The translations under genes were made by a program, and so were the position numbers. From Moniliella sp. 'wahieum' (taxonomy: Eukaryota), in contig RSEE01000014.1 of NCBI GenBank assembly GCA_003971905.1, forward strand, positions 62,001 through 126,000: a stretch of DNA of 64,000 bases, read 5' to 3'. Position 1 is the stretch's first letter. The number at the start of each line of letters is the position of its first letter. Positions 1 through 64,000 of this stretch are shown here, in pieces. Under the pieces are notes generated by a model. The model worked only from the letters and a program-made list of their open reading frames with translations. It was not told the origin of the DNA and made no database searches.

Positions 1-1091
1 GTGATGATGTTCTGGAGACGTAGTGCTCTCGACATCTCCACTACTAGACCCACCTACTACAACAAGCCCATAACCACAACATTCATCCAAAGGCGGGTAG
101 TGACGCTCTCCAATGAAAGCGATTTGAATAGTAGTACGGTGCGTGAAGTTGAGCTCCTAAAACCACCCTCTACTAACATAAACGCTACATCGTTCAGGTC
201 CCGGGGAGCTTGAACTGCCTCCGTGGCAACCAAGCGGGCACGATCGCGGCCGGAATGTCTACTTTCGGAGTTTCTCTTACGAAGAGAGCCCCTCCTCTAG
301 CACCTACTATTGCTAAGGAGCGCATTCGAATCCTGGGACGTACTGGCCGCGCGTCATCACACGCCGCTCTCCATGGCCGCCATGGCCATTAACTCCACCC
401 AGTGCTCTTCAAGCGCCTCTGTCTCTACGCCCCAACCGACATTCCCTTTTTGAGGGGGAAATGAGACGTGCCTTTTGCAAATTCCCAACTTGTAGGACGA
501 GTCTGCCCTGTAAGAGAAGTACTCCGTCTTTTGCTGTGGACCAGAGCCTCTGTTGTCCAGCGCTAACCACTGCAACGCGGCATTTTCAGCGTCACCACTG
601 TCCCCCCATCCGGGCACAAATTGAAGTACGTTGCCGCTCCGTTGTCGCCCAACAGACTATCTAACTGTTCTCGCGCATCGCACCGCAAGCTACCTGTTGC
701 TGGACTGGTCGAGTGCATGGGGGGGAATTTCTATAGTAGGGAATTGCGGATATGCATCTCTTGCAACTAGGGAACCCCGAAATCTGGACCACTTTGGGTG
801 TGACCCGTGCGCACCTCACCCGCCACCGCCAGCCACGCCCAAGCAGTCCGGGCGCAAGCCGAAGAGGAGAGGCACTGAGCTAAGAATAAAGAGAGGGGCG
901 CGGCGCGGCAGGGCAGCCCATTGAGCGGCTGTGCGTGCTCGATGAGAGGAGCGAGGCATTGCAACTACGATCTGCACTACATCTCCTTTTTCAGGCACAC
1001 ACAACTAACTAACAACTCTCCCGGGCCCATCTACATACTTAGCAGTCCGTCCATCCCAGCCAAACGACACCAACCATTGTGCAACTTGCAT

Positions 1092-3525
1092 TCAAGGACC
1101 CGTCTCCATGCGTGTGTCACCATTAGAAAGGGCTACATCCCACAGAGCAAAGTCAGGTGCCGCAGTTACTGCGTTGGCGCCCGGGTTCTGGCTTTGCAGC
1201 AGAGCAGGAGCTTTTGGGTCGTGTCCGAGGACGAAGGGGTGGGCGTGCCACTGGGCGGAACGAGGGTTTCGGACGAAAACTGCACGGTCAGGCGCAGGGG
1301 CGGGCAGGAGTAAGAAGGGCCCTTGGCCTCGGGAACAGCGACGGAGCAGAGCAGAGGCGAGGCAGAGGTAGGCACCGCAAGGGTAGATGCCAGTCGGGTT
1401 CTGCGAAGACTGAGTAACTTTTGCGTCGTATCTGACGATGGCGGGGTCAGCTCGGTACTGGGCGTGACGGGAGTGCTCGACAACTCTCCTGTGGCCGCTT
1501 GGGAGGTACAGAAGCCGTTCCACCGCGGCAGAGCCGGCGGACACGAGTCCGAAGTGGGCTCTGCAACCGTGGGAGGCGTTGCTGAATGGGGGGGGCGGGC
1601 ACAGGCTCGGGTGCAGTTGCCGAAGACTCAGACGCCACATGGACAGCGGCTCAGGTTTGGCATCAACAGTAGAAGAAGCGGCCAAACCTGAGGCAGCAGT
1701 CGAGGCCGGGGTAGGCTCCGCATCAGGGACCGTCACTGAGAATGATTCTCGGCTGGTGCAGAAGCAGAAGCAGGGACTGGAGCTGGAGCCGCAGCCGGAG
1801 ATGTTTCATGCGTAGGAGCTGCAACCGGAGCCGGGGCAGGAGCTGAAGCTGAAGCTGGAGCTGGAGCTGCAGCCGAAGCCGGGGCCTCAGCAGGGGTCGA
1901 GCCGGAGCAGGAGCAGGAACAGGGGCCTCAGCCGGCGCCGGCGCCGGAGCGGAGAAGCCGACGGGGCAGCAGTGAGCGTCGTAGCCGGGGAGGGGCTGGT
2001 GCAGCTCCGCTGAGGCCTGGCGCGTTCTTAAGACTAGACAAGGAAGCTAGCAAGGCTTGCACCTTTTGGGTCTGGTTGGGGTTGACGACTGGAGCAGCCG
2101 CGGCGGCGGGGGCAACAGGGGTGCTGGATGCACCAGGCGCGGCGGGGCTGCCCGAGACAGAAGGTGCCTGAGCCTGAGCCCTGAAACCTGGGTCTGAGCC
2201 TGGGCCGGAAGGCCGGGCGGGGGGTCATCACGCTTCGTGGGCCCACTGGGAGGCGGGCTGTCGTACCGCGCCGGGCTGCGTGGGGACGGGCGTGGGCGGA
2301 CTAAGCGTGGGCGGGGCGTAGGGCTTGGGTGGCCCCAGGAACGACCCGTAGAAGGTCCGGATACACCGCGCTCAGCGGGCGCAGGGCGCGGGCGGAAGTC
2401 CTTGATGGCCGTGAGGGTGGCCTGTTCTTCGTCCCGCGCAGGCACATCCCACACCAAAGTCACGTCCCACGTCCCATTGGGAGGAACGGGCTTCTTGTGA
2501 AGGTTATCGGAGCCATGACAGCCACGCGCGCATCAAAGTAGTCCACAATGAACGTTCCGGGCGCTCGGGACGGATGGACTTGATCTCACCGATCTTGTCA
2601 AAGGTAGTTTGTACAGATCCTGCGTCAGGTCATGGGCAATCACCCCATTGTGAAGCAGGGAGACGCGGATCGTGCCTGGTTGCTAGTCCGAGTGCAGGGT
2701 TGGCGGTAGTCCTCCGGGCGGGGGAGGTTGTAGTGGATGTCGATCCCGCGGCGGCCACCTTACCAAAGACGTAGCCATGCAAGTTGTGCTTGGCCTCCAT
2801 CGCGGCGCGCAGATCGAAAAAGGTAATGAAACTAATGCCGCGCTTGGCCAGATCAAAGAGGGTCTTGACCTCGCCGTATTGGCCAAACACACTGCGAATC
2901 TCTTCGACGGGCGTTTCAAAGTCAAAGTTGCGCACAAACAGCGTCCGATTCGGACGCTCCTTGCCCTCGGCCCGCACAGGCACCTTGCCGGGGATCTCAC
3001 GGCGGCGCGGACCACGGTCGAACCCATCACGACCACGGTCATGGAACGAATCGCGACCGTACGGTTCGCGTCCATGCATTGGTTCACGCGCAGGGGGTTC
3101 GCGGCCATAGGGATCACGGCCATAGTCGCGTCCCCAGGGGAGGGCCGGGGGCGGGGGCGCGGCGCCGTAGCCAAGGCGCCGGGGGGCGGGCCTAGCCGTA
3201 GGGGTCGGCGGGGGGCGTAGCCGGAGGGCGGGGCGCCATACGCCGGCGGCGGCTGGCCGTAACGGGGGGCAGGCGGATAGGCCGGCGCGTAGCTGGACGG
3301 GGGGAGGCGTAGGCGGCGGGCGCAGCCGGGCAGGAGGGGGGTAGGACGGGTAGTAGCCGGCCGAAGGCACGCGGGGGCGGCGCCGTAGGGGCGGGGCGGC
3401 GCATAGGAGCCGGGGGGCACTGTCACCAAAGTCGCCGTCGTAGGCGCCGCGCTGGCCGGGCGCGCCGCGCCGCGGGTGCGGGCGGGCGGGCCGTCGTAGC
3501 TGGCATATGGGTGGGGGCGGCTCAT
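1092..3525 (-). CDS. RRM-domain RNA-binding protein (two RRMs, Mei2-N-terminal-like) with Pro/Tyr-rich N-terminus and long Ala/Pro-rich C-terminal tail; frameshifted
   Basis: ATG at 3525 (MSRPHPYASYDG). RRM1 reads RPNRTLFVRNFDFETPVEEIRSVFGQYGEVKTLFDLAKRGISFITFFDLRAAMEAK...IDIHYNLP. A second RRM-like segment lies at ~2450-2620. The 3' end is inferred from continuing Ala/Pro-rich frames and is uncertain. Confidence 0.7.
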
Positions 3526-4089
3526 GGGGGGGTCTGGTCTGGTCTGGTTGGTTTGGTCTGTCCGGGGCTGTGCTGCAGGAGGCGGAGTCAGTGAGGCCGT
3601 GGCTTTCGGGGGGGCAGACGCTGTCGTGCTCGCGGGTCGGGGCTGGCGCGCGGCGGGATGCGGCAGGGATGCCCACGCAGTACTCACGGAGAAGGGGAGG
3701 GGCGGGGGACAGGACCGGGCTCTCGGGGCTCAGCTCTCGGACCTCGTCTGTTCTTTCCGGGGGCTGTGGCACACAGCAGGCGGGGAGGCAGGCACAGCAG
3801 GCGTCAGCAACCAATGCGTGGGTCGCCGCCAAGCAGAACGCCGACGGTAGAAGCGGTGGTGGCAGCACAAGCGAGCGCCGCAGCGGCCTCGCCAGTGCGC
3901 CCCTCCGACGCGGTTCCGCCCGCCACGGCGCCACTCTCCCGGCCGCCGGTGCCCGTCGGTGCAACGCTGCGCTGTTCCGCCTCGCAGCAATTTTTCTATT
4001 CCGTCTCGCCCGCCCTCTCAGCCCGCGGTGGCCGTCGCCCTGGCCCACCCAGGCGAGCCCACCCCACCAACCGCCGCCACCGCAACAGC

Positions 4090-5782
4090 ATGACCTCCAT
4101 CGTCGACAGTGGCCTGCACAAGGGCCGCCTCAACGCCACCGCTGCCGCCGCTCCCCAGGCGGCCATGCCCGCCTCCATCCCCGTCAGCGAGAACGGCACG
4201 CCGCTCTTCACCTGCATGTCGTGCGCCGTCGCCTTCACCGGCGCCGTCGAGCAGCGCGACCACTACGCAGCGAGCTCCACCGGTACAACATGAAGCGTCG
4301 TGTGGCCAACCTCCCCCCCGTCAAGGCGGATGTGTTCAACGCCAAGATCCAAGAGCACGCTGCCGCGGCCCAAGCCGAGTACGACACGGCCGACCAGGCT
4401 GTGGGCAAGTGTGTTCCGTGCGGGTACGTTGCTCTTCTTGCTGGCTGGAACTAGGGCTGGGGCTGCACCTGCTCATACTGACTCACATTTCCCCCAGAAA
4501 ATCGTTCGCTTCCGAGAATGCATACCGCGATCACTTGGCGTCCAAGAAGCACAACCAGACGGTGGCCAAGAAGGCCAAGAAGGCGCCTTTGCCACCGAGC
4601 ACGTCGACGGACCCTCCGCTTGTGTTCCGTGTGGCTCCCTCCATGGCGCAGGTGGCAGAGGAGAAGGACGAGGAAGACCAGGACATGGTTTCCCAGCCCA
4701 AAGCACCTCTTCCTCAGCCGACCGCACCGGTGCACAAGAACATTCAGGAAGCCTTTCTCTTTGTTCCGGAGGATGCGAGCGAGGAGGAAGTGCAGAAAGC
4801 GCTCAAGGAGCGCCTGGCCACTGCTGAGCGCTTGGACGCGACCAAGGCGGCATGTTCTGCAAGGAGGACTTTTCCCACGCCCATACGGATCCCGAGGCTA
4901 CCTTGGCCGCGCTTCTTGCCCATTTGAGCAAGACTCACAGTTTCTTCATCCCCGAGCAGACGTACTTGGTGGATAAGAAGGGTCTTCTTCAATACCTCGC
5001 AGACAAGATCTATGTTGCGCACCTGTGCATTTTGTGTTAACGCGCGCAGCAAGGTCTTTGGCTCGACCGAAGCCGTACAGGGACACATGGAGAACAAGGG
5101 GCACTGCCGGATTGCGTACACGGACCGAGTCGGACCAGATGGAACTGTCGGACTTTATGACTTCTCCACGTCGTATCCGGATGCGGAGCTGTACGAGCGC
5201 AAAAAGGCGGAGCGGGCGGCCAAGAGGGCAGCCAAGAGCCGCAAGGGTCTGACAAGCGGAGAGAAAGGCGAGTGGCAGGCCGAAGTGCGGAACAAGGGGA
5301 CGAGGACGAGTGGGAAGACGAAGATGTGGAGATGGAAGAGACCGACTCGGACTTGGACTCGGACTTGTCAGATGACTCGGATGACTCGGACCTGAGCGAG
5401 CAAGAGGGGGGGTGCGCCTTGGCGACACGGAGTACGAGTTGGTGCTTCCTTCGGGCACGCGGATTGGGCACCGAACAATGAGGCTGGTACTACAACCAGC
5501 GTCAGACGGGAGAGAACCGGGACCAAGGATCTGGGTTGCGCGGAGGCTGTTGCCTGTGCGCGCGGACGGAACCAGGCCCCGCTCCCGGACGATGGCGGGG
5601 AGGCAAGTTGACAATCACCAATGCGGGGGGCAACCACATGGTGCGCAACCGCGGCGAGGCGCGCGAAGCCAAGAAGCTCGAGACGACGTTTTGCCGACAA
5701 TCGTCGTTCCCAGCGCTTCAACCTCTCGGTTGGAATTGCCAACAACCAGCAGAAGCACTTCCGTGCCCAGTACCTCCAGTGA
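4090..5782 (+). CDS. REI1: Cytoplasmic pre-60S biogenesis factor Rei1/Reh1 (ZNF622 family), C2H2 zinc fingers
   Basis: FTCMSCAVAF...RDHY.SELHRYNMKRRVANLPPV; KSFASENAYRDHLASKKH; HSFFIPEQTYLVDKKGLLQYL; HMENKGHCRIAY; ELVLPSGTRIGHR; ends NNQQKHFRAQYLQ-TGA at 5780-5782. Intron ~4424-4497. Confidence 0.92.
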
Positions 5783-6169
5783 TCTTTTGCTGATCGGTCC
5801 GCTACCCTACATTTGATGCACCTGGTCCTTGTATTTCACACTGCCATTTGAATTTCACATTGCCTCCTCCGATTCAGATCAGACTAGAGACTAGCTTACG
5901 GAGGTGTTGGGACGATAATGCGGAGAGAGGAGTGGCAGTCGGAGCGGTGTTAGCTGTATACACAAGAGGCTGGGCCGACCGTATCGGCCGGGGCACCGCC
6001 GCAAGCCTACGGAGCGCGGACACCAGCCATGTCAATCCGTCACGTGATGCCTCGTATCGCCCGGTTTCCAGCGCGCGTGCTTGTGGCTGCCAAGGTTGCC
6101 CCCCGGGGTCTATCTGCTCTAGCCGCAGCCTCTCGCTTCGTCGATTCATCGATCATCGATCATCCTCGT

Positions 6170-6175
6170 CCCTTG

Positions 6176-6208
<33 letters not shown>

Positions 6209-6236
6209 CCACCATCACCATCATCACCATCATCAC
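6170..6236. repeat. (CAT/CAC)n trinucleotide microsatellite
   Basis: gtcatcatcatc...caccatcaccatcatcacc seen directly. Confidence 0.9.
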
Positions 6237-6550
6237 CCCGATGCGAGCTGCCCCCCGCGGCGTCACGCGTCCTTCGACCTCGGCCACTGCTTACTGCACA
6301 CTGCACACCAACAAAAGCACGTCACCGGCGACTTTTCCTTGGTGGCGATTTCGCATGAATATTGAATTGCCTAAACAGGCCGAAAGAACGTACGTACGTA
6401 GCATGGGCCGGCTCTTGCTGCTTGGCGCTTAGTCCTTGTGCTTATGAAAGACACACGTCCTTCTCGCCTATAACCGTTCCATGGTCCACGAGCGTGTCCA
6501 CCACCTCCGTCAGACTTCTACCTGCCCGCCACGCCTCCGACCGGCTTAAG

Positions 6551-7805
6551 ATGGTGTCGTCGGACTTTACGCCGCTGCACTCGCTCGTGGGGGGCTGATG
6601 TTAACGTGCGGGGTGTCGGGCATGCTGGGCATTTGGGGCAGGTGGGGCATTAGCGGCATGTACCACCGCACTGTTGACCTGCTTGTTCGTCCGCCCCTTG
6701 CCGCTGGCGGACGCAAGGCTCGCAGGGGCAAAGCGTAGTGCAAGCGCGCTCGACGGCCGTGTGGTTCACTGCGGGTCTAGCGCTGGGCGGAACGGTGCGG
6801 GCACGTTCCGGTCCGCCCTCGAGGCCGGACTGGGGACGCGGCTGTTTGACCCGGACCAGGTGGTGCCGCGGGTCGCTGGGCTGGCTGGCGCTGTGCGGCG
6901 CGCTGGTCGGGTTCGGGACCCGCTGGGGAGCCGGGGCACTTCGGGCCACTTTCTCTGTGGTCTGAGTCGGTTCAGTCGCCGTTCCATCGTTGCTACCGCC
7001 ACGTTCTTCTCGGTCGCTGTGGGCACCCACCTGCTCACCTCGGACGCTGCCGTTTCTGCCACCGCGGGCACGGCAGGTGGCACGACCCATCGCCCACATG
7101 GACCGTACTGGCCTGCTTCAACTCCCCTCCTCGTCTCCCTTGGGTCTGCCTTTCCTGTTTGCCCATGGTCCGCCCTCACCCACAACGCTCAAGAAGCAAT
7201 GCTTCCTGGCCGATCTGGCGTCCTTGGCCATCGGTACGTCTTTCCCTCTCCCCCTTGCCCCGTGCCCTCTCTCCGAAAAGAAGTAGCCCGCGTTGTGAGG
7301 ACACAAAGGCTGACTGGTATCGTCAGGTGTGCATTTCGCCTTTGTCTGGCGGTGGCTGGGATGCTGCGGCCAAGTAAGGTGTTGGGGTTCCTTTCGCTTT
7401 CGCCGGCGGCGCATGCAGGGGAAGGATGGGACCCTCTCTGGCCATGGTCGCCCTGGGTGGGATCCTTCCCAGTGCGGGCATCTACTTTGCATGGCTCGCG
7501 CCGCGGGTACAGCGACAGCGCGCACAAAGTACGTCGGGTACGGAGCAGGATGCAGCACGAGTCAAGCAGGCGCCTTGGTTGGACCTTGCTGTCCCCTCTG
7601 GCGCCTGCCCACATCGCAAACCCTTGACCTGCACCTCGTCCTGGGCTCGGCAGTGTTTGCGTGGGATGGGGGCTGAGCGGACTGTGCCCGGGCCCGATGA
7701 TCGTTTCCTTTGGCTCGGATCTCGCGCGGATCGGCGGCCTTGCTCGGCACTGGCGTGCTGTTGCTCTCCATGGCGGCCGGCGGCCAGCTGGCTGCGGCCG
7801 TGTAG
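6551..7805 (+). CDS. YeeE/YedE-family sulfur-compound transporter (fused two-half form); frameshifted
   Basis: MVSSDFTPLHSLVGG; LVGFGTRWG.G.TSGHFLCGLSRFSRRSIVATATFF; AGMLRPSKVLGFL...WDPSLAMVALGG; GWGLSGLCPGP; ends MAAGGQLAAAV-TAG at 7803-7805. Confidence 0.85.
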
Positions 7806-8065
7806 GAAGTCGCTTTGCAGTGGGGAGCGTGGGCGCGTGGGCGCGGAGCGTGGAAGTGGGTTTGGATTCGTGGGTTCTTGGCGTCCAACACCTATCCCAA
7901 ACCCGGCTCTACGGTGCACTTGAGCTTCCCTCGTGCAAGATCGAGGCTCTTTCATGTGTTGCTTGTTGCTTTTTCTGCTGACCAAGTGGACAAGCTGCCA
8001 CTCTTCAACCTCCAAACTTCACTCCAGTCACTGAACCGCCCCCAGTCCACCTCCGAGGCGGGTAG

Positions 8066-8114
8066 CTAGTACCTAGTACTAGTACCTAGTACCTAGTACC
8101 TAGTACCTAGTACC
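8066..8114. repeat. (CTAGTAC)n heptamer tandem repeat, ~7 copies
   Basis: ctagtacctagtactagtacctagtacctagtacctagtacctagtacc in the gap between convergent genes. Confidence 0.9.
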
Positions 8115-8650
8115 TCGTCGAATGCTTCTCCGACTGAATCCCTGTCAGCATCACGAAAATCTGCCGCGTTGGGCGCGTCACTAGTTACTGTCAGGTGCCA
8201 TCTCCCCAGTTCCAATCGATGCTCGGAACCAGGGAAACGGAACCACTTTCTGATCATCTCATCTCTTCTAATCCATTTCGTGTCATCGACCTGAACCAGT
8301 GCTCGCATTAACCACTCAATAGTACGCCAAGGGGACACACAAGGCCGTGCCAGAGCCAAACCACAATCCTATGTAGTACCTTCGCTGCCCTACCCATGGA
8401 TGTTGGGACAGCGCGGAACGCCCACCACGGCGGGCGCAACCGTGTTGCCCTTTACCTCGTCAGAGGACGATCCAGACCGCCGCAAGGGCAGGGGGATAGG
8501 AGAAAAGTTCCCCCTGACCCGAGCCCGACAGGCGTATGCCGTATGCCTGTACCGTATGTTGCATTCTAATCCTACCGCTACCTGCCCGAGCCAAGCCGGG
8601 GTGTGACGGGGGGCAGGCGGGCAGGCGCATGCGATCCTGAGAACAAGGTG

Positions 8651-10618
8651 CTATCCAATGAGAACGGGGGCTGCGGTTCGCCGCACATGTGGACTCGACG
8701 AGAGAGAGGGGGGAGGGCGAGAAGGGAGAGGAAGTGGGGGGGGGGGGGAGGTAGGGGCCCGAACTAGTTCTAGGCCGGGCACCGGCCACCACACTTTAAG
8801 CCGGGATGGTGGGCTGCTTGGTCTCGCGTTCTTCGAGCGGGACGGTGAGACTGACTCCGAGCCCGGGGTTGCCTGTGGCTGTAACCCACCTCGCGCGGGA
8901 GGGACTGGGCCTGGACGTGCTGCAAGACACTGCGCGGCGGGTTGCCGCACCGGTCCTTGCCGTAACTAATCTTGGTCGTTTTGGTAGTCCGCATGGTTCT
9001 TCATAGCACCAATCGCTTGATCGCGTTTTGGATGTTGCAAAAGTTGACAAACGCCTGAAACGACCCCAACACAAACAACACAACACGAGGTGAGGTAGTT
9101 AGTTAACCATAGATAGCATCGAGAGCGGGGCCAGGACAAGGTGAAACAGGGTTAAAGCACGTACGCAATTTTCTCCCGCAAAAAGTTGACCTGCTCAATC
9201 TCGCCAAAGTCGCCAAAGTCGCGGCGGAGCTTCTCTTCGGTGTGGAGAGCAGGGTCAGTAATGTTGCCGACGTAGACATTGCGCGAACCGCCAGCCTGGA
9301 CGGCCATCGCAATGGCGGGGGACAAGGGTCCCGAATGCTTGCCCCACCCAATTTCAACCGCCGATGTGGATCATAACGCCCGAGTAGGACGCCATGTGGA
9401 AAAGGCGAGCGCAGCATGCGGATCGACAAAGGTGACAAACGCAATGTGCTTTTCGGGAGGTAGCGAATGGTCTGCAGCAAACCACCTCGAACGTGGTGCA
9501 AATTTCTTCAGTGGTCGTTTCGGAATGGATGTTGCCCAAGTACACGGTGCGGTTTGCCCAGTTGCGAAAGCGCGGCAGCCGCGGTCGCAGCGGCAGCGGT
9601 GGCGAGTGCGCAGGCGTACCTTCCTCGCCCTCTCGCTTTCCCCCAGGTCGGGGTCGTAATGTTGAGATAGGGGCTTGAGAGGGTACCGAGCGAAGCCGAA
9701 TAGCCAGCGACGCGGCGGCTGCGTACCCCATCGCAGCGGCCTGATGGTTGTGGGCTTGGTTTTGCTGCTGGCTCTTGGGCACGTAGGCGCAACGGTCTTT
9801 ACCAGTTGACACGTTTGTCATGCCATGCGGGATCGGCAGAGAGAGTAGCGACGACCTTGATGGCGGTTGCGATCGAAAGGAAGTGGACAAAGGCAATGTT
9901 GCGGTCCCCGAACCACCTTGACCTGGTCAATCAATCCAAACCGGCCCAGCTCGTCCCGCAGCGCTTCCTCGGTCCAGCTGTCCTCGAGGTTGCCCAGATA
10001 GACATTGCGCGTCGCATTGTTCTGTTGCACCGCCGCGGCCACTTGCTGGGCACGGGCGTGTTCTTGCCCCCACCAATTTTGAGCTCCGACGAATGAGGGA
10101 AAGGTGCTTGACACATGCGTCGGCATGGAACGCCGCAGCAGTCGAAGGTCAAGGAAGGAGATGAACGCGCACGCCTTCTCGGCAAGATGCGCACACTCGA
10201 TCGGACCAAACTTGACCAGGTTCAGCAGCTCGTCCACGACGCATCGCCCGGAAGATCACCTACGTACACGTCCGCCCGCCTGGGCCGTGGTGGTGGCTTC
10301 CAGCAGGACCCGCAAGCAGCGGCGTGGCACCGCCACGAGACGGCATGCATGCCCATGCCCATCCCGTACGGCGGGCCAAGGCCGGTGAACCATAAAAGCC
10401 GTATCCGGAGGCAGGACTGAGAACCCGGGGCCAAAGCCCGAGGGCGGGACCATGCCGTAGCCTGGAGAGGGTCAGCATGATGCTAGATTTATTTCTTTTT
10501 TCGTTGGGGCGCGAAGGGGAAAGGGACATACCATTGGGTTGGGCGAAGCGGGGTTGGGCGAAGGAGAAGAGAACGGCGGGAGAGACGCGTACATGGTAGG
10601 CATGGGGGGAGGGTACAT
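8651..10618 (-). CDS. MRN1: Four-RRM RNA-binding protein, S. pombe Nrd1 / S. cerevisiae Mrn1 family; frameshifted
   Basis: [103 protein letters not shown]. Introns ~10462-10531 and ~9055-9164. Start and stop approximate. Confidence 0.85.
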
Positions 10619-11843
10619 GCCGAGGCCGGGCTGGGGGGCACGGGGATGCGGTCGTTGGGGGTGGGGGGATAAGCGTATCCGTCGTCGGTGCCAGACTGGT
10701 CTGGGGTGGTGCCTGAAGCAGGGAAGAAGATGGGGGTGCGGGGGGGAGGGGCTGACGGGACGAAGGGCGTCGGGGCGTCGGGTGACAGGGAGGCCGGCGG
10801 CGTAGGCAGGAGGGCGCAGAGGCAGAGGCAGGAGGAGGGGGCGGAGGGGGGGTGCGGGCCAATGGCTGTGCGGGGGGGGGGGGGGTTAGGGGTGCTGCGG
10901 CGGGGCGCGGACAAGCGAAGAGGCAGCGGAGAAAGGGAAGCAAAAGGCGGGGCCAGGCGAGCCAGGCAGCGCAGACGAAGGGCAAGCGAGGGGGGGGGGG
11001 AGGGGGAGGAGCGGGCGGCGGCGACGGCGGGGCCACGACGACGACGACGGCAGCGGAGTGGCAGTGGCGGGGCAGGCGGTGGGACAGAGCAAGGGGCGGC
11101 TGGGCGCGCTCTTAATGCGCCGGCGGCCTGCGCCGAGCCGCAACTGCGGCCACCGCGCGCGGGTGGTGGGTCGAGCGCTGTTTGCTGCGCGCTGCCCCTC
11201 GGCGTAGAGCGGGCACAAACGCACACTGCCCCCCTGCCGCCGCCCACATTGCCGGCGCGCGCGGCGGCCAGGATCAGCGCCGCCACACTGGCCCCCTGCT
11301 GCGCCCAGCGTGCTCCACACCCCGCCTGCTGCCACGCGGCACGCGCCCAGTGTCCGTGTCACCGCTCACCCGTGAGGCCACTGGGCCACTGCGCCACTGC
11401 GCCCCGCCTCGCTTTGCCCGCCATGGCCTGCGGCTGTCCCAGGCTGTCCCAGGCTGACGCGCTGACCCCTGCCGCCGCTCGCCGCCAGCGCCCCATTGTT
11501 GGTCTGTCCTTCTGGCCTGCCTGCGCTGCGCCCCCACCACCATCTCCTCATTAACCTCATTCCCCATTCCTCATGGCCCAAGCCAGCCCCATGCATTCAC
11601 ACCTTGCGTCTACCAGCAGAACAGAGCAGCCCTCCACCATCGCCCTTGCCTTCAGGGCCAGGTAGTGGCATGCGTCATCATAATGGCTGCGCGCACACGC
11701 ACAGCAGTGGCATAGGCAGGGGGCACAAGAAGCCATTGTTATATATCCACATGCGGCGGGGGGGGGGGAAAGAGAGGCACCCCTCAGCTACCACGCCCTC
11801 CGCTCCTCGCTCCATGCCCACCTGCCACACGACTCTCACCTCA

Positions 11844-13397
11844 TCACACCTTGGGCAGCACAGGTGCGTCCGGCACGCTGCCCAGCGGCGACATGGCCTT
11901 GTCTGTGCTGGGCGTCTGCATCTCCGGACTGTTCTGGCGCGCAATCTCGTCCGACTCTCCCTTGCTCACCTTTTCATCGGCCGCCGTGGCGGCCGCACGG
12001 GCCGCGATCCGCTCGGCGCGCATGCGCTGGTGGGCTTTGCGCCGGCGCGACTCCCAGATCTTGTACTCTTTGCCCTTGTAGGTAAACACGAGCCCCAGGC
12101 GTCCCTCGGCCCACATGCGGTAGTTGAGGTAGGCCGCTACGACCGCCCAGAAGAGGCGTACGAAATCGTCGCGCCGTAGCTCCACGAGTTGTTCTGGACA
12201 GTCTAGAGTTAGCATGGCATCCCTTTTGGCTCCTCCCAGCAAGGTATAGGTAGCCCACAACAGCCAGAACGGCAAAACAAAGCGTCTCTTCACGTACCCA
12301 GCCAAACAGCGAATTCAGAATACTCCATCCCGTTCCGCCCCCCTTGTCCTCCGGGTTGCCCGTGTCGAAGTGGACAAACACGTTCCACGGTGCATAGGAG
12401 CCGGGCCCGAGCCCGACTCAGCCGCCGCATCGCCGACCAACTGGACATACTTGTAAAACTGAAGGTAGTACACCGCACGGGAAAACATCCCGGCCGCAAT
12501 GATCAGCAGCGCACACGTCGAGAACAAGAGGAACATCTTGACCCGCTTGGCCCATGCGCCCCCGCGCCAAATCAGAATACCAATCCCAAACCCGATGGCC
12601 AACCCGACAATCGCGGGAATGGAATGGAACTCGCTGGCAGGCCGAGCGAGACACCGCCAATGAACACCACGCCTTCCAGCCCCTCACGAAGCGTGGTATG
12701 AGCGGGATGGTAAACATGACCCATTCTGGCTTGCTGCGCATGGAGGCCAAGTCGGTGCTTTTCTTTCTTGGGTGGGCAAGCCAAAGAACCGACGTTTGAG
12801 CTCCGCTCGTGGCCTGGGAGGGGGAGCGCATCGCCATGCTGGACCGCTTTGGCAGCCCGCTTACGTTCTTGCTTCTCAATTGCCTCGCGATACGCATTTT
12901 TGAGCTTGACGCTCCATTTGGCCTTGGACCGGTCGGCACGGAGAATGGCCATGCTCATGGGCAAAATGAGAATGACGGCAATCAGGTTGAAGATGCCCTC
13001 CCAGAGTTCTTCGGCTTTGCCGTACAGGTCATTGACCTGCGTGTAAAACACGGCCAAAAACGCCGCGCCAATGCAGAACGCAATAATCAGCCCAGTAAAC
13101 GCACCAAGGAAGATGGATTTGCGCAGCTGCTTGATGAGCACCTTGCGCTCCAACTCGACGTGCTCGGTGGTCTCGCGCGTGCCATCGAAATCGTCTGGGG
13201 GCCGCTTAATCTCGTCCGGATCCGCCTCGTCATCTGGCCTGAGCTCGGCAGTTTGAGGTCATCCTTAACCAAGGACTCGACCGAGGCCAAGAGGATACCA
13301 ATGACCAACGAGGCCTCCATCGCCTCGCGCCAGGCGATGAAGAGGAAGGTGCAAAGACCTTGTTGCCGGTATTGCCAATGATTGGCGCAGTAGACAT
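11844..13397 (-). CDS. FTR1: High-affinity iron permease Ftr1
   Basis: Two RExxE motifs (WREAMEASLVIGILL; TTLREGLEGVVFIGGVSLG); KAEELWEGIFNLIAV; AGMFSRAV; SILNSLFGW. Intron from 12297 down to ~12194/12203. ATG at 13397 (MSTAPIIGNTGNKVF). Confidence 0.95.
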
Positions 13398-13979
13398 GGT
13401 GGTGGTCGCGTGCGCCCAGTGGTGGGAAGAGGAAGGAAAGGATGGGCTGCCTAGGCGTAGGCAATCTTTATTGTTTTACTGTGAGAAATGCGCTGGATGA
13501 GCACAAGGAGGGGGGGGCGAGAGACAGGTACGATATGTGAAAGGCGAGGGGCGCTGAACGTTGGTTGAGGCCCGGGGGAAGCCTGGGGGGACAGACGGAT
13601 TTGTCCGCCACGGTGCCAGTGCACATGAGCGCATGAACGCACTAAGGTACGAGAAAGTACGGAGTGAATATGTAGTGAAGTACTGCCCCTGTGACATATG
13701 TGAGGATGCACGGAAGGTTTTCGAGCAACGCAGAGCCGACGAGAGAGCTCAGAGACAGAGAGCCGTAGTCCTACGCAGACGGGATGGAGTGGGAGGGAGG
13801 GGATGCGTGCTGTGCATTGCTCGTGTCGTTTGGCTTGCTCCCCCGTAGGCCCTACGAGAGAGACATGTTGGGCTACTGAGTACTGTACTTGCGAATTAGC
13901 GCTTCGCACTTCCAGCGGTGCCTGAGCTGGCTTGGGCGCGCCTCCACTGCACGGGGTGCATCGAGTGTCAAGTGTGGTG

Positions 13980-14890
13980 TATCTTCGCATCAGATGGGCC
14001 AGACCGCATGTGGTAGGAGGGCACAACCGCATGTTTCGGGCGGGTTGGACGGACGTTGCATGATTTATCGATTATCAGACTGGAGACATGTGCGTGTTGC
14101 CATCGGACAGCAGCATCTCTGCGTGCTCGTGCGTGTGCTTGGCTTGCACCCTGCAACGCGAGGGAGGGGAGGGAGGGAGGGAAAGGGGCTGTCTGTTGAC
14201 TGGGGCTTGAAGCTTAACGACGCACTCTGGCCCCAGCTGCCACTGGGCCAGAGCCCCATGGTCTCACGCGCCCGTTCTCCAGAACCTTTCTGCTCGCCCA
14301 GACCGACCGACTGCGACCTAGCTCGCGCCCGTTTTCGGTTTGCAGTCTGCATCAGATCGATCAAATCTCAGATCCCTAGGGTCCCTAGGCCTTGGTCCAA
14401 TCTGTTCCGAACTTTCCTCTGCCCGCGCTCACCGGCTCACCCACCACCACCGCATCTCTGCGCCCTTCTCGACGCTCGAGCCACGGATAATCCCGCGCGG
14501 ATAGGCTGGTGCTAGTTGCTCGTTGCAGTCCTCCTCGTGCCTCGGTCTACCTCTGCAATGGGCGCTCTTGGCACCGATGGAGCTGGTTGGCGTGGCGCCC
14601 AGGTGACTAATATTGGGGGGGAGTGACTAGTTCGTGACTAGGGAGGAGGTGCACATCGGATGGAGATAGTTGCCACCGAGCAAAGCAGCTGCTTCCCCGC
14701 AATCAAATAACGCAGCAGGAAGGCGCTGGAGTGGGCGTGCGATATTTCGCATCTGATGAAAAAAAAGGGCAGCCATGCCATCACAGAGGCAGGGGGGCAG
14801 TGCTGTGTTATCAGATGGGGCGAGCTTCTATCGCGGGGGCGAGTAGGTACGTACCATAGCCAAGCTGGGGTCAGCGAACCCATCAGATTC
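13980..14890. promoter_or_regulatory. Bidirectional FTR1/FET3 promoter with iron-responsive GATA (Urbs1/SreA-type) sites
   Basis: TTATCAGAT (reverse complement ATCTGATAA) at 14808-14816; tandem TTATCGATTATCAGA at ~14065-14079; further ATC(A/T/G)GAT cores at ~13989, 14351, 14655, 14751 and 14882. Confidence 0.7.
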
Positions 14891-15579
14891 GCGATGCGAG
14901 GCCGAGGGAGGCAAAAGGGTCGCTGGGCAAGCTGCCCCCCCATCCTGCCTCTGCCTCCACGCTCCCCAGGCGAGTGCGAGGGCGGGAGGGAGGTGGAGCC
15001 CGCCAGGAACGATCATCGACATCCTCCGCACGCACAACGACGCATGCCATCCGTCGCCGTGTAGAGTATGCTAGTGCCTGCGTCGCCGCCGAGCGCCAAG
15101 GAGAGAAACAGCATGCGTTCCACCGCGCATCAGGGCGTGTTGCCTGTGCGCATCCTGTTCAGCTGCTCTTCACGCGCAGGAAAAAAAAACTCCTCCACTC
15201 ACACGCCGCATGCGGTCGCCTGTCGGGCAGAGCATGCGATCGATGGAATCGGGTTGGTGCGGTGCCCAGTGCTGCCCCCCGCAGGGTCCCAGCAGGTGCC
15301 AGCACGCCCAGCATGACAGAGCAGAGATGCTATCGACTGCATCCGCCCAGACCTCGTACTCATCAAGCTTTCAGCGTCAAGATAGCTCTTGCATCAAGAC
15401 CCTGTGTCACCCTTCCTACCCCCTTGGACCTACCTCAGGCACAGCCACCCCTCCCCCTCCTCCTCGACACCTCGGCGCTCGCTGTAGTATAACTAACTAA
15501 CCGCCCGCTTCTTCTTCTCTCGCCCTTCTCTTTTCTGCCACCGTGTCTGTCCTCCCTCCGTCTGTCGTCTGCCTGCGCC

Positions 15580-17725
15580 ATGGGTCCTCTTGTCCTCGCC
15601 GCCGCCACGGCGTTCCTCACGGCCGGCCGCGTGTCGGGTGCGTTTGTCGACCAGTACTATAGCATGGACTGGGTGCCGAACCAGGACCCCGGTGCTGGGC
15701 AAGCCGCGCTCGGCCGTCGGCTACAACAACACCTGGCCCCCACCCGTCATCAATGTCAACTCGACCGACCGCCTGCACGTGACGGTGTACAACAACCTCG
15801 GCCAAGGCGGCTCACTCCACAGCCACGGCATCTTCTTTAACAACACGGCCTACTACGACGGCACCACTCCGCTCACCCAGTGCCCCATCCCGCCCGGCGG
15901 CAACTTGACGTACGAGATTCTGAATTCGGAGCGGGCTGCACCAACTCGACCCAGAATGTGGGCACGTACTGGATGCACTCCCACTCCGAGGGCGCCTACA
16001 CTGACGGCATGCGCGCGCCCCTCATTATCCACCCCACCCAGGGCAGCGCCCACCAGTACGACGATGATTACACCATCCTCTTAGCGACTGGTACACGCGC
16101 TACAACAACGATTTGCTCAACAATGAATTTTTAAACAAGAAGAACCCGACCGGCGCCGAGCCCGTGCCGGACCGTTGCTTGAGTACGTCTACCCTGCCCT
16201 GCCCTTCCCTCTTCTCTCTCTCTCTCTCTCTCTCGAAGGAGACGGACTCGTTCTTTTCTTGCTCCTCCTCCTCCTCCTCCTCCTCCTCCTCTCGCCTCGT
16301 CTGCGTAGGTTTCCGCTGACTGTAGGATCGCAGTGTACGCCGCTCGCACGCGGCAGGACGGGCCAACCAACCCGCCCTACCTCTCCGGCTTTAACGAGAA
16401 TGTGACGATTCCTTTTGAACCCGGCAAGACGTATCGCCTCCGGTTTACCAACGTGGGTATCTTTGCCATGGCCAACCTGTGGATTGACGGACACGATATG
16501 CGTATCATTGAGGTGGATGGTGTTGAAACGGAGGAGTACCCGACCGACGTGGTTCCCCTCGACAGCGCAGCGGGTCAGCGTCCTCGTCACGGCGCGCAAC
16601 GATACGTCCAAGGACTGGCAACTCAACTCATACCAGAACACGGACATGTACGATGTGGTGCCGTCGCAGCTGCGGCTGTGGGAGTACATTCGGATTGGGT
16701 ATGCAGACCATCCGCAAGAGCTGGGTCCGACGACGGAGAAGTCAGAGTTCAACTTTTTCAACGACATGGACCTGCGGCCGATTGAAGCCAAGCCGATTCT
16801 CAGTCCCGACTCGAAGACGCTGGTGCCGTTCAACTTCAACACGTTCCGCAGCAACAAGAATTACGCTACGATCATGGAGGCCCAAACCACGTTTATTGCC
16901 CCGCAGACCCCGGCGATGTTTACCGCTTGAGCATGGGCGCCGATGCGCGCAACATGGCGGTCTATGGGCCGGGAGGAAACGCGTTCCTCGGTGAATGGTT
17001 GACCACGGTAGAGATTACGATTCAGAACCTTGACACGGGCGAGCATCCGTTCCATCTGCACGGATTTGTGTTCCAGATTGTGCAAAAGGTACAGGACTAC
17101 ACGACCGCACCACCGGTCAATGAGTCGCAGGTCGCTCCAATTCGGAGAGATACAGTGTCCATCCAGCGGGAGGACAGGTGGTGCTGCGTGTGTTTATTGA
17201 TGCGCCAGGCGTTTGGTTCTTGCACTGCCACATCAGTGGCATCTCCAGGTACGTGAGGCTCCTTTTCCGTCTTTTGAGTTTGGGGGTTGGGTTGTTAGGC
17301 CCGCGAGGCAGGACCCGAACCAACGGTCGTCCAAGGCTATAGGTACTGACGCTTTCTTTGTTCTGAATCACAGAGCGGCTTGGCGCCATGTTGGTTGCTG
17401 CGCCTGAGCGGATTCAAAGTGAGATCCACTTGCCCGACGGGATGAAGGAGCACTGTGCGGCAATGAACTTGCCCAGCGAGGCAATGCGGGGGGGCTGTAC
17501 TCGCTGACGGACTTTGGCACGCTGCCTGGGCAACCGGAGATGTTCCCCGTGGGCTGGACGGGCAAGGCGACGGGCGCGTTCATTGGGTGCTTGATTAGTG
17601 CCTTGCTGGGTATTGGGAGCATTGTGGTGTACGGCTCGGGCGAAGCCGACCCGGACGAGGAGTACATTCTCAAGACCAAGTGGTACAAGGCCCTGTGGAA
17701 CAAGGCCCGGTCCAGCAAGGCCTAA
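15580..17725 (+). CDS. FET3: Multicopper ferroxidase Fet3 (signal peptide, three cupredoxin domains, C-terminal TM helix)
   Basis: Copper motifs SLHSHG, YWMHSH, HPFHLHG and WFLHCHI.WHLQ; NPTGAEPVPD; NLDTGEHP; TM segment AFIGCLISALLGIGSIVVYG. Introns ~16183-16333 and ~17249-17373. Divergent from FTR1. Confidence 0.95.
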
Positions 17726-18312
17726 TTAGCGTTAGGGCTTCGTATATGCTTCTACTCCTTTGTTGGATACCGTTTTGGGCCCGCACGATCTCCCCCTCCC
17801 GGCCCTCTTGCCCAATTTTTATGCGATGACTGGTACGATGAGACCTCTGCAATGTGTTCATATCAAATGGCTGGAACAGGTGATGGCCAGTGGGTGGAGG
17901 CTGGAAGTGGATGTGGTGGCCATGTCCACAGCGTAGATGAGAGGATGAGCACGAATAGCTGAGGTTGTGCGTTGTACTGCGGACGAGAAGAAAGCCACAC
18001 AGAAGCTGATCATCATCAGCAAGGGATGTATTCTCATGTACGTTTGTTGCGTATACTGTGCAGGAGCAACACACCTACTCACACATCATGTGATGTACAT
18101 ATCACATGCAATGTCACACGTCACATTGCCTGGTCTGCAATGTTGCCTTTTGTCAAGGTTGAGAGCGATCTCAACTCAATCTGAGTACTCACAACTCACA
18201 ACTCAGTACTCACAACTCTCAACCCCCCAACTCTGAGATCAAAGAGAGAGTGGTTCCCGGTTACCCCGTGGGCGAATCTCGGTTGACGCGTCGAGCAACC
18301 TGGTTACTCCCA

Positions 18313-19545
18313 TCAGGACGGGTTGCCGCTCGCTTCCACCCCGGCAGCTGGCATCGAGCACGCGCACAAGGGGGATCGCATGATCAGCGCCTCTCCTCCA
18401 GGGGAGCCTCGCCAGGCCAGGCGTTCCCTTCCCGCGCTTGACGACCCGACGATGACGACGGTGAAGAGGACGACTTTTGGGACCGCCTTCCGGCCGGTAT
18501 CCTTACCACGCTCGATGCGCCTTCCCATGCGCCTGCTCCCACCACCTCGCCCACGCACACCAGCCCGCCTCGCGGCTCGACCAGCTCCCTGCGCCGCCCC
18601 CGCGGCCTCCCCTCCATCCCCCTCACCCACTCTCGCCCCCGATGCAGGGACACAGCACAACCTCCCCTGCCGCCTTACTTCCCCCCGCACACATGCCCTC
18701 TCCCCCGCCAGCCTGCTCCCGCACACACGCCCCCCCCGGCCCACCACGTTCTCGCCGGCCTATCTGCCCAGGACATGTTCGGGGACATGTCCGACATTGA
18801 AGACCGATCCGAAACTGATCCGGACGCTGCCGCTCCCTTAGCTGACTCGCCTGCGCGCGTGGCTCGCCGCGCCCAGCACGCCCACACGCCCACCACACCC
18901 ACTTCCAGGTCAGATCGCTACCTCGCACAACCCAAACCTTGACCCAGATGCTGCATCCTCACTCGCCTGGAGCTCCCGCGTTGTCTTTGTGTCCGCCGCG
19001 CACGCCGGGGGGGAGGGAGGTGCCTCCCCCCCCCGCCCGACCTGATGGGTGTAGCGTTGTTGGACTGGTTTTGCGCAGTGGGCGCAGCCCGAGGGACGCG
19101 CGTGCCTACTCACGGAGCTGCCGCCGGACCGACAACGCGTGTACCGGGACCAGTTCTTGCTTGTCGACCGTCCGCCTGCGGCGGTGGGTGCCGCGTCGTT
19201 AGGCCCGTTCGGCCGGGCGGGCCGGATCAAGGCTTGGAAAGGCCTCCAGGTGGACCCCTTGGAGGAAGAGGAGGAGGAGGAGGAGGAGCAAGGACCAGAA
19301 CGTGAGGCCGAGCCTGGGGGGCTTGGGCTTGGCCACGCCGGCCCTGCTCTACCTGGCGCTCGCGGGCGCGGGACCGCTCGTGGTACTGTCCGTTGTGGCG
19401 TTCGTGGTAGCGCTCGTGGTGGTGTTCGTGGCGCTCGTGGTGGTGCTCGGGGACGCGGACGTGGTGCGGCCCGAGGACGGGGCAGGACCAAGGGTGTGTT
19501 TACAGCGACTGAGGTAACGGGCTCCGAAGCGACCAGCTCGCTCAT
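18313..19545 (-). CDS. Hypothetical low-complexity protein (Thr/Ser-rich N-terminal repeats); boundaries uncertain
   Basis: ATG at 19545 (MSELVASEPVTSVAVNTP), ACCACGAGC-type repeats (TTTSATNTTTSATTNATT) and GC-rich coding-like composition. No recognisable domain. Confidence 0.3.
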
Positions 19546-21714
19546 AATCGCCGACAATGGCGCCGCTGGACCCGCGGCGGAGGGACAAGTGCAGGCAAGC
19601 CCTAGCCCCACGCGAGGGAATCCATCACTTTGTTATTGTAGTTTTCACTTGGCTGCCGAGTCGGCTTCTATGGCGAGGCAGGCGTGTGGGAATGTGAGGG
19701 ATGTAAATGATCAGAAAACCGCGCAGGGGGCGAGGGTGGGAAAAAGAAAGGTGAGGCTGATCGTTGTCTGCTCAGTGTATTCAGTAAGTGGGATGGACGT
19801 TTCGGTCCACATTTGCAAAGCTAGCTGGTCGCGTGGGTGTTGGGTGTACAAGTTGTTGGGTCGCGGAGGGTGTCGCCCGGGGGACCCACTGGATGGACGC
19901 GACTGGCGCTCTTGGTGCTCAAAACGAGCCTACCAGTGTGTTTCGATCGGTCATCGTTCCAAGCTCCTTCAAGCTTCAAGCTTCACGCTCTTCAAGGTTC
20001 CTTCGAGCTTCACTTTTTCAACTCGAAATCTACCGTAAGCTGCATGATGTCAGTTGTGGAGGATAGGGCCCCTCTTGGGTCACAATCTCATTGGTTATAA
20101 TTGATCAGATCTACGGTGGGAAAGCCTCAGACCATCTGAATATTGCTGCAAAACACGCGCCCTTGGTCACCCCTCCCCATCATGTACATGATACGTGCAT
20201 GCATCATGAGATGCATCGACCATTGACACACTTTTCGTCGCTCCCGTTTCCCCTCGCTCCAAGGTGTGCGCAAATAAGTGGTGTATTCCCAACGGACGGG
20301 CAAGTGTTGTAGGGTCCGTCGTATTTAACCCGTAACCGATTACCGATCCAATCAAGAACTTGTGTGCTGCTTGCTAGTAAGTTTAGCGAGCGCTGTACTG
20401 TCGAGCTTGAGCGGCATCGCTGCCCGAAATACCACCAATTCCAAGAGCTTGGTGTGCATGTATACCGAGGATATATGTGGTGCAACTACTGACTTTTTCC
20501 AACACAAGGGTGCGCGCTAGATCGACAGAAGTTGGAGCGCGGGGCAGCGCCTTCCCCTTGGAGTTGGGTCCAGCTGCAGTTGTGGATCGATCAAGCTAGT
20601 GTCGATCAAGTGTGACAATTATTAACGTTCAACAACTCAGTGCTGAGTTACTCAACCGAGTAACTGCGTGCGCTGGTGGACTGGGTGTACGCGGTTTGGG
20701 CTGAGCGCTGAGCAGCTGCGCCTCGGCGCTGAATATTGAATGGAGGACAGGTGGGAGCGATGAGGCTGATGATCGATAAGGCTGCGATGAGGCGCAGAGG
20801 AGATGATGTGGGCTGTTGCGCACAACTACATACCATGGTCGGTGTGCTGCTGGTGACGGTGATCATCGAGATGATGTGTTTCGAAGTACTATAATGGACT
20901 CGGTGATATTGTGAGGACTCAATGAGTGCTCTGGTGCTGGCGAGCTGCGATAACCACGGGTGCGAGCGGGTCGAAGGGTGTTTGGGCGGCTCTCAAAGAG
21001 GAGCAGCGGGGGAGTGTATTGAGGTATGTCTCTCTCTGAGCCTCTATCGTGGAGGGAAACAAAGAAGGTGTGGAGCAGACTCGAGTTGGTAGGATGGTGG
21101 GGAGAGGTGGTGTTGAACGTTCAGATGAACGTTGAGCGTTGGAGCTTGATTGAAGCTTGCAGGTGGACCGACTTGCTGCTTACAGGGGGAGGGGAGGGGT
21201 CGTTGAAGCCTGTTCAAGCCCCCCGCCTGGCTCGCTTCGAAGGTTCGTCAAGGGGACAACGGCCGGCGAGTTGCCAACAATGGGCATTCCACAGGTGTGG
21301 CGCCCGCTTTCAGCCGCTGGTGCGTCGCGGGGGATGCGTCTCCCCCCGGGGCGTGGGGGCAGTGCCTCCACAGGCTCTCGCAGGCTCTCAGATCTCAGAT
21401 CTCACACCTCGCCCCCGGCCCGATGGTCTCTTCTTGACTGCCCCCATGCTCAGCCGGCCACAGCTGGGGTGGCAGCGGCGTGGCTGCGGCCCAGCGCACC
21501 AGCGCACCAGCGCAGTGTCCTTCCCCGCTCGCAATCGTATACATATCGGCATCTCAGATCTCAGCATCTCCGACTGCATCATGCACCACACTCGTGTCGA
21601 TACGAGTCCTCCAGGCGCCAGTAGTTACCACAAAACCCACTCTACACATCGGCTACCCCCAGCGCTTCCGCCAGCAACCGTCCACCCCCACCCCCACCCC
21701 GACCCCGACCAACC

Positions 21715-22849
21715 ATGTCCACCGCTGTTGCTGAGTCCAGGCCAACCGTATCGAGCTCGAGCTCGAGCCTGGCTCGCTCATCGTCCCGTACCCGGCTCGG
21801 TCGCCTGCTCGCCAAGGCCAAGAGTGCGACGTCGCTGCATGCGGCCTTCCATTCATCTGCCGCCTCGCAACCACACTTATCCTCATCTGCCCCTCCCCTC
21901 CCACCCTCGCCCTTCCACCCATCGGTATTTGCGACTACCGCCACACCTGGCCCTAGGGAACCTGCGTTTCCGTCCAGCGTGGTTCCGGAACCCAAAGAGA
22001 GGGACGCTACTGCCGCGGTCAGTGGCCCTCATTATTTCCCGCCTGGCCCTGGGCCAGGCGGAGATGACGATACAGAAGGCCAATCTGGACGGACAGGAGG
22101 GACGCCACGAATACGCCATCGGCTCCTTAAACGAAGCCACTCCGTCTTGCCTCCTGTTCAGCCTAACAACACAGCACCCGCCCAACTACCCCATTGGGGC
22201 ATTGACACCGCCCATTCTCCATTTACTGCGCCTAGAGAAGCAGACAGCCACGTCTCGACCCATCCACGGGGTGCACGCACCTACCCTCCTCACCCCTTGT
22301 GTGCGGGAGACCTATGGCGCCCCTGTTCCCTGCCCTATTCACGGACGAAAGCACTCTTCTCCTCTCGCCTCTCCCAGTCCAGCGAGACGCGGGCCCAAGC
22401 GCATACCCTCTCTCCGATCTCGCTCTCTCTGACTCGATGGTGCAGGCGGTGAAAGACATGGGTGCAGGCCAGATCCCTTTGGCTACTCATACGCGGCACA
22501 GAGCCCAACGCAAAGCGCTGTCCATCTGGACTTGCACCATGACCTTGAACGGGGCCGACCATCAGGGAGCACCTTCTTCCCCGTATCTGCCTCTCCCACC
22601 GACGCGCGGGCTACCGATGTTGTGCCAGCGTGGAAGAAACGTAACCGTTCTCGCACGGGCAGCATAGGCAGCACGGGCACCCCAGGGAGAGTGCGGGAGG
22701 ATGAGTTTAACTTTTCAGCTGGCCGGGCACCCAGGACAAGGAGGAATAGGGGCACGGTGTTACCGCCAGTACCTCCTGTGCCATCTGTGCCCTCGGCGCT
22801 GCCCGCTCACCCCTCGGTGCCCTGCAGCCCCAGGAGAGATGTAGAATGA
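21715..22849 (+). CDS. Hypothetical intrinsically disordered Ser/Pro-rich protein
   Basis: MSTAVAESRPTVSSSSSSLARSSSRTRLGRLLAKAKSATSL, with overlapping frameshifted ORFs continuing to ...LPPVPPVPSVP...RRDVE*. Confidence 0.5.
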
Positions 22850-24123
22850 CCGGATTGATGATTGATGAGCAAAGAGCCAGTGCTAGTGAGGGCGATGGAG
22901 CGAGGATTACCCCCAATAAAGGGAAGATACTATAGAGGAGATGATGCCCTCCGCTGGGTGGTTTCGTTGGTGGGAAAAGCAGTGACGGAGACGAGGGATG
23001 GAACTCGTTGGGGCTTCTGGAGATTGTGGAACGTGAAGCTTGAAGTGAGAATTTGAGGAGCTGAGTCCGGGAGCGTATCGGAAAAGCGGAGAGGGGTCCA
23101 ATGTGTGTGACCAGCACATGTGCCGGGAGCAGGAGGGGCAGCGAAGAGCTGTACTAGGCACAGCGCTACCATCTTGTATCAACATCCTTTTACCGTGCAA
23201 TCCATCCTTGACTCCACAGGCAACAACTCTCCTGCGTTTCTCTTTTAGATTTTAGCAGCCGTCCCAGACCAGCATCCAAGAACCAACTCTTGGTCTTCCA
23301 TTGTGTACAGGACCCTCTGTGGGCGAATTATGTTTCCGTCTCGCGTTCCTGGCACTGGATGCAGTTCTTGTCGCATTCTGCTTGTTCCAACAGGGAAAAG
23401 AGGCCATTCTCCCGTCCTGATCCTCCGCATCATGCTCTAGTAGGTCCCATCACTCTCGGTAGTCAATACACATTGCTTTCCTCCCACGCCTCGTCCCGTC
23501 CTCTTCCTCTGCATTCGATTCGTTGAGGACGCGGGTGTCAGAGATGACGCACACGAGCTGGATCTATATTGTCGTCGAACTTCAGTATCCAATCCCCTTC
23601 ATGCATATCCGGCCACGATTCTACCATAGAGTTGAGTTGTTCCAAAATGAAGACAGGACCTGTACGTCCCTGCCGTTGTTGTGTATCCTTCTGGCAACTA
23701 ACCCCTGCATTCTATAGGACAACGGATGTTACGGGCGGACGCGTGCTGGCGATTTAGCGGAGCCCGCCGATCCCGTTTCAAGCCCCAGACCTGTCGCCCT
23801 ATTCTGCCAATAGGAATGGCGGTTACCCTAGTCGATTGTGGGAGCTCCTGACTATGGAGACTTTGGTTCTCAACTCTCGGTGAGGTACTGAGTTCAGTAG
23901 TGCTGTGTGCATAGGAAAGCGAAAATTGCCGTGTTCTTAACCCTAGGTTAGCACATCACGTGCCGCGGGACGCTGGGATGATCGATGACATGCATGGCAG
24001 AGATGGGCGCGATGATCGACGATCGATGATCCACCAACGGGGCGGAATGGGTTGTTTCCGCCCCTGGCCAACCTGCGTTCTTCTCGTCTTCTCGCGGCGC
24101 AGAGAGGCGGCGGCTGCCCCACC

Positions 24124-24960
24124 ATGTTCTCCCTCGTGCGTGCGCGCATGGGGCTTCAGGCCCCGCCTCTGTCGCTGGCCACGCGTGTGCTCGCTGTTGC
24201 CCCGCCGCAGCCGCAGCCGCTGCTTCGGAGGCAGTTCCACGCGTCGCCCTGTGCGCCCCGCTGCGCCGGTCAACTTGGACCCGAACCGCAAGTTCCCTGC
24301 GCGCAAGGTGTTCCTGGTGGAACAGTACCAGCAGATCTTGATGAGTGCAAGATGGTCATCTTGTTCCAGTTCAACTCTATCACCGCGCCTGAGATGGACA
24401 AGCTGCGCACGGACCTGGCCAACGTCCCGCTCACTATGGGCGAGGAACCGTTCGGGCCGGACGGCGCGCCGTTGCGCAAGGCTCGTCTGATGGTCGTGCG
24501 TAACGGGATAGCCAAGTTCGCTGCGCGGTCGCACAAGAGCGGTCAGGTGCGCAACTTGGCGCGTGCATTTTCAGGCCCGATGGCCATGGTGCATTGCGGT
24601 CACTTTTCCCCTGGGTACATGGGCCGCATCTTAACTACGCTCGACAAGAGTTTGGGTGGTCGTGCGGTGCCCGCGCCGAAAACGGGAAAGTATGCGCCCG
24701 AACAAACCAACATGAACTACCGCTTGATGCCGCTCGTCGCCCTCTTGGAAGGAAAACGGTACCCCCTCCACTTGGCTCGGGACGCGGCCAAGCTCCCCGA
24801 ACTGAAGCAGCTGCAGGCCGAGCTGCTCGGCGTTCTTTCCGCCCCGGGACAGAAGTTGGCTGGCACTATGGCCCAGGCAGCCGGTGGCGACCTGTCTCTT
24901 TTGCTCGAGGCACGCATCCGCGAGCTCAAGGGCCCCGAGGAGGGAGAGGAGAGCTCGTGA
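24124..24960 (+). CDS. MRPL11: Mitochondrial ribosomal protein uL10m
   Basis: Presequence MFSLVRARMGLQ...RRQFHAS; RKFPARKVFLVEQY; VILFQFNSITAPEMDKLRTDL; LMVVRNGI; FSGPMAMV; AKLPELKQLQAELLGVLSAPG. Confidence 0.8.
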   Translation: MFSLVRARMGLQAPPLSLATRVLAVAPPQPQPLLRRQFHASPCAPRCAGQLGPEPQVPCAQGVPGGTVPADLDECKMVILFQFNSITAPEMDKLRTDLANVPLTMGEEPFGPDGAPLRKARLMVVRNGIAKFAARSHKSGQVRNLARAFSGPMAMVHCGHFSPGYMGRILTTLDKSLGGRAVPAPKTGKYAPEQTNMNYRLMPLVALLEGKRYPLHLARDAAKLPELKQLQAELLGVLSAPGQKLAGTMAQAAGGDLSLLLEARIRELKGPEEGEESS

Positions 24961-25415
24961 AGTGGCGATGCATGCATACGGTTACTATTGTTCTGCGTGG
25001 TAGGAGGCGCTGGCGTAGGTGGCCGTTTTGTATCCGACTGGATTGCATAGGACCAAGAAGCAGGGGCAAAGAAGGCGCACACATAGATCAGGATCTGTTC
25101 AGTCTAGTGGTGAACGTTCGGTAGCGCGTTTGACCGTGCCAGGTCCAGATGGATCGTTTGCGTCCCCAAACTACTGTGCTCTCTGAGATGTGAGAGAGAT
25201 GTGAGAGCTGAAGGGAGCTGGGGGGATGTCGATCATCAATTCATCATTAACATTCAATGTGCATGCCCATGTCATTGTGCATCAACAGTGGAGTAGGGGA
25301 CGGGGATCAAATTCAAACGGGATGTGACGCGTGACGAGTAAAGAAACCAAGATTAGGGTGCTCCAGCAAGAAAGAGCACACAAGGGAAGCAGGCATTTGC
25401 AAGACAGGATTGAAG

Positions 25416-28400
25416 TTAGCCTTGGGTCGCTGCAAAGTCGGCCAAGACATCAATCACGTTTTGCGGCGCATCAACGTGCCAATGTGCCATCGTTTTCCTG
25501 TTGGCCGGGCCGACGGTGACGGTGTACAAGCTGATGGGGCGGTGGGTGTCGAGGCGTGCGACTGGGCCCACGGGTGGGGCACCGATCGCCATAGCCGTCT
25601 CCCAAGGGTGCGCGGTAGGCTGCAGCTCGGAATTGGCTAGGTCCTCGTCCTCGGCCCAATCAGGTTCCGCACCGAGCGCGGCGGCCAGCTCGCGGACCGG
25701 CAGAGCGCTAGTCTGGGCCGGCATGGCTGGACTCGCTGGGCTCATGGGGGAAAGAGAAGGACGGTAGGTGGGTCGTTCTTGCGCTTTCACCGCCGCCAAG
25801 GCACGGAACATGTCTTCGTCCGTCTTGTCGTCGCCAGCACAGAAAACAAACTCTGTCTCAGGATGGGCAGCAAGGATACGCTTCACAATCTCCCCTTTGT
25901 TCACCGCCAACGGACGGACCTCCAGGTTCTTCTTGCCGACCAAGACCTCGATGGGAAGGCGGTCGTAGGCCAACAGGTTTTCCAGGTGCGCCTGACATTC
26001 CTTAGCCTGGAACGAACCAAAGTCCGGGTCGGCGTTGCGGTAGTGCCAGGTGATTGAGCTCTTCTTCTGTTCAATATGCGAGCCTCCCGTGCGCTAATGT
26101 TGAAGTTAGTAACCGTCGACGGCACATGAATGCGAAAACGTGTGGGGTGGGTGGGTGGGGGGACGTACCTCAGTGTAGTACTCAAAGATGGCCCGGATGT
26201 CCTGCTGCCAGGACATATCGAAATCCTTGGCAATGTTAATCCATTCGTCTTCTCCGGGCTCTTTGAGGAAGCACCCATGCTCAGCCGAAAACCCAAGGTT
26301 GTGCAGGTGACCAAGGTGCTTGGAGAGGAACTGCTGGTCGCGTCCAGAGATGATAAAGATCACGTTCTGGGGTTCTGGCTAAGCGTCGCCAACGTTTCGA
26401 GCAGCTGGGCCGAAGGCACAGCCATCTCGGGCAACTTGACAATCGGCGTCAACGTCCCATCATAGTCGAGCAGGATCAAACGGCGACGGGTAGGAGGAGC
26501 AGGCCGGTTCCAATCGGCTTGGATTGCGGCCAGGTCGAGCGGGGGAGTGAGGTGCGACGTCTCCTCCACATGAAGGCGGTAAACCAGTTGGCGGACCAAC
26601 GTGGCGGCCCAAGTGTGGAGGGTGTGGAGAGTAACTTGGTCGTAAGCAAGTCGATGCCGGAGCGCCTTCTCATCAGGTGCCAGTGTGAGCGCTTCGTTGA
26701 TCGCCTGGGCCACCCCCAGACGTTCCAGGGGTTGACTGGATCGCTGTGCGCATCCGGCTGGCGGTGCCCGTGAATTCAGAGAGAACCAGGGGAGACTTTT
26801 TGCCATATTGTTCTTGGCAAATCACATACTCCATCGACGTTGTGTTCATCCCATCCCGCACCGACGTTACGAGCGCCAAATCGGCCACCCCGAGCAGTGC
26901 AAAGTACTCATCCCGATCAATGATGGTGGTAGTGGTGTACCGGCGCAAACGAGAGAGTGCCATACTCGGAATTGATCTGGGAGACCAACTCGCTAACTTG
27001 GCGCTCAAGCGCTGGTGACTCATGCACCGCCGGCGAGGTCACTTGGATCAACGCCACCTTACCCCGCCACTCGGGGTATTCCCGCAACAGCGTCTGGAAC
27101 GCTTGCAACTTCTGCAGCACCCCGCGCACACATCCAACTTGTCCCGTCCCACAATAATTTTCTTGCCTGCGTACAGGCGTCGGAAGGCGTCCATCTTTGG
27201 TCCCACCCCGGGTGAGCGCGCATCCTTGACCATCTTGACTGCATCAATCCCGATGGGGTTGTAGCTGATTGCCGTGATTTGCCCGTCAGCAGACTCAACA
27301 GAGTTGTAAGAGGCATCAAAGCCACAGACCCGGATGCAAGAAGAGAGGAAGTGACGTGAATAGGAAAAGGCTTGGAAGCAGGCCAGGTCAGCACCCAGCA
27401 TACCCTCAAGGATCGCTTGGCGCTTGGGTAGGCAGCGGAAGACCTCACTCGAGGGAAAGGGTGCGTGCATGAAAAGGGTGATGTGTGCCTCGGGCACCAG
27501 CTGCCGCAGGAGCTTCGGTACCAACAAGAGGTGGTAGTCATGGACAATCACCATGTCCCCCGGCACGTACTCGGCGGCGATTCGCTGAGCATATGCCAGG
27601 TTCGCCTCATAGTACGCATCCAGCTCGAGTCGTCCCAGCTCGAGCCCGTCTTGACTGGGTTCACATCCTCCCACAACAGGTAATGCAACAGCGGCCAGAG
27701 CACTGTCTTGCAATAGCCCTCGTAGTGGCCGTGTGCGACGCGCGACTCCATCCACACAGGCACATACTTGATCCCGTAATCGCCATGGCCAACCACGTGT
27801 TCGTCCTCTTCCTCTTCTTCCTCCTTGCGCTCCTCCTTGGCAGCCGAACTGATGGTGCGGTACACCTTGTGCTGCCACGTTCCTTGGGAGATGGCGACAG
27901 TCCATTCCCGTCCGCCCGCCCATCGATGGCGGGGCCAATGTCGCTGGACCACTTGGAAGGGTCCTCGAGGTCACTCAGTACCTGCTCAATCTCCTTCCGC
28001 TCCGAATCGGAGAGGGTGGCTGCGTCGGTGCGCTGGTTACCCGGTGCCTTGGCGGGAAACGTAATGTCCCCCGTCCAGCCAATGAACGTCTGTTTGTGGG
28101 TCTTGCAAAGACTCTGGACTCCACTGCTGAGCGCAGTGTGGCCACGACGAGGTGTAAGAACCCAGCGCGACGAAGCATGAGATACCATATCGTAGTCGGT
28201 TGGATTGTCCGAGGAAGGAGCAGTCGACTCCAATGGCGGAGAGGAGAGGAGAGAGTCTGGTTGTTCCGGCGAGTTCCGGGGATTTGGAGGTGAGGGGAGT
28301 GTCAGCCTCGGAGGAAGCCTCCTCTCGCTCTTCCCCCGCTGCAGCATTCACGTCAAGGGATTGGTCCATGGGGGTCAAAATGTCGTGGTGATGTGGTTCG

Positions 28401-28800
28401 GCGGACTGAGCAAGCTCGTCACGGGCCTGCGCCTGCGCCTCGCTTTCCGCCTCGGCAAGGGAGCGGACAACAAGAGGAAGGTAGTGGCTCACATGGATGA
28501 TGCGCCCGGTCAAAGGAGTGTTGCCTGGCTGGGCATTGTAAGCCTGTTCCATCTCGGCGAGGGAGGCGCGGATCTGACGAATGGTTTCAAACTGCGGGCG
28601 CTCGTCGTGGGTGGCATGGGTAGCGCTGGTAGCGATGCTGTGTCGATGTGTTGCAGCGGTCCAGAGGAGGCGTGTCGAGGGGCTTGGAGTCCTCGGCGGG
28701 CGAGGTAGGAACGACGGAGGTCAGGATTGGTGGGACCAGAGAGCTCTTGGGACGCGGCTACTGGGCTTGGTCGAGGACATGGTGGGGCGGGGCGAAGCAT
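25416..28800 (-). CDS. TPS2: Trehalose-6-phosphate phosphatase (GT20-like domain plus HAD phosphatase)
   Basis: GRIIHVSHYLP; HYEGYCKTVLWPLLHY; HDYHLLLVP; FMHAPFPSSEVFRCLP; VRDGMNTTSMEY; HAD motifs LLDYDGTLTPIV, ISGRD, SAEHG, NKG and GDDKTDEDMF. Intron near 26080-26169. Start approximate. Confidence 0.92.
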
Positions 28801-28958
28801 GGTGGCTAGCCTTGGTAGGCAAGCGGCGATGCCGCCGGGAGCAGGGAGGGAAGAGCGGGGGCTCAGCGGCATACACGCCGGGAGCAAGGATGGAAGTGCC
28901 GGCGCGCTTGCCCTGGGCCCGGGACGCGGCCTTGGCGGGGTGGGGCATGGCGGGGGGG

Positions 28959-29052
28959 CGGAGGTGGAGGTGGAGGTGGAGGTGGAGGTGGAGGTGGAGG
29001 TGGAGGTGGAGGTGGAGGTGGAGGGGAGTGGAGGTGGAGGTGGAGGTGGTGG
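28959..29052. repeat. (GGAGGT)n hexamer microsatellite upstream of TPS2
   Basis: About 11 perfect copies, followed by a few more after a short interruption. Confidence 0.9.
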
Positions 29053-30348
29053 GAGGCCAGCAGATGGGAGTGTGCTGGGGCGCATCGAAGCCAGGTGTGA
29101 CTTGGATTCTGGAGGCCTGGGCTGGACCAGGGCTGCGGCTGTCGTGCCAGATACGCGGCTGGAACACGGGCCCACTCAACCAATTTGCCTGTGGCACGGG
29201 CCCCGTCATGCGTCACCCGTCGCCCGTCGCCCGATGCTGCGGTCGAATGCGGACTTAGCTCGGTTGCCATTCCCGCGCAGCCCACGCACGGGGGCAGTAG
29301 TGCATCGTGGCACGGGGGGGGGCAGCACCACCACTAGCAGGCGCACACACCCGAGTACATCGCAATCGATGGCGGCCTCGATCGCTTCCGCTCCGCCTTT
29401 GGCCCGGCAGATCCCACGCGGACGCCCAGTGGCCAGTGGGGCAGGCCCACGTTAGTGCTTATTTGCCACCCCTGTCTTGCAGTCTGGCCAACACACTTGT
29501 TGTGCAAATCAGCCCTGTACTCAGTACCAGACCTCGGTCGCGCTGGCTTAGTACTACTGTCTCAACTGCCAACCATCGACCGTCCGCAGAGCCAGCCAGG
29601 CCACCCTGTCTGGCCCTTCCCCGCTTCTATGGCGCCCCCAGCCCGCTCCAGAAATTTACTCTCCTTCTCTCGGCCAACAAGCCTGAAACACCAAGCATAC
29701 GCCCGGTACACGTTAGTTGGCACGTTCCCGCCGTTACCGGTTACCACGTATCCGGTTTCCTTGTCATGCTCTGTTACACTAGTGTTATGCCCATTCGTGC
29801 ACCTGAATTACATGTTGATCGGGGCCTGATCGGAAGAAGTGCCGCCCGTTAACTGTAAGACCGTTGCACCTAACAGCCGCATCCCAACCAGTCATCTCGT
29901 CGGTGCGGGTCCCCTCCGGGAAAGGCCAAAAAGGAACCCAAAACGGTGTGAGAATCAGAGGGACTCTCAGATCTCAAAGATCCCCTCATGTGACGCAGTC
30001 TTCCGCTCGCGCTCATGGCCAACCCAATTGCCCCCCTTCTACGTCCCCTCCTTCCCCACCTCTTCTACTCGGGATCGCGCCTGGTAGACCACCATACGTG
30101 CATCACGAGCACTGGTGGAAAGCCAAGGAGGATAGGCCATGACGGATTGAAGCCACAATTGAACCCATTCTCTCGCCAGTTGAACCAGAACGCTGAGCTC
30201 AGCGCTCAGGCTGAGCGGCTGACCACAACCCACATACACAACACACAGACATTTTCCATGGGAACATGGGTAGCAATTGGAGTGCATATGCACAACCAAT
30301 GAGCTGGAAGAAAGGTTTGAACGCAGCAGGCCCCCCCTCGGCCGGACG

Positions 30349-32015
30349 TTACACCTGAGCTGTGGTCCGTACCCATCCATGACTCGTCACCGCCGCGTCT
30401 TCCGGGGCTGGGGTAGCAACGGACGCGGGTTCCGATTCACGAGGTGGGGGCAAGAGCGCGCGCGCTTCCCGTGCACCACACGTCCCTTGGCCCACAGCGC
30501 GTCCAACAAGCCTCCTGCTCCTGCAAGGGCAAACACAAGAGTGGAAGCGAAGAAGAAGTTGGCGTTGCCTGAGCCCGTGACGGTCCACAGTTCGTGGAAT
30601 GCAGGCAGAAACAAGAGACTGTACGCATAGAGCAGCGCGGTGACGATAGGATGACGCAAGTCTGGAGTACATGTGTCAGCCCGTTGTCTTTTCGTCTCTT
30701 TTCAGGTCATAAAACCTCTGGGAAGCTCGGACGCGCACGTGCGCGCGGAGGTGCGGGAGGGGAGGGCGAGACGTACAAGGAAATACCTCGGGGTGAAGGG
30801 AAGAAGGACCATACAGAGCAGAATCGCCGAGTGTGGGGTAGGGCTGGAAGACGGCGACAATGCCAATGAGGAGGGTGATGGCAAAGAACGGGTCGGCGCG
30901 GAACTTGATGCTGAGAGGAGCGACATAGAGGCCCAAATGGGCATTGAAAGTAAGCAGGAAGAAGGAACGGAAATGGTCAAACATTTCGGTGAAAAAGTAC
31001 CACCAGATCCCCACGTTGGGTGCCAAGTCGGTCAAGAGGAGCAAATGGGCGTAACACGCACGCCACACTTGAGCCGCCTCGCTCCACCGGTCCCCACCCT
31101 AAAGGAGAGGAGGAATAGGTTCCCCCACCCAAGCGCGAAGGTCAGGACGAGCGTCAATAGCGCCAGGGATAGTGCACCCGCCCGGGAAGAGGAGGCCAGC
31201 ATGCATACAGGTGGAAGTAGCAATAGCGGGTAGAGACGAACCACCACAGTAACTGCTAACAATGTCGCAGTAGCAATGCGCAAGGCGAGGCGTTTAGATT
31301 GGCTGGAGAAAGGCGAGGCCTCCTTGGACGAGGCCAGGGCCAAGTATACTGTCCAAGCCAGCAGCGGAGCATACAGTGTGGTTGACGACAAGGAGAGGCA
31401 GGTGAGAATGGTAACGGGGTTGAGGAGATAAAGGGCAGCCACCAGGGCGGAGCGGGAAGAAGGGTGAGAGGGAGCGCCGCCACGGGCGGCACTGGTCGTG
31501 CCAAGGGAGGTACGGCCGGATTTGCGTCGGGCGGCACTTGCCTTCTCCATCAGCGCGGCTTCGATCTGGGCCAGTCCACGTGGGCGGGCGAGCGGGCGGA
31601 GGGGCGCACGCAGCCTTTCGATCCGCAGCAGAGCAATGGCCGTCAAGATGTCGGCTGCAACAAAGAGGAGGTCGAAGAGCGAGGGCGGGCGGGCGGTGAC
31701 ACTCCACTGGGCGAACTGGAACTGGATGGGGGATGGCGGTGCGGCGACGAAAGGCGTGAGGAGGCGGACTACCAAGGGAGGGTGGTGAACGTGTGGGCTG
31801 TGCCAAGGGCCTGGTGTGCTGGTGCGCATGGGGAGGGGAGGAGGCGAGGTGGGCGGCCTCGCGCAGGCCGCGGACAGCAGTGGAGGGCGAGACGAGTTCG
31901 GTGCGGTCCTCGAGCAGCGAGCGGATGGAGGCGGGCGTCAGCGCAAAGGCGGCAACGCGCACCAGCAGGCCCACCAGCACGACGGCCCACACCGCAGCGG
32001 CGGCGGAGGCGCCAT
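30349..32015 (-). CDS. GAB1: GPI transamidase subunit PIG-U (Gab1/Cdc91)
   Basis: LEDRTELVSPSTAVRGLREA; YLLNPVTILTC; LTDLAPNVGIWWYFFTEMFDHFRSFF; QPYPTLGD; HELWTVTGSGNANFFFASTLVF. Confidence 0.92.
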
Positions 32016-32386
32016 CGCGGGGAGACGGGTGGCGAGGGGGGCATTGGCCAGGGATGCGCGCGGGAGGCTGCGGGAGACAGTGGGTGGAGGTGGGCGGCTG
32101 GCCTGGATGCGAGTGGGCTGTGAATGTTGCACGCTGGAGATTCCGCGTAGTCTGCTGGGGGCTTTTATTTATTGCCACTGGTCAGCTGGCCATCCACACA
32201 AGCCAGATCAGCTGTCCAGGCTCAGGCGCAGCCCCGAAGGGTGGATCAGCCGACCGCCGCCGGCCGCAGTCAACACCGCCATCATCATCGTCATCGTCAC
32301 CGCCACCGCCACCGCCATCGCCACTACCACCACCACCGCCATCGCCACTACCACCACCACCACCGACCCCGCCGCAACTGGCTGTC

Positions 32387-35300
32387 ATGCCGCCTCTCCC
32401 ATCACAGCAGCCCCCACACGCATCGCCGCCGCCGCCTCCGCCTCCCCCCGACTCCTTCGCCTCTCTTGGCCGCCCCCGCGCCCGCCTCCGCCGCTTGGCT
32501 AGTGAAATCGACTCGGCCTGGTCCACCGACTCGACCGACGCCTACGCCTCCAGCCCACCCCCTCTCCGCCCGCTGCGGCCCTGGGCCGAGAGCCACCATC
32601 ACCATGCCACGGCCAGCAAGTGGACGAGCATGGACCTCTTCAAGCCCCGCACCTTCCAGACCCACCCTCCCGCCAGCGCCCTCGCACACCCCTCGCCCGA
32701 GCCCGGCCCCGCCGCTCCCCGGTCCTTCTCTCGCTCCCGCTCCCGCTCCCCCTCAGGCTCCAGCTCCAACTCGGCCCCAACCGAGACGTATGGCGCCGGA
32801 CCCAGCGGCCGCCGTCGACCTCTTCCGAGCCCCAGTCTGGATCCGAATCCGACTCGGCCGACAGCCCCCGCGCCCGCCCCTTTCGCTGGGACACGCGTGT
32901 GCCTCGCATCTCTGCACACGCTGATGTTCCTCCCGCGTCCCGAGCGTCGGCGACGCGGTACAGCGTTTCCCCCATCCCAACAGGCCAGTCTCCTCGACTG
33001 CTACCGTCAGCTGCCTGGAGCTCGGCACACGCGTCCCATCTACCTCCCTCTGACGCGGGCATGCGGGCCCCCGTCTCCTCCTCACCCGAGGTCACCGCAT
33101 CTGCCCTGTGCGTGCACTAAGCCAGATCCACAAACGACTCTCGTCTCAAACCATCCGGCCCCCAACCATCTCGCCCGGGGATGAGAACGGGCTGACACAC
33201 GCCTCCGGATCCGGGTCCGGCGGAGCAGAGGGGCCCGAAATGGCAGCTGACTCCAAGACCCCGCCTACCTTGTCCCGTGCGTTTCTGCTGCCTTCTGCTC
33301 CCGACAAATTGGGCATGTTGGAGCGGATGGGTGCCTACCTTGCCGCCTACAAGGTGGACACCAACTGGTTTGCAGAGACTACGTTGCTTGTCTCGGCTGC
33401 TTTGGGCGTTGCGTATGCCCTGTACCACACAACATTCCCGCGTTGCGCAAACCGGCTTACGCCCTGGCCAGTCAGACCATTGTGGCAGTAGGACTGAGCC
33501 CCTTTCTGCGCTGGTTGGATGCACATGCATTCAGGTCTCCCGATGCGCGAACCAAAATGGATGCGACGGGCACCGATCCGGAGTTCCGTCCAATCCTCGG
33601 ACTCATGTCAATCCTGGGCTGGGAGGCAACCCCGAACGGCCCTTACCAAGGAAAACAGCAAGGCATACTCAACCCTCCCGCCCCAACTTTCTCGTTACGA
33701 ACTGCGGGACGAGACGGGAGGTCACCTACGAGAGACGGTATATCGTCCGGCCGGCGTGGCCCACCAGGACGCTCGCTACGTTTGGGGTCTTCCACCGACC
33801 CGCTTTTTCCGCGATGCCCGTGATCAAGGGTTGATTCCTGGACTGTTATGTGGTCCACTCTTGGCGTCGGCTTGTCTATTGGATGCTGTCACAGCCGAAC
33901 GGTCTGTTGCCGCTGGCCATGCAACTTCGATGGTTGGGGAATGGCGTCTACCTTCCTGGCCCGCCAAGGCCGAGTTACCTGCGTGGGCACGCTTGCCTCC
34001 TCCCTCCTCCAGAAGGGTTGGCTTGTCTTTCGTCAGCTCGTTTGGCGCTTTCGTCGATGCATACACTTGTTTTCTTGATCAACGTCATCCCATCGTTGCG
34101 ATGCACTACGCCCCAGCTCATTGGGTTTCTCCGCGCAAGACGAGTCATCGGACGCGTAACTTGCCCTGTTTTACGGCGCAATTACTTCGGCGCTTACCAT
34201 CGCAGCGCCCATGGGTCTCTTGGCTCTCTTGGGTGTTTCGGTTGCGGGCGGGGAAGCACCACTGCTTCAGGAGGGTTATCCGTATGGGAAGTGGTGCTAA
34301 CCTCAGCCTTGTACCAAACCACACTGCTCACCACTGTAGCCTTGGCTCGGCGCAACTTTACCTATGGCGAACTCGTTATCGCCGTCGCCTATGGTGTTAC
34401 GATCATGGTCGAGGCAACTAGCTTGACGATCGCACGTATCACACGGTCCTTGGCGCCCCACACCTTCCGAGCACCCAATGCGCTTCTCGTTTTGCAACTC
34501 GCTTTGATCGGGGGTACATTTTCCATTGGCTTTCTTACCTCTCCGCTTCTCTATCTGTCCCGTTCGCTTGCGCAGCGTCCCACCCATCGACTCCGTTGGC
34601 CGGAAAAGCGTCGGGGACATCGCAAGATTTTGTCCGCTTCCTTTTACACCTTGGCCGCCCTTTTTGTCGCAGCCGTTCTGGGACCTTGGTGCAGATGGTT
34701 GCTCAACACCAATCCGTGGGTATGGACAGTGCGGTTTACCTTGGGACTCGAGACGCTTGCCTCGCCCCCTGGTACCCTTGGATGGCGCGACTGGTCTGCT
34801 TCCCCGCTCGCTCTTAGCTTGGTGGGCTGCGTGTCTCTCGGCCACCGCGATCTTTTGGGCCGCCGCGACGCCCAGTGGATTCTCCAGCAGCGTTTTGTGT
34901 CAAAAGGTACCTCGGGATCAGTAGCCCCTCATAATCCACCCCACGCCTTGCCCAAACCCCCTTCCCTGTGGGGCTGGGCACGAATCAGTTCACTTTGTTC
35001 ACCCTTTGTTCGCCCTCGGTTTCCTACCCAACCCCGATCACCATACACCTCGCCATCCAACGTGATTCGTCCCTTGCCTCAAACGGAGGCGGATGGGCGG
35101 ATCCCTCATCCTGACGTTGGGGTGAACGAACCCAAAGGTCCCGCAGCGAACGTCTGCCGCTTCTCTCAGTCCTTGAGTCCTCCGACTGCATTGCCCGTGC
35201 TTGGGGACAAAAGTAAGGACGAGTCGGTACCGGCAGGATCCTTTCTACCCGACCCAAGCGGCAGGCCATTTGGCTCTCTCTTAACGCTAAGCGCAAGTTC

Positions 35301-35955
35301 TTCCATCTCCTGGCTATTGTCATGTTCATCCCTGGATTCTTGCTCAACGTACGTTCTCTTCTGTCTCTGTCTCTGTCTCTGTTTGCTTCCCCTTCCGACT
35401 TTGATCCTGACTTGTCTTCTTTCTAGCCAGCTTTTACCCACCTCGCCATGAGTGTCGCATTTGCGGTTTTCATTCTCTGCGAGTACACACGCTACTTTGC
35501 GTGTTATCCTCTCGGAGCGCCTCTCCACGTCTTCTCTCCCGCTTTTTGGATAGCAAAGACCAAAATGGCCCAGTCATCTTGTCACCCTTTACCTGCTACA
35601 AGGATGCGCCTTACCCCTCTGGCTCGAGGCTCGGCCTTCCGCGCTGGCCCGCTGCACCTCCACATTAGCCCTGGGCATTGCCGATGCGACGGCCTCCGTC
35701 GTTGGACGCAAGTTTGGTGCGACGCGGTGGCCCCAGAGTCGCAAGACGGTCGAGGAACGATGGCCTTTATTGTTTCTCTCTCTCTCGGGCTTGGTCGTCC
35801 ATGCGCTTTGGCCCGAAGGAGGGCAATCGTTTAGCCTCTCTGCTTGGATTGCGACGGCGACTGCGCTCGGCTTGTTTGAGGGCGTGTCGGAACAAAACGA
35901 TAACCTAATCTTGCCCATCTATTCGTTTGTCCTCACGTCGCTTTTCGGCTTGTGA
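32387..35955 (+). CDS. SEC59: Dolichol kinase with long disordered N-terminal extension
   Basis: RDQGLIPGLLCGPLLASACL; RRNFTYGEL; LNAKRKFFHLLAIVMFIPG; ILCEYTRYF; LDSKD.GPVILSH; GIADATASVVGRKFG..RW...KTVEG; QNDNLILP. Intron ~35349-35430. Confidence 0.9.
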
Positions 35956-37579
35956 GGTGCCGGGCCAGTGCATATCTGATCTGTTTGGCGTTCCTTCACC
36001 TTCATCTTTCGCCCCTCCCCCGCCGCCATCTTCTTTCCTTCTGTCCTTCTGTCCTTCCGTCCTTCTGTCTTCCATCGAACCTTCTGCCTTCTATCGGGAG
36101 GCAGGTCTGTACGGCACTGCGTCCTGAGTCCCTGTGTCTCCATCATGCCGTTGCAGTGTCGCAGCGATGCGATCAAGTATGTGGTTTGGCCTTTTGTATT
36201 TGTTTCCCCCATTCATGTCTCTGTCCTCATCTCCTCCGCATGAAACCTCATTGGCATCATCTTGTGATATGCATCTCGGTCAGATTTCCTTCCCACTAGT
36301 CTTTGACAACACCTTAGTTTCCACCGTCCCTGTCTCTGCCATCAGTAGTCGGGCGCGTTTCTTCCTATTACTTGTACACCCGCACCAACACCCAACCGGT
36401 CCAATCAGCCGCTGTGGCTGAATTGGTGGGCGAAAGTCGCTCGCACATGTATTCCTTTGCAGACGAGACACAAGTGAGCTCTATAGCCCTACAAGGCTTG
36501 TACTGTACTATCCGTCCACTCTACTGTGTTCCGCCATCTTGCGGCTAATGTCCTGTTTTGTAGCAATTCCCATCATCACCATCCAACGGCAGACTTGTAC
36601 AACACTAGTAGTACTATGTAGGGCTCATCCGAAAGGGAAAGCAGCAGCCGGGAACCTGTTCAAGAAAGGACTAGATGTTACATGTTACACGATACCCCCC
36701 TCGTACTTCCAACAGCCTAACTATCAATCCGTATCGGATTCCGAATGGATATGAATGATCCCACTTCTGCCCATAGCGTTGTCAACGAGATGAACCAAGG
36801 TCTAAACCGATAGAATCCGCCCGCCATGAATCGACCGAATGAGAGAGAGGGCGCTTGGGCTTGAGAGAACTACGAAAGACGTATATGTATACGGCCAAAG
36901 GTACGGAGCTAGTGCGATCCGACGGACCAACCATACACACACTGCAAGAGACATTATAGCTGAGCAAAACAATCCAGTAAAGACATAACCGTCGCATCAA
37001 CAAGGCGAAGAACGAAATGGGCAAGTGCAGGGGCGGACAAGTGTGAATCGATAGCAGAGAACCGATTCAGGGAGGAAGGCGAGTATATAGGGCAGATATG
37101 GTCGGTTTCGGAACCACTCGAGCCAAAGGTGCGAAATGTACGGGCAGGCCAACGGAGCCCCCACAGGAGGCCCGTATAGTGCCGTAGCAAGCGTGACACA
37201 ATGCGGTGCCCAGCCTCAAGCCAAAAGCTGGAAGAGAAGCCGGATACCGTCTCATGCATGCGTACGTCGAAACACGACAGAGGGCTCCTCCTTCTTCATC
37301 CTCCTCGTCAAATATGGAAGCCAGACGCCACAGGTCCTGGGAAAGTGGAAGCTCGTCAACCATGATAGGCAGCCCAGTCGCGCCCTCCCCCCAATCGGCA
37401 GTCCCATGCATGGTCCATCACAGATCATTAAAGCATTGCTCAACGGGGTTTCATGCTTGCGATCATTCAAGGCAATATTATCCACAAACCTCCGAACCGA
37501 TGACTTGCAACCGAACCAACCAAAACAAACGTCATTCCCATCAAGGAGGCACACGAAACGCAGATGGCAGGTAGAATCC

Positions 37580-40500
37580 TTACGAGCTGGAAGGCAGCAC
37601 GGACCGTCCATCGCCTTGGCGGAGGGAGGCAAGACGCTTGCCAATCGAGTGCACGTCTGAACAAGAGCGGGGGTTAGCTGAACGCTATTGAGGAGAGGGT
37701 GCGAAGAGAGGGCGGGGAAAAAAAGGGGGGGGGGACATACACTTCTCCACCGCACTTGCTTCGGCGGGAGACAAAGCGGGAGTCAAGTCATCCGGCGCCG
37801 GGTCGAGCAGTGTCAAAAACAGTGTCTCTGCCATCTCGTAGGCCAAGATGCAGGGATGTCGATTCCAGTCCTTGTCGTCTTGCGTCGAACTGGACCGGCG
37901 GCGCGCATCGAGACTTAGCCCAGTCGAGATGGAGGTGGAGGCGGAAGTAGAAACCGACGGAGAAGACGGAGGGGTATGCTGGTTCCGGTTCCAATCGTCG
38001 AGCGCGGCCCCCTTGGCCATTTGTTTGGCCATGTGCAAAATGAGCTGGTTAATGTCCTCTTGGGGGTGCAAGGCATCGCCTTCGCCCGTCCAGGCTTTGA
38101 CCGTTTCGATTTGATCCTGAATCTCACGAAACGAAGTTGGAGCATGCGGGTCTCTACCAAAGGGGGGAAAAAGTCAGGATCAGGCAAGACCAGTTGGTGT
38201 GTGTGAGCAAATGGGGAGGGGGTGTTGGGGGGGTGGAAGGGAGAAGGGGGAAAAGACCACGTACTGTCAATCAACTCGGGACAGGCACCTCTCGACGGAT
38301 GCGTGCGTTTCCGCGCGTCAAAGAATGCGCGGGCCTCATTGAGGGCACGGTCCACCAGCGAAGCGGCTCGGACGTAAATCAACAAACACTCGGCCGCCAC
38401 TGCCTCGGCATCCGAGATGGGAGCCAGAGGTGGGCAACCAGGGAAAGCCCCACACCGATGCTGAGAACGGGGTAGAACTCGGGGTCGTGCCTGGCGTGCC
38501 ATCGTCCGCTCGGCCGCTGTACCTGAAGCGAAACTCAGTGACGACGAGGACCGGCCGATCCAACACTGGGACGGTGGGCGTGACTCATGCCAGGATATGG
38601 AGAGGCTCCACGACCGTCGCTGTCGAGCGCGGAGGAGCCGAACGGTCCGGCGGGACGAAGAAGAAAGTTGCCCAACTCAGTCAAGACCAGCGCTTTCTTG
38701 TCCAAGCCGTGAAGCGTGTCGAGCATTGTCCTCTCGTCGACGTCTAGATCGCTCATGTTGGGCCCTGCTGATTCAAGCGATGGACCAGCAACGAGGCTGT
38801 TACTGCCCATACCGACGCACTCGAAATACTTTGGCTTCGGTGACTCCCACGAAGAATGGCTGAGCGTTGCGCAAGGGCGTTGTGCTGGGCGCTGTGCTTT
38901 GGAGACGGACAGCAGCCATACTAAGAGCGCGTGTCAAGGAACTGCTGGTTGGACTGGAAGGGAAGGAACGGTAGGGGGAAGAGGTGCCTGCCTGCGGTAG
39001 ACAAGCGGACGATAGATCGAGTGTTGGGGAAGGGAGTATGCCAGGGGCAGGCAAACTCATCCCATACGGTCCCACCGACGCACGTTGCTGTCCCGTCGCA
39101 CATCTTGCTAAAGAATCCTGGCCAAAACTCGAGGCGCGTGAAGCGACACGCAAGGGGATTGGGCTGCTGGCCACCGGGCTACTACTCGAGGGCGGCGTAG
39201 GGTTCACCTCTTGCCCTGGGCGAGCCATGGCTGGACAGTCCTTGAGAGGAACGAGGTGAGTATAACTCTGCCCGCCACCGAGAAGGAAGTGGACGAGCGA
39301 CGGTGGAACGAGGCCGGGCGCTGGTGAGGTGGTAACGCCAGAGCCGGGGGACTGGGAATGGGCACGGCCCTCTGCCCCCCGACACGCTCGAAGTGGGCGT
39401 CCCCAGCGCCGGCGGGGCAGGAGTATGCGTCTCGGGGGGAGGGACAGTTGACCCGGAAAGGAATGCAGGACGAGATCCCCCCGCCCGCCCCTCCGTATGG
39501 CTAGGGTTAGGCTGTGGCGAGGTCCCATAAAGACCCGCGGCTGCACATTCAGGGGAGAGGTACCTGGCTTGTTCGCCGTAGGCTCGGCCGCCGACATCGT
39601 CCGGGCTCGAACCAGGGGGGGGTGGGTGAGGCGACGGGAGACGGACGGGGAGAGCGAAGAGGGAGCAAAGCAGGGGATGCAGTACGGGGCAGTGCTTGCA
39701 CCCTTGTTGATGGCTGCCCTCCCAACCTGGCAAAGGAAGGCGCGCGAATCTGGCTCAGGCGGCGAATGGGGGACGAGCCCAAGGCTGCCATGGCTGCCGC
39801 CCGAGCGGCACTGGCCGCCGCCTGGGCCGAACTGGTATTGAACGTACCGGGGAACATGGGCATGACGGAGAATGTATCTGCCTCACGCGCAGCATGCGGC
39901 GCCTCATCCTCCACCATGGCGTAATCGCCATCCAACAGTCCGTCCTCTCCCGTCGAAGGCACAGTAGGATTGGACGCGTCCGCCGAGGTGTTCGGCCCAC
40001 GTGGGGAGACCGTGGTTGGACTGCAGCGTCCCGAGTCCCCCAAAGGCTTGGCGTTGGAGGAAGCCAAAGTCGCCTGGCTTGCTTCCTCACTGCTCGTGCT
40101 ATTAGCACTAGGTTGCGCCACCGAGAGCCGTTTGGGCGTAGCCGAAGGAGATTGGTTAGCGATCGAACCCGTGGTCTGCTCGAATGAAGTCCTCTGCGCA
40201 GCAGGAATCCGGGGGGAGTGGAAGCAGGCCCGAGGTGGGCACAGTTAGACTAGCCAATCGGCTCCGGGGCGAGGGCAAAGCGGTGACCGGGGTAAAGCCC
40301 ACCGTGGTCTTGCAGGCGGGGCCCGGGCGGCTTATCTTGCTTGGCATGGACGAGGGACCCATATCGCACCCCAGAGAGGTGGAGAGCTGGACAGGCTCTT
40401 GCGTAGGAAAGCGGCTGGGTGATGATGCTAGAGGTGCCTGCTCCACCCCGTCCGGATTGGTACTGGGGTGTATGCCATGGGGGCGAGTACGTAGGGAAGG

Positions 40501-41925
40501 CTCCTGGTCGGGAGGTTGGAAGGGCATTCAGGCTGGCGCCGGAATGGGAACCGCACGAGAGCGGCCAAGAGAGGGTATTGGTGATGATGGTACAGTGGCG
40601 GGCGCCGCTGGCAGAGAAATAGAAGGAGCGTTGGAAATAGCAGCGGGCAAGGTGGGGGTGGTAGGGGCGAGAGCGATGTGGTGGTGGCTTCACTAATGGG
40701 GTTGCCGTGCGCGAAGAGGAGATTTCTCTTCGAGTCGGAGGGGTGGCTGGAGTGGATTTCTCCTGCGAGATACCAGACGGAGCAGACCGTCCCAACGCAC
40801 GGGCCAATTGGGGCCCAGAGCCCGAAGCGACCGCCTCTGAACGAAAGAGCTCATCGAATCCAGCTCGCTCCACCGCCCTTCTCTTCAGCAACGCCCGAAT
40901 GATGCCCTTGAGGTCATCTGGAATCGGTGGCGGACGCACATAGGGGGGCAGGTTTTTTTTGCGAGCGCCGAGCGTCTCTCTCGCGCCACGCTACTTTCGG
41001 ACCGCTCGCAGGGGAAACGGATCCGGTCGTCGTTCTTTCAATCCGACGCAGTAGCTAATGTAGTTGGCCGCTCGAAACGGAGGTTTTCCCGTCGCCATTT
41101 CATACGTCACGGCCCCGACCGACCAAAGATCAGCCTTGGCCCCATACTTTTCTCGGCGCAAAATCTCGGGAGCCATGTACATGGACTGCCACAAAGCGTC
41201 TCGGCCAACGAAGCAGCGGGCAAATGACGAGCAAGCCAAAATCAGCTACTTTGATCTGGGGATCCAAGCGGATGACCTGCTGCCAGAAACGCAGGCCCTG
41301 CTGGTTGAAGAAGGAGATTCTGGGGTTTAATGTCGCGATGGACAATGTGCTTGCCCCACATGAACTCGAGCGCGCTGCAAAGTTGGTAGAGGAAGCTTCG
41401 TACAATCCAGCAGTTTGAGCCCCCGGGTGGTGAGGAAGTTCCTCAGTCCTCCCAGACTGCTTCGACAGCGGCGATGGGATCTGGAATGGAAGCCATTAGG
41501 GCATATTGGCCATAACCGAGGCAACCAAGTTCAGCACTGTTGTACACGGGGTCTGCAGGGGGGGGCAGTGGGCGACGAGGGGAGGCTCCCGTGAGATTTG
41601 ATGTACATGCTCAGGTCGCCCCATGGGAGAAAGGCATGACGAGGTAGGTAGAGATGTGACCGGTAGTCTTGATGCAGTCGTGGAGCTCAACGACGTTGGG
41701 GTGAGAGATGCTCTGGAAATGCTGATTTCGCCTCCAGGTTGGGACCAACTTGTCGGTAAGGAGAGCGCGGGACACGACCTTGATAGCGACAGGAGTGCGC
41801 GGGCGGAGTGCGTGGCAGCCCTTGCGGACGACGGCAAAGCTGCCCTTGCCGATTTCGGTTGGGAGGAGGACATAGGAGCCCACGCGTTGTTCGTGCGTGG
41901 ACTGCGCGGGGGTGCGCGAGTCCAT
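37580..41925 (-). CDS. ATG1: Autophagy Ser/Thr kinase Atg1 (N-terminal kinase, disordered linker, C-terminal tandem MIT/EAT region)
   Basis: [108 protein letters not shown]. Introns ~38154-38264 and ~37657-37740. Confidence 0.9.
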
Positions 41926-42049
41926 ATGGCGGCGGTGTGAGCAGAGGGTTGGCGAGGGGGATCGAGGAGGGCGAGGGGGGTGAGGGGGGCGAGGGAGGCA
42001 GGCGCGGTGTGTTGTCTGTTTGCTGTTTGCTGCTTGCTGATGGATGGAG

Positions 42050-42187
42050 TGAGGATGGAGAGGGGGGTAGGGATGGAGATGGAGACGGAGACGGCGATGG
42101 AGATGGAGATGGAGACGGAAGCGAAGACGGGGATGGAGATGGAGACGGAGACGGAGACAGGGATGGAGATGGAGACGGGGATGGAGG
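42050..42187. repeat. Degenerate (GGAGAT/GGAGAC)n hexamer array upstream of ATG1
   Basis: ggatggagatggagacggagacggcgatggagat... over ~135 bp. Confidence 0.85.
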
Positions 42188-43851
42188 GGCGAGAGGGGCA
42201 ATGGCGATGGATGTTATCGGGCAGACAGGACGAGGCGCCCACAGATGGCTGAGTGGCGTGGCAGGCTGCGTGTCTTATCGGCCGCCATCGATTAAATTAG
42301 ATGGGCTTAGAGTCACATCAGTGCATTCACCCATTCCCTCTCTCAGGCGGATGAGATCATCGGCGACAAAATATAGTCCAGCCTAGTCATGAACAGCCTC
42401 GCTTACATAACTCTCGCGCCTGCTGTCCGGCTGAGCTAATCAGTGTACGCGCGCCCCCCTCCCCGCCTGGGTTACCAGGCCTTACTAGTTACTGCGTATA
42501 GGGTGGTAACCGGTAACCCTGGTTCACCACCACCTTCACAATTGAATTCAATATTCACCGGTCACCGTGAATATTCACCAGTGTTGCCAATCGCGTTGCC
42601 AATCGCATCATCCAGCGCGCCAGCCGCCCCCCCCCATGTCATGGCGTTAGCATCATCTGTCCCAGCGCCTCTTCCTTCGTGCTTGCGGGGCCGGTGTTCG
42701 TCAGCGCCCTATGCCCTAGTGGAGATCGACGCCTCTGATGGATGTGATCGCTGATCTGATGCACGCAAGATAGTCCGTTTTCGTGTGCCATCCTGCCGTC
42801 TCGCCGCATTCCTCGCCCCCTGTTCTTTTTGTACGCTATCAAAATACCCCTCTGTTATCCCGGCCCTGCCTACGCGTTGGAAATGTGGCGTAACATGGGC
42901 TGGCCGTGCATGAAGCTGGTGAGCTTGAATGTGAGAGGGATGAACACTGAGGAGACGTAGCGACATTCTGGTAGATATAAATGGGAGGGTGGCGCGCGGA
43001 CTGGCCACCGGTTACCGAGTTATATAACCGGGTTACCCAGTTACGCGTTACGCGTTACGAGAGGGACAACTGTGAGCTTAACGTTACGAAAGAGTGGGAG
43101 CCGCTGGCCCCTGCGAGGACCCTGGCTCAACGGCTGAAGTGTGGGTGTGGTGTGGCCTGGTGTGGAAGGTGTAGTGTGGCCCAGACCTGCGTGCGCACAG
43201 CCAAAAAAACTGATTGCATAGCCTCCAACTCGTTCGTTTTTCGCGTTGCCGGCCTCGGGCGGCGGCAAGGCCGGCCACAGGCGCCAAGCCCCAAGCCTTG
43301 GAGGAAGGAAGGATGGGATGGGATGCGATGGATCGGCGGGGCGGGGCGGGGCGGGGCTGGGCAGCTGGCTGGTGGTGGCGGGCTGGGTACGTTGGCGGTG
43401 GGCCTCGGCGGGGCAGCGGGTTGCGTACGTGGGTGAGTATGTTGGAGGACGGAGTAGCCCGTAGTACATAGTTACCGTCTGGGCACTGCCACGCACTGCC
43501 CGCCACTGCCTGCCTCTGCCTCGGGCGGGCAGACAGGCGCGCGCAGCCACCGTGGCGGCGACTGCGGCCCAGCGCCCACGCTTGCTGCCGCACAGGGGAA
43601 CACCCTGGCCATTACATCAGCAGCGCGGCGGCTCCCGTGCCGGCGGGCTTAGCGCGGCTCCCGCAGCCCACCACCGCTGCACAGGGCCAGTGTTCCTGCT
43701 AGGGTTGCACCACACGCCGCCGTTGGGTCGGCGGTGTTGTGTTGGCGCAGCAGCCCTTCGTCTGCGGCGGCCTTCTTTTGCTACCACCACCCATCTCTGC
43801 CTGCTCAGCTCGTCTGTCCTGCTGCTCCCGCCTGCCACGCCTGGCGTCTCC

Positions 43852-45379
43852 ATGCTCTGCTGTTGACACCCGCGCCCCCCCTTACGACCACCACCACGAC
43901 CTGGTACGTCTCCGCCCCCCCTCCCTCCTGCCCCCGCCTGACCCCCCTCCCCCTCCCCGTGGCCAGCTACGACAGGGTGCACATGCTGCCCCAGTTCTAG
44001 CCAACGACCCTCTGTTACGACCCAGTCCACGACCCCCTCCGACACTTTACGACCCCCCCACCCCCCCACCCTAACCTCCACCTTCCCCCCCACCCAACAC
44101 CCCCCTTACCCCATTCACATCCCCATCCACAACCCTAACCGACCCCCACCCATCTACCTCTCCCCCTCCTCTTTACGACCTGACGACCCCACGATCAGAA
44201 TGCCTCTCTCCTCTGCCTTCCCCACCGACCACCTCGACGCCTCCCTGCCTCTGTGGGGCGACTCATGGCTCCTCCCTTCCACCCCGGGCCTCAGCCCTTC
44301 CTCCCTCTCCCCCTCGACGGATGCGGCCGACTGGCTCGTCTCGCCTCCGTCCCTCCTGCCCTGCGCTTCAGACACCACCTTTGCCTCGGACAACACCTTT
44401 GCCTCCGACACCACCTTTGTCCCGATCAGACCGAGTTCCACGTCGACGTTGCCGCCAAGGCCAAGGCCAAGGTTCCGGCCCAGGCTGACGAGCAGGCCTC
44501 CCTGCTTGTCGCCGCGCCGCTCACTCACGCTCCTTTTTCTGCGCTCTGGCCCCCCTCTACAACCTGTGTGTCCGACACGGTTCCCCTCTCTCCTGCCCCG
44601 GGCCCCGCTCCCGGCGCTGCCGTTGCCCCGGCACCCACGCCGTCCTTGGAAGGCGACCTAGCCTGGCCAACGATGGACGCTGCGTGCCTCCTTTCCGATA
44701 CTTCGGTGCCGCCCCGGTGCCGACTTCGTCGTCGCTCTCGTCGTCGCTTTCAGCTTGGACCTCTACTCTTCCCTCTGGTCCTGCGGCTACGCCCACGGAG
44801 CCTACGACCTCCTCCCCGCTCACTTGGCCATTGTCGATGTCTGCGTATTGGTTTGGCTCCCCCGGCTTTCCGCTCGCCACTCCGGCTGCGCTGGCCGCTG
44901 CGCCGGGCCTACCTCTTTCGCCTTCGGCTACTGGGCTCGAAACGGAGGCACTGGCTTCCAACGTTTTTGGCATGCCCAGCTTCCACCCGACTGCTAGTCC
45001 TTGTGGCGATGGCGCGATGGAACGGCTGGGTGCCCCTGTGGAACTTCGTGCGGCCGTTTCGGGGGCCAAGGTGCGCAAGCCGCAGAGCCGCAAGCAGCGC
45101 AACCCTCAGCGCAAGGTGACGCCGTGTTCTGCGTATGTAGGGCACAATGGACGTGCGTACGTGTGCTTGGTGGCGGAATGCGAAAAGACATTTAAGCGGT
45201 CGGAACATGTCAAGCGGCATGTGCGTGCGGTGCACATGAAGGAACGACCGTACCCGTGCTTGCACCCCAGTTGTGGCCGCTTGTTCAGTCGCCACGACAA
45301 TCTCAAGCAGCACACACGTACCCACACAAGCCCCGTCCGCATTCCCACGGTTGAGGTGAACTCAACCTCACTGGTTTGA
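43852..45379 (+). CDS. C2H2 zinc-finger transcription factor (two C-terminal fingers, Msn2/Seb1-like)
   Basis: YVCLVAECEKTFKRSEHVKRHVRAVHMKERPYPCLHPSCGRLFSRHDNLKQHTRTH. Probable exon 1 from ATG 43852, intron 43904-44000 (GTACGT...TTCTAG). An alternative start at 44200 is possible. Confidence 0.85.
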
Positions 45380-46685
45380 ACCAACGTTCTGTTTTGTTTT
45401 GCCTCCCCTCCCCTCTAAGCCTGCGCTGCCCCCGCCTTGATTTTTCGGCCCCCATGCTCTTGCATCCTATGCGGAGGAACGGACCTCCTTCCCCCTTCCC
45501 TTCCCCATTTTTCTTTTTTCTTTTTCTTTTTTTTTCTCTTCTTCTTTCAAACTGCCTCCTTTGTGTCTTTTTTCTTTTGGCGCCCCGTTTCGTCAACAGT
45601 CTCGGTGACTGCTTTGCCCGGCCCTGCTCTTCTCTCCTCTCCTCTACACTACACTACATTACACTACTCTACTCTGCTCTCCTATCCACTGCCCTACACG
45701 GTCTACTGTACCGTCGCTAGCTGTGCCCCGTTTCTTTCGCCTCCTTGCCTCTTTGCCTCTTTGCCTCCTTACTTCCTTACCTTCTCCCTCCCATGCTTCT
45801 CCACCCTGCCCCCCCCCCCCCTCTCTGGCCTGCTAGCCCTACCACTGGGCCCTTACACTCCTTTGCCGTGCCCCCGTGCCCCTGCCCGACTTGAATCTAC
45901 CTCGCCGTGTGCCCCGTCTGTCCTACTCTACTCTACTCTACTCCCCCCCTTAGGATTGGTTCTTGTTCTCTTCCTTAGGACTCGTCTTTCGCCTGGCCTC
46001 CCAAACCGTCAAACCGTGTTGGCCTGCCCCCCCTTGTCGCCACCTTCCCCAGCCTTCCTCTTCCTTGGCACCCGTTGCACGTATATGGCTGTGGCTTTTT
46101 TTGTTGCGGCAGCTGTTGGATGGATCATCGATCATGCATCATGGGGCAGCTACGGCAAAGGGTTACGGTGGGAAGCAGGTTCATGCTCGGCTTGGCGGAC
46201 AAGCGTCACGGTCACGGTCACGTCGGTACGGAACTATGGACGTGCGTGCGGGTGGGGGGGGGAAAGGCGTCGAAAGAACTAAACAATTTACACTACCCAC
46301 CCCCGCTCCACCTTGAAGCTTGACCCCTGCCCGCCTGACCGGTAACCGGGGTAACCAGCAAGAGTAAGGGGACGGACGATTCGATCAACAATCCGTAATC
46401 CGTAATCCCGCCGCGCCAAAATCTACAAACCACAAATCAGACAAAGTAATCGATTGCCATCCTGCCCAACCCAAACCCATGGGGCGCCACAGAGAGGGAC
46501 AAGGGAACGCAGTGGGGACGTAGGTTTAGGTACGAGGTGAAGTGGTGTATATACGTAGTAACGAGGTAATGTAAAGTGGTGTATATAAGAGTGGGGAGTG
46601 GGCATCGGCTGTCCCTAGACCGTCTTCTTCTTCTCTTCTTCTTCTTCTTGCCAACGTGCAATGCTGGAGCTTGGGATCGCGTCGC

Positions 46686-46745
46686 GATCGGATCGGATCA
46701 GATCGGATCAGATCAGATCGGATTGGATCGGATGGGACCGGACCA
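46686..46745. repeat. (GATCG/GATCA)n pentamer repeat
   Basis: gatcggatcggatcagatcggatcagatcagatcggattggatcgg seen directly. Confidence 0.85.
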
Positions 46746-47043
46746 GATTGGGGTACTTGGCTTGGCTCGGGTTTCCTTCGTCTTGTTTCGCTTCACTTCA
46801 GAGAGGCGTGGACCGTGGACCGTGGACCGTGTACCGAACGGGGAATGTAGTGGGTTGGCATCCGCTTGCTTGGCTTGGCTTGGCTTGGTTTCGCTCCGTC
46901 TTCCTCCCCCCTGGGAAGAGATGGACGACTCAAGTACCCCCCACGACAAACGGAATGGAACAGAGAGCAGGAACAGGGAGACAAAGCAAGGGAACAGGAA
47001 AAAAGGCTAGGAGTGGGAGAGGGGGAGGTGCCTGGCATGGCAT

Positions 47044-47403
47044 TCAGCACCACAGCCTGCCTCCCTGTCCACCGGCATGCCACACCCCCTCCCCGGGCCT
47101 ACGGGAGACGGAGGAGGTGCACCGCACTTGGGAGGGGAGGGGTAAAGAGGGTAGGACGCGGCGAGAGAGAAAAAGGGGCGAACGAGAGAAGGGGGGGGGG
47201 CTAGCCTGCGTTGGTAGGGCGGGAGCAGGCCGGCGGGGCGAGGGCAAGACGTGTTTGGTGGAGGCCGTGGTGGAGGGTAAGTCTTCGGGCGCACAGGTAT
47301 GGTGGGCACAGCGAGGACAGAGCAGCGCAAGGCTGGTGCCCACCACGCGGTTGCAGGGCACGCACCAGCGGAAGAAGGTCTCTTCGCCGAGTGGCGTCGA
47401 CAT
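47044..47403 (-). CDS. Possible small Cys-motif protein (Ecl1 life-span-regulator-like)
   Basis: MSTPLGEETFFRWCVPCNRVVGTSLALLCPRCAHH: F..CxxC-x11-CxxC followed by a Ser/Pro tail. Divergent from the ATRR gene. Confidence 0.35.
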   Translation of the reverse strand: MSTPLGEETFFRWCVPCNRVVGTSLALLCPRCAHHTCAPEDLPSTTASTKHVLPSPRRPAPALPTQASPPPFSRSPLFLSRRVLPSLPLPSQVRCTSSVSRRPGEGVWHAGGQGGRLWC

Positions 47404-48549
47404 GGGTGGTGGTGGTGGCGGTGGGCAGGAGGGGGGGAAGAGGCGGGGCGGGCGGAGGAAGGAGGGTGTGTGGGGTGGCCGGGGGGGCAAGGCAGACAGG
47501 CCAGACGCCGGCGGGCGCTGTCTTGGGTGCGTCGGGGCAGGACGGGAGCGGGGCGGAAGGAGACGGGACGCCCGTGGGGAAGCGGGGGGCACGGGTGCAG
47601 TGTGCGGGACGGCGGCGATAAGATGGGGTTAGGACGCTGGGCAGCCACAAGCCAGACGGGCGACAGGCCACGTGTGCTGAACGAGCGACCAGAGAGCAGC
47701 GCAGCGCACGCCCCCGAGGCTGCCCGAGCGCTGCGGGCCCGCCGGGGCCGGCCGGGAGAGAGACGCCACGAGCTGAGCGCGGCGGCGCGGCGGGCGAGGT
47801 ATTTTGGTGCTGCAATGTTGCAAGGAAAAACGCTGCTTTGTCCGACGCAAGAGTTTCGGATCTCGGAGCCACGATCCAACATCTGATGCCGCCGCTCGCC
47901 AGAGTGAAAGTATCAGCGCAGGCGCTGACTGCAATGCACCGATTGGGATGGGGATGCCGCGGGTGGACTGGCGGGAGTTGGCCCGTGGGATGCATGGCAT
48001 GACCGCACGCCCAGGAGCCACGCTGACGCTATGCTCGCCCACGCCCTCCTACCCCAGCCCAGCCCCACAGGCCACAGGCCTCCGGCACGCAGCCCCCCCG
48101 CACGCCCCTGCCTCCGCCCCACCACCACCACCACCACCACCATCTCCCGCTCCCTCTCTCCCGCCCCCGCCATCGCCATCGCCATCCCCCCATCCCCAGT
48201 ACCCTTGCGCTTCTGGCTGTGTCCGCCGCCGCACATCACACCACACCACATCACACCCACGCCTCCCTCCCCGCCTAGGCCGCCTTGTCCGCCATGCCCG
48301 CCTTGTCCGGCCGGCCTGGCTGGGCCTGCGCTGCGGCGCCACGCGGGCGGACGATGCGACTGCGGATCTCAGATGCGCCGCCCAGCCGCACGCGCAGCCG
48401 CCAAGCCAGCGCGCTGGCTTCTTCCTGCTAGGGTTGCCTGCCCCGCCACGTGGCCGCCTCTCTCACGCAGGCCTTCCCGGCCGGCCATTCACACCCGCCT
48501 GCCAGTACCCCCGCCCGCCCCCCCCCCACCACCGTCTCTTAGATCCCCC

Positions 48550-51500
48550 ATGCTGCCCCCCACCTCCGACGACCTTGCCTCGCTCTTCGAGGCCCAGGCC
48601 GCCCGCACCCCCTCCCTCCCTGCCCTCGAGGACCAGGACACAGACACGCCCTCACCTATGCCCAGCTCGAGCAAGAGACCCGCCTGTGGGCCCAAGAGCT
48701 GCGTGCCAAGCACGTCGGCACCGACGACCTAGTGGGCATCCTCATGCCGCGCTGCGCCACCTACGTCGTCGCCGCCCTCGCTGCCCTCCGCGCGGGTGGG
48801 GCCTTCTTGGTACTCGAGATGGCGTACCCTGACAACCTGCTCCACAACGTCCTCGCTGATGCCCAGCCCAAGGTTGTCCTCACTCTCGCTTCCCAGCGCT
48901 CCCGCCTGCCTGCCTCCATCCCTACCATCGAGATGGACACCACGCGTCCCACCGCCTCTGTCGAGGCAGAGCCCGTGCCGCTGCCCCCTCGCTCGCCCGA
49001 TCAATTGGCCTTTGTCTCATACTCCTCGGGTACCACGGGCCAGCCCAAGGGGATTGCCAACCCCCACAAAGCGGCCACCGGGTCCTATGCACTGCGCTTT
49101 GCTCTCTCCGACCTGCACCCGGGCGATCGGGTCGCATGCAACGTCTTTCTCATCTGGGAAATGCTCCGTCCTCTTTTGCGCGGCGCGACGACCGTCGTCG
49201 TGCCTGACCTGCACTCGTACGACCCCGAGGGCCTGCTCACCTTTCTTCAAACCCGCAAGATCACCGAAACACTCATGACGCCCACCTTGCTCGCAACCTT
49301 GCTCGCTCGGCACGACGATGTGCTGGCCTTGCCAGACTTGCGCACTCTCTGGCTCAACGGCGAGGTTGTGCCGCTTGACTTGGCCCGCCGCGCGTCCCGC
49401 GCCCTTCCCCATGTTCGCCTGCTCAATCTCTACTCGATTTCCGAGACCCATGAGGTGGCTGCGGGTGACATTGGTGTTCTTCTCACATTGCCAGAGATCC
49501 AGGGGCGCAGTGTGTGTCCCGTGGGACCGTTGCTGGACCCGGAGCATGCGCTGCTCCTGCAGCCTGACAGTTTGGTCCCCGTGCCCCCGGGCGAAGCGGG
49601 GGAACTGTGCGTGACAGGCCCGCTTTTGGCCCGCGGGTACCTCAACCTTCCTCTTCAGACCGAACGCGCCTTTGTGCCTTCCCCGGCAATGGGGAACGCA
49701 TGTACCGCACCGGCGACTTGGCGCGTCTGTTGCCTTCGGGCGCTCTCGAAATCACAGGCCGGATGGGCGGGATGATCAAGACGCGCGGGTACACGGTACA
49801 CCCCTCGGCGGTGCAGGCGGCGGTAGTCAAGTACCTTGCTGTCCAGGCATGCGCAGTGGTGGGGCATGGCGAAGGGTTGGAGAAGCGCTTGGTGGCCTAC
49901 ATTGTTCCCGATCCGTCGCGCGAGGAAAAAGTGGTGATTGAGCCGTCGGGCCACAGCCCGAGCGCCAACAAGCTGCTCCAGCCTCACTTGGCACAGTATA
50001 TGATCCCTACGCTGTGGGTCCAGGTCCCTTCCTTGCCCACCCACGGCGTCAGCGGTAAGATTGATCTTTCCTCGCTGCCTTCGCCACCTGTCACCCGCCC
50101 TCCACTCGGCCCTCTACGCGCCCCACCTCCCCCCGCGGCGGCACAGCGCTGGGCGCCCAGCCGGTTAAGGAAAGCACCTTGGTGGAACTGTGGTCGATCT
50201 TGCTAGGCGTCCCGGCTAGCACCGTCTTGGCTGGCCACTCGTTCTTTGAACTAGGCGGACACTCGCTCTGTTGGCCGATTTGGCAGGGAGACTGAGCAAG
50301 CAATTTGGGTTCACTGTCCCGCTGGGTGCGTTGGCCGCAGACCCATCCTTGACGGGCCACCTGACTGCCATCACCGCCGCGCGCGACGGGCACCTTGCCG
50401 AGTTGCAGGCCGACCTGCCTAAAATTATGCAAGCCGACGCTGTCTTGGCCCCGGATGTGCGTCGCTTGTCGGAAAAGCCGTCGGGCACCCATATTCTCCT
50501 CACGGGCTCGACGGGCTACCTGGGTGCGTTTTTTTTGCACGCTCTTGCCGCTCATACTGCTGTCGACGTGAAGATCATCTGCCTGATCCGGTTCCCGTAC
50601 CCTACCGAGAACTGCACTCCGGCTGGCTTGGCCCGCATCCGCCCAACCTGAACGACCTGGGTCTGTGGTCAGACGCGTTGCTGGACAAGATTGAAGTGGT
50701 GCCGGGTAACTTGCCTCAGGCCCAATTCGGGCTTTCGGACGAAGCGTTTGTTGCGCTGGCCAAACGGGTGGGCACGGTGGTGCATGCAGCGGCGGCGGTC
50801 AACTTGGTGTACCCGTATGCTGCCTTGCGCGCACCCAACGTGGGTGGTACACGGGAAATTCTGCGTCTGTGCAGTATTGGTGGCGCGGCACTGCACCACA
50901 TCTCGACCAATGGTGCTCTCACCCTGGGCCAGTGGAGCGAAACCTCCCACTTGACCCTGGAGCAAGCGCTGGCCATTCCAGATGGGTATGGGCAGAGCAA
51001 ATGGGTAGCGGAACAGTTGGTTCGGCAAGCGCAAGCGCGTGGCTTGCCGGCCTACATTTACCGTCCAGGGACCGTCGGGCAGTTGCGATACGGGGGCCAG
51101 CAACCCGTACGATATGCTGGATGCTGTGCTGGTGGAAGCATTGAGGATGGGCGTTGCGCCCACCCTGCCCGATTGGCGGATCGAGTTGACCCCGGTCAAC
51201 TATGTGGCTGAGGCAGTTGCGACGCTAGCCACGACCGAGGTGAGCGTGAGCGAGCGCTTGCCTGTCTACCATCTCGCCAACCCTGCACCTCCCTTGGCCG
51301 ACGATGTGTTTACTACGCTCGCGCACTTGGGCTACCCTACCACCCGCCTCGCCTTTGACGACTGGCGCACCGCCTGGTTCGCCACCTTGCCTCCGCCCGA
51401 AGAAGGCGATCCTAATCACCAAGTACCTTTCCCAGCCTCGATCTTGCGCAGCGGCTTCCCTTCGCCCGAAGCGTTGGCCCACCAACCCATCTTGCACGAC

Positions 51501-52426
51501 GAAGCGACGCAGCGGTCCTGGTACCGTTGCTAGGACCTCGGCCTGCGCTCGACGCCGCGCTGTGGCGGACGTATGCGCGTCACTTTTATGCGCGGGGCTG
51601 GTTGCCGCATGGTCCGGCGCCGCTCAGTGAGGCAGAAGCGCGCCTGGCAGCCCAAGCGGCTGCGAAGAGCGCTCGTGCTCGCCGTGGTCGGTTGGCAGGC
51701 AAGGTCGCTGGATTACCGGTGCTTCGTCAGGGATTGGCGCGGCGGTGGCAGAGGCCTTGGTGGCAGAAGGCGCGCGGGTGTCGTTGGCGGCCCGTCGGGC
51801 TGCCACGCTCAGCGCGTTGAAGCAAGAGTTGGAAACGCGCCATGCGGGCGCAGAGGTGCACGTTGTCCGACCGATGTCACGTCGCAAAAGGGGTGGAGGC
51901 GTTGGTGCAGTCGACGGAGCAGGAGCTTGGACCAGTGGACATCTTGGTATCGTGTGCGGGCGTGATGTACTTTACCATGATGGCCAATGTGCAGATGGAG
52001 CAGTGGGAGCAAACGGTCGATGTCAACTGTAAGGGGTTACTGTACTGTCTGGGAGCCTGTCTACCTGGCATGCTCCAACACCGGGGCCATGTGGTTGCCA
52101 TCTCGTCCGATGCAGGTCGCAAGACGTTTGCTGGTCTCGGCGTCTACTCAGCAAGCAAGTTCTTTGTCGAATCTACACTGCAGGCGCTCCGGCTCGAGAC
52201 GGCCAACTCGGGATTACGCGTCACCTCCATCCAGCCTGGCAATGTCGCGACCGACTTGCTGGGCATGTCGACGGACCAGCAAGCGCTCGAAGCGTACGGT
52301 ACGCCCTCGGGAGCCAAGGTGCTCGATGCGAGCGATGTGGCCCAGGCCATCGTCTATGCCCTGGTCCAGCCCGAACATGTGGCCGTGAATGAGGTGCTGG
52401 TCGAGCCGCGGGAGGAACCGATCTGA
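48550..52426 (+). CDS. NRPS-like A-T-R-R enzyme (ATRR/NPS10-type glycine betaine reductase); apparently intronless, frameshifted
   Basis: A domain: LASLFEAQAARTP, YSSGTTGQPKGIANPH, DRVACNVFLIWEMLRPLLRG, LNGE, YSISETHE, GELCV.GP.LARGY, YRTGDL, SGKID. T domain: FFELGGHSL. Thioester reductase: LLTGSTGYLG, HAAAAVN, GYGQSKWVAE, YRPG. SDR: TGASSGIG, SCAGVMY, YSASK, IQPGNVAT, ends AVNEVLVEPREEPI*. Confidence 0.9.
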
Positions 52427-52981
52427 GTCGGTCGAGAGGGCGGAGGCCGGGAGGGGGGGCAAGACGCAAGCCGATGGGATGGCGCCGATAAGCCATGCTT
52501 TCTTTATCTCTCTACCAAGCAGCCAGTCCTTTGAATTGTATTATGTGCCTATCATATGCTAGTCAACTCAATAGTCCACTTGATTCCCGAGATAGAAACA
52601 AGAACAAACCAATAAAATGACCGGGGGGGGAAGCGCCTCCTGTCTAGCCTACTACCCTGCCACGCAGAGACAAACAGTGGTCGCAAGTCCCCTGAACGAA
52701 GCGGAGCGTGGAGCTCCCATCTCCCTGAAATGTGAATCGGAAAGGGCAATTGCATCGGCAGATCTTCGTCCGGCCGGGCACGGGGCGTGGGACGTCGGGG
52801 GGAAAGGGAGCATAGTGGGAAGGAGGAGGAATAGACTGGGTTCTGCTCGCTGATGAGAATGGGGGATGGGTGGAGGAGTGTGGACCACGAAACCTACTGC
52901 TTCGCTTCAAGAGCAAGTGGCCGGCGTAGCGTATGGTTTTGGTACGCAAGATACGGCGCCTCAGGGCCTCACTGGCTCACC

Positions 52982-54505
52982 TCAGTAGTCAAACCGGTCC
53001 GGGAAGAGCAGCGGGGCAAGCAAGCTCCACGTATACAACCCCACGCACACCCAAGAACTCACGATCCGCATCCACATCGACGTGCTGGAGCGCCCAATCA
53101 AGGCTACGGGGCCTTCCTCGGAATCCGACTCGTCCGCCTCGCTCAACTTGACCCACCGCCAGTCAGTCAACAGCATGGCCGTGTAGCAAGCGGCCATGGC
53201 AAACCAAGTGGAAAAAGGCATAGTTGTACCTTCCCGTTCCGCTCATCGTCGCCTTCGTCGCTGTTTCCATTGGCCATAGCTTCTTCCTCCCTCCGCCTCG
53301 GCCTCGTCCAGCGCCGACTGTGGGATCGCACCAGCTTCCACCGCCGCCTGCAACGCTTGGATCCGCATCGTCGTCCGTCCAGCCGATGGTGGCTCGGTAA
53401 TCACCCCCCACGCGCTTCGCATCGCTGCTGGCCAGAGGACCATAGCCCTCGGCGCCGTCGCATACGACGCTACTTCGTACTTGTTGCGTTCGGCGCGTGC
53501 CTTGCCGACCAAGGTGTTGGACTGGGTCGCAGCTCGACTGGTGCTATATGCAATGGCCAAGAAGGTGAACAAGGCCCGACCACCGCGGTGGTCGTCTTAA
53601 CGATCCACCGCGGCGCGCGCTAATCGGGTTGCACTTCTCGTCGTCGCGGTTGATCACGGCCGAGGCGGTGAGGTAGGAGCAGTAGGCAGCCACCATGGAG
53701 GCTTGGGCCAGACCCGAGCGCGGGTTGGCCGTCTGCACAGCAGAGAAATGGAAAGGAAAGTAAGGCAAGGATGAGGATGAGGTTGAGGTGATCAAGCTTT
53801 GGTTGAGATGGCATCCTTCCGAAGCAAAGAACCCATACAGCACCCCGTCACACTGAGCGCCACCACGTACATGCCCACCGTGCTGCCAATCAGGGTGAAC
53901 TTCCAAAAGTCCGATTCGGTGCGTTCCCAGTTATCCAAGCACGTCTCCGACCACGTGTAGACAAAGTCGATCAGAAAGTCCACCACGATAAAGCAAGTGG
54001 CGAGCAACAAGGCGGGGTAGGTGCCCCAAACACGAAAAAGCCATTGGGAACAAAAACATACCCACCACCAACACGGCCCATAACAGTACCTTGGGACCCC
54101 ACCAACCATTCTGCAACGCAGCACGACGCGACCGCGTATCCTTGACCCCAATCAACGCCGCGCCCAGCACAAGGTGAAGCAGCACCAACGCAAAGTGATG
54201 CGGTGCACGGCCAACAGGCCATAGCACCGGTCCCGGTCCGCATGGCGTCCATCCGGATCCAACTGTAGGACCACTGCTCTAGTTTGCGCACTGCGAGGGG
54301 CGTGCGGCTCACCAGGCCAGCAGTGCATACGAGACAGAAGAGCGCATAACCCACGCGGGTTGCAATGCTGCTCTGGCAGTTGCACGACTTGAACAGCGCC
54401 GGGCGGCAGTGGAGGTGCAGAAGCACGCGGCTGCGCTTAGACACGACGTGCCAGCCCAGCCAGCGCGCCTCCGCCCAGCAACGGAAGCGATAACAGCGCG
54501 CCCAT
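52982..54505 (-). CDS. TMS1: Serine incorporator / TDE family membrane protein (SERINC)
   Basis: MGALLSLPLLGG; FKSCNCQSSIATRVGYA; LQNGWWGPKV; NPRSGLAQASMVAAYCSYLTASAV; YNYAFFH; MLLTDW; WMRIVSSWVC..LY.WSLLAPLLFPDRF. Confidence 0.93.
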
Positions 54506-54952
54506 TGCCCTGGACGCAGATGGAGACGGTGGCGGCGCTCGTCCGAGGCGGTGGCGGCGGCGGCAGCAACGAGGCGGCAACCCTAACGAGAGCAGGGGAG
54601 GGTTGTGAAATGTTCACGCTCCTGCGCCCGCAGAGCTATGACGACATGGCCATCAAACAGCAACGTTTTAACCGACTGTGATATGCTAAAGTGCAGTCGA
54701 ATGGTCATGGATGCTTGGCTTGGCCTAGCGCCAGAGTTGGGCGCTAAAAGCGGCGATGACCACCTTCAATCAAGGGTCAGCGGCGCACAGGGCAGACCAA
54801 AAAGAATAGAGCCAAATGCGGTCCCTAACAAGGAGCGGGGAGAGATGCGCGCAAACAAGGAAGGAGAGGAGAGAGGAGGAGGTAGCCAGCGATACCTGCA
54901 TGCTTGCGATGAGGGGCCCAACATGAGCCACAATCCCAAAGCAAAGGTGGAG

Positions 54953-56232
54953 CTAGATGGCAAGGCCCAGTTGGTGAACGAGGTAGGTGCATAGGTGGTA
55001 GGATGCACTGGCATTAGTAGTTCGCGTGGTAAGGCGCGCTAACTGCAGAAGGGTAGAGAAGCGTCAGTACGAGTAGCCAGGGAGGTGGGCGAGAGCAGGA
55101 GGAGGAAAAAGAAAAGGAATACCATATGGGGGCGGAGGAGGAGAGGGAAACCAAGTAAGAAGCAATACGTACTCCGATTGCCGATTGAGTTCCAGACGCA
55201 ACAGGCACCCCACATTGCCCAGGCGAGAAGTATGCAGGACCCCAGCCCCGACCAAGTTGGCTGGGTTCTTGTCGATCCCTGGCAGTTGAGCAAAGCCAGC
55301 ACGGGAGAGGATCCGACGCGCACGCAATAGAGCGTTCCGACCGCTTGGTCATGCTCCCGTGCTGCTGCAGGGTCCATGACCGCAGGTGCAATGGGGAAGA
55401 TGCGCTGGGCTTCGCATGGGTTGGCCGAACCAATCTGGTGCCAGCGAGCGAAAAAGTCTGAAGCACCCAACGGACCCGCCACGGGCTCTAGGAAGCGCGA
55501 AAGCGGTAGCGGGGGGGAGGAAGAGGTGTACGCGCTTCCCCTCGGCGACAGAAGAGGCAGGGGAAGGTTGTATGGTGGGGTGAACAAAACGCACTTCCAG
55601 CACCAAGGGAGCTTGTCCCATTTGCCCACTTGCATAAGGCGCCGCGCACTCTACGCGCACTACGTGGCCCAGTTGCGTTTCTGGAGCCAAGGCCAAGGGC
55701 ATATCATCAAGGGCGGGTAAGCTAGAGCGGACCGAGAGCGGCGCGGAGCTGGAGTGACCTGTGGGAGAAGGGGAGGTGTCAGGCACGGAGCGAGCGTGTA
55801 CGTTAACCGAAAATTCCTCTAAACACGCCGAGGGGAGCTTGTTGCCATAGAAGATAGCCACGTCCCCTGACCCCGATCGATATTGCGAAAGGCGGTTTGA
55901 GCCCAATCTGGATGGTCTCAGACTCGTACAACACCCCCTCGCCTCGGTCGAGCAATGCGGAGTACCATGCGGGGGATATGGCTGGCGTCAATGCTCCGGT
56001 GGGCGTGGCGATTGAAGCTGGTGCCAGCGCCTGAGGCGCCGCGGGCGGCATGACATGGACAGCTGCCATGGGTGGAAGCACGTGGAAAAAGAGGGAGGGA
56101 GCGGGGCGACTGGCTGTGCAAGTCGCGAGAAAACGAGAAGAGGGACAGATAGGTCAAATCCAGATGATAGGCAAGCCGGGCGGACGGGGGAGGGATTGGG
56201 AACTGGCTCATTGGGGGCGTGGCGGGGCCCAT
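54953..56232 (-). CDS. Stand-alone AP-2 alpha-adaptin appendage (ear) domain protein lacking the Adaptin_N trunk
   Basis: WYSALLDRGEGVLYESETIQIGLK; GDVAIFYGNK; SRFLEPV...DFFARWHQIG...EAQRIFP; IDKNPANLVGAGVLHTS..GNVGCLLRLELN; after an intron (~55043-55172) LARLTTRTT...LGLAI-TAG at 54953. Only a short Pro-rich exon lies upstream. Confidence 0.8.
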
Positions 56233-56778
56233 CCTAGCAAATGCTCTGGCTGAGGCCGAGGTGTGCTGAAGCTGAGGTAGGCTGAAGTAGGCTCAAGCTG
56301 AGTGAGGGTAAGGCGCGCTGAGGCAGGTTGCAAGAATATGCAACTCGCACAATTGATAAGATTGTACGTGACTCGGTTTTCCCTATCTTGCCAAGTATTG
56401 CTGTTCAAGCTTCAAGGTTCAAGGTTCAAGCTTCAAGAGGAACGTCGCATCCGTCGAGCGGGTCGCCACGTTGCTCCACTGCCCCCCGCCGGCCTAGCGC
56501 GGCGCTGCTGACACTGCCGCCATGCCCAGCGGAGGGAGCTAAGGTTTGCACCCTTCGGCTGCATTCGAGACGCGGCCAGGCGTCGATTTGATTCGCTTCC
56601 GCCCGTGTCGTTCCGCCGTGCGGCTTCTTCCCCGCCGCCGCGGGCCCACGAGGAAGCTCGGCTTAGCTCAGCCGGGCCGGGGCGCTGTGGGCGGCTCGGG
56701 CTCAGCCCATCTGGTGAGCTGGGCGTGTCGAGCGACATCTTCCTCCTCGTGCCCACCAACCACCTCCCCTTGTCCATC

Positions 56779-57365
56779 ATGGCCCGTCGTGCGCGCAGCT
56801 GCTTTGTGTGTGGAAAGCTCGGCCACCTCGCCTCGGAGTGCACCAGCCCCGAGCGCGTGTGCTTCAACTGTGGCAACCTGGGCCACGAGAGCAACGCTTG
56901 CCCCGAGCCCCACTCGGCCACCCAGCGCCAGTGCTACCGCTGTGGCCAGTCGGGCCACATCAAGGCCGACTGCCCCAACGAGCCCGTCCAAATTGAGCAG
57001 ACCCCCGCCGCTGCTGGCAAGGCCTCCACCAACACCGAGACGCCTGCCCCCCGCCCCGGCCAAGACCAAGGCATGCTACAACTGTGGCTCCCACGACCAC
57101 TTGGCCCGCGATGCCCTGAGCCGGCGTCGGGCGAGCCCGTGCCCGCGCCCAACACTTCGCGCGTGCGCTGCCGTAACTGCTCGGAGCGCGGCCACTTTGC
57201 CCGTGACTGCCCCAACGACAAGAAGTGCTACCGCTGCCAGGGCACTGGTCACGTACGTTGACTTGTTTCTCGTTGTGTGCTTCTTTGGGTCTTGCTAACG
57301 TGTTATCCTTGTCTTTCACCTCCTCCCCAGATCGGCGTGACTGCCCCAACGAGAAGGCGGAGTAA
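56779..57365 (+). CDS. GIS2: CCHC zinc-knuckle RNA-binding protein, Gis2/CNBP family (6 knuckles)
   Basis: CFVCGKLGHLASEC, CFNCGNLGHESNAC, CYRCGQSGHIKADC, CYNCGSHDHLARD, CRNCSERGHFARDC, CYRCQGTGH|I.RDC. Intron 57253-57330. Confidence 0.88.
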
Positions 57366-58806
57366 GTGCCAGCGCATGCGTCTTTGTCCCCTGTTGGACA
57401 AGGCCTTTGATGTCTGTTAGCCTATGCTCGTTGTTGTTGCTTGGTTCGGTGTGGACTTGATATCCTATCACCTTCCCTCGCCTCCCCCACCCCCACCCCC
57501 ACTCCCCATCCTCTTTGTTCGTTTTGTCTCACTATAGACCAGACGTTCCTTCTGCAAACTGCAGATCTCCATGCTCTAGCGGTCTGCCTCAAGACTTCAC
57601 GGAAAGGCAGAGTGCATCCATAGGGAACACCATGGCCCAGTCATGAGTCGGGAACTTCGCCGGTTAGTTACGGGCGCTCCGGTTAGCCCCGCGCGCTGAG
57701 CCCCGCATGTCGCGGGCATCTTATCCAAACATGCGTCAGTCCGTTAGACTAGCGAGAGAGAGCCAGAAGGAACATATCCATGCCGCGGATCCTTTCGCGG
57801 AGAGCCACGGGCGAACCGGACTTACAGTACGAAGTTTCGTATCTGCGGCCTCCGGTCTTGGAAGAACAGACCGCGCTTCGCCCCTTACTACTACTGTAGA
57901 TTCCTCATCAGTTCTGTTTATACCTGTCATAAGGCACTTGGGGTGGTTCCTTCTGTATATAAGCAGCCATGTCTATGGCTTGCTAGCTGTGGTTCTTGTC
58001 GACCTGTCCCTGTCCCTGGTCTCCCCGACTTTCCATTCCTCTCTCGCCTTCCAGCTCCTAGTACTACCCTTGCAAATTTACGATTCACGTCGATTACACT
58101 GCAAGCCGCGGTTACTCTCAGTAGGGCTTGCTCTTCTTTAGGACTCCGTCTGATTTCGCCTACTGCAGCGCGTCGAGTTTAGTGACGCTGCGGGGAACAG
58201 TGTTACCTGTTACCCCCCCGGAGCTCGTGGACCCCTTCGACTGCTCTGACGACCTACGTACGGGGGTCCTACCGGCTACCCCGGAGGTCCTGAGCTGTAG
58301 CCTTTGGACGCAGGCAGTCACCCAAACTAGAGGGTCTCTCCTTCGCCTCCACACCCCGCTCGGTTCAATCAGGATCTGAAGCAGGACCTAACGTGCGCAC
58401 CTCCGATTGGCCGTCCAAGGGTTTGAACGGGCATCGTCTAGAACGAGGTGGCGGATGGTGAGAGAGGGGAGCCAGGGCACGACGCTCTGGGAGTACAGGG
58501 GAACACAGCTGTGGCGGAGCCTAATGTAATGGCGTTATCCTTCTCCGCCCACCTTCTACGTCCTGCTGCTGCTCTAGCACTCGTGCTTCACCCACCGCAC
58601 CCCTCACCCAGAGTCAGCAGCAATCGACAGCACTGGGTGTCTGCCGATTCTTATATTCCCTCTATCTCGTGCATCGTGACCACGGTGGCCACATAAAGAT
58701 CAGCAGGTCCCATCAGGCCCATCAAGCCTGTGCAATGTTCATTTGGACACGCCACGTGCTACATCCATCCCATCCAGGCCTTGCTCCGTCCCCCCCGCCC
58801 CGCAAA

Positions 58807-59765
58807 TCAGCGCCGCTTCTTGGTCCCGGTTGCCTTCTTGACCGCGGTCGCGTGAGCCTTGCCCTGGTTCCGGCCATCCTCAATCGCCTCCTTGAACAAG
58901 GACCCAATGTCACCCGATTGCATCGCGGCCATCTTGGCGTTCATAGAGGCCTGCTGCTGCTCCAGCTCCTTGAGCGACTCGGGGTCCAAATTGGCCTGTG
59001 AGGGATAACAGACAAGCACCGAAAAAATAGTATCAGTCAGTCACTCAGTCGCATTCTCAGCCACCCAGGGTCACAGGGGACTCAATCAACGTACCACCAG
59101 CTTGGGCATAAGGAAGACCATGGCACCACCAAAGATGGCGATCAGGACCATGGGCGACTTGAGCATGCCCATCAGGTCAAACGCTTGCGGTTCGGTAAAG
59201 AACTCGAGCTTGGCACTGGGCTGGAGTGTGAAGGGCACAGGCAACGGTGCCTGGCTCAGGGCACCTTCAATGCCGCCCGGGATGTTGGGGGTGAGTCGGA
59301 TCTTGACCAGTTGGCTGGAAGCGCGCGCCGTGCGCGCGGCAGCGGCAGCAGCGGCGGCAGCAGCAGCGGGAGACTTGGGGTCCGCAGTGGGTCGACAGCA
59401 GGCACAGGCGCCTCGGTGGGGGCAGGGTTGACGTCGACACGGTAGGTGTTGAAGGCGTGCCAGCGGGACTGAAGGGAGAGAAGGTACGTGCCTGGCGCCA
59501 CGTCGGGGAAGATGAACTTGCCATCTTGACGAATGAGGGTGTTGTAGTGGGAAGGCAGGGCAGCGAGCTCGACGGGGGTCATGGTCGAGGCAGGCGCATT
59601 GGCGCTGGGTTTGCGAACGAGGTGGACCTGGGCGTCGTTGCCGAGCAACGCAAGGTCTTGCAGGTGGGCACCCACTTGAACTTGCCCGCTGACAGCAACA
59701 GGCGATGCGGCAGCGAGAGCAGTGCACGCGCTCAGCAGCACAGCCAAGGCAGAGAGGAGACGCAT
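58807..59765 (-). CDS. EMC7: ER membrane protein complex subunit 7 (DUF2012 beta-sandwich plus TM)
   Basis: Signal peptide MRLLSALAVLLSACTALA; LIRQDGKFIFPDVAPGTYLLSL...FNTYRVDV; FFTEPQAFDLMGMLKSPMVLIAIFGGAMVFLMPKL; intron; NLDPESLKELEQQQ. Confidence 0.85.
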
Positions 59766-61905
59766 GGTGCCTGCCCAGCCAGTGCGTTCGTCGTCGCCGG
59801 CGGTGGATGGATGCCGATGGATGCCCGTGTGTCGGCCAGATGGGGGTCGCCCCAATTCCGCAGCGCCACGACAGCAGCGCTGGCGCGAGCGCTGTTACGT
59901 AACAGGCGTCGGTCCAGGCAGGGCCCCAGGCACAAGGCGTCCTTGACTGGTTTTTCTCACATTTCAATCTGGTGGGGGTGGGCTGGGCAGGATGTGCGGC
60001 CTGCCTGGCCTGGCCTGGCCTGTATCTGCTGCTACCAGACAAAAAGGCACGAGCCATTCGCGCTGCCGTTCGTTCGGTGCGGAGCGCGCTGGATGCGCGC
60101 AGCGCTCGCCCGGCAACCGCCGGCGTCGCCTGCCTGAGGTAAGCGTGGGTTTGCGCTTCGCCTCGTGCTCGTCTAGGCCAGCCTTCGGCACGTGTGCCGG
60201 CAGGGCCGGGTGGGACGCCGAGGGACGATATACTACGATGGCTTGGCGTTTCTTGCGATTGGCCGCGGCCGTTGCCGCAGCCAGTGGGTGGAGGGGGGTC
60301 GGAAGGTGTTGGACGCTGGGCGTTGGGCGCGGGCGACGGACTAGGGTGGCTTGCTGTCAGGCGGCGGAGTCCGTGGAGTCGCTTGCCGCGGGCGAGAACG
60401 TGCGCGGGAGATGGCGCAGACGCAGGCAGGGGGGCACAGAGGACATGCAACCTACTCTGACGTCATAAGGCCGCGCGCCCAGGCTAGGTCCTGCTGTGCG
60501 CTGCCGTGCCCGCTGCTTGCAAAAATCGCAACGATCCTACAAGTAACGCGCGACGTCATCGCGACGCCAAGTGCTCTCCCTTGCCCTGCACCCGACCCGG
60601 CGCGATGGACGCAGCGACGGGGCGGCTATAGGCTGGGGACGGGCGGCCGGCGAGGGTCTGAAGGGTACCATCGATACCAGAGTCACCTACTCACCCACTA
60701 GCCACTGCGCATTATACGCGCCAACTCCTGGCTTGTCTCTCGCTCAGGACAGTGTATTAATACGCGCTGCGTTATATACGCGTCTCGTTGCCGTCCTGCA
60801 AGCTGCACCGTTCAGGCACGTCTATGTTAGTCCCGAGCTGCAAGCCTGGCGTTGTGCCGGGTGCTTCTCAACTCCGCCCCGCCTGCTATCGCATCGGCGA
60901 CGCCACGGACGCCACGGACGGCACGCCAATGTCTCTTTGGCTCAAACCAGCGGCTTGGGGCGGGAGGAGAGGTACTGGCTGGTCCTCTGATGCCTGATGG
61001 ACCAAGTGTCGTTAGCAACACTCGACTGTGCCCCCCCCAACCGGCTTCTTTCGAGACGGTGCCCTGTGGCTTCTCCATAATGTAACCGCTAGACAAAGTT
61101 ATTCATATCAGAGTTTGAGGAAGAGTCTCGACCCTTTTGCTGCTTTGCGGTAATTGTCTCCTCAGCCTCTCTCACAGCACGGCCTCATTTTCTGTAGTAA
61201 TACTGTCTCATCGTTCCCCCTCCCAAGTACCCACATACAACGCGAAGGGTGAAAATTAGGGACGTTTGACGCTGCTACGCGGCTGTTGGCCGCGATGGGC
61301 CTCAGCGCCGAGAACGAGGAGTCAAAAGGGGGGACTCAGTGAAGAGGGGCAGTACGATGGAGGGGATATCGCGCTGTGCGCATGTGCGCGTCCGCAGCCG
61401 GTCTGCGTCACACTCTCGCAGGTTTGACCAAGCGGAGAACTTGGGAATGCAATAGCGTAGAGGTCTAGACCATTGGTTGTTGAGACGCGTCCGTGCCCTT
61501 GGATGCAGAGAGACATCAGCTTCAGCAGGCTTCAGCCCCTTCCCAGCACGGGGGTGCGTGCGGCTATGGTCGGCTATACTGTTCTTCTCGATGGCAACGC
61601 GATCACAGCGCTAGATTGTGTTGCATAGCGTCGATGCTCTGTCTGAGTGTGTCTGCGGTGGCGCACGAGCTCCGCACACCCCCACAGTACAGATAGATAG
61701 ATTTAGGGTACACACTCTCCCCATACCATCTCCCTTTCTGTGGCAACGTGCACCAGCATGAGCAAACCAGCTACCCCGAACCACCTACAACACGAACAAC
61801 AATGGTCTGTGCTGCGTGTTTTTCGTATATATACCCTCCCTCCCCACCTCAACTTGATTTGTTTCCCCCCTCTTTCCTTGGCCACCACAGCAAGACTACT
61901 ATAGG

Positions 61906-63334
61906 ATGAGGCCTACCACAACTGAAGTGCACTCTCCGACCTCCTCCCAACCATTCCCCATCTCCGGTCAGCAGAGCCGGTCTCCCCATCATCACCCCTC
62001 ATCCACGCTCCGCTACCCGGTTTCCCTTGCCGCTGCCCCAAGCCGCACCACGACAGGGATTCACTATGCTACCATCAGTACGCATGGTGCCGACACTACA
62101 GCCGAATCAAGGGTCCGCCAACGATTCCATCCGAACGTAGCTTTACGCACATCTACGTACCCCATTCCCTTCTCTACCTCGGTCCCCGACGAGTCGAGCA
62201 TGTCATCCGATGTGCCGACCACTGCGTGGCGCCGAAGTGAATTATTGTCTTCTTTCCATCGAAGGCAGCCCAGGGTAACCATCTCTGAGGCTCACCAAGC
62301 CTACCACCACCTTGTCGATTGCCCTAGATCTTCCCCCGACGGCCAAGAATTTATTGAACATCCAACATCGCACGGTGTCGGCACAGCAGACTGCACATGC
62401 AGCCTGCTGCAACGCCCATCTTCAAACGTGAGTTCGGTACGTTTTGGTTTTCTCTCGGTTTCTGCTCTCTCTTCCCTTTTGGCTGACTCAACGACATCAT
62501 GCCAGGTCGCAACGGTGCGTCCTGGTACGTACGGGACCGAACAACGTCCTCTCACTCTTTGTACCCGTTGGCCACGCGGAAGCTGGCGTCCCACCGGAAC
62601 TAGCGACGCCTATACCCCACCCATTGCTCCTGCCCTGCCCACCCCGTCCGTCCCTGTCCACCGACCAACCTCTTCTTCCCGTTTTTGCATCCAACGACCC
62701 CCCCTCTCAAGAAACGTACCCTGCCACCATCACCTCCACACCCTTGGCTACCCCTATGGCGATCCCTACTCCTACCCCCTCCAACCCCATGGACCCGAAC
62801 GGCGGCCACGATGACCCCCCTCCGCCGTATACCCTGTTGCCCGAAGACGAGTCTGTGCAAATGGCTTGGTCTGCCCCGGCCGCATTTAGCGTTCCGGCGC
62901 AGTTGGCGCCTTTGACCCCGACCGCGTCTGACCCGGATCAAGTTGCGCCTCGTCCTACCGCGTTTGTTGCTTTCCCCCCGCTGCCACCGATGCAGGAGGT
63001 GATCACGCGGGTAGCAGAAAAACACGGGCCATACGAAGCGCTGCGTTCGGCGCGCTCCTACCGCCTGTTACTTTCCCTGGGTCCAACCAGGCTGTGGGGC
63101 CGGGAAACGGAGCGACTAGAGGCATCGTGTCGCAACTGGGAGCGAGGGTGTGGGTTGTGTACGCGAGCTTTGGTACGGGATGCAACGCGTACCCAGCCCG
63201 TGGCCAATGACTTTACGGGCTCGCGCGAAGTTACCCTTCTTTCGTGCCTGCATGGGTTCCATACGCGCTGTGTGATCCAGCATGTGGGTCGCGGTGGCTT
63301 GGCCTGCCCAGTGTGCAGGCGAGCGTACAGCTAA
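61906..63334 (+). CDS. RING-H2 finger protein with PPPPY motif; 5' part uncertain
   Basis: CGLC...LSCLHGFHTRC...CPVC at the C-terminus; DDPPPPYT; intron ~62428-62505 (GTGAGT...GCTGAC...CAG); TATATA at ~61827. Confidence 0.7.
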
Positions 63335-63603
63335 AAGGGCCTTTGGTTGGCGCTGGTGTGGGTTCTCGATTTGTTTGACACTCCCACTGCCGACGACTGC
63401 CGACGTACGCAGCTGGGTATGGCTGGCTGGGTCGGACTTCTTCGGTGTACATGTAACTGTGTATCTGAGTGTGTATCTATTCCATTCCATAGTTCCATTC
63501 CATTTCATTCAATTCGCTCGCCACCATCTTGAGTGTACCAACTCCCAACGGGGGTCGTAGAAGGTTTTATAGAGTTGTTACAAGACAAACTATGTATCAC
63601 GTG

Positions 63604-63693
63604 TCCTCGATGGTCCAACGGCTATGATGTGACGCTCTCACAGCTTGTTTGCTGGGAACCGTCAAGACCCGGGTTCGACTCCCGGTCGGGGAA
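63604..63693 (+). tRNA. tRNA-Glu(CUC) with an 18-nt intron (63641-63658)
   Basis: Acceptor stem TCCTCGA/TCGGGGA; anticodon arm TGACG-CT-CTC-A[intron]C-CGTCA; T arm CCGGG-TTCGACT-CCCGG; downstream oligo-T Pol III terminator. Confidence 0.92.
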
Positions 63694-64000
63694 CTATCTT
63701 TTTGGCGCAAACAGATCCGCACGCTCGGTTCCATGGGCGACCTGCTGGCAACCAAGCGAAACGCAACCGAGCGAAACGCAAGGATGTTGGAGAAGACAGA
63801 AATGAAAGAAGGGGGCTCTTCTCCGCACTCGGTAACTCCGTAGCCAGTGTGGTTCGGGGGGGGGGGGGGCGGGGGTAGCGGCTGATGAGACCTGGAGTCC
63901 AGATGGTCCTCGAGGGTGATGCAATCGCACTAGTGGTGGTGGTGGTCTAAGCCAACCAGCAACGCCTACTGAGGAACATCAAGCAGCGAGTCGCCACCCG

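Follow-up and report, generated by a model that had tools for sequence, protein, structure and literature searches.

Whether the appendage (ear) domain of the AP-2 alpha subunit can exist as a gene of its own, and what an ear without a trunk would do, are the questions raised by this locus. The alpha ear is commonly seen as a hub that works through its tether to membrane-bound AP-2, and entry into the AP-2 core is mediated by the trunk. In the window, the whole stretch of 64,000 nucleotides analysed here, an AP-2 alpha appendage is encoded on the minus strand at 54953-56069, with one intron and a product of ~330 aa. Such a gene is very probably real, trunk-less and functional in its lineage, as judged from its copies, relatives and selection.

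Organization of the ear-only gene

The features of the locus are as follows (P0001 and P0002 are stored orthologous proteins).

56779..57420, plus strand: divergent zinc-knuckle gene (GIS2/CNBP-like, PF00098); end coordinate approximate
56110..56232, minus strand: upstream stretch, once read as leader exon plus intron; frame open in the window, without conservation
55173..56069, minus strand: coding exon 1, with ATG at 56069, a ~34-aa Pro/Ala-rich leader, the sandwich subdomain and most of the platform
55968..56069, minus strand: leader, short, weakly conserved and of low model confidence (pLDDT <50, residues 1-28 of P0001)
55495..55967, minus strand: sandwich subdomain (Alpha_adaptinC2-like); PF02883 precomputed on P0001 and P0002
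54953..55494, minus strand: platform subdomain (Alpha_adaptin_C), with DFFARW, GCLLRLE and ARLTTRT; W840 equivalent at 55443-55441
55292..55362, minus strand: family-specific extended helix, AR[DE]HDQxVGNALLRARRxLSRAGF
near 55900, 55871, 55513 and 55337, and a fifth near 55175, minus strand: frame breaks in exon 1 of the window
55043..55172, minus strand: phase-0 intron, GTACGT...ACTGAC...CAG, 130 nt
54953..55042, minus strand: coding exon 2, 29 aa plus stop; stop aligned in all three copies

The identification as an alpha-adaptin appendage with sandwich and platform subdomains, made in the preliminary description from the letters, was confirmed by profile, alignment and fold. PF02296 matched in two frames of the window (E 1.7e-11 and 8e-5), and both subdomains of the mouse alpha ear were covered in an alignment with the orthologue P0001 (E 1e-18). 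P0001 was modelled, without its last exon, from an alignment of 46 rows (mean pLDDT 67). The model consists of a beta sandwich, the helices of the platform and a further helix of 24 residues (248-271), and its eight best PDB matches were all alpha ears (E from 3e-15 to 2e-13; TM by query, about 0.46). All three platform motifs that had been pointed out were found in the window gene, and so were the 3' intron (55172-55043) and a normal stop, ending at 54953. The same intron is present in the two other copies of the gene, on contigs C129 and C106 (lengths, 130 and 160 nt), and the last exon behind it holds one platform strand. A 54 bp loop is missing from the window but present in C129 and C106, and the C129 product is ~18 aa longer than that of the window. 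The leader may be regarded as hinge-like by its composition.

The start of the gene had been described differently, with a leader exon MGPATPPMSQFPIPP beginning at 56232. The corresponding join over a 76-nt intron (56185-56110) is in frame in the window, but its GTCCGC donor is missing from the 94% identical haplotype C129, and no similar sequence was detected in the diverged copy C106. The conserved start is the second ATG, at 56069. Conservation sets in sharply at CCCATGGC, and the products begin with MAAVHV in the window and C129, MAATNV in C106 and MAAVVN in P0001. The exon first proposed is probably wrong, and the stretch 56110-56232 is probably 5' UTR or promoter. The divergent neighbour, for which the name GIS2 was the choice of the preliminary description, was confirmed as a zinc-knuckle gene, and its start codon (56779) lies 710 bp from the ear ATG.

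Copies of the ear and the trunk in the genome

The assembly amounts to 69.5 Mb in 223 contigs. A total of five PF02296 matches were identified, full-length domains on C5 and C27 and weaker ones on C14 (the contig of the window), C129 and C106. C5 and C27 each encode a complete alpha-adaptin with trunk, hinge and ear (DNA 94% identical), and their canonical ears score 136 and 128 bits against PF02296, with the pocket kept; a separate full-length APL3, which had been named as a thing to look for, is thus present at both loci. Among the 51 Adaptin_N matches in the genome, none falls on C14, C129 or C106, in agreement with the trunk-less layout first noticed. The search of the genome for alpha trunks gave eight matches, of which only C5 (100%) and C27 (94%) are alpha-like; the remaining ones are at 26-34%, apart from one 49-residue piece at 49%, and no orphan alpha trunk was found among the eight.

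The zinc-knuckle gene adjoins all three ear-only copies. C129 is collinear with the window over about 21 kb at 92-94%. In C106 only three pieces of the window are matched, namely the ear gene at 71%, the zinc-knuckle gene at 83% and, inverted, a segment of 460 bp at 78%. Since an EH-domain gene shows the same pattern, a 94% pair plus a diverged third copy, C129 was read as the second haplotype and C106 as a homeologue.

Genes in 92-94% pairs, some with a diverged third copy, were seen repeatedly (C5/C27, C14/C129/C106, C17/C65/C14, C41/C42), a pattern suggestive of a hybrid or polyploid, heterozygous genome. The ear-only gene is retained in both diverged sets, and the full-length alpha was found in one pair only.

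Some neighbouring sequences were also recorded. The segment at 57672-58133 of the window (L029:6290-6756) is 78% conserved in C106, where it lies inverted on the opposite side of the zinc-knuckle gene, and contains no long ORF; an Rfam search of 56000-58600 gave no match at E <= 1, and the segment may be a promoter, a small gene or an RNA that has escaped annotation. A 147-bp TG...CA element is inserted just upstream of the ear gene only in the C129 haplotype (L028:5567-5713, G000:C129), with the empty site near 56240 of the window. It holds a tRNA-like body (Rfam tRNA, 51 bits), the anticodon being called CCA in four of six copies and CCC in two. The element has 41 matches in the genome, and 5-bp target duplications were found in all six copies checked; on C172, where two copies are separated by 6.5 kb, each has its own target duplication, and the two therefore do not make up one element. 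The element resembles the solo LTRs of Helenus, reported from Pucciniales and a few Agaricomycetes (PMC10886601). In the window at 49500-54650 and 59250-59900, indels of 1-2 nt interrupt every one of the genes for Serinc, EMC7, a reductase and a short-chain dehydrogenase (the last two labelled by us from the ORFs), and gene calls in this assembly are therefore unreliable.

Family members and purifying selection

Among the 19 near-length matches to the longest open stretch of C129, four are at 62-72% identity and 15 at 32-39%. The four, P0001-P0004, are Logan proteins (the cluster of P0001 has four members) and provide the ear-only orthologues that had been sought; they are gene calls for which no DNA context is visible; each of them continues into the intron, and P0003 and P0004 begin inside the sandwich. 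Longer proteins, from candidates capped at 8000, gave no match above 37% over the ear among the 70 matches listed (a single one reached 59%, for 19% of the query). In a profile search, 1.84 billion representatives yielded 272 matches and no further member, with 441 and 436 bits for the query members and 97 bits for the next. Only generic adaptin-ear clusters were found in the ESM Atlas, with recognition under threshold, and in JGI metagenomes, searched for the loci of relatives, none of 405 pattern matches was confirmed and a degenerate DNA pattern gave 0 matches. The short matches P0005-P0019 were rejected as ear-only proteins, since hinge remnants or a start within the domain mark them as fragments of canonical genes; P0009 clusters with a 960-aa alpha. 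The family is known from one small lineage only.

The dN/dS ratio, calculated with codons near breaks and exon 2 excluded, was 0.16 for the window versus C106 (95% interval 0.10-0.23, 210 codons) and 0.14 for C129 versus C106 (0.10-0.22, 216 codons), with dS about 0.9 in both comparisons. By subdomain, the values against C106 were 0.05-0.06 for the platform and 0.21-0.23 for the sandwich. Between the haplotypes, window and C129, the ratio was 0.41 (0.18-0.92). Two intact full-length alpha loci, three ear-only copies, orthologues and purifying selection altogether support the early proposal of a duplicated and diverged ear-only gene beside a full-length APL3.

Frame breaks and the integrity of the locus

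In the window the ear reading is broken by five 1-2 nt indels. Counted against protein references, the breaks of the ear-only copies number 4, 3 (one a TGA, in C129) and 5, i.e., 12 in 2.8 kb, versus 1 and 1, i.e., 2 in 2.2 kb, in the canonical ears. The frameshifts fit an unpolished assembly, and in an assembly so rich in indels the gene itself might be an artefact, or half of a split alpha gene. This is highly improbable. The trunk-less layout is repeated on three contigs and intact alpha loci lie elsewhere, which makes a split gene or a misjoin, both raised in the preliminary description, unlikely; no orphan alpha trunk is left over, and P0001, which comes from unrelated assemblies, starts with the same MAAV.

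A decaying duplicate is the other explanation of the breaks: the allele pair C14/C129 would be degenerating and the function carried by C106. A shortening of a G-run common to both haplotypes, the TGA in C129, the deletion of 54 bp in the window, the replacement of E729 by Ala (see below), the ratio of 0.41, the mobile insert upstream in C129 and the substitutions between haplotypes (3.1% in the ear exon, as in non-coding DNA and more than in any other of the 11 coding segments compared) all point in this direction, and the pair indeed looks less constrained. The rate of frame-breaking indels between haplotypes in the ear exon (4.5/kb), however, is within the ranges of eight neighbouring coding segments (4.2-14.3/kb) and of canonical alpha (2.5-4.7/kb), no break is common to all three copies, C106 carries five private breaks as well, and sequencing errors drive dN/dS towards 1. 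Decay of the pair is judged improbable.

Binding sites and the family-specific helix

The positions F836, F837, R839, W840, E849, R905 and E907 (mouse ear numbering) are kept in all seven rows of the family; the three copies of this genome, the only rows covering R916 and R920, keep these two as well. F836, F837, E849, R905, E907, R916 and R920 are taken here to be residues of the platform pocket. For the sandwich, E718, G725, K727, E729, F740, G742 and Q782 are presumed to be functional positions, with G725, K727, E729, F740 and Q782 as the presumed WxxF site. The equivalents of E718, G725, K727, F740, G742 and Q782 are kept in the window apart from assembly breaks. The WxxF positions are unchanged in C106 and P0002; P0001 has Gln for K727, and both the window and C129 have Ala for E729. 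In the canonical ear, the platform and the sandwich site are both retained. Binding of DPF/FxDxF motifs has been assigned to the platform around W840 and that of WxxF motifs to the sandwich (PMC5694535; PMC3794858), with W840 as the centre of the platform site (PMC5694535); residue-level mutant data, sought in the literature, were found for W840 only.

Candidate ligands are encoded in the same genome. At four EH-domain (Ede1/Eps15-like) loci, 23 DPF/FxDxF motifs were counted on the coding strand versus two on the antisense strand. A NECAP-like protein (L076:1100-1700, G000:C41) appears to end in a tail rich in Gly and Pro and, in the frames read, where frameshifts blur the end, to lack the WxxF-acidic motif that mammalian NECAP has. 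The EH-locus motifs and the NECAP-like end without WxxF agree with the platform as the working face.

The ear-only proteins are about 44% identical with the canonical ear of the lineage, and differ from it by four insertions and, beside the pocket, by Leu for P908 and His for K/R841. The extra helix is about 12 residues longer than its counterpart in canonical ears. Its motif HDQ.VGN was found in seven stored proteins, all ear-only, and the helix HDQxVGNALLRARR is nearly invariant among proteins that are about 60% identical overall. The canonical alpha ear of the lineage has a 12-residue insertion in the sandwich of its own, absent from other sampled fungi (L026:4900-5000; P0096, P0097).

Origin of the gene

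The closest named matches of the canonical platform are from Meira (63%) and Exobasidium (62%), with two further relatives at 81% and 78%; the organism therefore belongs to an under-sampled basidiomycete lineage. In a tree of 53 rows, from which the alveolate protein KAE was left out, the seven ear-only rows group together in a single clade (100/100), whose stem is long (1.61 changes per column) and whose sister group is the canonical ears of the lineage itself (94/92, the bootstrap not fully settled). A position outside Basidiomycota was not rejected by the AU test (p-AU 0.325), and the placement of the ear-only clade is not firm. An insertion motif after the sandwich cysteine, picked after inspection of the alignment, occurs in nine of the stored ear proteins (304 in total), each of them either ear-only or a canonical one of the lineage.

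Gene calls of other fungal alpha-adaptins (e.g., P0005, P0010, P0012 and P0130) enter intron sequence at the codon of the ear-only intron, so that these genes appear to share its position, and the full-length alpha genes of the lineage read through that codon without an intron. The ear-only gene, having kept an intron lost from the full-length gene, would therefore be a DNA-level duplicate of the 3' end older than the intron loss. It would not be a retrocopy of the present-day alpha mRNA.

Predicted role of a free ear

A soluble appendage-only protein of ~330-350 aa may thus have arisen by duplication of the 3' end of AP-2 alpha, an old event restricted to this lineage. Without the trunk, this protein would be excluded from the AP-2 core, the membrane and the cargo. 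It could reach endocytic sites via the DPF/FxDxF motifs of Ede1/Eps15-like proteins, bound through the W840 pocket, and act there as an extra ear in trans, its family-specific helix recruiting a further partner or a second copy of the ear. The reading that we favour, at a probability of about 0.45, is a positive linker recruited in this way, because with only ~60% identity between the proteins the extra helix hardly varies, and such conservation is more than a pure decoy would need. A counterpoint is the intact canonical ear, beside which nothing needs replacing.

The same pocket would also suit a natural decoy or buffer, which would compete with AP-2 by occupying DPF/FxDxF motifs and so determine when, or above which threshold, endocytic sites assemble. 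Isolated ears inhibit endocytosis when overexpressed, the pocket is the same as that of the intact canonical ear, the platform is the most constrained part and no membrane-targeting part is visible; the near-invariant helix and the long stem (1.61), however, suggest a gained contact rather than plain mimicry, and a decoy appears doubtful. That the ear has acquired a new function outside AP-2 endocytosis, with another coat, compartment or ligand motif, is less probable still: the low identity to the canonical ear, the four insertions, the exchanges at P908 and K/R841 near the pocket and the NECAP-like protein lacking a terminal WxxF in the frames read would be in its favour, but the core platform positions are all kept and the closest structures are alpha ears.

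The linker reading may be extended to AP-2 itself. Dikarya lack the beta ear (PMC5338921), and the beta-ear family PF09066 gave 0 matches in this genome in a search in which the controls were silent as well. Only tentatively, a minimal free alpha ear might dock by its invariant extra helix onto AP-2 or a second copy, and either restore a second ear to the beta-ear-less fungal AP-2 or serve as an endogenous, tunable inhibitor like the dominant-negative ear of the laboratory.

An ear-alone gene under purifying selection beside an intact alpha implies that the ear can be of use without its tether. In such fungi, with no beta ear on their AP-2, scaffolding and titration of the DPF/FxDxF network by free ears could be told apart cleanly.

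Comparison with known systems

The AP-2 alpha appendage (mouse AP2A2 ear, PDB 1B9K/1W80/2VJ0; fungal Apl3) shares with the ear-only protein the fold of sandwich plus platform, the W840-centred pocket and the flanking R/E positions. Unlike the alpha subunit (Apl3), with its Adaptin_N trunk and long hinge, the ear-only protein has neither; it adds four insertions, one of them the conserved long helix, and is encoded by a separate gene beside an intact alpha. GGA proteins are monomeric adaptors that carry an adaptin ear outside a heterotetramer; their ear is of the gamma type, lacks a platform and is accompanied by VHS and GAT domains. The ear-only protein likewise stands outside a heterotetramer, but has the alpha platform, no VHS or GAT and no room for N-terminal domains.

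No fungal ear-only alpha protein was found in a literature search that missed most subscription journals, in line with the preliminary description, which knew of none; the kind of protein, however, is not new, the alveolate KAE being a precedent (PMC10105704). More than 97% of the proteins with adaptin ear domains have Adaptin_N, and Plasmodium KIC4 and KIC5 are stated to have such ears without it (bioRxiv 10.1101/2022.12.15.520209). KIC4 has VHS-GAT domains in the same source, whereas only about 34 residues precede the ear here. KAE of Toxoplasma and other alveolates is a duplicated alpha ear without the AP-2 alpha trunk and binds Eps15L (PMC10105704); a conserved alpha ear without an alpha trunk is the feature shared with the present gene. 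KAE is larger, contains coiled-coil motifs and binds through the WxxF site of the sandwich (PMC10105704), whereas here there is the ear only, with a leader of ~34 aa and the platform as the more constrained part. KAE is also paired with a degenerate AP-2 alpha ear (PMC10105704), in contrast to the intact canonical ear of this lineage. The two appear to be of independent origin and, if the present reading is true, alpha ears without a trunk would have arisen a second time, probably independently of the alveolate KAE.
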